A DNA stretch of 64,000 nucleotides from Adineta vaga (GCA_021613535.1 CP075495.1:9424001-9488000); one strand, 5' to 3'; shown: positions 1 to 64,000, counted from the first letter of the stretch. Notes: generated by a model not told the origin, from the sequence alone. Numbers and translations: made by a program.

Positions 1-456
1 AAGAAGATGGTATGTCCTCGGGCGACAAGAAATAGATAGATCGATCGATAGATATTCATGTTACTAGTGATGATCGTTTAGCGGGTATAGGGGGGAGCGA
101 GAGAGAAAGAGAAAGAGGCATGAAGTGTCCAACAGCTTGCATATTTAATGATAGATATCATTCTTCTCGTTTCTTTTTTCTTCTTGGCTATGGAATTAAA
201 AATAAGAGAAAGCTTCAGGCAAGATCTGGTGGTATTGTATTAATCGAAATAAGATCAAAAAAACCGAACGAACGAAAGAAGAAAAAGAAAAACAAGATTG
301 TAATATAAGTGAACAAATATAATGTACAACATGCGCAGAAAAAAATTTTTTCTAGAGAATAAGAAAAGTCGAAGAAAAAAAAATAAAAAAATAAGACAGA
401 ATTTTTTTTTCTTAGTCGATATGCGTCAAAACTAATCTTTTTTCGTTTTTCATTAG

Positions 457-2504
457 TCAAAAATATGTAGGATAGATACCAACATGATGTTGTTGACTTG
501 ACATATATGATGCTTTAATTGGTGATGAAGAATTTGATGGTGATGAAGATGATGATGTACCTGTTGTTGTTCCTGTTGTTGTTGCTGTACCTATGGATGA
601 TAACATGGATGAAGAGAATAATGGATGAAGTGCTGCAGCAGCTGCATATGCTGCTTGTTGAGATTGATGATAAGCTGATGATGATGGCGATGATGATGTT
701 GATGCACTGTTAACTGCCATAGCTGCAGCGGCTGCTTGAGCATGATAACCATTTAATGCTGGTTCATTCTTCATTAAAAGTCCATAAGGAAATGGATCTT
801 TATCTTTCATGCTACACGATGAACTACTAGCAAGTAAACTACCATTACCACTACGTTTTGTATTTGGTTTTCGATTACGTGTTTGAATGTTCTCTTTTTT
901 CAATGTTATTGGACGATTTACCTATCAAATATAATGATCTGTTTAGAAAAAATTAAAGAATAACAAATGTTTTGTTTATCTATTAACTTCTAATTGTTGT
1001 TATTACGTCAGATTAGAAAAACAGATTCTTCTTCGACACTTTCTTTTCCTAACGGTTCATCATTTTCAATTGAATATGATAATGAAAATGATGATGATAA
1101 TGATGATGTTGATGTACATGGACAATGTCTCAAATTGTATTCTTTGTCTCTAATCGAATTTGTCACGTATTTAATACAATGAATGAATGAATTCAAACGC
1201 GTTTATGCGATTGATCATGATAATTATGTATACGTTCATGGACATAGCAAAATTCTATCCATAAATCAGTTCATCATGTAAATTTAACACATTTTTGACT
1301 TTAAGAATTTTTTGATCGAATTAAAATACGTTTTCTTCTCACGCGTTTTCTCTCTCCTATTACCTTATGTAATTTATAATACAAACCACATGCATTACAA
1401 ACACTTTCACCATGCCCATTTCGTCGCCATAAGGTTGTTGTGCTTGTATTACAATTTGAACAGTGAACACCTGTTTTCTTAACTGTTGACTAAATTATTG
1501 GAAAGAAAAAGAAAATAGATGATAATCAAAATTTGACTATATTTTCTTACTAAACGTCGTTTAGGTTTAATCAATGGTCGATTGTGTCCATTCATTTTAT
1601 GATAAAGACCACAAGCATTACATAGATAATTACCATTACCATCACGTCTCCATAGTGGTGTAGCTTTAGCTCCACAATTCACACATTCACGTCCTTCAGC
1701 TAAAGAAAAGCAAGAGAAAGAAAATAATCAAATTATTCATTAGTGAATATAATTGAATGTTTGACAAACCTTGACTAGGTTTCTTTTTCGAATTTGAATT
1801 GGAAATTTTTCCTGATGAATCTGTTGGTGATTTCATTGTTGACCAAAACATAGCTGGATCTTTCAGAACATGTCCCCAATTATGATGATGATGATAAGCT
1901 GCAGCTGCGGCAGCTGCACTCGTTGTTGGTGATGTTGTATTTAGAAAAAGATTTTGATGAGGATGATGATGTGAATGATACGTTTTATTATTATTAAGTA
2001 GTTCTTGTTGCTGTTGTAGTTGCTGCTGTTGTTGTTGTTGCTGTTGTTGTTGTTGTTGTTGTTTACTAGATGCATCAAGTAATGTATCATGTGGAAGATC
2101 TTTGGGTGGTGTTGGAGGATAATACGGTTGACCAAATACTGCTGCTGTTGATGTTGGATTTGCTGTTGACATGAAATTTGTATGAGCATGTGGTGGTGGT
2201 GGATGAGAAGATGTATAAGGAAAGGTAGATGATGCTTGAGTTGACCAATTAGCAACGGAATATTTACTTGGTTCGACCCAAGGAAGTGATGTAAGAGCTA
2301 TAAGAATAAAAGATTTTTTTCTAAATATCTTTATCTTATATAATGACTATTTGTAAACTTACGTGCTGTTCCATACGGTCGATAATAGTCTACACTTGCT
2401 GAATAACATTCAGATGGATAATTATTCCAAGTATTGCGATGTGCATTATTATTAGTATTCGTATTGTTAGATGATGATGATGTTGGTGATTCAAATGTAT
2501 CCAT
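457..2504 (-). CDS. GATA123: GATA transcription factor, GATA1/2/3 class, two zinc fingers (5 coding exons: ~2504-2363, 2297-1770, 1699-1551, 1489-1364, 921-457)
   Basis: Spliced translation gives [49 protein letters not shown] and [51 protein letters not shown]. The PPTPPKD motif and IQTRNRK (rather than TRKRK) are GATA1/2/3 hallmarks. GT-AG introns keep phase. Confidence 0.95.
2003..2062 (-). repeat. CAA/CAG trinucleotide tract encoding polyQ in GATA
   Basis: (ttg/ctg)n on + strand; translates as [19 protein letters not shown] in ORF 1696..2172. Confidence 0.9.
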
Positions 2505-5066
2505 AATATCTATAAATTTCTATAGATAAATACATACATATACATACATAGTTTTATTGTCTAATTAAGTCAAGAATGTATGAGTAATGATGAAACGGAT
2601 TTATCTCAATTTGAGATACATTCACAAATACCTATCTATATTCTATTCTCGTCACTCGTATATCTTGTCTTCGATAGGATCTTTTGTTGAAACTACAAGT
2701 TACACGCGTCGACCGCTAGCACAGATAACAACAGCATTTTTTCTTCGATGTATGAGCAAAACGAGAAACGAAGAGAAATATGGTAAAAGAGCAAGATTCT
2801 TTTGACAAGATATGCGTCTATCTAGATTTTTTTCTATTACCTATTTCTCTCTCTTCTAGCTTGGCGTACAAGGCAATTTGTGTTTCGTTGTATATATGTA
2901 TGATTTAGTTTTCTTTTTTTTCTCATTTTCTCTCCCTTTCTATTGCAATGTAATGGCTAATCAGATAAATGCATTCATGCGAGAGAAAGAGAGAGAGAGA
3001 GAAAGAAAGAAGATGTTCGTGCTCGTCAAACGAACACTATTGACTTCTCTCTCTTTTTTTCTTCTTTTTCTCTTCTGTCTTATATTCGAGGTGATATATG
3101 CAATTGGATTGGTTAATTGAGTACAGATACATTTTTGTCCAATGATAGATAAGATAGATGTTATCTGATTGGAAAAGAAAAAAGAAGAAAAACAACGATA
3201 ATTATTCTGACTGTTATTACTATTTCTTAACTGTATTCAATCAAGTGGATATTTACAAAGAAAATGAATATTAATTAATATTCAATATTTCTAACAAGAT
3301 GACTTTAATAGTGATAAGAACATACAAAGTACATCTTTATTTGTATTTTATTTATTGATCAAAATGGAGAATTACAATGTGATATTTCGAGCTGACGTTT
3401 TCATATTTGTTTGAAATTATAGAATATGATGAATGATGCAATAGTTCGAGTTCCTGATGTGTCTTTGTACGTACACATATATATATATATATCTATGTTT
3501 TATCATCTTGTTGACCACCAACAGAGAGTATTTTATTGAAAAATGAATAGATCGTTATTGAACAACAGAGAACATAAAAATTCCTTTTGAATAAATTTTC
3601 AGATCGCAAAGAAAAAAACGGAAGTATGTTTCATTGATATTTGGTATGCTGTGTTTGCTTGATGATGACGACGACGACTACGTTGATGTTTATTTATCTT
3701 TATATATGATCAATCATTCAATTAATCGAGAACGTAAAAAAAAGAAGGAGAGACGAATGTGACATACCATACAGGTAAACTATGAATATATCTACGTACG
3801 TGTATAAATGAAATCACTTTTCGAGACGAAGAATGAAAGTGCGAGTCCATTAGATGACAGTTAATCGACAGGCGAACGCAACTGTCACCCATGAACGAGT
3901 CCATAAATCCTACGCAATATTGATTCATTTATCAAATAGCTAAAGAAAGAAAAAAATAGCTCGTAGGAAAATTATCACTTTCATTCGATAGATTTTCTTT
4001 TCCTTCTTTCTTTTTTACATTTTTAGTCATGTGTTTTTTTCTTCTCTTGCAATAAAATGATAATTAGATCATTTGCAAAAAGTAGAAGAAGAAAATGGCT
4101 TCTCACAATATAAATGAAGCATATAGGTATGCCCGAGGGTGGGCGTTACCGACTCTAACACATTTTTTTTCTCTATGTTCGATGCGCATTGGTGACGTGC
4201 AAAAGAAATGAACTAAGGAAATGAATGACAGATAGATGGATAGTTGTGGGTGTTACGTATATGTAGATAGATAGACACTTGGCGGAACAATAACAACAAC
4301 AACAGTGAACCGTTTGCTTTTTTCAATTATATCTTCTTGTTATTCTACTTTGACGCGAATTGAAGATAATAAACTGACACAATAAAAATAAAACATCTGC
4401 ATGTTGATGAGTAAAACTAATCAGAACGTTAATTCGTAGTTAAAAGAAAAGAAAATCTTGAATTTTCATTGTTCTAAAATCCTATTTTGAGTACATATAT
4501 TCCACGCTTTAACGAACAATAAAAAGAAAAGTAAAGACAACAACAACATATCATCATTCTTATACACCCTTCGAACATCTCATATGAATTAATCATTAAA
4601 ACTGTTCATTTCTTTGACAAGATCCTCCCATCTATTTCTTAACTCCAAATGCATATTTGACATAAAGAGAGATCGATGAGTGTCTCTATCTCATTCGCTT
4701 GTAATTATGTTTAAACGAACGTGTAACTATCTCTTTTTCTGCCGACAAACATATCTCCTCACATAAAACTAGCAGCTGACTAACATTTATCAATCGATAT
4801 TTCGATTTTTATCTCTATGTTCTGTCTCGGAAACAGACTGAAGATATATCCATGTCCATGTAAATCAAAAAGGAAAAAGAAGATGCCATCTCGAACATAC
4901 ACACTTCATGATAATGATACAGTCTAGCTTCCATCAGATTCATTTCAATGAATTAATCGTAGACTCCGCCTATTGAAAAGATAATTATTCGATGATTATG
5001 ATGATTATACATATACTCAAATAAATGATAATGAAGAGAAGAAAAGATAACTATTTATTTGATTTA

Positions 5067-7010
5067 TTTAAAATAAACACAAAATCATCTGACAATTATT
5101 TCTTCTTTTTTTTACTATCTTTGCCGCTTGATTTTTCTTTTTTACCATCTTTTTTATGATGATCACTAGTATTTGAAAAAGAAAACACACGTGAATGATT
5201 CATCTGAAAAGATAATTCATGTTTAGTACATACTCTTTTTCTTCTTTCTTATCTTTTTTTCTAAAAAAAGACATGAAAAACAAATTATACGATAGATTTA
5301 GTAATATACGTACAAATCATTCGTTTTATCTTTTTTCTTTTCTTCACTTTCTTTTGATTCAATATCTCTCTGTGGTTTTGCTGCATGTGGAGTATTTAAT
5401 GTAGCCATTGGTTTAGCTATTTCATCGATAGATTTTCTCTCTTCATTCGTTGTTAAGCGATGATCAATTATTTGTGGTCTAATTAATCAGAAAATAGAAT
5501 AGAAAAACGATAATCACAACTACAAGTAACCACTCACGGAACTTGTGGAAGTTTTATTTGTGGTGATGAAACTAAAATGGATTATAAAAAGAAAAAGTAA
5601 GCGAAGAGAAGATCAATCCACATATGACAACAAACCATATTCACTATTTTGAAAAGGTTCTATATGAGTGTTTGGAACTGGTAATGGTTGATGAGAAATA
5701 GTTACTGCGGTTGTTGATGATGGTCGCTAAAAAGAATTTTAATATATACATGGTAGTGACGATCTCACAACTGGATTTTGATGCATATGATGAGATTATT
5801 CAATGAAAGCGAAAGAAAAATTTTCAATTACTTGAGGTTCATTTTGAGTTAGTGGTTGGGCTTTCGCTGCATAATATTGATTACCTTTTTGTAATAACAT
5901 AACGAGTTGTCCTTCAGTTAAACCTTGAGGTAATTGTGATGGCGAATAAATATGACGACGAACATTGATTTTATTCGAGTGATCAATGGGTACATTTGGA
6001 GGAAAAAATGGTCCAGATTGTGGTGAATCTGAAATGATTAGAAATAGTTAACAAAAGAAAAGTTCAATATTGTGTTGATTTCTTTTACATGCTTGTCGAT
6101 CTCTTTCATTACCATAATAATCACGATATTGTTGTTGTGGTGGTGGAATATTTGGATAGATTGGTAGTTGATCATTATGTTGTTTTGGAAAACCTACCGA
6201 TGAATCATATTGATATTGAAGATCATAATCATTATATTGACTTAAAGGTTGATAATTATTATATTGAGAGGGAATATTCTATAATTAAATCACACTTCTT
6301 ATTAAGAGAAAGAAAAAGGAACGAAAATCATTTTGCATGTCATACCCGTGGTGATTGACCATAAGGTGTTGAACCATTTCTTATATCATGCATCATTGAT
6401 ACATCTTCATAATCAATTAAAACCATATTATTATCTATTCGTTTGTCCGATAAACGATTCAATGTATTTGTTGATACATAAACCTGAATGAAGTAATAAA
6501 TTCGATTCTATATCAATATCTATGGCATACTTCATAGACCGATAATTCATCATCACTATGCTGCATAATATTATAATCATTTTGATGATCATATCTTACA
6601 GGTCGAGAATATTGATAATTATTTATAGTACCATCTTGATAATATCTCGAACGATTTGTTAATATTTGAGAATTTTGATCTTGTTGATTATCTTTTCGTC
6701 GATACATATAATCACGTTCTTTCTGTTGTCTTAGACTTAGATAATCCTCATCATCAATATTATAATCTTGTTCTTCTGGTGGATCATTGAAATAAGTTTT
6801 TAATTGTTGTTGAGATTTCTTTTGATTTTTATTACATAATTCTCGCATAAAATTATTTTCTAATCGGTGTATTTCGGGTATTTCAATATCATCATTACGA
6901 TTTATACATAATAAAAAACAATTATCTAAATAACGATCACGATTAGTTGATGATCGAATCGGATCTTCTGATGGTTGAGGTGATGGACCTTGACGATCTC
7001 GAAAGACCAT
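5067..7010 (-). CDS. Uncharacterised low-complexity (Q/N/P/Y-rich, basic C-terminus) multi-exon protein; 3' end uncertain
   Basis: ORF 6513..7010 continues in phase through GT-AG exons at ~6483-6346, 6278-6089, 6028-5832, 5726-5645, 5571-5538 and 5478-5348 (e.g. SPQSGPFFPPNVPIDHSNKINVRRHIYSPSQLPQGLTEGQLVMLLQKG). No domain recognised. Confidence 0.6.
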
Positions 7011-7696
7011 AATAAAATGTCGATGACAAAAGAAAAAAACAAGATATTTCTATTATGAATTATTCGATCGAATACAAAGCACGAAAAAAAAACCGCGCGT
7101 GTTTAATAAATATTTCGATATTTGTTTTATGAATTATAGATTTTATCATTAACTTCTCGAAAAAAATGAAGTTGCAGGCCTGGAATTATCCATATATGAT
7201 ATAATGACGCTTTATCTACTCAGAAAAGATTTGTAAATGTATTTTATGACATTGTTATGACACGTGATAGAACATAACTAACGATGCAGTTAATGCCTGA
7301 ATGCTTTCTGTTAATGAAAAATAAAAGAGTTGGAAAATCAGATAATTAACATGTCAGATCATTTGTTGACAATCAAATATTTCCGAATGGATTACTATCG
7401 TACCAAGTCAGAATTTTCACAAAAAATGATAGAAAACGATCGATTATACAAGTAGAAATATGATTCTAAATTACAAAACTATTTCTTGATTCGAACAAAC
7501 ATTCAATATTCTGCATTTATAGAATTATTTTTTCCCCATGAAAAGAACGTTGATTAAACTAGTGTTTGAAGTTCATTCAATATGACTATCTGTTTAGTAT
7601 ATATGTATGTATGTATATATATATATATAGTTGTCAAACTTCTTTTCTGACATCTTATTTAGTTTGTCATTTATGACAAAGTCTTTATTATGTCGA

Positions 7697-7714
7697 ACAC
7701 ACACACACACACAC
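7697..7714 (+). repeat. (AC)n microsatellite upstream of the neuropeptide gene
   Basis: acacacacacacacacac, followed ~10 bp later by tgtgtgtg. Confidence 0.85.
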
Positions 7715-7926
7715 GTCTCTACTGTGTGTGTAGGATGATGGTTAAGTGAGTGGGTGCAAATACTAAAAAGACTAGAACAACGAACTGATGACTAATCATT
7801 TAGTATTAATTGGATCTGTTCGTGGAGAAAGAACGAGAAACTAAAGAGATCTCATTTATATAAATATGTATCCATTCTATCTATATTGTCTATCTATATT
7901 CAAATAGACAGCTTAACACCAAACAT

Positions 7927-8394
7927 ATGGCACAAAGTCATCGATTTCTTGCTTTTAGTTGTATTACAATTGTTCTTCTATTGACTATTTCGAAATGCAG
8001 TTCATCGTATCCATTATTTACGGAATTACCAGGTAGAATTTCAGTGTATTTGACTAATCAATCATATCAATGAAAATTTATTTTAGTTCCAGAACGTCCT
8101 GCAAAATTTGTGTCAAAAAATGATGTGAATCATTATGTTAATCGAGTATAATCACAGAAATCTCTTTTATACTTATATAGATATATTCAATCGTTCATTT
8201 TCATTTAGATGAAACAATATTATGAAACAATGAAACATTTGAGATATTGGCGTCGAGATATCGATCAATCAGATGAAGAATATGATGATAAATTAGAAGG
8301 TAAATATTTATTACGAAAATCAATATAGAAGAAAACGTTGTTTTTTCTCTCAGATATACTTCAACAATACAAGAATCTATATTATAAACGTTAG
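7927..8394 (+). CDS. NPY/NPF-like neuropeptide precursor, 98 aa, 4 exons (7927-8032, 8087-8145, 8209-8299, 8354-8394)
   Basis: Splices to MAQSHRFLAFSCITIVLLLTISKCSSSYPLFTELPVPERPAKFVSKNDVNHYVNRMKQYYETMKHLRYWRRDIDQSDEEYDDKLEDILQQYKNLYYKR*. It has a hydrophobic signal peptide, the PxRPxxF...Y...YY...RY spacing of NPF, a dibasic RR site and an acidic C-peptide. All introns are GT-AG and phase-consistent. Confidence 0.85.
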
Positions 8395-9843
8395 TCTCTA
8401 TATAAAATCAAGAGCTATTACAAGAGAAATTATCTTTTTTTCCTAAAAAATATTGTGTCGTGCGTGTCATATCTTTGAAATATATGTGCTTTTTTGTTTA
8501 ATGTATATTATTACTCATGATAACATTTTGTGATTATTTATGAGTACATTTTATCAGAAGAGCAATTCATGGCATTGATTTTAATCTTTTTCTTTACAAA
8601 AATACTCAATAAATGAAAATCAATTCGTATAAATCGAATAAGCCTTCTTCTAAAACAGTCTTATACCCCAAAAAATCACAAATAACTGTTTCTAACCAAG
8701 TACATTTGTTTTCATACATAAACAAGTAGATTTTGGATATTTTAATAGCTATTGTCAGTATTTTTTATGATTCAATTATTCTAACATAAGTCACTTGAAA
8801 AACTGTTAAACATATTAGACATTTCTCGAAATATTATAATATGGAATATTTATTATTCATGTGTCTTCATGTTGATAAAGTACTATTTCATCATATAGTG
8901 CATGAACCTTTTAAATAGACAGAAAGTCATCTGTTATTTATATTCATTGAATATTCATAACTGTTGCAATATGCCAAGTACTAGTGTCTGTTAACTTTTG
9001 TGAGGGTTTTATTACTATTATAATCAGTCTTTATTGATAACAATAATTAAATTCATAAAAAGTATTATGTATTTCAGTGTTGATGTTTTCTTCATGATTA
9101 CCAAGAAAGAGTAATAACTAATCAAACAAATATTATTCTCTTGATATTTAGATCTCTAAATTCGTTATAAACTCTAAAATATACACACTCACAATGTATG
9201 AAAAAGATATTAGAGTTACTTGTTGATTACTATTCACACAATTCATTTGGATCATTTTTTCTTTCTATATGACATGTTAAACTGATCAGATTTTATTTAT
9301 TCTCGTCTCAATCGATTTTCATCATTTCGACAAAATATCGGATCTATCTTCAATAGCTCGAATAGATTTATCAATCAATATCAGATATCTTCTATGATTA
9401 TTTATTTATCAAGTTATTTGTATAGAAATCATTGTTAGTAGACAATGGTATTTGTGTTTGTACTTCTCGAATATGAATAAGAACGTTTGAGTTTATAAAT
9501 CTTTTCTTTTGAAAATAATTCTTTATGTTTTTGAAGAAACAAAAAATCCTGTACAAAGGAACGAACAAAGAAAAGAAAAATCCACACAAAAGATGTACGT
9601 TAAATCTATAATTATAATACTAGATACATTATCTGATAATGGGCAACTCACAATAGAACACGGCATACATATACATACATGCACAAGACATAAATAAAAG
9701 TGAAATAGAGGCATCTTATGTTGCTAATGAATAAAACAATTATGTACTGTTGTCAACGAAGACTAAGAAGAAGAAAAACAGAAAAAAAGGCAATGAAAAT
9801 ATATCACATGAAAAATAATCGTCGTTTCGTCATCGGATATAAA

Positions 9844-17624
<7,781 letters not shown>

Positions 17625-19573
17625 TGAAATAATATTAATCAAGACGAATAACAAGAAGTTAAAAAAATAGATAATCGCCACACAGACACAACATGTAAAC
17701 TAGACGAATATATGTATACACATCGATGCTAAAATGATTCAAGTATAAATAAAGAAGAAAAGTGTCGATAGTTATTGTTGTGTTCACTTTATTATATTTT
17801 ATCGTGAATAGAATAAGAACAATAGAAGAAAAAAATAATAGAAGGAAACATGCCAAGAAAACTTATTTATATGATGCCGAATAAAAGTTGAGAAAGAGGA
17901 GTGGTATTAGTCAAGATTCTCTCCTCACATCAGACAGCGTGTCTTATTTATAAGCGCGTCTCAGACGAACGAGCGAAACTCAACGATAGGAACGTATTAA
18001 ATAATAGCTACATTTGATTTGTTTTCAGTCTTCGTCGTCCTATTATCATCAACGCGTGTAGTCGAAAGATGCTAACAACCCAACGACTTTTCTCATACTT
18101 ATTCTCAACCCCATGCAAATACACAATGCATATCTTGTGTTTCATCGTTCTCCTGAAATTCTTTATATTACTACGTTTGGTTTCTCTGTCTCTGTCTGTC
18201 TCTGTCTCTCTTCTCCTGTTGTTCCCATAGGCGCTAACACTAACTAGAAAGCAAGTGCTATCGATATCGCTTGGATGCTTAGATTTTATGTTTCTCTCTA
18301 TCTGCTTTGATCGATCTCATCCTATCATTCGATGATGATGATGATGAGAAGCGTAAATCGTTCGCAAGATTTTTTTCTTTTTTATCTTATTATATTATGC
18401 TAGAAATCTTGGTCGTAGTGAGATGATTAGGTGTCGGCAGGCAAAGAAAGATTTCTGTAGGATATATAACTAAATATATATATATATATATATATACAAA
18501 GAAGGGGAGCAGTAGTACTCATTATTATGATCCTCGTTATTCGTCTTTCTGTTCTCGAGTAACCTTTATATTTTTACAGCATGTTGTCAACTATCTGTCA
18601 GTATACAGGTGGTTATTTTTTCAAAGAAAAGAGAAAGATAAAGAAGTGGAGAAAAAAGTAAAAAAAAGGAAAAAAACGGAAATTGTCATCATTCTCACGG
18701 TTGCACACAGGGGAATGGTCTTAATGTTGATGAGAGATTTAATGTGACAACGACGAACTAAGCAAGAAGAAAAGAAAAGAAATAAAATAGACTACATAAT
18801 CAAGAAATATATGTAAATACTAAAGATCAAGGGACGAACAATAGACTTGTTAATGATAGCGTGTAATTTTCTTCTTCATTGACTATAATATCCTAAACAA
18901 AGTGATTGCTTTGTTCTTTATCATTCTATATGTCTAACTATTTTCTTGCTAAGGCCAATTGGGAATAATGGTTGAGGAAAATGTATGTCTAACAAATATC
19001 AACAGTTGTCGCATAACTAAAACGAGAACAACATGATTAAAATCTCTAGTCAAACTGGCTAGTTAGATCTGATTTCTCGAAAAAAATATGAAATGAACAT
19101 GAAATAATCGAAATTATTGACAATCGATTACTTAACTAATTATATCTTCATCACTAAGAATCAATGTTTATTCCTTATATCTTGGTCACAGAACGTCTCT
19201 GTGCATTTTCTGTTCTATTTGTACTAGCTGAATAATATGACTTGTTTGCATTCGCGTAACAGACAGATATAGTAAGCCAGTCGCGCATCCAACAAGATCG
19301 AATCTGCATCTCGTTATTAATTAGAGATATAGATAGGAAAAAAGAAAAAAACATCATCAACGAACGAATGCTTGATCAATATGCTATACAATCTTTATAC
19401 TTCTCATTTATTTTGCTTCGTTCTTTTCTAGATTTCAATCAACCCCATAATATTATCGAGCTTTGCATGAAAAAGATCGATCAATTCTATTTTCCTCAAT
19501 CTGCAGTTGAGACAGAGAAAAAAAGATTGTTATTTAACGCAAAAAATAATATTCAATCATTGGGATTCAGATG

Positions 19574-19598
19574 AAGAGAGAGAGAGAGAGAGAGAGAG
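19574..19598 (+). repeat. (GA)n microsatellite
   Basis: agagagagagagagagagagagag. Confidence 0.85.
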
Positions 19599-22500
19599 TC
19601 AAAAACATACACACATACATTGAAATTTAATTCTCACTTCGTAAATGATATAATATCATAAAAAACTCATCTCATATGAATGAACAAGATTTGATAAAAA
19701 TCCAGCGTTACTCTTCAATGGTCGTTGTTGTCATCTATGTCGTTCGCCTTACTGATGTGAGACTTGCACAACAACCAAATAGTAGAACGAGAAAGATGAG
19801 AAGAAGAAGAAAAAAAACACAGACGCGAGAAAACACTACGAAGCAGTATGTAGTCGTATTTAGTATGTGCATCATGACGGCATAACTTCTTGAGACAACT
19901 CGTTTGTGAGCGTTGGCTCTATTGTCAATTCTTAACCACAAGACTAACTATACATGAACTTTTCTACGGACGATATTTCAATCAATACTATTCAATATAA
20001 AGACATAAAGAAGAATGAAGACAAATGCAACTGATGGTGCCGCATGTTGACGACAATGTTCTCTCCTACCCGGAACCACCTTGACGAACTATCGAGTAGA
20101 AATGTATGGTTGTACGCGAAATCAAACAGGCATCGCCGGCAACTGATTAACATAAATATAGAAGATGTGTATGTATATGTATATATATATATATATATAT
20201 GTATGTGACACAGATGGAAAAAATAAAAGAAAAAAATAAAGAAAAGAAATCAAAAGAATTTTTGCATGTTTGTGTGCAAAATTGTCGATTTTTTTCTTGG
20301 CGACTCTCATCTGTCATCGTTCTATGGTGGACGTGGGGCGCCCGTAGGCTATATGTTTCAAACATAAGAATGAAAAAGGAGAAAGCTTGACATTTTGTTC
20401 TACATCCTTCCGGTATTCTATGTGATGACGATGAGACTACGATGTCAAACTAATCGCTGTAGGGTTAACAAAAAGAACGAAGATTGTTCAGTAAAACAAA
20501 AGTCCTATTGCCTATCAATGTTATTAATCATAGCCATCGTTTACATTGATAACAACTGTAGTAATAGTAGTCGAAACAAGAACATCAACGAGTCATTATT
20601 TTGTTAGATGTTGATGACATCGTGAAGAGAAGAGAAGAAAAAGAAGATGAAGAAGAAGAAGAATAAGAGGAAAAAGCATCCGACCGAAGCAAATGTCAAT
20701 CGCAAAATATTATCAACCCGGCATATAGTTGTTATATATACGCAGACACACGTGTCATCGTTTGCAAATAAGCAGAGACCATTGTTCGCTTGAGATCGAT
20801 CTCTGTCCAACGAGAAGAGAAAGAAAGAAGCAGTAGTAGCAGCAGCAGCAGCGAGAAAAAAAAACTCGAATAAACAAATCGATAGCACTCATTGCACACG
20901 CACACATTATTTCTCTTAACACTACTGACAGCGGAAATGAGGCGACTAGCAACTCATTCGTCGTGCTACTTTCCGATATCTCTGGTTTCCATATAAATGA
21001 CTAGTCAAAAAAAGGACTTCAGCTATTGATTTTCTCGAACTTTCTTTCTCTATTAATGAAGTATCGTTTTAATCATTAGTTCCGGTTTTTTCGATTTAAA
21101 TAAAGATCGTCATCATTTGTATATTTATATATACATATAAATATATATGCATGTATATACAACGATAGACTTCATCTGTAACATACTAAACAGATGGAAA
21201 CACTATCGGAAAAAGAACTTAGTTATGTTCGATGTTTGATAAGTTATAAGAAAATGCATTTAGCGATCGACGTGATAATGATTGTTCATGCGTTTCGATT
21301 AGCATCTATTTAACATCCTATCAGTTATATAAAACAATAGATATATACAGATGGTGAATTTATTAATCATCGATAGAGAAGATTCTAATGACGCTTTTTA
21401 TGTCCAAATAATCTTTTGTATCGATCAGCAAAAAAAATAGCAAAAGAATACATGCATAAATGCCAATGAAATGTAAGAATTATCATATATAAATACAGAA
21501 GAATACGGAATGCAAATCTTCAACTTGTGATATTTCTCGTTTCGATGATAATAAGACAGTTAATTAGATTTTCTTTTACTTAACTATTATAATATTAGCT
21601 TTGTCTATCAAACTGGAAATGTAGAGAGAGAGAGAGAGAGAAAATAAGTTCGAAATTTATGATCTATAGAAAATAATGAAGTTATCGAGCCATGATCTAA
21701 ATCATATAATAAAAAGGCTGAAATAAAATGAGTTGTTTGTTGAATTGTCATTAGTAATATCGTCTATTACGTTGAATAGAAAAGATGCTAATTGTATCGT
21801 GAAATTTTTCAAGTAGAGTCGGCTAACAGCTGGAAGAATGTATGACATTAAAGAGAGAGAGACAGAGAGAAAAACCTATCATCAAATTAACCACTGATAA
21901 CATTTGTCTTAATATAATGTTGACATGAAAGAAAAGTTGATGAAAGAAAATGAAACAGGTTTGTGTTCTTCTTGTTTTCCGTTTTAATAATGATTTGCTA
22001 TGATTAATTTGATGGTTACCATTTCAATAATTATAGAGAAATGAAAGAGAATTACAGTGAGAATAGCTATTGAAAACGTACTTATAACGCTATTCGGAAA
22101 TGATATTCTGGCTATCGATTCAGTATTATTTGTAGAGAAAAATAAATAACACGTAGGCAATAATAAAAAAAGATGATTTTTGTTCTTGATTTCTCCGATA
22201 TTGGAAATATTATTGATTAAAATTTATATCCGTTTTTATTTTGTTTGAAAAATAATGAATTTTGTTCTATCCATTCAAGAAATAAAATAAATAACGTCTA
22301 ATTTTGATGTAAAAATCAACCAGTCTTCTTTTATAGATGTATGGAAACTATCGATTCTCTAAACTGTACCGACAGTATAAATATACCAGAAAGAAAATGA
22401 AATGACGATGTTTTTCTTCTTCTTCTCCTACTATTATTTGATTTCTTTGATATCTCTTCATACTTCTATGTATTCAATTTCGAGGTATATGTAAGAGAGA

Positions 22501-22657
22501 AAGACAGTTTTAACTTTTTCTTTCTCTCTCTCTTTCTCGCTTTCTTGGATTTTATTTATATCGTATCATATACATGTTCATTTCAGTTGCATTCATTTGT
22601 TCGTTCGATTAGTGACTAGTTAGAATATACATATACTTTACATTCTAGTTTGTGATC

Positions 22658-23951
22658 ATGAATCCAAACAATTCAATCTCTCTGGGTGATGAAAAATTTC
22701 AAATGAATGTCGATCAAGATATCGATGATAATAATCGTCTAATAAAATCACGTTTTCTGAACCAACGACGATCATTTCGTTTAACATCATTAATCTATCC
22801 AATTTTATTGGCTATACTTCTTTTAATTGGTACTGTACTTTTAATTCTTACAATAACTCGACGAAATACCTGTCGACAACAACAATTAGAACAAGCCGAA
22901 GTTCTTTTAGGATATAAACCTGACCTTCATGTAATTGATGACGACATGACTTTTCTATCATAATATTTAATCATTTGTTTAGATGAAAACATGGGTGCCA
23001 TGTGTAAAAACAACCACATCATCATGTGCATGTCCAGCATCATTTATTCATTCTTCAGCAAATCCATCTCATTGTATTCCTAATCACTCACGTTGTCTTC
23101 AATCATGTAAAATGAATACACATTGTCAATGTCATAATTTATTAGATCCACTTCGTTGTCGCATTGCTACACGTAATTGGGTTGATAATGAATTAAAAAT
23201 TGGATCTGTTGAACGTGCTCGTATTCCAGTCACAAATCCGTTATTGCAATATACATGGATGGATAAATTCAATCGTCAATTAGAACGTTTATTAGTAGAT
23301 ACACGTTCAGGTGAACGTTTATTTCTAAGTGGAGATAGACAAACAGGTATTGCTATTCATGAACAAGATGATGATTATCTGTTAAATGAACGATGGACAA
23401 AGATCGAAATTAATACTACACGACAACATATTGTTTATACACAATTAAATCCACAAACACATTCGGTAAATAAATGGAAAACAAATGAAACAAAATGATT
23501 TTCTTTTTTTTTAATCTAGTGTCGTATGTCATCATTACATGATGATGGTTCAATTACACATGGTCCAGTTCATTCATGTCCAGGTACACCAATGGGTGCA
23601 CCATACTTCTTTGGTGTTGCTTGTAAAGATGTTCTTGTCCTTTGGCATGGTTCTCGTCAAATCAAACTTCGACGACAAGAAGGTTGGACTACGGCAAGAC
23701 ATCATTTCGAATCAATCATGCCACGTTTACCTGTTTTACTCGATCCATTTCATCGTTATTATTCGATATATGATGATTCAATGATTGAAATTAAAGACTT
23801 GAATGGTGATGTTCTTGCTCAATTTTTTACTGATATTGTTCGACCAACAAGATTTGAATTTCTTGATCATCATGGTACCATGTGGATTGCAAATCAAACA
23901 CATATGCAATTATTCCGTTCCAAAAATGAACAAGCATGGCTCGAATTTTAA
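22658..23951 (+). CDS. Uncharacterised type II single-pass membrane protein with Cys-rich ectodomain segment (3 exons: ~22658-22930, 22983-23465, 23520-23951)
   Basis: Three consecutive long ORFs are joined by short GT-AG introns. An N-terminal basic stretch precedes TM LIYPILLAILLLIGTVLLILTI, then a Cys cluster (PCVKTTTSSCACPASF...HCIPNHSRCLQSCKMNTHCQC...RC). Confidence 0.7.
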
Positions 23952-24443
23952 TACGTTTTATTCTTTCGTTTAGCGTGCTTTTATCTTTTATACGATATGA
24001 ATAAAGAACTATTCATTTTATTTCTTCTTATCATTTTAAACCATTTTGTTGTGAAAACAATCAAAGATTAGTTCATTGAGATAAAAAGATTCACTTAACG
24101 ACGAATTATTATGTGAATATATGTATATAATATACCTACAAATTGTACAATTTCTCTCTCACTCTCTCTCTCTCTCTGTATCACTGTTGGCAGTGTAATT
24201 CTCCTATCTCACTTTCTATCTTCGTCAGCTTTTTATGCACGGTTCAAGTAATAGAGAATAATGAATTTCACCTGATACCATTGTATTTTATATTTTATTG
24301 GAAAACAAGTTAGCATGATTTTGATGCCATTTCTTATCATCAATAGATGTATGTCGATAGCATAAAACGAACGAAATCAATACTACTTATACGGCAAATA
24401 CAAAACATACATGAAAAGAAACAAATCTGCGAAGAACTGGTTA

Positions 24444-26641
24444 TTATGTTCGACCACCCAGATTTCTATTGAAACGCAGTGCAAGATATGCACTAATACG
24501 AAAGACTACAAACATTGCAAACAGAACAACAAAATTAGGTCCAATATCAAGACCAGCATCAAAGTAACGAAGAGCATCAGAACCATAGAATGTGCCATTG
24601 GTATTGTTTCGACATATATCTATGTACGATCCATCAACACATCGATATACATTATCACCTTTAAATTGTAATCGAATGCATGCACTGTAAGCATATTTAA
24701 AAAAAGACAACCATGGACTCCATGTACCTAACCAGTTAGGTAAGTTTTTAATGAAAAAACCACCTACTAACATTAGAGTAATCAGAAGAACTGTTGCAGC
24801 TGTAATGGCATGATGTAAATTTCTAAATGAAGCACCGAGAAAAAGACCGATCGATTCAGCTACAAGGATGGATAGAAGCTGAAACACAAGGATGCCAAGA
24901 AAGATCCCAAAACTATCGTTGATTCTTGCCATCCAGTAGGCAATAATTAGAAATAATGTGGGTAAAACCAGTTTTAATGGTGCTTCTGCTAATGATTTTC
25001 CAAGAAAATAAGCCGATAGACGAAACGATCCACTTGCACGTTCTTTATCAATAACGGCACGTTCAAATGGAAACGATAATAAACCCATCATTAAAGTCTG
25101 GAATGGCCAAAATGTCATAATAAAGAAAATAAATGATGATCGGTCAGGTATTGTGGTTTCCCTATATTCCATACGTAACCAGCAAAAGCCACATACTACA
25201 GCTATAGTCAGTGCTTGAGCGAAGTTGAGAAATGTGAATTGAGCTTTACCAGTCAACCGAAAACTTCGTGAAAATAATATCAACATTTGTGCTAAAAATC
25301 CAATCGGCCATTTCCCTTCTCGTTTCTCTGGAATCAAATTCACATTATCTGGATTTGTCAAGTCACTTTCTTTTCCTGATGGTTCTGCCATCAAATAACG
25401 ACTAGATTCCGACAATTGTTGTGGTACTTTATCAGCAACAAGACGATGCTGAAGATAGGCTTCTTTCAGTTCTTCACGAATCTTCATGTCTTGATTCACA
25501 AGATCCATCACATAATCTGCTGGATTGTATTGGGCAGGACATTGATGACCCATCGTCGAGAAATATGCAAGTGCATTCGATGGTCGACCCTACACAGAGC
25601 ATAGAACAAACATGAATGTATACTCTCAACACAATCAGTCGATACATACCATGAAGATAGCTTTACCATCTGCGAGAAGAATGAGCTGATCAAACGATTG
25701 AAAGATTTGTGATGACGGCTGATGAATTGATGTGATGATTGTTTTGCCTTGCATGGCTAACTCACGAAGAACATCCATCAATGAAACAGCTGATGTACTA
25801 TCCAAACCAGATGTTGGTTCTATACGAACATTTCGATATAAAAGATATTCACATTCGATTTCGTCTTCACTTACCATCAAGAAAGATGACACTTGGATTA
25901 GTGAGAAGTTCAGTTCCGATGTTGACACGTTTCTTTTCTCCGCCTGATATTAACATGATGGGTGTATTAGCGCATTTTCGAATGCGAAGTTGATCAATGA
26001 TTTGCTCGACTTGAGCAAGTTTATCTTTTCGTGAGAGATGATTGGGTAATCGAAGAAGTGCAGTATAAGTGAGTTGTTGTTTGACAGTGAGACTTTCGAA
26101 GAAAAGATCTTGTTGAAGAACATATGCAAGTTTTCGTTTCATTGCTCGATCATATTGTTGATTGTTGTACCAAATATTACCAGTGACACCACTCAACGCT
26201 CGACCAGCAAGTGTATTGAGAAGTGTGGTTTTACCACATCCTAGTAAAGAATGAAGGTAAATATGTGGATGTGAACGCGTGAAATGAATGTAACTAACCT
26301 GATGGTCCCATGAGTGCCACGATTTGTCGAGGATGAATTTGACCTGAGAGATTGTCGAGAAGAGTTCGTTGAATGAATCGTTCTTTTGAAGTTGGATCGA
26401 TCATTTTGGCTGGAACGTTGATGACTTTGGAGACACCGTGAAATGTAACTGTAATGCGAGATGATTGTGTAGCTATGATTTGAGCACCTTCCAGTGACAT
26501 TGGGATCTGCAATGTATCTCCATCGCGCATTTGAATGACGGTATCTGCATTCATAGACTTTTCATTTGTAAAATCTTTCTCATCATTTAAGTCGATTTCA
26601 AATGCGTTATTGTGATTTGGAATATCTAGTGCGGTAGGCAT
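24444..26641 (-). CDS. ABCG (White-family) half-transporter, copy A, 4 exons
   Basis: Walker A GPSG|CGKTT, signature ISGGEKKRV, Walker B/D-loop VIFLDEPTSGLD, H-loop TSIHQP, NPADY motif and a 6-TM domain with KERASG..RLSAY. Confidence 0.95.
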
Positions 26642-27711
26642 TTTCGATTTCTAGTCGAAAAAATTTTCTGAGTTGGAAAATATTTGCTAGGCATGTATAT
26701 ATATGATATTCCTGTTGGATCGTATGTTATTACGCAAAGTTTATTTTGGTTGAAAAACACACCGACGCATGCTGAGTGCAATTGTATTTCGTAGTTATTT
26801 TCTTTTGATTTGCGATACTTGAGGCGTATCATTTATTTGGTTTTATTTGAAGCACAGGCGTGAGCAGATAGATATAAAAAATACGTGACTATTTTGCTTG
26901 ATTTGAGGAGAGATGCTCTGCGAGGACAAAATATTCAATAGGTGCATTTGACTACACAATTTTGATTAACGCAATATAAAAGGTATTTTTTTTACTATTC
27001 TACAGTACTTGGTCTGGTATGTGACACCCATTACAAAAAAATATAAATTTATTATTTCATCGTTTCTTTACGTATTATTTTTTTTCCTGTCAAGGTGCTG
27101 TTTTTATAATCGTGTATATTATTTATATGGTCCGATCGAATGATATTTTACTGTTGACAAAGGCGGAAAAATAGTTTTGTTGCGAAATTAAGTTTTTCCA
27201 CAGATTGAAATTAGAAAATGACATGTGAATATGCATGAGATTTGCCTCATATAGAGAAATAAAGACGTTGTAAAATTATAATTGTATGGTTTACAGGCGT
27301 TTTTTACTATCTATTTATATTACTCGGTCATTTTCTGACTTATTTCTTCGATTATTTGCAACAAACTATGTCTGCATTCTTTTTACTTAAATTAAAATGA
27401 TTGAAGTGTTCTCGTACATTTTAAACTTGTAATTATCGACTTTAAATTTCAGTTCAAATAAAAGAATTTATATCTGTCTATGGATGGTCTAGAGTATGCT
27501 CATTTGATCTTAGAAACGATAATCATAATTAATCAATATAGTTTAAATAACATCGAATTCAATATCTCAAAAACAATGAAAATATTGTCACGTAATAATA
27601 ATAGTTACCAATAAATCTACTATGTAAAATATTTTATTTTTATTATTATATAAATACATATTTTCGTATCTATAATATAGAAAACATATACAATCATACG
27701 AATAAAACTAA

Positions 27712-29909
27712 TCATGTTCGACCACTACTGTTATTGACAAATCGTAATGCAAGATATGCACAAATACGAAATACTACAAACATGCCGAACAGTACCAAAA
27801 AGTTCCAACCAATATGAATACCATAATCAAAATAATATATTGCTTCATTACTAATAAATGTTCCATTCGGATTATTTCGACATGAGACGATAATCGAACC
27901 ATCAACACAGTCATAGATTTGTCCACCTTTGAATTGCAGTTGTAAACATGCATTATAAGCATATTTGAAGAATGACAACCATTTACCCCATACACCTAAC
28001 CAATGTGGAAGATTTCGAACAAAAAAACCACCTACTAACATTAGAGTAATCAGAAGAACTGTTGCAGCTGTAATAGCATGATGTAAATTTTTTAATGCTG
28101 CACCGAGCAAAAGACCTAATGATTCGGCTACCAAAATGGATAAGAGTTGAAAAACAAGAATGGCGAGAAAAATACCAAAATTGTTGTTAATTCTTGCCAT
28201 CCAGTAAGCAATAATTAGAAATAATGTGGGTAAAACCAGTTTTAATGGTGCTTCTGCTAGTGACTTTGCAACAAAATAAGCCGATAAACGATATGCTCCA
28301 CTTGCACGTTCTTTTTCGATAACACCACGTTCAAATGGAAACGATAATAAACCCATCATTAGTGTTTGTAAAGGCCAAAAGGTCATCAGAAAGAAAATAA
28401 ATGATGATCGGTCAGGTATCGTGGATTCACTGAAGTCCATTCGTAACCAGCAGAGACCACTGACGATAGCTAATGCTATCGCTTGTGCAAAGTTAAGAAA
28501 TGTGAATTGAGCTTTACCAGTCAACCGAAAACTTCGTGAAAATAATATCAACATTTGTGCTAAAAATCCAATCGGCCATTTCCCTTCTCGTTTCTCTGGA
28601 ATCAAATTCACATTATCTGGATTTGTCAAGTCACTTTCTTTTCCCGATGGTTCTGCCATCAAATAACGACTAGATTCCGACAATTGTTGTGGTACTTTAT
28701 CAGCAACAAGACGATGCTGAAGATAGGCTTCTTTCAGTTCTTCACGAATCTTCATGTCTTGATTCACAAGATCCATCACATAATCTGCTGGATTGTATTG
28801 GGCAGGACATTGATGACCCATCGTCGAGAAATATGCAAGTGCATTCGATGGTCGACCCTACACAGAGCATAGAACAAACATGAATGTATACTCTCAACAC
28901 AATCAGTCGATACATACCATGAAGATAGCTTTACCATCTGCGAGAAGAATGAGCTGATCAAACGATTGAAAGATTTGTGATGACGGCTGATGAATTGATG
29001 TGATGATTGTTTTGCCTTGCATGGCTAACTCACGAAGAACATCCATCAATGAGACAGCTGATGTACTATCCAAACCAGATGTTGGTTCTATACGAACATT
29101 TCGATATAAAAGATATTCACATTCGATTTCGTCTTCACTTACCATCAAGAAAGATGACACTTGGATTAGTGAGAAGTTCAGTTCCGATGTTGACACGTTT
29201 CTTTTCTCCGCCTGATATTAACATGATGGGTGTATTAGCGCATTTTCGAATGCGAAGTTGATCAATGATTTGCTCGACTTGAGCAAGTTTATCTTTTCGT
29301 GAGAGATGATTGGGTAATCGAAGAAGTGCAGTATAAGTGAGTTGTTGTTTGACAGTGAGACTTTCGAAGAAGAGATCTTGTTGAAGAACATATGCAAGTT
29401 TTCGTTTCATTGCTCGATCATATTGTTGATTGTTGTACCAAATATTACCGGTGACACCACTCAATGCTCGACCAGCGAGTGTGTTGAGAAGTGTGGTTTT
29501 ACCACATCCTAGTAAAGAATGCAGGTAGATATGTGGATGTGAACGTGTGAAATGAATGTAACTAACCTGATGGTCCCATGAGTGCCACGATTTGTCGAGG
29601 ATGAATTTGACCTGAGAGATTGTCGAGAAGAGTTCGTTGAATGAATCGTTCTTTTGAAGTTGGATCGATCATTTTGGCTGGAACGTTGATGACTTTGGAG
29701 ACACCGTGAAATGTAACTGTAATGCGAGGTGATTGTGCAGCCATGATTTGAGCACCTTCCACTGACATCTGAGTTTGCAATGTGTCACCATCACGCATTT
29801 CAATCAAATGTACTTTATGTCGACCGCTCGGCGTATATTGCGATGCTTTTTCGTCGGTTGGTTCGATATAAGCAGGATTTAAATACGAATTCTGGTCTGT
29901 AGCGCTCAT
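27712..29909 (-). CDS. ABCG (White-family) half-transporter, copy B, tandem paralog
   Basis: Same motifs and intron positions as copy A at a 3268-bp offset; starts MSATDQNSYLNPAY. Confidence 0.95.
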
Positions 29910-31039
29910 ACTAATATCTTTTAGTGGTAGATAAGAATTGAATAATGTTTGGATCAAAATGAAAGCTGTATATATACTAAGAAGTATTGTGCACCTAAAA
30001 TACAACGGTGATGACCGTTTGTTTTACGATCGGTTGATTTTGCTGTATAACCTCGTACTTATCTGACGTGTCGTACGTTTTTTCGTGCGTCATAACGTCA
30101 ATTATCTAGCAAAGGTAATCAAAGTGATTGGTTTATATTATTGAGTTTGAAAAATCGTGCTCTGCGAACGTTCGTTCATTTCGTAATTTGTTTTTCACGA
30201 AAAGCAACGTAATCGAAACGAATTTGTGCGCTAATTAGATAAAATGCTTTGTCACAGTATAATAGAGTGCAAGAGAATGGTTTATTTTACAGTAGGTAAG
30301 TATAATTATGAACAAATTTCAGAAGGATTTAGAATTGGCAACATTATGAAACATTTGTTTTATTTATATATATATATATATGTATGTTTATTTATTTTTT
30401 TAAATTGATATAATGTACAATATTAAAAGGTTGTGGTAAGTCTTTCTAACCAGCAGTGACAAGTTATATTGAAAATATTTTCATAAACTAGCTTAATGAA
30501 TCTTTTTGAAATGATGAAATCTTATCTGTTATATTCTACATTTGAGGTTAAAGAAAAGAAAGAGCTGTTAATAATTTGAGTGAGGTAGATAAAGATGTCC
30601 TCTTAATCAAACGAATTTATCTCTTATCAATGTTAACGCGTAGTCAACATAACAAGCTAGTCAGATGTTTTTATCCATATCATCATTACATTGTTTTTGT
30701 TTTTCAAAAAATTCAAATATGAATTCATTTTATATCGAAAATTACCAAAGACTATTTAAAATAATGAGTTAATAGAGAAAGAAAACATTTTATCCTCATT
30801 ATTAAGTGTCTTGAATATCTTCCAGTCAAATATGTTATTATGAGCAATTTTTGTGCAAGATTTATTTTCACTAAAAAAAGTGAAGCCCGTTTATGTTTTT
30901 GAGATCACACTAATAAACAAAAATAGACAGAAATTGAAAAGCAAGGGAAAGAGAAAATTTTTGTTAAATGACGAAAGAAAATCGAAAATTGAATAGATAG
31001 AGCACCGTTGAAAGAAAAAGGAAACAGAAATTTATAACA

Positions 31040-34000
31040 CTAATATATATCGGGACAGTTATTCCAATTTCGATGCCAATATTTTTCATTCGATACCCAA
31101 ACATCTTGTCCAGTTATTTCATGTTTAACAAGACGAAACCATCTAATAAACAATGAGAATATTAAAAAAAAGAAAGTTTTAACGAAGAAAACAATCATAA
31201 TCATTCGTACCTTGGTTGCCATTCTTCTCGACGTTTTTCCATTGTTCGTCTTGATATACGTTGTTTTTCTTCGAGACGATCTTTTTCTTGTCCAGCTAAT
31301 TCAATGTTACCTTCTTCCATTTGACGAATATCTGGACGATTGCGTGAATCTGTTGGTGGTAACGGTGGTCGAGTCCTCTTATCTTCTTCTGTCCATTCGT
31401 TTAATGCCATTGTAAATAACGAAAAATTATAATACTAAAACGATTTATTACATTCTATTTCTTCAAATAGAAAATACATTTTTTCCTTACTTGTGATGCA
31501 TAGTCTAATTTTGGAATAATTCTCCAAAGTGTAATAGAATTTGGTGGAAGATTAAGTTGTTCATGTGATGGATCAACATCTGGCAAGTCTTCATCTAGAT
31601 CATTATTATCAGCACCATTTGCTGTCGCTGCTGCTGTAGTTGTTGTTTGTTGTTGTTGTGGTGGTGGTGGATTTTTAGAAGCATTTTTGAAATCTTTTTT
31701 CTGCTGTTTTAAAAATGCTTCAAAATGATTTATATCAATGGAATAGATAGCATCTGTCCAATATCCATATAATCCACGTATTTTATTTTTTCTACAAAAA
31801 CGAGAGATCAGTTCATACATATGTAATATAGTCTATTACAACTCACTTTGGATCATAAATATAACCTTCTACTTTGTGTAATTCTTTTGAAGACCATGAA
31901 TATGGCTTAAAATTAATAATAGCTTTAACTTTATTCGTATGATTAATAATCTCCATTGTACCATGCTAAATTCCCATGAGCAAAGTTTAGGAAATTTCCT
32001 TCAAAACGAAAGTGAAAATCACTTACATATTCAAACCAAAGACGTCCTACGACAATATTATGAATTGTACATGTTACACTTTCCCATGTGTAAACTTCTT
32101 TATGTCTAAATATGAAAAGTTTCTTTCGAAAATTTATTCTACTATATTGATCTACCGTTTAAGTTCTAATGTTAATAAACCTTTTGGATTCACTTCCATA
32201 TTTTTAACAGAAAATTTTGCTTTTGGTAAAATACTTCCATAGAATCTCCATCGATCACCGTTATTTTTAGATTCACATGTAAATGCACTAACTGGTGGAT
32301 GGTGACTAACTTGCTCACTCATATAACGAAATGGTAGATCATCCCTTAAAAAATACAAAAACAATCCAATTTATGTAATTTCAAAGAAAATTTTCTTACT
32401 AACCGAACAAATTCATATGTTTCACCAAGTAATGGATTGAATGGTTTTGATAAACGATCACAATTGTTCGATATCGATGAAACAGCAAATGCTGCAACAT
32501 ACTAACAAGAAAAATAGCGACAAGTAAAGACAAATTATTAATCATAATATGTCTATTTCTACCTGCATTCTCATATATGGATCATCACATTCATCTGCAC
32601 GATCGAGTAAATATGAATAAACAGCATTTTCAGTAAAACGTTGAAGAAATGACACTGGCTCATTCCATACAATAGGCATTGTTATTTTCGATAATTCCTA
32701 AGAAAATTAAAATAAATCTACTTAATAATGTTTTTTTATGAAATTATTAATATCTGATTTTTATCGAACCATAGGTTACCGAGCAACATGAGTCTGTTTT
32801 CAGTTATAAAATTATTTTTTATTCTAAACGCAATCAGAAGGAAACCATCATGCATAGTGTCTTAGAATAATAGCAAAGTAGTCAATTTGGTAGTACGCTT
32901 ATTGTTTTCGATACAAGTCAAACTTTTCTAGTTCTCATAATAATATAATCCATAACCTTGATCTTAATTGAAGATGATATAAATCGCTACTCAAAAATTG
33001 GTTCTAATCTTATTTTCAATCTTAATCAAAGTTAGTCATCTAGGACAAAATAATTTTCTCCACGTCATTTTTTATTTAATCATTCTTGTTTGATGAAGAA
33101 TAAATATGCACTAATCACTATGAAGTTCTATCATCAAAGTCAACTCAATGTAATCTGACATAGACAAAGAGAGAGAAAGATAAAGTTTTTAAAGTTTTTC
33201 TCCAAATGATTTACTTTTCCAATACATTGTTTTAGAATACTCCATATACTAATTTGTGAACGATCAAACATTGGTACCGGAAGTTTTGTTCTAAAAGATA
33301 AATAATAAAGATAATAAATTAATACAACTTTTCTCATTAATGGAAATCATTAGGACTAATCTTTACCTCTGAGCATTTTTCTGTAATACAACATACAGAT
33401 TATCCATATGTATTGAAATAATCGAAAGAAAATTTTTCTACAAATTGATTCGATTAATGGTTTATAAGAGAAGTCAATGTGCTTTTATGACTTGAAAATG
33501 TTAAGGTTAAATGAGAATAGAGAAAAAGAAAGAAATGTTTACTAGTTCTTTACTCTTTTCTTCTTCTTCTTCTTCTCTTTTTTTTATCGAATGAGTATAG
33601 AAAATGATATATAGAACTTTAGTTGCTGTTCATCCATCTCGGAGACAGATGCATCAGACAATTTCTTTCTCTCAACAAGAGTCCTTTTTAGAGAAGAAAA
33701 GAAAGAGAAAAAATTGTTACTGAGAAAACAATGTTACTGTTTTATCTAGCCTTTTTTCACAGTTTTTCTTTTCGATCACGCCACCTTTCTCTCTGTGATA
33801 TTTAATTTAACGTCTAACACAGGAATACGTCGGTGAGAATGGAGAAAAAAGTCGAGGTAGAAAGATAAAGATAATAAATATATGAGGTGGCTAAAACCAA
33901 AAGTAAAATTGAGAAAAAGAGAAAGAGAGAGAGAGGAGAAAACAAGCGTCGACTATCTCTGATATGGTGAGATGTAAAACAGAAAATAATTTTAATCATA

Positions 34001-35272
34001 CTTTTAGTTTCTACTTACCGACCAAATTGTTGCCGACAAAGATTGTTCCAAGTTCGCATTAAGTCCCGTTGAATGCTATCAATATAATGATCAAAATCTA
34101 TGTAAAGAAAGGAAAACTAAAGAAATTATTCCTCGGTTCGGTATGTTACTTTGAGAAAAACGTTATTTTGATGTATTTCAATGAAAGAATTCTATAGAAT
34201 TGTCATTAATATATACTATATTCATAGACTAGTTCTTCTGATTTTTCTTTCGTATGATGACATCTGATTAATAGTCATTCATTATCTTTTTTTTTCATTT
34301 CAAACTATTCTATCGTCAGAAGTATTTCTATTCATATTTTATAAATCGTTCTCATAATAATTATTTATTACAGATGAGTTTCTAAATATTTCCACAACAA
34401 CTATTCAATTATTCAAGCCTCGATAAGAATAGAAATGATATGAAAGATAGATTCTCATTCTATATTATTAGTTATCGACAGAAAAAGATCGAGTACTAGA
34501 TTAATTTTCATTTAGATGATGTATTTGAGTAGATCATTGATTGTCAAATTGAATGGATGAGTGATAGATATGAATAATTAATCAACGTCAAAAACAAAAC
34601 ATTTATTAACAGTAAAGTTGACCTTGCTTCCGTATTTGATAGTTATTTCTAGCTTTTTTTTTTCATTTAAAAGTCATGTCCTAAAAGACTAAGTATATTT
34701 GCTTCAGAAATTTCATTGTTCGTCGTTAAGTTCTTGTGTATGTTACGATCAAAGACTATTTTACTCGGACATACCAAATAGAACGAACGACTTACAGACA
34801 TTTTCTTCCGATAACGTTACTTGTAGTATGAACGCAAACAAAGTAAATCTCTTGAGAATATTCCGTTGTCAATTGTCCTTGGTGAATTTAATCAAATTTT
34901 TTCCATTCTCATCTCACAAGTATAGTCAAAATTGAATGTCGAAAAGAAATCCTTACTGATTTATTGAATATGTCTAACAATAAAATACGAATTATTCCGA
35001 AGATATTCTTATCAAGTACATGTTATTGACTTAAATAAAAATTTCCGTTCGATCTTTTTTTATCGTAACATATTGATCGTTAGATAGGAGAAGGAAGAAT
35101 AATTTCATAACGATAAATATTTATCTCATCGATCTCTAGCGTAATTTATTTGGACTGAATTTTCTTTTTTCTATATTAATATTGACTATTTCTTATTGAA
35201 GAGAAAAAAAAACAGAAATCTTTGATTACCATCAGCATCAAAAAATTCATCATCTTCTTTATGGTGTGCCAT
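31040..35272 (-). CDS. OSBPL2: Oxysterol-binding-protein-related protein, short ORP1/ORP2 type with N-terminal FFAT motif
   Basis: First exon MAHHKEDDEFFDAD (FFAT), SIWSILKQCIGKELSKITMP..NEPVSFLQR, KPFNPLLGETYE, fingerprint EQVSHHPPVSAF, PPTDSRNRPD, EKDRLEEKQR and C-terminus CPDIY*. Confidence 0.92.
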
Positions 35273-36659
35273 TGTAATCAGTGAATCTAAATATATGAAA
35301 ACAATAATTTTAATTTGAAACATCATTATCAACTTACTGTATTCATATAAATCAAATCTTATTACATTAATGAATATAACTAGTCTTTAAATAAGAAAAG
35401 GAATACAGATCAATTCTTCAATACCTTTCGGATTTATAGTTAGAGAAAAGAGGAAGAAAATTATTTTTTTTCAATACATTACTATTGTCAACGTGGCTTT
35501 GGTGTGTATATAAAAAAATAAGACAGAGAAAGGTTCTCTTACATCGCTTTTTTTTCTTTTTTTTCTTGTCGTTTTTCATTGTATGCTGACATTACTCCAC
35601 ACAACTTTCTTTTTTTTTCGTCACCGACTGGCACACACACATTGTATTTTGGTAATGCCAATGTACGTCTGTGGACAATAGACAAAGGTGATATGTAAAT
35701 ATAAGAAAAGAAAAACAGTGTAACTCGTTGTGTAATGAAAGCAAGAAAAAAAAGAGGAAAGATGAAGATTGTCGATTTATGTATGTTTCTGTTATTGATA
35801 GGTTTCTTTTCGTTCATTTCTATTCACACAAAATGGATCAACGATCGGTTTGATTAAGTACATAATGACGGTAGAAACGAGGTAAAGTTCATTATACACG
35901 ATAATAGATGTTTATAACACACCCCCATATGTAAGCTGAATAGTTTTTTTTCCAATTAATTCAAAAAGATACCAACAACGTTAGATACTTGGATTTGATT
36001 TAGGAGAATAAATTCTACTGTTGAAAAGATTAAACATCAAATATTTCAAATAGCCAACGCCTTTAAATAAACATTGTTTTCATGTATAAAAAAAGTCGTG
36101 AAGTGATTTTCGTTTTACTTACATTACATCGAACATTCTTGAAAAGTCTGAAACGAAATATATGAATTAAATTATACAAGATTGAAAGAAGTATGCCGAA
36201 TTGAAATATTTTTGCTTTTTCAAGATTCTCTCCACTCCAGAATTACCTATCTTTATACATGAGAAAAGAAAATGATGTTTGTATCAAAATTACTCAAGAA
36301 ATATAGATAATCGAAAACCATTGAACAAAGTTCACTATTGCAGTATTCCTTTATACGAACTACCTAACTATTTATTGTGAGGTTTGAAGTTATCATGAAT
36401 CTTTATACACAACATATGACAATTCTATCAAAGATGTCGCTCAAATCTGCTGTGTCTATTCTTGTATATTTCTTATTGGTTCTCGAACTGAATTGCCGAC
36501 TACTAAAGAACATTCGGTGACGAGTAGTATGACTCATCATAATGTAAAAATCGTAAAAAATAAATTGCTGTATAGAAAGAACAAGAATTTCTTTTATTTG
36601 CATTTTCAAGATATTTTTTCCCGACACAAATGGGCTGAGAACAAATTAAAAACGAAATT

Positions 36660-42689
<6,030 letters not shown>

Positions 42690-43903
42690 TTTAATAAAGA
42701 ACAAAAACTTTTTTCCTTCGTCTTTTTTTTCTCGTCGATATTCGTTTAATATCCTTACTTTTCTTTTTCAAAAACAAAATCTATATATATATATATTTCT
42801 CTCCGGTGCTTTTATGTTGTATAATCAAAATTCACATATATACAATCCAGACAAAAAAAAACGAAAGAACTATTCGTTGTGCTCATGTAACTGCTTAAAT
42901 ATAACTGAACCTTATTTGTTTGTTTTTCTTTCTTTTCCATTTCATTGTTTTCTGTTTTTTGTACAGCGAATATAAAAGACCATGTGTGTTTCTTAATCTT
43001 GTGCAACTCTTTTCTTTCCTCGTGTATTTATATGAAGGTGTACACACAGTTTTCAAGCAAACGATATGAGATATATAAATATGGATATTTTTCTCATTTC
43101 GAATAATTGAATGAAACATCCTACTAAAGAATTTTTGTATCAATGTGAAATAATAATGAAAACCCTAATTTGATGACGATGAGTTTTTTTTTGTTTGTAA
43201 TGTTCAAATCATAAAAGAAAATAATCGAGATTTATTGTTTATTTATATTCATTTGTTGTTTATTGAATGACATACTGTGCAAATCGACAGAATATGATTG
43301 CTATCTATTGCTTCGCATTATACATCTATGTTTTTCTCAAACGTTTTTTGTGAGAAACATTCATAGCGTCATGTTATGGTTAGTCGCCGTCTAAGAAAAT
43401 GTTAAACACCGTTTGAATGTGAATATAGAGCAAGGTCATGTTTTCAGAAAAATGAGAATATATATATATATGAGCAATTTATATGAGTACAAGAGTTGGT
43501 TAAGTGAAGATGGAAAGGAAGGATTTTCGTCATCTATATGTCAGTTGATGAGTATGGACTAATAAGACAACTATTTACTGTCAAGTAGCGTCCTCTTTGT
43601 TACTCAACAAGAGTATTCATTGCTCAGCATTCGGTTGATTACCTAAGTCGAGAAGGAAAGAGAAAAGAAAAAAACGAGAAAAAAAATAAATGTTTATTAT
43701 ACATTAAAATGGCGGTGAGAATGATCGATTCATTCACCTGAAACGATAAAAATAATATATCGATGAATAACACAGTCATTTAAATGACGTTATGTTTATT
43801 TCCTTCGCTTTTTTTACTAGATGTAAATTCAGCTTTCGATTTCTAGTGCCTATTTTTAACAACAACAACAACAACAACAGCAGCAGCAGCAACAATTTCG
43901 AAA

Positions 43904-47947
<4,044 letters not shown>

Positions 47948-48438
47948 TCTCATAATACAAACATTTCTTTCTTCTTTCTTTGTGAATACAGTGATTCTCT
48001 TATCATATCCTATGTTTCCCGCTCGTTCGAGTTCAATTCAGGTCATTTGTTTGTTTTTTTTTAGTTTTTTTTTCTGTACAAAATCGAAAATTCTCGGTTT
48101 GTTTCTCTTCTCGCTTGCAATCAGATTATAATTGTTCATTTTTTTTCTCTCCGTCATATGAACTTATTCCTCCTGGTTTTTATCGTATATGTAACAAACA
48201 GTTTTCTTTTGCTTTCTTTTTTCTTGCTTTACAAACATATGTATACACTATTTTTCTAACTGGTCTCATCTGATATTTGACCAAAAAAAAAACTCAAACC
48301 ACATTACGAGATAAATATTGAAACATTTTCGGTTGCTTATACATATACATAAACATAAATATATAATTATAATAATTCATGATTTAATTTTAGATTATTT
48401 TTTCTTCTTCTTCGATTCTATATTTTGTGATTTATAAT

Positions 48439-49530
48439 ATGAGTAATAATAATACAAATCATGAAACAGTTTCTATGGAACAATCGATAGCAGCTGGTGC
48501 TGTACCGATTCATGAAACTGTAGAAGTGCCTGCGACAGCACAAACGACACGATTAGGTAAGTTATGCATAGCTGATTTACTACAATGTTATAATAGATAT
48601 CATCAGTCTTTTCTTTGTCATAAATATTCGTAATAATGTATTGTAATTTTCAACAGTTAACATCTGTTATTTATCATAAGATTTCTATATATAGATTTGA
48701 CAGAACAATCAAAACGCACTCTATATCATATTTCTATTTATTTTATACTAGACGGTCCACCGCCTGCATACGAAGTTGCTCCGTCATCAAATCATAATCC
48801 CAGTTGTATTGCAAATGAAGTTGAAGGAGCAGGTATGGATGCTATTGAAGCTCCACCACCCTATTGCCTTGTTGATCCAAGCAAAGTTCGTAATATGGAT
48901 CATATACCACATTATCCACATATATCACCTGTGGAAATCATTGATCTCAATGCGAACAGTAACAGTGGCAATGAACAGGTATTTCGAAACAGGAAAATGT
49001 TTTGTTTTATTTCGAATCTATCTTGTATTGTTTTAGTCGACTCGTCATCATAATCAAGCAGTTATTGCAGCTTGGCTTTCATCAGGTTCGAATATGGATA
49101 TTGGTACTGATTGCACATTCCTTATGGCATTGTAAGTCTTCATTTCTATCGTTTTTCATGTGAATTACATATTTTATAACATAGTGTAATTGCATTCTTT
49201 TTCAATTGGCTTGGTTTTCTTGCTGTCGTTTGTCTTATTCCGACAATTGCTGCTCGTTTTGGTGCAATGTCTGGCTTTGGTTTGAGTGTTGCTAAATGGA
49301 TTACAGTTATGCGTTATCATGAATTTAATAATGTATCATATATGGCATCGAATAATATGTCTACACCATATAATCGAACGACTGTTCACGATCCAGCACA
49401 AAACTTTGTTTTTGCCATCGTTTTATTTGCTGGATTTTTTCTGTTCGTTCGCGGCTTAATATCATATATAGCCGTTAAAAATCGTGCAAATCAACATGGA
49501 CAATCTGCAGATGTTTTTAATTGGTACTAG
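48439..49530 (+). CDS. NDFIP: NEDD4 family-interacting protein
   Basis: PY motifs PPAY and PPPY; GTDCTFLMAFVIAFFFNWLGF...TIAARFGAMSGFGLSVAKW transmembrane signature. Confidence 0.9.
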
Positions 49531-50396
49531 ACTTAAATAGAGTCATTTCAATAGAACTGATTATTTTTCTTCTCTGAACGATCTGCTACTAATATTGTTC
49601 TGAACAAATAAAACATTCGTTTTCTTTTTTTTCCGAACAATATATCTAAATCAGCTAATCTATACATACATACATTCATATATTTTTCTTTTGTCTTTTG
49701 CGTTCGTTCGTTCGGTCGGTCGGTCGATCAAATCCTTTTTTCGAAATAAATATCACACGTTGTACTTAATAGAAATGTAATGAACGAATTATCGATAAAA
49801 GTAAAATCATTTGGAACACTGTAGATCTGTTTTATGCTCTGAAACTTATCATCAATTTCACAGTTATTCATGTTTTTTCCATATAAACATATCTATATTT
49901 TCAAAACTCTTACATATTGATAAAATCAAAAGTATTTAATAGGGTTTTTCTTTTATTGTTTTATCATGTATAAATAAATATAATCATCAAATATGATTAG
50001 ATCTTTGTATGATGATGAGTTTAGCAAAAAAACAGAAGGTTATGTACAGTAAACACACATACTAGAAAAAAAGAGGTGTGAGAAAAAAAGAACTATAACA
50101 ACGAGAACAACAGAAAACAACAACAATGTCTTTCTCATTCTTATATACAAGTGATAGAGAAAAGAAAATAAGGGAAAAAACGAAAATACTGCTCTTAACT
50201 ACCAACTAAAACAGCAACCAACAGATTTTGGTAAAAGAGAGAAAAATATGAGAAAATATGCGTGCAGAGATGCGGAAGGTTGATTGTTACATATAAACCA
50301 TTATGAACACACACCGGATCTGTGACCTGAACTGTTCGATCGTATTGTTCTAAGGGTATTCGAGAAGGAGTTGATTTGAGAATATATTTACAATGT

Positions 50397-51235
50397 TCAA
50401 TCATCTATGGATAATGATGCTTGTCGAAGATGTTCGCGTGCATGACGATGTGATTCTGAACATGAGCAACCAATCATCATTTCGCGATTCAATAGTGTAT
50501 CAGCTGTTGCTTGATCACCTGTGGCAACTAGAACAAGAAGGGAAAAAAATCATATTAATTATTTCATAAACGAGAACGCAATTTGATACATACTAGCTGT
50601 ATGAACTGCTGATTGTCCAAGCCAACCATTTTGATGTATATCAGAACCAGCTTTTAGTAAATAATCAATAATTTCAGCATGTGTTCCACGAACAGCTGGA
50701 GAGAAAAAAGAAGAAGTGTTACATAGAATCGAGTTGCATTTGAGAAATCTTACCAAGAATGAGTGGAATATCTCCATCATCATTTTTGCAATTAACACTA
50801 GCTCCATATTTAACAAGTGTTTGAACAACATCGAGATGACCATTTTGAGCAGCAGCATGTAAAGCTGTATAACCAAATTGACCTTTTTTTTGAATATCAG
50901 CTCCAGCATCAATTAATGCTCGAACGATATCACGTCGGCCAAGCATAGCAGCATTCATCAATGGTGTATAACCATAAGCATCAGCAGCATTGATGTCTGC
51001 ACCTAGAAATGGAGGAGTATAAAATCATATAGAAATTTCTATTAATTTATTTCTAATGAATAGACATACCTTCACGGAGCCAACATTTGATTCCTTCCAA
51101 AGAACCACATTCGGCTTCTTCTGGTAAAGAACGTTTTGTTTTTTGTGGACTATTGAAAAGATTTAAAACGAGATCAGTTGTTGTTTTAATCCACGAAACT
51201 GGATAATAAATATCGCTTGTATCAATTGAAGGCAT
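50397..51235 (-). CDS. Small ankyrin-repeat protein (4 exons, about 3-4 repeats)
   Basis: GADINAADAYGYTPLMNAAMLGRRDIVRALIDAGADIQKKGQFGYTALHAAAQNGHLDVVQTLVKYGASVNCKNDDGDIPLILAVRG. Confidence 0.88.
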
Positions 51236-53694
51236 GTTTATTGTAATAATAGATTAGATAATCTAAACTTAAATCGAATAACGATAAGAAATGAAATGAA
51301 GGGTTTTGCACTCGGTAATATCCCTAAAATTTGTCCTTGTATTTATTTACGTAGTAAATCTCTATTTTTCTCTCTCGATGTCTATAGTTTTTTTGTACGC
51401 TTTTACTCCCTATTTACATACATAGAAGATAATATTCGAGAAAGAATAGAAAAAGACTATCACGCGCTTTACACGCAGTAAACTGCCCTTTCTATTCTCA
51501 TTCCTTCTACGCATGTCACCATGCAGTGTTGAGAACGAGAAGAAATACGATTGGTGGTATAGGAACTCAAGGAAAGCATGTGATCCGTGTTCTCGACTGT
51601 TAATGGCATGCGTTGAGTTCGTGGACTTTGAGATGGAAAGAAGTGTACTAGATTCAGTTATATTATTATGGAAAAACGAGAAGAAAACTTTGTACCGTAT
51701 AGTCTTCATTAAGCTTAAATAAGAACTCTAACAGTTAGAGATCGAAGTACATTAGTGGAAGAAATCTATTCCGAATGATCGATTTGTCATTCATGCAAAT
51801 TTATGTTCAGTGTAACGAAAGACATGTAATGATTAGATATGTATAAATATTATTTAGAATAAATGTGTGACTTTCACCTACCTGAAGTAATCTGTAAGAA
51901 TATATGACAAATATCGAATATTTTTTGTTTGTTTGATTGACTGTGTCTGTACGCACAAAAATCACAAGTAGAATATGAGTTACAAAGTAAGTTTGTGATG
52001 GATATTTATTGACGAGACTCGGAGAGGCGAGAGAGAGAAATTTTTGAAAGAACAGAAGCAAGTCTTATGACTGTATCACGCACACAACGTATGACTCTCT
52101 GTTATTTCTGTTCTTTTTTACATTGTCGCTACGTTGAATAAGTATATAAACATCACGGGTTACGTGCATGATCAACATTCTGCCAACGAGATAGAGCATG
52201 TGGATGATTTGCTCAATATTCTGCGTATTTCTTTACGAATATATGAAAAGAAATACTACATAGATAAAAAAAAACTATTTCGAAAGCACTCGGTGCAAAA
52301 TAAAATACCAAGAAGGAGGTGTGTATAAAATCGATGTATACACCCACTTCTTGCGAAATATATCGAAACACAACGAATGGATGCTTTTTTTTTTTTTAAT
52401 AATAATATCTAGGACAAAGAAGATAGAAAAATACCATTTATTTATTTTTCTTCCTCCTCACAACGTGATCTTAAGGACATCGAACAGAATAAACAGAATG
52501 AAAAGATATTGATCTTTGGAATTATGACGTACTTTGTCATGTAAATTTGTTCAAACACATTACTTTAATAGTACTATTTAAAGATCGATGATGAAGAAAG
52601 AAAAATTGTTTATTTTTAAAACTAACGTTAATATATTCGTCTAAAAAAAGGTATGTACTAGATTATAAGTGATCCTCCCGTTAAAATAATAGAAATATAT
52701 GCGTTTGAAATTGTTATATTTGAATATTTTTATGTTACATAAATACATCAACGGTCAATATGCATTTTTATCGAATCACTATACAAATATTAGTTTTCAA
52801 TCGAACGGAAAGAAGAAAAATCGAAAACATATGTGACGTTACATCTCACTAGTATTTGTCAGGTACTTTTGAGGTCAAAATTTTTATTACGTCTTTCTTA
52901 TTATTATCGAAAAAACAGCACTATCGCATATGCTAAAAAGGAAGTCTGATCGACTTTGTAATGTATGAATATGAAAACTAAACGCTGGATGCGCTTGTAC
53001 GTAACGAACACATTTTCATTGACGCACATACGTATACGATAATTTTTTGTCTAGTAAGAAAGAGATAAGAAAAATCCGCTGCAATGTCTGATTGTGTAAT
53101 CATATTTTTTTGTGTATTATCAAACTATGTCAAGGTTGTGTGTACTAGTTTTAATGAGACGTGAGTGATTTCAACTGACGTCAATCGTTCTAGGTATTTG
53201 TTTTTGTTTGAAATGATTCTCAATGACGTTGTATATGAGTGAGGGGGAAATACATGCTTTGTTTTCGTGTCATCGAAACTTTCGATTAAGAGAAATTATT
53301 TGAATAAGGACAATTCGATCATGCGGATTAATAAGATAAATGAATAATATGGAATAAAAACAACTCAATGTAACTTTTTACTCAATGTTTAAGTAGTTTT
53401 TTTTTCGAAATAAGCAATATATATTCACTGACTTTCATTATATCGATTCTTTAGTTTCGATGCACAAATTTGAAATTTCTTAATGGCTTATTCTCGTTGC
53501 TAAGATTTTGTTTTATAACAACGACATTTAAGGTATAATTCTGTCTTAGTTTATCTATAAACTGATATAGGTGATGATTTGTATCGATAATATTACCATT
53601 TAGTCAATGATCTCAGTCTTCGTATCCGTTGGTTTTTTTTTGACTTCACGAAATCAAAAGCTCTTTGTGTACATCGTACTAAGTTCTCATATTC

Positions 53695-53871
53695 CAGTGG
53701 CGGATCTAGCTGTTCGGCGAACTGGCGACCGCCATCCCCTCGCGAGTGTTTTTTCCACTTTTCTCCTCATTAAACATGGATAAGAAAGGTTGTATTCTCT
53801 CAAATGGGTTTCGAAAATCGTCTTCTGACCATAACCGCCACCCCCTCACTGATTTTCTGGATCCGCCCCTG
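53695..53871. mobile_element. hAT-type MITE (177 bp) with 15-bp imperfect TIRs and a perfect 8-bp TSD
   Basis: Left CAGTGGCGGATCTAG; right CTGGATCCGCCCCTG (rc CAGGGGCGGATCCAG, 13/15 match); TCATATTC at both 53687-53694 and 53872-53879. Confidence 0.9.
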
Positions 53872-53936
53872 TCATATTCATTCGTGATTCTGTACTATAA
53901 ATCATTTACATTTTCAATTTCACAAAGTGTGTCTAC

Positions 53937-54629
53937 CAGGGTGGCCAGATGAAAAAGTAGAAAATCAGAAAAGCAATTTTTTGTTAGAGTTGCTATTCAA
54001 TGATCTATTGAAATATTTTTCATTCATTTACGGCTTATTTGTACAATTTCGTATCCACGAAAAAGGTGACATAACAATGAATTTTTCCCTTAGCTAATAT
54101 AAAATAAAAAGAGAGAACTCTGGAAGTTCAACGTTTTCACAAAACTCAAAGGTCCTCCGCGAAGAAAAGAAACCAAGCCAAACGACATGCATAATATCCT
54201 GATAGAGAGACTCTATCGTAGCAAAAAACTAAACAAAATATTAGGTCGGTATGCTTATTTATATTTTATTGTGGTTGTTCGAATTTGCTCTGCCATTTTG
54301 AGGGTGTGGGTGTGGAACTCAAAGAGCCAAGTGTGGTTGTGGGTGAGGGCGTGGGAACTCAAAGAACAAAGGGAGATTGCTTTGGACCTCTCTGCCACAC
54401 TGAACACACAAAAAGCGTACTCAGCGGGCCAGATACCGATTGATAACGGTCTTGAAAGCATTTACACTATATCACTTAAAATGCACATTTTAAATAGTCG
54501 ACGATACCATATATTAGGATACTTATGAAATACCATAGTTTAAAATTCGAATACTCGAATTCTAAACTGAAACTTTAGAAGTTGAAGAAGAAGTTTAATA
54601 CTCGAATCGAATTAACGATTTCTACACTA
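53937..54629. mobile_element. Cluster of degraded TIR-transposon (hAT-like) ends
   Basis: CAGGGTGGCCAGAT at 53937; TCTGCCACACTG at 54391-54402 (rc CAGTGTGGCAGA); ATACTCGAAT subterminal-like repeats ending near CTACACTA at 54629. No matching TSDs found. Confidence 0.45.
54299..54365 (+). repeat. Two short arrays of TGAGGG/TGTGGG-like hexamers, each followed by AACTCAAAGA
   Basis: TGAGGG TGTGGG TGTGG AACTCAAAGA ... TGTGGT TGTGGG TGAGGG CGTGGG AACTCAAAGA. Confidence 0.75.
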
Positions 54630-55718
54630 CTCATAAAAAGATGACTATAGGCGCTTTATCTTAAATTATTCCATTGCAACATAAAAAGAAAATCTTTTCC
54701 TTTAAAACCAAGTTTGTTTAGATCGAAATGTTGAATATCTATATCCGGTTGAATCTCGTGCATCAATTGGGATTGTCTTGTAAATCAATGGAATTCAATC
54801 AAACAATAGTCGATAATGTATAGTTTTATATTTTGTTCAGAATAAAAAGTAGAAAAAAAAATTTCATTCTTTCTTTCATTTGATCATCCAGAAACAATTT
54901 GATTTCGATGGATTATCTCTCGAGTTCCTCAATGCTTCATGTCGAAAACCTAAAATTTGAATAAAAATAAATAGATAGAGTGAAGCGATTTCTAAGTGTC
55001 AAAATAATGTTAATTATATAATGAGTTATTAATCGTACAACAGCGATCAGATTACCTTTATAGAGCTGAAAGTTGTGTAAAGATATGATATCACACAATG
55101 CATCATTCATCAACTGTATATAAAGAATGCATGAGAACTGATTGAAATATCCGACAAAATTTTTTCACGCATAAATTGAAAGTTTCAAGGAAATACATAA
55201 CTATTATATTTATTCATACACAAGACATAGACTGACTGTATTTTACAAGAGTATCAGAGTATTTTAATAGAATAGCTCTCATTAATGTTGAACAATCGCT
55301 CATTTGTTATTGGATCTGTTCTTTTGCTATAGATAGATTGTTAGTGGAACAGCACAAACTGGTTGATAAGTCACAATTGGATAGTAATCAATAATCATTG
55401 GTTGATTCAGCGATGACGATGATCATTATTATTCTGATTAATGTTAGTTAATTTTGTGAGATAATCTAATTGCTACGCTATTTTAATTTTAATTTTGTGA
55501 TCTTGTTTGGAATCTCCAAGAATAATTGAATAAAATGAATCACTTAATGATTGAAGACGTTGACTAAATGTTGATAAACGATTCGAGAACATATTGGTTT
55601 GATATGATTTCGATTCATTTTTCTTTATGATCACAGTCGATGGATTTAAATAAAGATCATAAGGAATAAAGGTAAATAGAAGATGAATTAAATCGATCAA
55701 CAAATTTTCTTTTAATAG

Positions 55719-56339
55719 ATGGATAGTTTCAATCCACTTTTTAGTAAAAAAGAAAATAATCAAGAATTTAATCTATATATAAACCCTTATCCATGACCAA
55801 CAGAAAATCGAAAACGAATTATTGATGAATTGAAGAAACATTATCGAAAAAATCCTGTACAAAAAGAAAAAATAAAAGAATTTCAATATAGTTATAGACC
55901 TGATAAAGCTATGAAATGGTATACAAGAGATTGTTTTCGTCATCATTTAGTTAATAAAGTATTAAGATTACGTGATATGGATCAAATAAATATCTTTCGA
56001 CCTTATATTAAAGATTTATGTACACAACTTCAATATTTACATGAACAAAATCGATCAGATCAATCATTAATTGTATATCGTGGATATCGAGATATGAATT
56101 TAAAATATTTTGATATAATGAAAATAAATATTGGCAGTTTAATATCATTTAATGGATTTTTATCAACAACAACAGATTATAAAGTTGCACTTATATTTGC
56201 AGCATTTTCATCCAATTTAAATAAAGTTGTTTTATTTGAAATTCGAACAAATTATAATTCAACAAATATTTTTTTTGCTGATATTTCACATCTTTCACAT
56301 TTACAACATGAACAAGAATTGTGTACTAACATTTGGTAG
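55719..56339 (+). pseudogene. NAD:arginine ADP-ribosyltransferase (ARTC/R-S-E clade) domain relic
   Basis: KAMKWYTRDCF...LVNKVLR, VYRG, GSLISFNGFLSTT, VLFEI and ADISHLSHLQHEQE. There is an in-frame TGA at ~55793 upstream of the ORF, and the ORF stops a few codons after ExE without the usual VLF strand. Confidence 0.75.
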
Positions 56340-56938
56340 AATCTGTAGAAATCGTGTTTATTATACAGAAATATATATTTTTTTTCATCAAAAATATTCT
56401 AATTTCAAAGTATTCTTTAAGCAATAACTAATTTTTCGCAATAAACGTAATTTAAATTGATCAAACATGCGATAGTTAAATCCTCATTGAATATAATCTA
56501 TCTATAAAATGTCGATCGATCACATGACTATTCTTTTTTGCTTTTCTCTCGATAATACCATTATTTCTCACCTGATCACATTAAAATTTTATAAAATAAT
56601 TCACTTGATTTAAATCATATCAGACATAAATGAAATTAAAAATTAAACTACTAAAATTATGAATTGTTGAACAGATGACGCTAGATTACATTATTTAAAC
56701 ATAATAGATAAGAAATTTTGATACTCTGAACTAATCATCTCAATGTTCGCGATGAATTTTCTCCAAATAAACTTTGAAAACACTCATTACTATTCTACAA
56801 ATTATTGAAAAACTTGAACCAATAAACATAACATTCGAATGAGTCATCTCATCTGTTCTCTCTGATGATAGATAAGAATTTTGTTCTTCTAACTAAAACT
56901 ATACGTAACGTTGAGAAAACTCTCTGACTACAATCGAG

Positions 56939-59900
56939 ATGTCTTCCATCTCAAATAAATGGACACCAAAACAACGTGATTATGTCTCTGAACACAAACA
57001 ATTCAATAAAACGACAAATGTTACAACAGTTCATCCATTGGGTGTAGTTGTTGTATGTATTTTCTAAATTTTGACATATAAAAAATCTTTTCTAATTCAA
57101 TATTATAGGCGAACAAACTTCAAACAGTTACATCGACATCATCTTCAGTTGTTGATCCACTTTCAGCAAAATCAACTCAAGTTGATGTTGATCCATTATC
57201 ACGTGCGTTAGCTGCTGCAATTACATCAAAAAAGAAAGAATCAACAGATGAATTTTCAACTAAAGTAACTGATACATTCGAACCATGGTCAAGCAAAAAA
57301 AGTCTGATTTTAAATCAATATTCAACAACAAAAAAAATCAGTATGACAACTGCAACGAATAATAGTAATGATGAATCTATTATTGATAATTCCAAAGGTA
57401 TGGATTAAAGAAATTTCTAATCGAATAATCTTTATCGATTCATTTAGTTTCGGATATGACAACAACATCAGAACGAATCAAAAATCGCCTAGAACAATTA
57501 GATGCATTCGAAGTAGAACATGAATTGTTTATCGATAATATTATACATTGATATTTCATCTAGGGTGGCCAACAAACTCAAAGTTTAACTCAACAAGAAT
57601 ATATCAATCGAATCAATGAACTGAGTCGAGATATGAGTCAAGCATGGAAAAGTGATCAACGTGTCAAAACATTAAAAATTGCTATTCAAGTAAGACGACA
57701 TTTTCTTTGAAGAAAATTCGTGTATTTAAATTAGTTTGTTTTTAGTGTAGTAAATTATTAGCTGATATGAATGTAATGGAATTCTATCCGAGTAAATTTT
57801 GTTTAATAACAGATGTATTAGACACATTTGGTAAGAATATTGATATTTTAAGAAAAACAGAGAAATGTCAATTGTTTTTTCATAGGCAAATTGGTCTATA
57901 CTCGATTATTAGAAAAAAGTGCATCATCAAGTGGAAAAATTCGTAAGATGAGATTGAAAATATAACATTGAATCTTTCGTGTTTGCTTTCATTAGCGGAT
58001 CGTATTATACCTGATCTTATTCCTGAAGCAACACGTGAAACTGCTCGTAATTGGTTTTATAAAATTGCTATTATTCGTGAATTATTACCACGTATTCTGA
58101 TTGAAGCAGCTATTCTGAAATGTTACAGCTTCTTATCTTCAACGTATATAATTTTTTCATGTCTTTTTTTCTTCAATAAAAACTTCGATTCGATTTCTTT
58201 AGACATTATAAATCTACATTAGTACAATTAGTCAAAATGTGTCGAGGAATAGGCGATCCATTAGTTGCTGCATATGCTCGTTGTTATATTTGCCGAGTAA
58301 ATAGTCTAACAATAGTTTATTATCAATAGGATTTGCATTTGTTTTGTTATTTTTGTATGATAGGTTACTATTGATATTGATTTTAAACATCGTGAACCGA
58401 TTGAAATTGCTTTTACAGATTTATGTAATTCATTTCAACAATTAAATACATCAACTGTTAAAAATTTATATATATCACAAAAATTAACAACAAGTGTTTA
58501 TTTATCCTTATATTCACCTGCATTGGATTGGATTGTTCAATGTTTATTACATAAACTAGATGAAACAAAAACTGAACAAATGATTGATAAAACACGATCC
58601 GGTTTAAATATACCAAGGTTCATACAATAGATTTATTTCATCAATCAATGATTTTCATTTTTAATTTTTTCAGTGGTGGTGTAGTTTTGAATGCACTTTT
58701 AAATACACTTCCATCAAGTCATGTTCGTGCGAATGTACAAAAGTACATTGGAATGATTGGTGAATGTGATGAGCAATATTTTCCTAAAGTAAATCAATGA
58801 TTAATAAATCCATTATAATTATTTGAATTTAACTTTTTCTTTTATTCTAGAGTATACTTTATCGTTCGTTGGGTCTTTCTCTTCTGCTATCACCACCCGA
58901 ATCAACACCATCAGATCTACAGATATTGAGTAGTGTTTGGAAAGTTGTTACAAAATTTAAAGATCCACCGGTAAAAAAACAGAGATGAAATTAAAACTGG
59001 CCATCAACATTTATATATAAAATCATTTCATTCATTCTAGGCTTATATGGCATGTGCTGAAGTTTGGATTGAATTAACTTCTAAAGAATATACAGTAAGA
59101 TTAGATAAGAAAACAATTGTTAATGGAATGATTTCTTCATTGAATAGATTCGTGAATTGAATACTATGTTAGGAGATATTATTAAACATTTAACACCTGA
59201 TCGTGCTTTTGAAGAATATTATGGAAAATTACACGCAATTGTGGTTAAAATATTAGCAAATGTTGAAGATTTTGCTGCATTATTTTCTATAGTATTTACT
59301 ATGAAGAAATAATTTGAATCAATGAAATTAATCGTTTGGTTTTTGTTTTATTCTAGGATAAAATCTTACCATTTCTTGATTTATTTCAACGAGAAAATGT
59401 TCGAGTAGATTTATTCAAATCGATCTTGCATGCATTTGTGAATAGGTTTGTAAGATAATTCTCTTTATTTTAACTATAACTTCTTCATTCGTAGAAATTC
59501 ACAAGAAAAAATCAATGATCCAGTATTAATAGCCGCAATGATGCATTGCGCAAAATGTGTACATGATACCCTCGGGTAAGTTTTATTTATTTATTTATTT
59601 AACTAATAAGAATAATAATTTGGTTTCTTACAGCGCATTGACAAATGATGATGAATTACGAGAGGTTAGTACACTTCTATCTGCTGTAATACGACGTGTG
59701 GATTATGGCAAAGATGTCGAACAAGAATTGAAATTTTGTGTAGAAGCTCGTGGATTGTTTGGTTATGTCGATTCCGTCACCATTACACTTATACAAGTAA
59801 AAAAAGAAACCATATCTTCTATGAGAAATATTCGTAATAATTCACTTTAATCTATAGAAAGTCAATAAATTAGCTGTATCAACACATCGTATTGTTAATG

Positions 59901-61070
59901 GTGTACATTCAACTGCTACATCATCATTTATTCGTGCTTGTATGGCATTCTGTTATATCACAATTCCATCATTAGAACATCCACTCAATAAACTTCAACT
60001 CTATACATTATGTGCACAAACAGCATATTTGAATCAAAGTCTTTCACAAGGTATCATCTGAATTCAATTCATTTTCTTATGTAAAACTCATATCAATGTA
60101 CTAGGCGATGGTTTTCTTAAAACAGCGATTACATTATTATCTGATTTTCCCAAACAAATTGAAATTGAAAATAAATTAGTATCAAGTGATCGATATCTAT
60201 ATGAAGCCATTTCCAATGTCATGTCAACACTTGTTATTGTACCCGTATGTTATTTTAAGTATATTGTACAAATGAACTATTTGTAGAAAATTTTCTTTCT
60301 TTTAGGATAATCCAGAAGGTGGTATTTTATATCTTGCTCATGGTTTAAGTAATGTTATCAATCAAATGAAATGTTTTGATGAAGCAAGTGAAACACGTGC
60401 GATACTTCTTATGAATATGTTGTGTTTTATTACAACACAAATTCAAACTGTATTACCATATCATATTCCAAAAGGTATAGTTTTGATATTTATTCAAGAT
60501 GTACTTTTGAACATTGCCGTTTTTCTTTTTTGAAAATTAGTTGAATCAAATGATACGTTATATGGTAATGATAAAGAATTTCTTAATGAAATGCATCAAA
60601 GATTAAATCGAATTTGTGACCAGATCATCCAAATTCTAAAAGATATGGCAAATACAGTAAGAATGACAAATTTAGACTGTAAGAATGTTTTTCATCATTT
60701 TATATTTAGAATCCCAAACGTCAATCAACACTTGCTCTGGAATTTTTCAATCGTTTGATTGCACATGCTGATTTAAATCAACCGAAATGTTTGAAATTTG
60801 CTGTTAATCTTTGGAATTTAATTCAGAAAAGTGCCAGTCCGGATACACAAAAATTTGCAGTAGTGAACATTCTTAAATTTATGAACATTTTTTCTATTTA
60901 CTTTTCTTTAGAAACGAGTATTAACTATCATTGAAATGCGTTCAAATTATGATCAATCTTTTAAACGTTTGTCTGAACATTTATCCGGAACGACTAATGA
61001 TACAAGTCGAGTATCATCTCGCTCATCATCAATATCCAATTCGATACAATCATTCAATACTGGCGATTGA
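56939..61070 (+). CDS. VPS35L: VPS35 endosomal protein sorting factor-like (Retriever subunit, C16orf62/UPF0505)
   Basis: [27 protein letters not shown]...[94 protein letters not shown]. Confidence 0.93.
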
Positions 61071-61523
61071 AATTTGATCTAAAATTAGCAATAATGATTC
61101 GTTTCATAACTTATTCTTTTTTATACCTGTGATTCTTCGATTTCTTTTTTTTTGTGAAAACAAATACGATTGATTTATGTATTTTCTTATAATATAAAGA
61201 TTTTTTAGATCATTTTTTCCTACAATATCAATAACTTCTTATATTATTTGCAGTACTATACTTGAAATACGAAGATAAATCATTTCATAATTTCTCTTTT
61301 ATTCTTTCTTCATCTTTTATTACGAAAAAAGAGCCTTATGTAATATGTATGCTAAATTGAATTCATTTTAAAAGCGAACAACTCTATGCTGACATAAAAC
61401 TAACTTGATACTTCTTGATTATTAGAAAATGAGCATGCGAAAAAAAGAAGAATATTGAAATCATTGTTGTTTGTCTCCATTCATGATAGCACCAACAAAC
61501 ACCTTTTTTTATTTGAATTTTGT

Positions 61524-64000
61524 TTAGCATGAGATTGTTGCTTGACAATAGCGTGTTTCTTTTAATGGCCCACATCGTTTGCCACCATTACGTGCCCGAC
61601 GTACAGGTACACGTGTACGTGTTTGTACAGCATCTTGAGCACAACCTGTACACGATGACCAAACACTCCATTGACTTACGACACAATCAACTGGTGCTAA
61701 GATAAAAATTAAAGCAAGATCTTAGTAAAGAAATATTTTTCTATCGAAGAAATACATACGACAACGACTCATATTACATGGCTGATTTTCTTCCAATTGT
61801 AATGATCGACAACGATAAGGATCACTTGTTAAATGATGATGATTCAATAAAGTTCGACTACGACGTCGAATACCATTGGGTCCACAAGTAACTGAACATT
61901 CACTCCATTCACTCCATGGACTCATCGGACATGATAGGTCAGTGGCTATGAAAAGAGAAACGTGCATAGAAATATTATTCTATTTTCTCAATCGTTGAAT
62001 TTGGTAGTCGCCTCTTACTTTCAGCAAGAAAACTTTTACAAACAGTTTCACATTCCATTTTGTCAGCAAAATTATTCTTATTATTACCACGAGCAGGACA
62101 TGAACCAAGGCCAGCAAATGGTACACATGACATACTTGTTTTATTGTAGTGAAAACGTTGTAGACCACGACAACGATTGTCTTCAATTGGTTCTGACATA
62201 CATCGATCTAAAATATATTATAAACTTCATTGAATACCGTGTAGAAGACATAAGACTTAACTAGTGTTTCTTATTTTAGTTAAAAAACGAGAAATAAGTA
62301 GTATTCATAGTAAACTTACCTTTATTTTCATGGTTATGACAATGAGCTGCATCAGCACCTTGACATTGACGCTTTTCTACCAAATGAATATCTTGACATT
62401 TTGGATCATGATGTGAATTATCATTGAGATACCATCGTCGTCGTTCTGTAATACCTTGACCACACGTTACTGAACATGGTGAAAATGATGACCAATCTGT
62501 TACAGCACATCTGAAGAAAAAAAATCGACACACTCTCTTTTGAGATATTATCTTTCGAACAAACAAGAGAAGTTATTTACGGTGCGACTTGTTGATTATT
62601 ATCATCACAATCTTCACCAGTTCTTTCAAAACACATTTCACTTTCACTCAATCGTTCATTACATCCATGATGATCACGATTTTTATACATTCTAAAGAAG
62701 AAATGAGTTTCAATACTCTACTCAACATCATAGTAAACCTAAAACCTTGTTCGTGTTCGTAAACCATTTCCACATTTTACATTACACGGACTCCACTCTG
62801 TCCATGTTGATGTCATACAACGAGGATCAGCTGATTGTTCATCTAAAAATATTCAAGATGGTTTTGTTTTCGAAAGGAATAATAATTGAAAACAGAATAT
62901 CTACCGATTAATTCAACATTCGATTTAGCAACTTCTTTTTCACTTTCCACTTCACTTGTACGACTTAAATCAGCAAAATCTCGACCAAAATCAATAACTG
63001 ATGGTGTTTCACTGTGTTGTGGGCGACCACTTGGACATGACACTCCTTGTACCATTACTCGTTTGATACTCAATTTAGCAAATGGTGGTGGTTGGTGACC
63101 TTAGATTTCGAATAAGAGTTGTTTTATTTCAATTCTATTTTCTTTTCATTCATACCATAAAATGGTGATCGATTATCGGTAATATTACTTGAAAGTATTG
63201 GTGCAATGGGTTTACGCATCTGTTCCGGTCGTTTTGGTCCCTGATAATATTGGAAAAAGATTGCCTTAGTTTCAATTTTATCAGAATCAAGAATAATTTT
63301 ATTTACATTATATCGAATACCCATATCAGTTCCTGCATCAATTGGATGAAGTAATTCTTCATAACTATCCATCCAAGTACAATTTGGAAGACATAAATCT
63401 AAACCAGATACACCTAAAGAAAAATATAACGTAAGTATTATTCTATTTCAAAATGAAATTTAATTACCGGCGACCCAATCAGGTGATGGTCCAAGCATTG
63501 TTACAAACGATAAGAAATGATGATTTCTTGAACTTGTAAAAGCGCCTGTTGTAGATTTCGAAACATTTACTGTCCATAGACCAGGTACAATCATAATATT
63601 TCGAATAACACCAAATTTTGTCTAGAAACAAATAGTTTTGCTTTTTGCGAAAGACAAGATTATCAGTATAGGAATTTCTACATGATTTTTTATTTCTTTT
63701 TGCATAGTGCCGATTGCTCCCCATTCAGCAACTTGTTTCAAACCATCACTAGCCGTTTCACCAAAATTCCATACTAATTTTCAAAGAATCAGATAATGAA
63801 TAATCAATTGTCAAAGATCAATTTATTGCATTACTTGAATATTCTTGACTATGGACAGCTCCAATCAAATCCGACCAATGAAGAAGATGCTCTAGAGAAT
63901 AATACATATGTGTAGAAATATTTTGATAGAAATCATATTTACCAGGTGGCCAATCTTTTGGATGTGTTTGTTTAGACCAAAGACCTTGAAATGTTAATTG
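61524..64000 (-). CDS. SPON1: F-spondin/spondin-1 (5' part lies beyond the window): spondin_N domain, TSP1 repeats, Kunitz domain
   Basis: FQGLWSKQTHPKDWP, HWSDLIGAVH, ASDGLKQVAEWG, PSPDWVAGVSGLDLC, DAGTDMG; WSxWSxCSVTCG TSP1 repeats; Kunitz C..RCRG.QRFHY...C...C...NNF....EC...C. Confidence 0.93.

Follow-up and report, generated by a model that had tools for sequence, protein, structure and literature searches.

The four-exon gene of the bdelloid rotifer Adineta vaga described here (E1) probably encodes a prepropeptide derived from the neuropeptide F/Y (NPF/Y) family, which would be cut at a pair of arginines to yield a 42-residue peptide with a free-acid C-terminal tryptophan and a divergent receptor. 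In the NPY/NPF family amidation and the R-x-R-F/Y end are treated as activity-defining. In the lineage of E1 both defining features are replaced by an invariant Trp end that cannot be amidated, and this end is kept under selection in two bdelloid families. A description of E1 and its relatives (the E family) was not found in the searchable literature, and the database members are all labelled "uncharacterized", "unnamed" or hypothetical.

Gene structure and transcript

The gene lies on chromosome 2 within the window, by which we mean the whole stretch of 64,000 nucleotides analyzed (C2:9424001-9488000 of the 100.8-Mb assembly in six contigs that was searched). Reading of the sequence and translation of the pieces gave four exons on the plus strand at 7927-8394, with 297 coding nucleotides corresponding to 98 codons and a TAG stop (Table 1). 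The three introns of 54, 63 and 54 nt all have GT..AG borders and lie in phases 1, 0 and 1. This reproduces exactly the 98-residue signal-peptide precursor proposed in a first-pass annotation of the window. The gene had there been called hidden, which is right insofar as it appears only as fragments in the naive list of open reading frames (ORFs) of the window, but the spliced product is identical to a GenBank entry (P0005, "hypothetical protein I4U23_008709 [Adineta vaga]"). When the locus was searched as DNA against the genome, it matched only itself.

Contigs from sequencing runs of the same organism were aligned to positions 7700-8700 (1,001 letters). The splice joints were found at the exact positions of the model in contigs X1, X5 and X6, which stem from three separate studies, and the X6 contig continues after position 8638, i.e. 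25 nt past the AATAAA signal, with 15 unaligned A. The runs had been labelled RNA by guess only; their RNA origin is settled by the spliced joints and the poly(A) tail. X6 represents a slightly divergent strain or allele with seven differences, including a synonymous change at 8007 and a change of the stop codon from TAG to TAA at 8394. At the Trp codon no alternative letter was reported in X1, X6 or the DNA run X10. The Trp is therefore neither an assembly error nor a private allele of the reference.

Microsatellites of the types (TA)n, (TATG)n-like and (CA)n / (TG)n occupy positions 7600-7735 of the window, 200-300 nt upstream of the transcription start of the gene.

Table 1. Features of the E1 gene (positions in the window) and NPF-like ohnolog pairs of the A. 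vaga genome.
Feature	Position	Strand	Remarks
Candidate TATA box TATATAAA	7857..7864	+	some 35 nt before the first transcribed base observed (5' end of X5, 7899); read from the sequence, putative promoter element
5' UTR, minimum extent	7899..7926	+	RNA contig X5 covers 7899-8030
Exon 1, coding part	7927..8032	+	predicted signal peptide codons 1-27 (7927-8007) and start of the peptide from Tyr28 onward; ends in phase 1; joint 8030/8085, cut +2
Intron 1	8033..8086	+	54 nt, GT..AG, phase 1; joint present in X1, X5 and X6
Exon 2	8087..8145	+	Pro-rich P-E-R-P-x-x-F to ...Y-V-N-R; aligns with exon 2 of the NPF genes of the genome
Intron 2	8146..8208	+	63 nt, phase 0; joint 8145/8209 in X1 and X6
Exon 3	8209..8299	+	conserved C-terminal half of the peptide (M-K-Q-Y-Y ... 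L-R-Y-W), RR site, acidic flank
Trp69 codon TGG	8248..8250	+	predicted C-terminal residue of the mature peptide; invariant in the relatives aligned
Arg70-Arg71, CGT CGA	8251..8256	+	predicted dibasic convertase site; no Gly codon; GGT CGA in the ohnolog
Intron 3	8300..8353	+	54 nt, phase 1; joint in X1 and X6; missing from the environmental bdelloid locus L020
Exon 4, coding part	8354..8394	+	end of the C-flanking peptide (...Y-K-N-L-Y-Y), terminal K-R, TAG stop; tail motif kept in orthologues
3' UTR	8395..8638	+	AATAAA at 8608-8613, poly(A) site near 8638; X6 contig
L002 / L003	G000:C1:9631773-9631874 / G000:C4:2462771-2462872		end ...A-R-P-R|F-G-K-R; phase-2 intron in the penultimate Arg codon
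L008 / L010	G000:C4 / C1	- / 	end ...G-R-P-R-F-G-R-S; no intron in the Arg codon
L007 / L011	G000:C2:10092551-10092616 / G000:C5:8987019-8987090	- / -	end ...G-R-W-R-S-RR / ...G-R-W-R-V-RR; neither with Gly
L004 / L005	G000:C1:8898414-8898494 / G000:C4:3471478-3471558	+ / -	single exon; end ...Y-Y-D-A-F-K-I/V-K-L-V-RR

Kinship to the neuropeptide F genes of the genome

To obtain the NPF-like genes of A. vaga, the Pfam family Hormone_3 was searched against the whole genome and the matching loci were then read. The genes form an expanded set that is arranged as ohnolog pairs (Table 1), and the E1 locus is not among the matches of this search. One match (L016, G000:C2:11697964-11698032, E 0.76) was discarded as a false positive, since it lies in a larger coding exon that is unrelated. 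In the pair L008/L010 one intron, in phase 1, immediately precedes the Pro-rich motif, and another, in phase 0, follows the first conserved Tyr at a distance of three residues; L007/L011 have the same exon structure. The pair L004/L005 has neither a Gly nor an R-x-R-F/Y end.

Based on sequence comparison we conclude that E1 is a divergent paralogue, by descent, of these NPF genes. If the seven full-length members of the E family are compared by hhalign with an alignment of the four NPF-like ohnolog pairs, entered exon by exon, a match with a probability of 93.6 % and an E-value of 2.1e-7 is obtained over 31 gapless columns, reaching from the P-x-R-P motif to four residues beyond the Y-Y pair. 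Intron 2 of E1 (Arg55|Met56, phase 0) and the phase-0 intron of L008/L010 (RPRF-G-R) and L007/L011 (R-W-R-x-RR) occupy one and the same column of the hhalign mapping, and intron 1 has the phase of its counterpart in those genes and lies within one codon of it. A search of the whole genome with the E profile returned E1 and its ohnolog; apart from these it matched nothing but the K-L-V-RR loci L004 and L005, the closest relatives of the E family in this search, with an E-value of 0.003, and both are Hormone_3-positive. In an alignment with the canonical NPF genes of the genome the spacing P-x-R-P-x-x-F / 8 / Y / 6 / YY / 6 / R-aromatic agrees, and in E1 as in the NPF paralogues the peptide follows directly after the signal peptide and has Tyr as its first residue.

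The Pfam assignment points in the same direction below the formal threshold. Hormone_3 (PF00159) is the top family for 4 out of 7 members with a best E-value of 0.004, all scores being below the gathering cut-off of 28.7 bits. The A. vaga protein P0005 reaches 14.5 bits (E 0.037) over model positions 3-27 only, so that the match stops before the defining C-terminus. Separate exon translations gave no Pfam family, the pieces being too short. When the ESM Atlas was searched with a language model, PF00159 was carried by all of the 14 best named clusters, with scores of 0.93-0.94 and 186-191 shared features, and the first structural row was pro-neuropeptide Y with a TM score of 0.42; this tool yields leads and not proof. 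A profile search of the PDB sequences returned chance-level matches only, with no NPY, PYY or PP among them; oligopeptidase F was one such match and was rejected as a relative.

The NPF likeness could also have arisen by convergence of a Pro-rich start and a Tyr-rich helix in an unrelated orphan peptide specific to bdelloids. The Pfam score below the cut-off, the PDB sequence search without a match, the absent C-terminal RxR[FY]-Gly signature and the fact that no member was detected outside the bdelloids would fit such an origin. We nevertheless regard it as quite unlikely, because convergence of motifs would have to account for the gapless profile-profile match to paralogues of the same genome, the identical column and phase of the intron, a reciprocal genome-wide search that matches Hormone_3-positive loci only, the uniform Hormone_3 assignment of the best named Atlas clusters, and the same precursor layout as in the NPF genes. 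The derivation from the NPY/NPF family, which the first-pass annotation had proposed from residue spacing, is borne out by the hhalign match, the intron place and phase, the layout and the sub-threshold Hormone_3 match taken together.

Classical NPY/NPF genes carry a phase-2 intron in the codon of the penultimate Arg. The absence of this intron from E1 had been pointed out as unusual. It is indeed missing, but this is not a special feature of E1, as the RPRF-Gly-Arg genes L008 and L010 do not have it either; it is retained only by the RPRF-G-K-R pair L002/L003, and E1 shares its intron place and phase with the RPRF-Gly-Arg genes.

The terminal tryptophan in orthologues and in the ohnolog

Exon 3 (30 amino acids) was searched by exhaustive HMMER, which returned a 98-residue protein of A. 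ricciae and two shorter ORF fragments. The spliced protein of the window was found via this orthologue and was then used as database record P0005; further word searches were started from these records and alignments. All full-length orthologues, namely those of A. ricciae (two copies), A. steineri, Rotaria sp. Silwood1, Rotaria sp. Silwood2, R. sordida and R. magnacalcarata, contain Trp-Arg-Arg. Approximately 15 exon-3 ORF fragments from metagenomes and Logan assemblies read W-R-R as well, with one cluster reading W-K-R. The Trp is invariant in every full-length relative aligned and is present in every fragment that covers the site. The basic pair is RR or KR in every member read with the exception of two proteins of the ohnolog lineage, which have GR; Arg71 is invariant. 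Sequence searches detected no members outside the bdelloids, short peptides limiting the sensitivity of such searches. The conservation of the Trp and the basic pair in seven named species and in environmental bdelloids indicates a selected feature and not an error.

Twelve residues of the mature peptide are invariant in ten full-length proteins (Y1, F4, R12, K15, R28, M29, K30, Q31, Y32, T35, L39 and W42). The C-terminal half is the best conserved region, with 15 out of 15 residues identical to A. ricciae, 14 out of 15 to A. steineri and 11 out of 15 to Rotaria, compared to 12-16 out of 27 in the signal peptide and 14-20 out of 27 in the flank. This most constrained part, R-M-K-Q-Y-Y-x-T-M-x-x-L-[RK]-x-W, is probably the one that contacts the receptor. 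The residue before the Trp varies (Y, H, N or L) and the preceding one is R or K, leaving L-[RK]-x-W as the fixed end. The "R-Y" before the Trp, which varies at both positions, can thus not be regarded as a fixed relic of an RY-amide end.

The W-K-R cluster is located on contigs of 50-100 kb from a bioreactor metagenome and a JGI metagenome sample. It shows the exon 1 / exon 2 / exon 3 structure and the phases of E1, and the third intron is missing. In these contigs (L020 and L021, positions 1250-1632) exons 3 and 4 are accordingly fused to one ORF of 43 amino acids, and the encoded peptide has 38 residues with a shorter N-terminus and a Phe replacing the first conserved Tyr. The protein of R. 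magnacalcarata (P0023) contains a two-residue insertion (I-K) exactly at the junction of exons 2 and 3, which could mean that the splice site is shifted, either in the gene itself or in the way it was annotated.

The search of the A. vaga genome with exon 3 revealed one weak second site at C5:8542609. In a tblastx comparison of the window with C5:8522000-8561999, collinearity extended over a long block, conserved genes flanked the second site on either side, and the site itself was exactly in register. This ohnolog (E2, annotated as I4U23_024625, P0013) has the same four exons and phases as E1 and reads ...L-K-H-W-G-R-S. Here the Trp is retained, and Gly and one Arg come after it, as in the G-R-S of the canonical RPRF-G-R-S genes. 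The orthologue of E2 in A. ricciae (P0024) has Trp-Gly-Arg, too. The deciding codon of the two A. vaga copies differs by a single base, CGT in E1 and GGT in E2. Judged from these codons the E2 lineage can be amidated to a Trp-amide and the E1 lineage cannot, both states being conserved between Adineta species. E1 and E2 are the only pair seen in the genome whose ohnologs differ in this respect. In a maximum-likelihood tree the E2 clade (100/100) and the Rotaria clade (87/87) are recovered and the base of the family is not resolved, so that the tree does not tell whether W-RR or W-GR is ancestral.

The first-pass annotation had read the Trp as a mutated Gly. Alignment with the RPRF-G-K-R genes does place the Trp in the Gly column and RR in the K-R column, but this is a positional argument only; the Trp is invariant, and in E2 the Gly follows it. 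If the non-amidated paralogues are used for the alignment, the Trp appears as one extra residue before RR. Under either reading of the columns it is certain that the Trp is old and selected. As to the proposed check for conservation of W-RR, the motif was recovered from the orthologues of at least seven named bdelloid species, but not from the ohnolog with its W-G-R; the Trp codon is unchanged in the divergent strain or allele X6. Glycine in the reads or orthologues, absence of a spliced transcript and absence of profile similarity had been listed as findings that would speak against the annotation, and none of them was made.

The single-base difference from the ohnolog at the Gly/Arg codon might raise the suspicion that E1 is a decaying, functionless duplicate whose amidation signal was lost by recent mutation or by an assembly error. 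This is highly improbable and can be considered refuted in practice, as W-RR or W-KR occurs in two bdelloid families and on many environmental contigs besides the seven named species, the C-terminal half is unchanged between A. vaga and A. ricciae, and three studies agree on its transcription and correct splicing without a variant at the codon.

With E1 and E2 a clean natural pair is available for the question of how amidation and the last residues set the receptor choice of PP-fold peptides. A more far-reaching proposal is that both genes form a natural switch between free-acid and amidated Trp on one PP-fold scaffold, which would have been kept since the bdelloid genome duplication. It would constitute a new ligand system that is not directed to the NPF receptors and may act at the protostome receptors for aromatic-ended peptides (NPY-4 / GPR139-related), with the free acid being an agonist in its own right or naturally antagonising the amide. 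We offer this as speculation and consider it rather unlikely in this complete form.

Within the same tblastx comparison with chromosome 5 we observed that two adjacent segments of the window (24427-26540 and 27704-29810) both match one stretch of chromosome 5 (approximately 8555957-8558035), which suggests that some 3.3 kb of a chromosome 2 gene were duplicated locally in tandem relative to the ohnologous region.

Predicted processing and comparison with known systems

The E1 precursor can be divided into a hydrophobic and helical stretch (residues 1-27), the peptide (28-69), the Arg pair (70-71) and a flank (72-98), with the cleavage site of the signal peptide predicted before the invariant Tyr28. 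This layout corresponds to that of NPY/NPF precursors, which consist of a signal peptide, a single peptide of about 36-42 residues, a basic site and a C-flanking peptide, and the canonical paralogues of the genome are built alike. The end of the peptide with its basic pair, H-L-R-Y-W-R-R, lacks the family signature of R-x-R-F/Y, a Gly as amidation donor and a basic site, in agreement with the first-pass annotation. Genes with a copper type II monooxygenase domain and many precursors with Gly-basic sites are present in the genome. Amidation chemistry is hence plausible in A. vaga, and its predicted lack here would be a property of this substrate and not of the animal.

We propose that the signal peptide would be removed before Tyr28, a prohormone convertase would cut after Arg70-Arg71, and a carboxypeptidase would then remove both Arg. 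The released peptide of 42 residues would begin with an extended N-terminal stretch that contains Pro, continue as a long helix and end in a free-acid Trp, the amidating enzyme having no substrate because a Gly is not present. Cleavage would also set free the acidic and conserved C-flanking peptide, whose end ...Y-x-N-L/F-x-Y before the terminal K-R is conserved as well. The amidated Arg-Tyr/Phe end is the portion of the ligand that inserts into the pocket of NPY receptors, and free-acid analogues have almost no activity. The E1 peptide is therefore not expected to act as an ordinary NPF agonist. Since the amidated Arg-Phe/Tyr end is gone, it would most likely signal via a receptor or a binding mode that the canonical RPRF-amide peptides of A. 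vaga do not use.

An AlphaFold2 (AF2) model of the precursor (pLDDT 65.7) predicts helices at residues 3-26, 49-71 and 79-97. In the model of the mature peptide (pLDDT 69.9), which is to be read for secondary structure only, residues 1-13 are non-helical and a helix spans 19-41; in a PP-fold a polyproline-type stretch at the N-terminus packs against an amphipathic helix at the C-terminus. A Foldseek search of the 42-residue peptide model, which is of moderate confidence, against the PDB gave no match. The predicted precursor helix continues through the W-R-R site, and this counts against cleavage. If the precursor remained uncut at Arg70-Arg71 and only the terminal Lys-Arg were trimmed, a secreted two-helix protein of about 69 residues would result (helices 49-71 and 79-97). 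The second helix predicted in the conserved C-flank and the conservation of this flank and its terminal motif across genera would be in line with such a product. We consider it unlikely, as the basic pair coincides with the processing sites G-R and G-K-R of the canonical paralogues, Arg71 is invariant, position 70 is occupied by R, K or (in the ohnolog) G, all of which give recognised processing signals, and conservation is lower in the flank than in the C-terminal half of the peptide. Cleavage at the Arg pair thus remains the preferred reading.

Rotifer neuropeptide F was first reported in the NP-HMMer preprint, which describes NPF_1-5 of A. ricciae, all of them belonging to the two amidated RPRF types (10.1101/2024.07.20.604414, Figure S7); neither the E family nor other non-amidated types are included in its A. 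ricciae list. E1 and two more non-amidated pairs (L007/L011 and L004/L005) extend the rotifer NPF repertoire in size and variety beyond these five amidated genes. Compared to the canonical NPF/NPY precursors E1 is alike in having a signal peptide followed by one Tyr-initial peptide of about 40 residues with a Pro-rich start, in the spacing F-8-Y-6-YY-6-basic-aromatic, and in the basic site and C-flanking peptide that come after it; with the RPRF-Gly-Arg subgroup it also has the place and phase of the intron in common. It differs in having L-[RK]-x-W in place of the R-x-R-F/Y amide, in the missing Gly and in its sub-threshold Pfam score. The pairs L007/L011 and L004/L005 resemble E1 in belonging to the same genome and superfamily, in being kept as ohnolog pairs, and in having RR where the canonical genes have Gly and a basic site. 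Unlike E1 and E2 they possess other C-terminal motifs and no terminal Trp, and the Gly is missing in both ohnologs.

Long NPY/NPF-like paralogues that use non-canonical receptors have precedents. Platynereis NPY-4 activates a member of the protostome receptor clade for peptides with an aromatic, amidated end, and the spiralian NKY activates an sNPF-type receptor (PMC8557429). Both peptides end in RF/RY-amide, unlike E1, and orthology to E1 is not implied by this likeness. For paralogues of one family that differ in C-terminal amidation, a precedent is provided by allatostatin-C and -CC, which are non-amidated, versus allatostatin-CCC, which is amidated (10.1101/129783); these peptides belong to an unrelated arthropod family of the disulphide-bridged, somatostatin type.

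Two further observations concern the canonical NPF genes of the genome. The precursors of L002 and L003 contain a run of Arg just before the stop, with four residues in L002 and six in L003. In exon 3 of L008, downstream of the RPRF-G-R site, the C-flanking peptide includes an EF-hand-like D-x-N-G-D...E-F loop, and a similar D-N-N-G-D stretch is present in L010, its ohnolog on C1.
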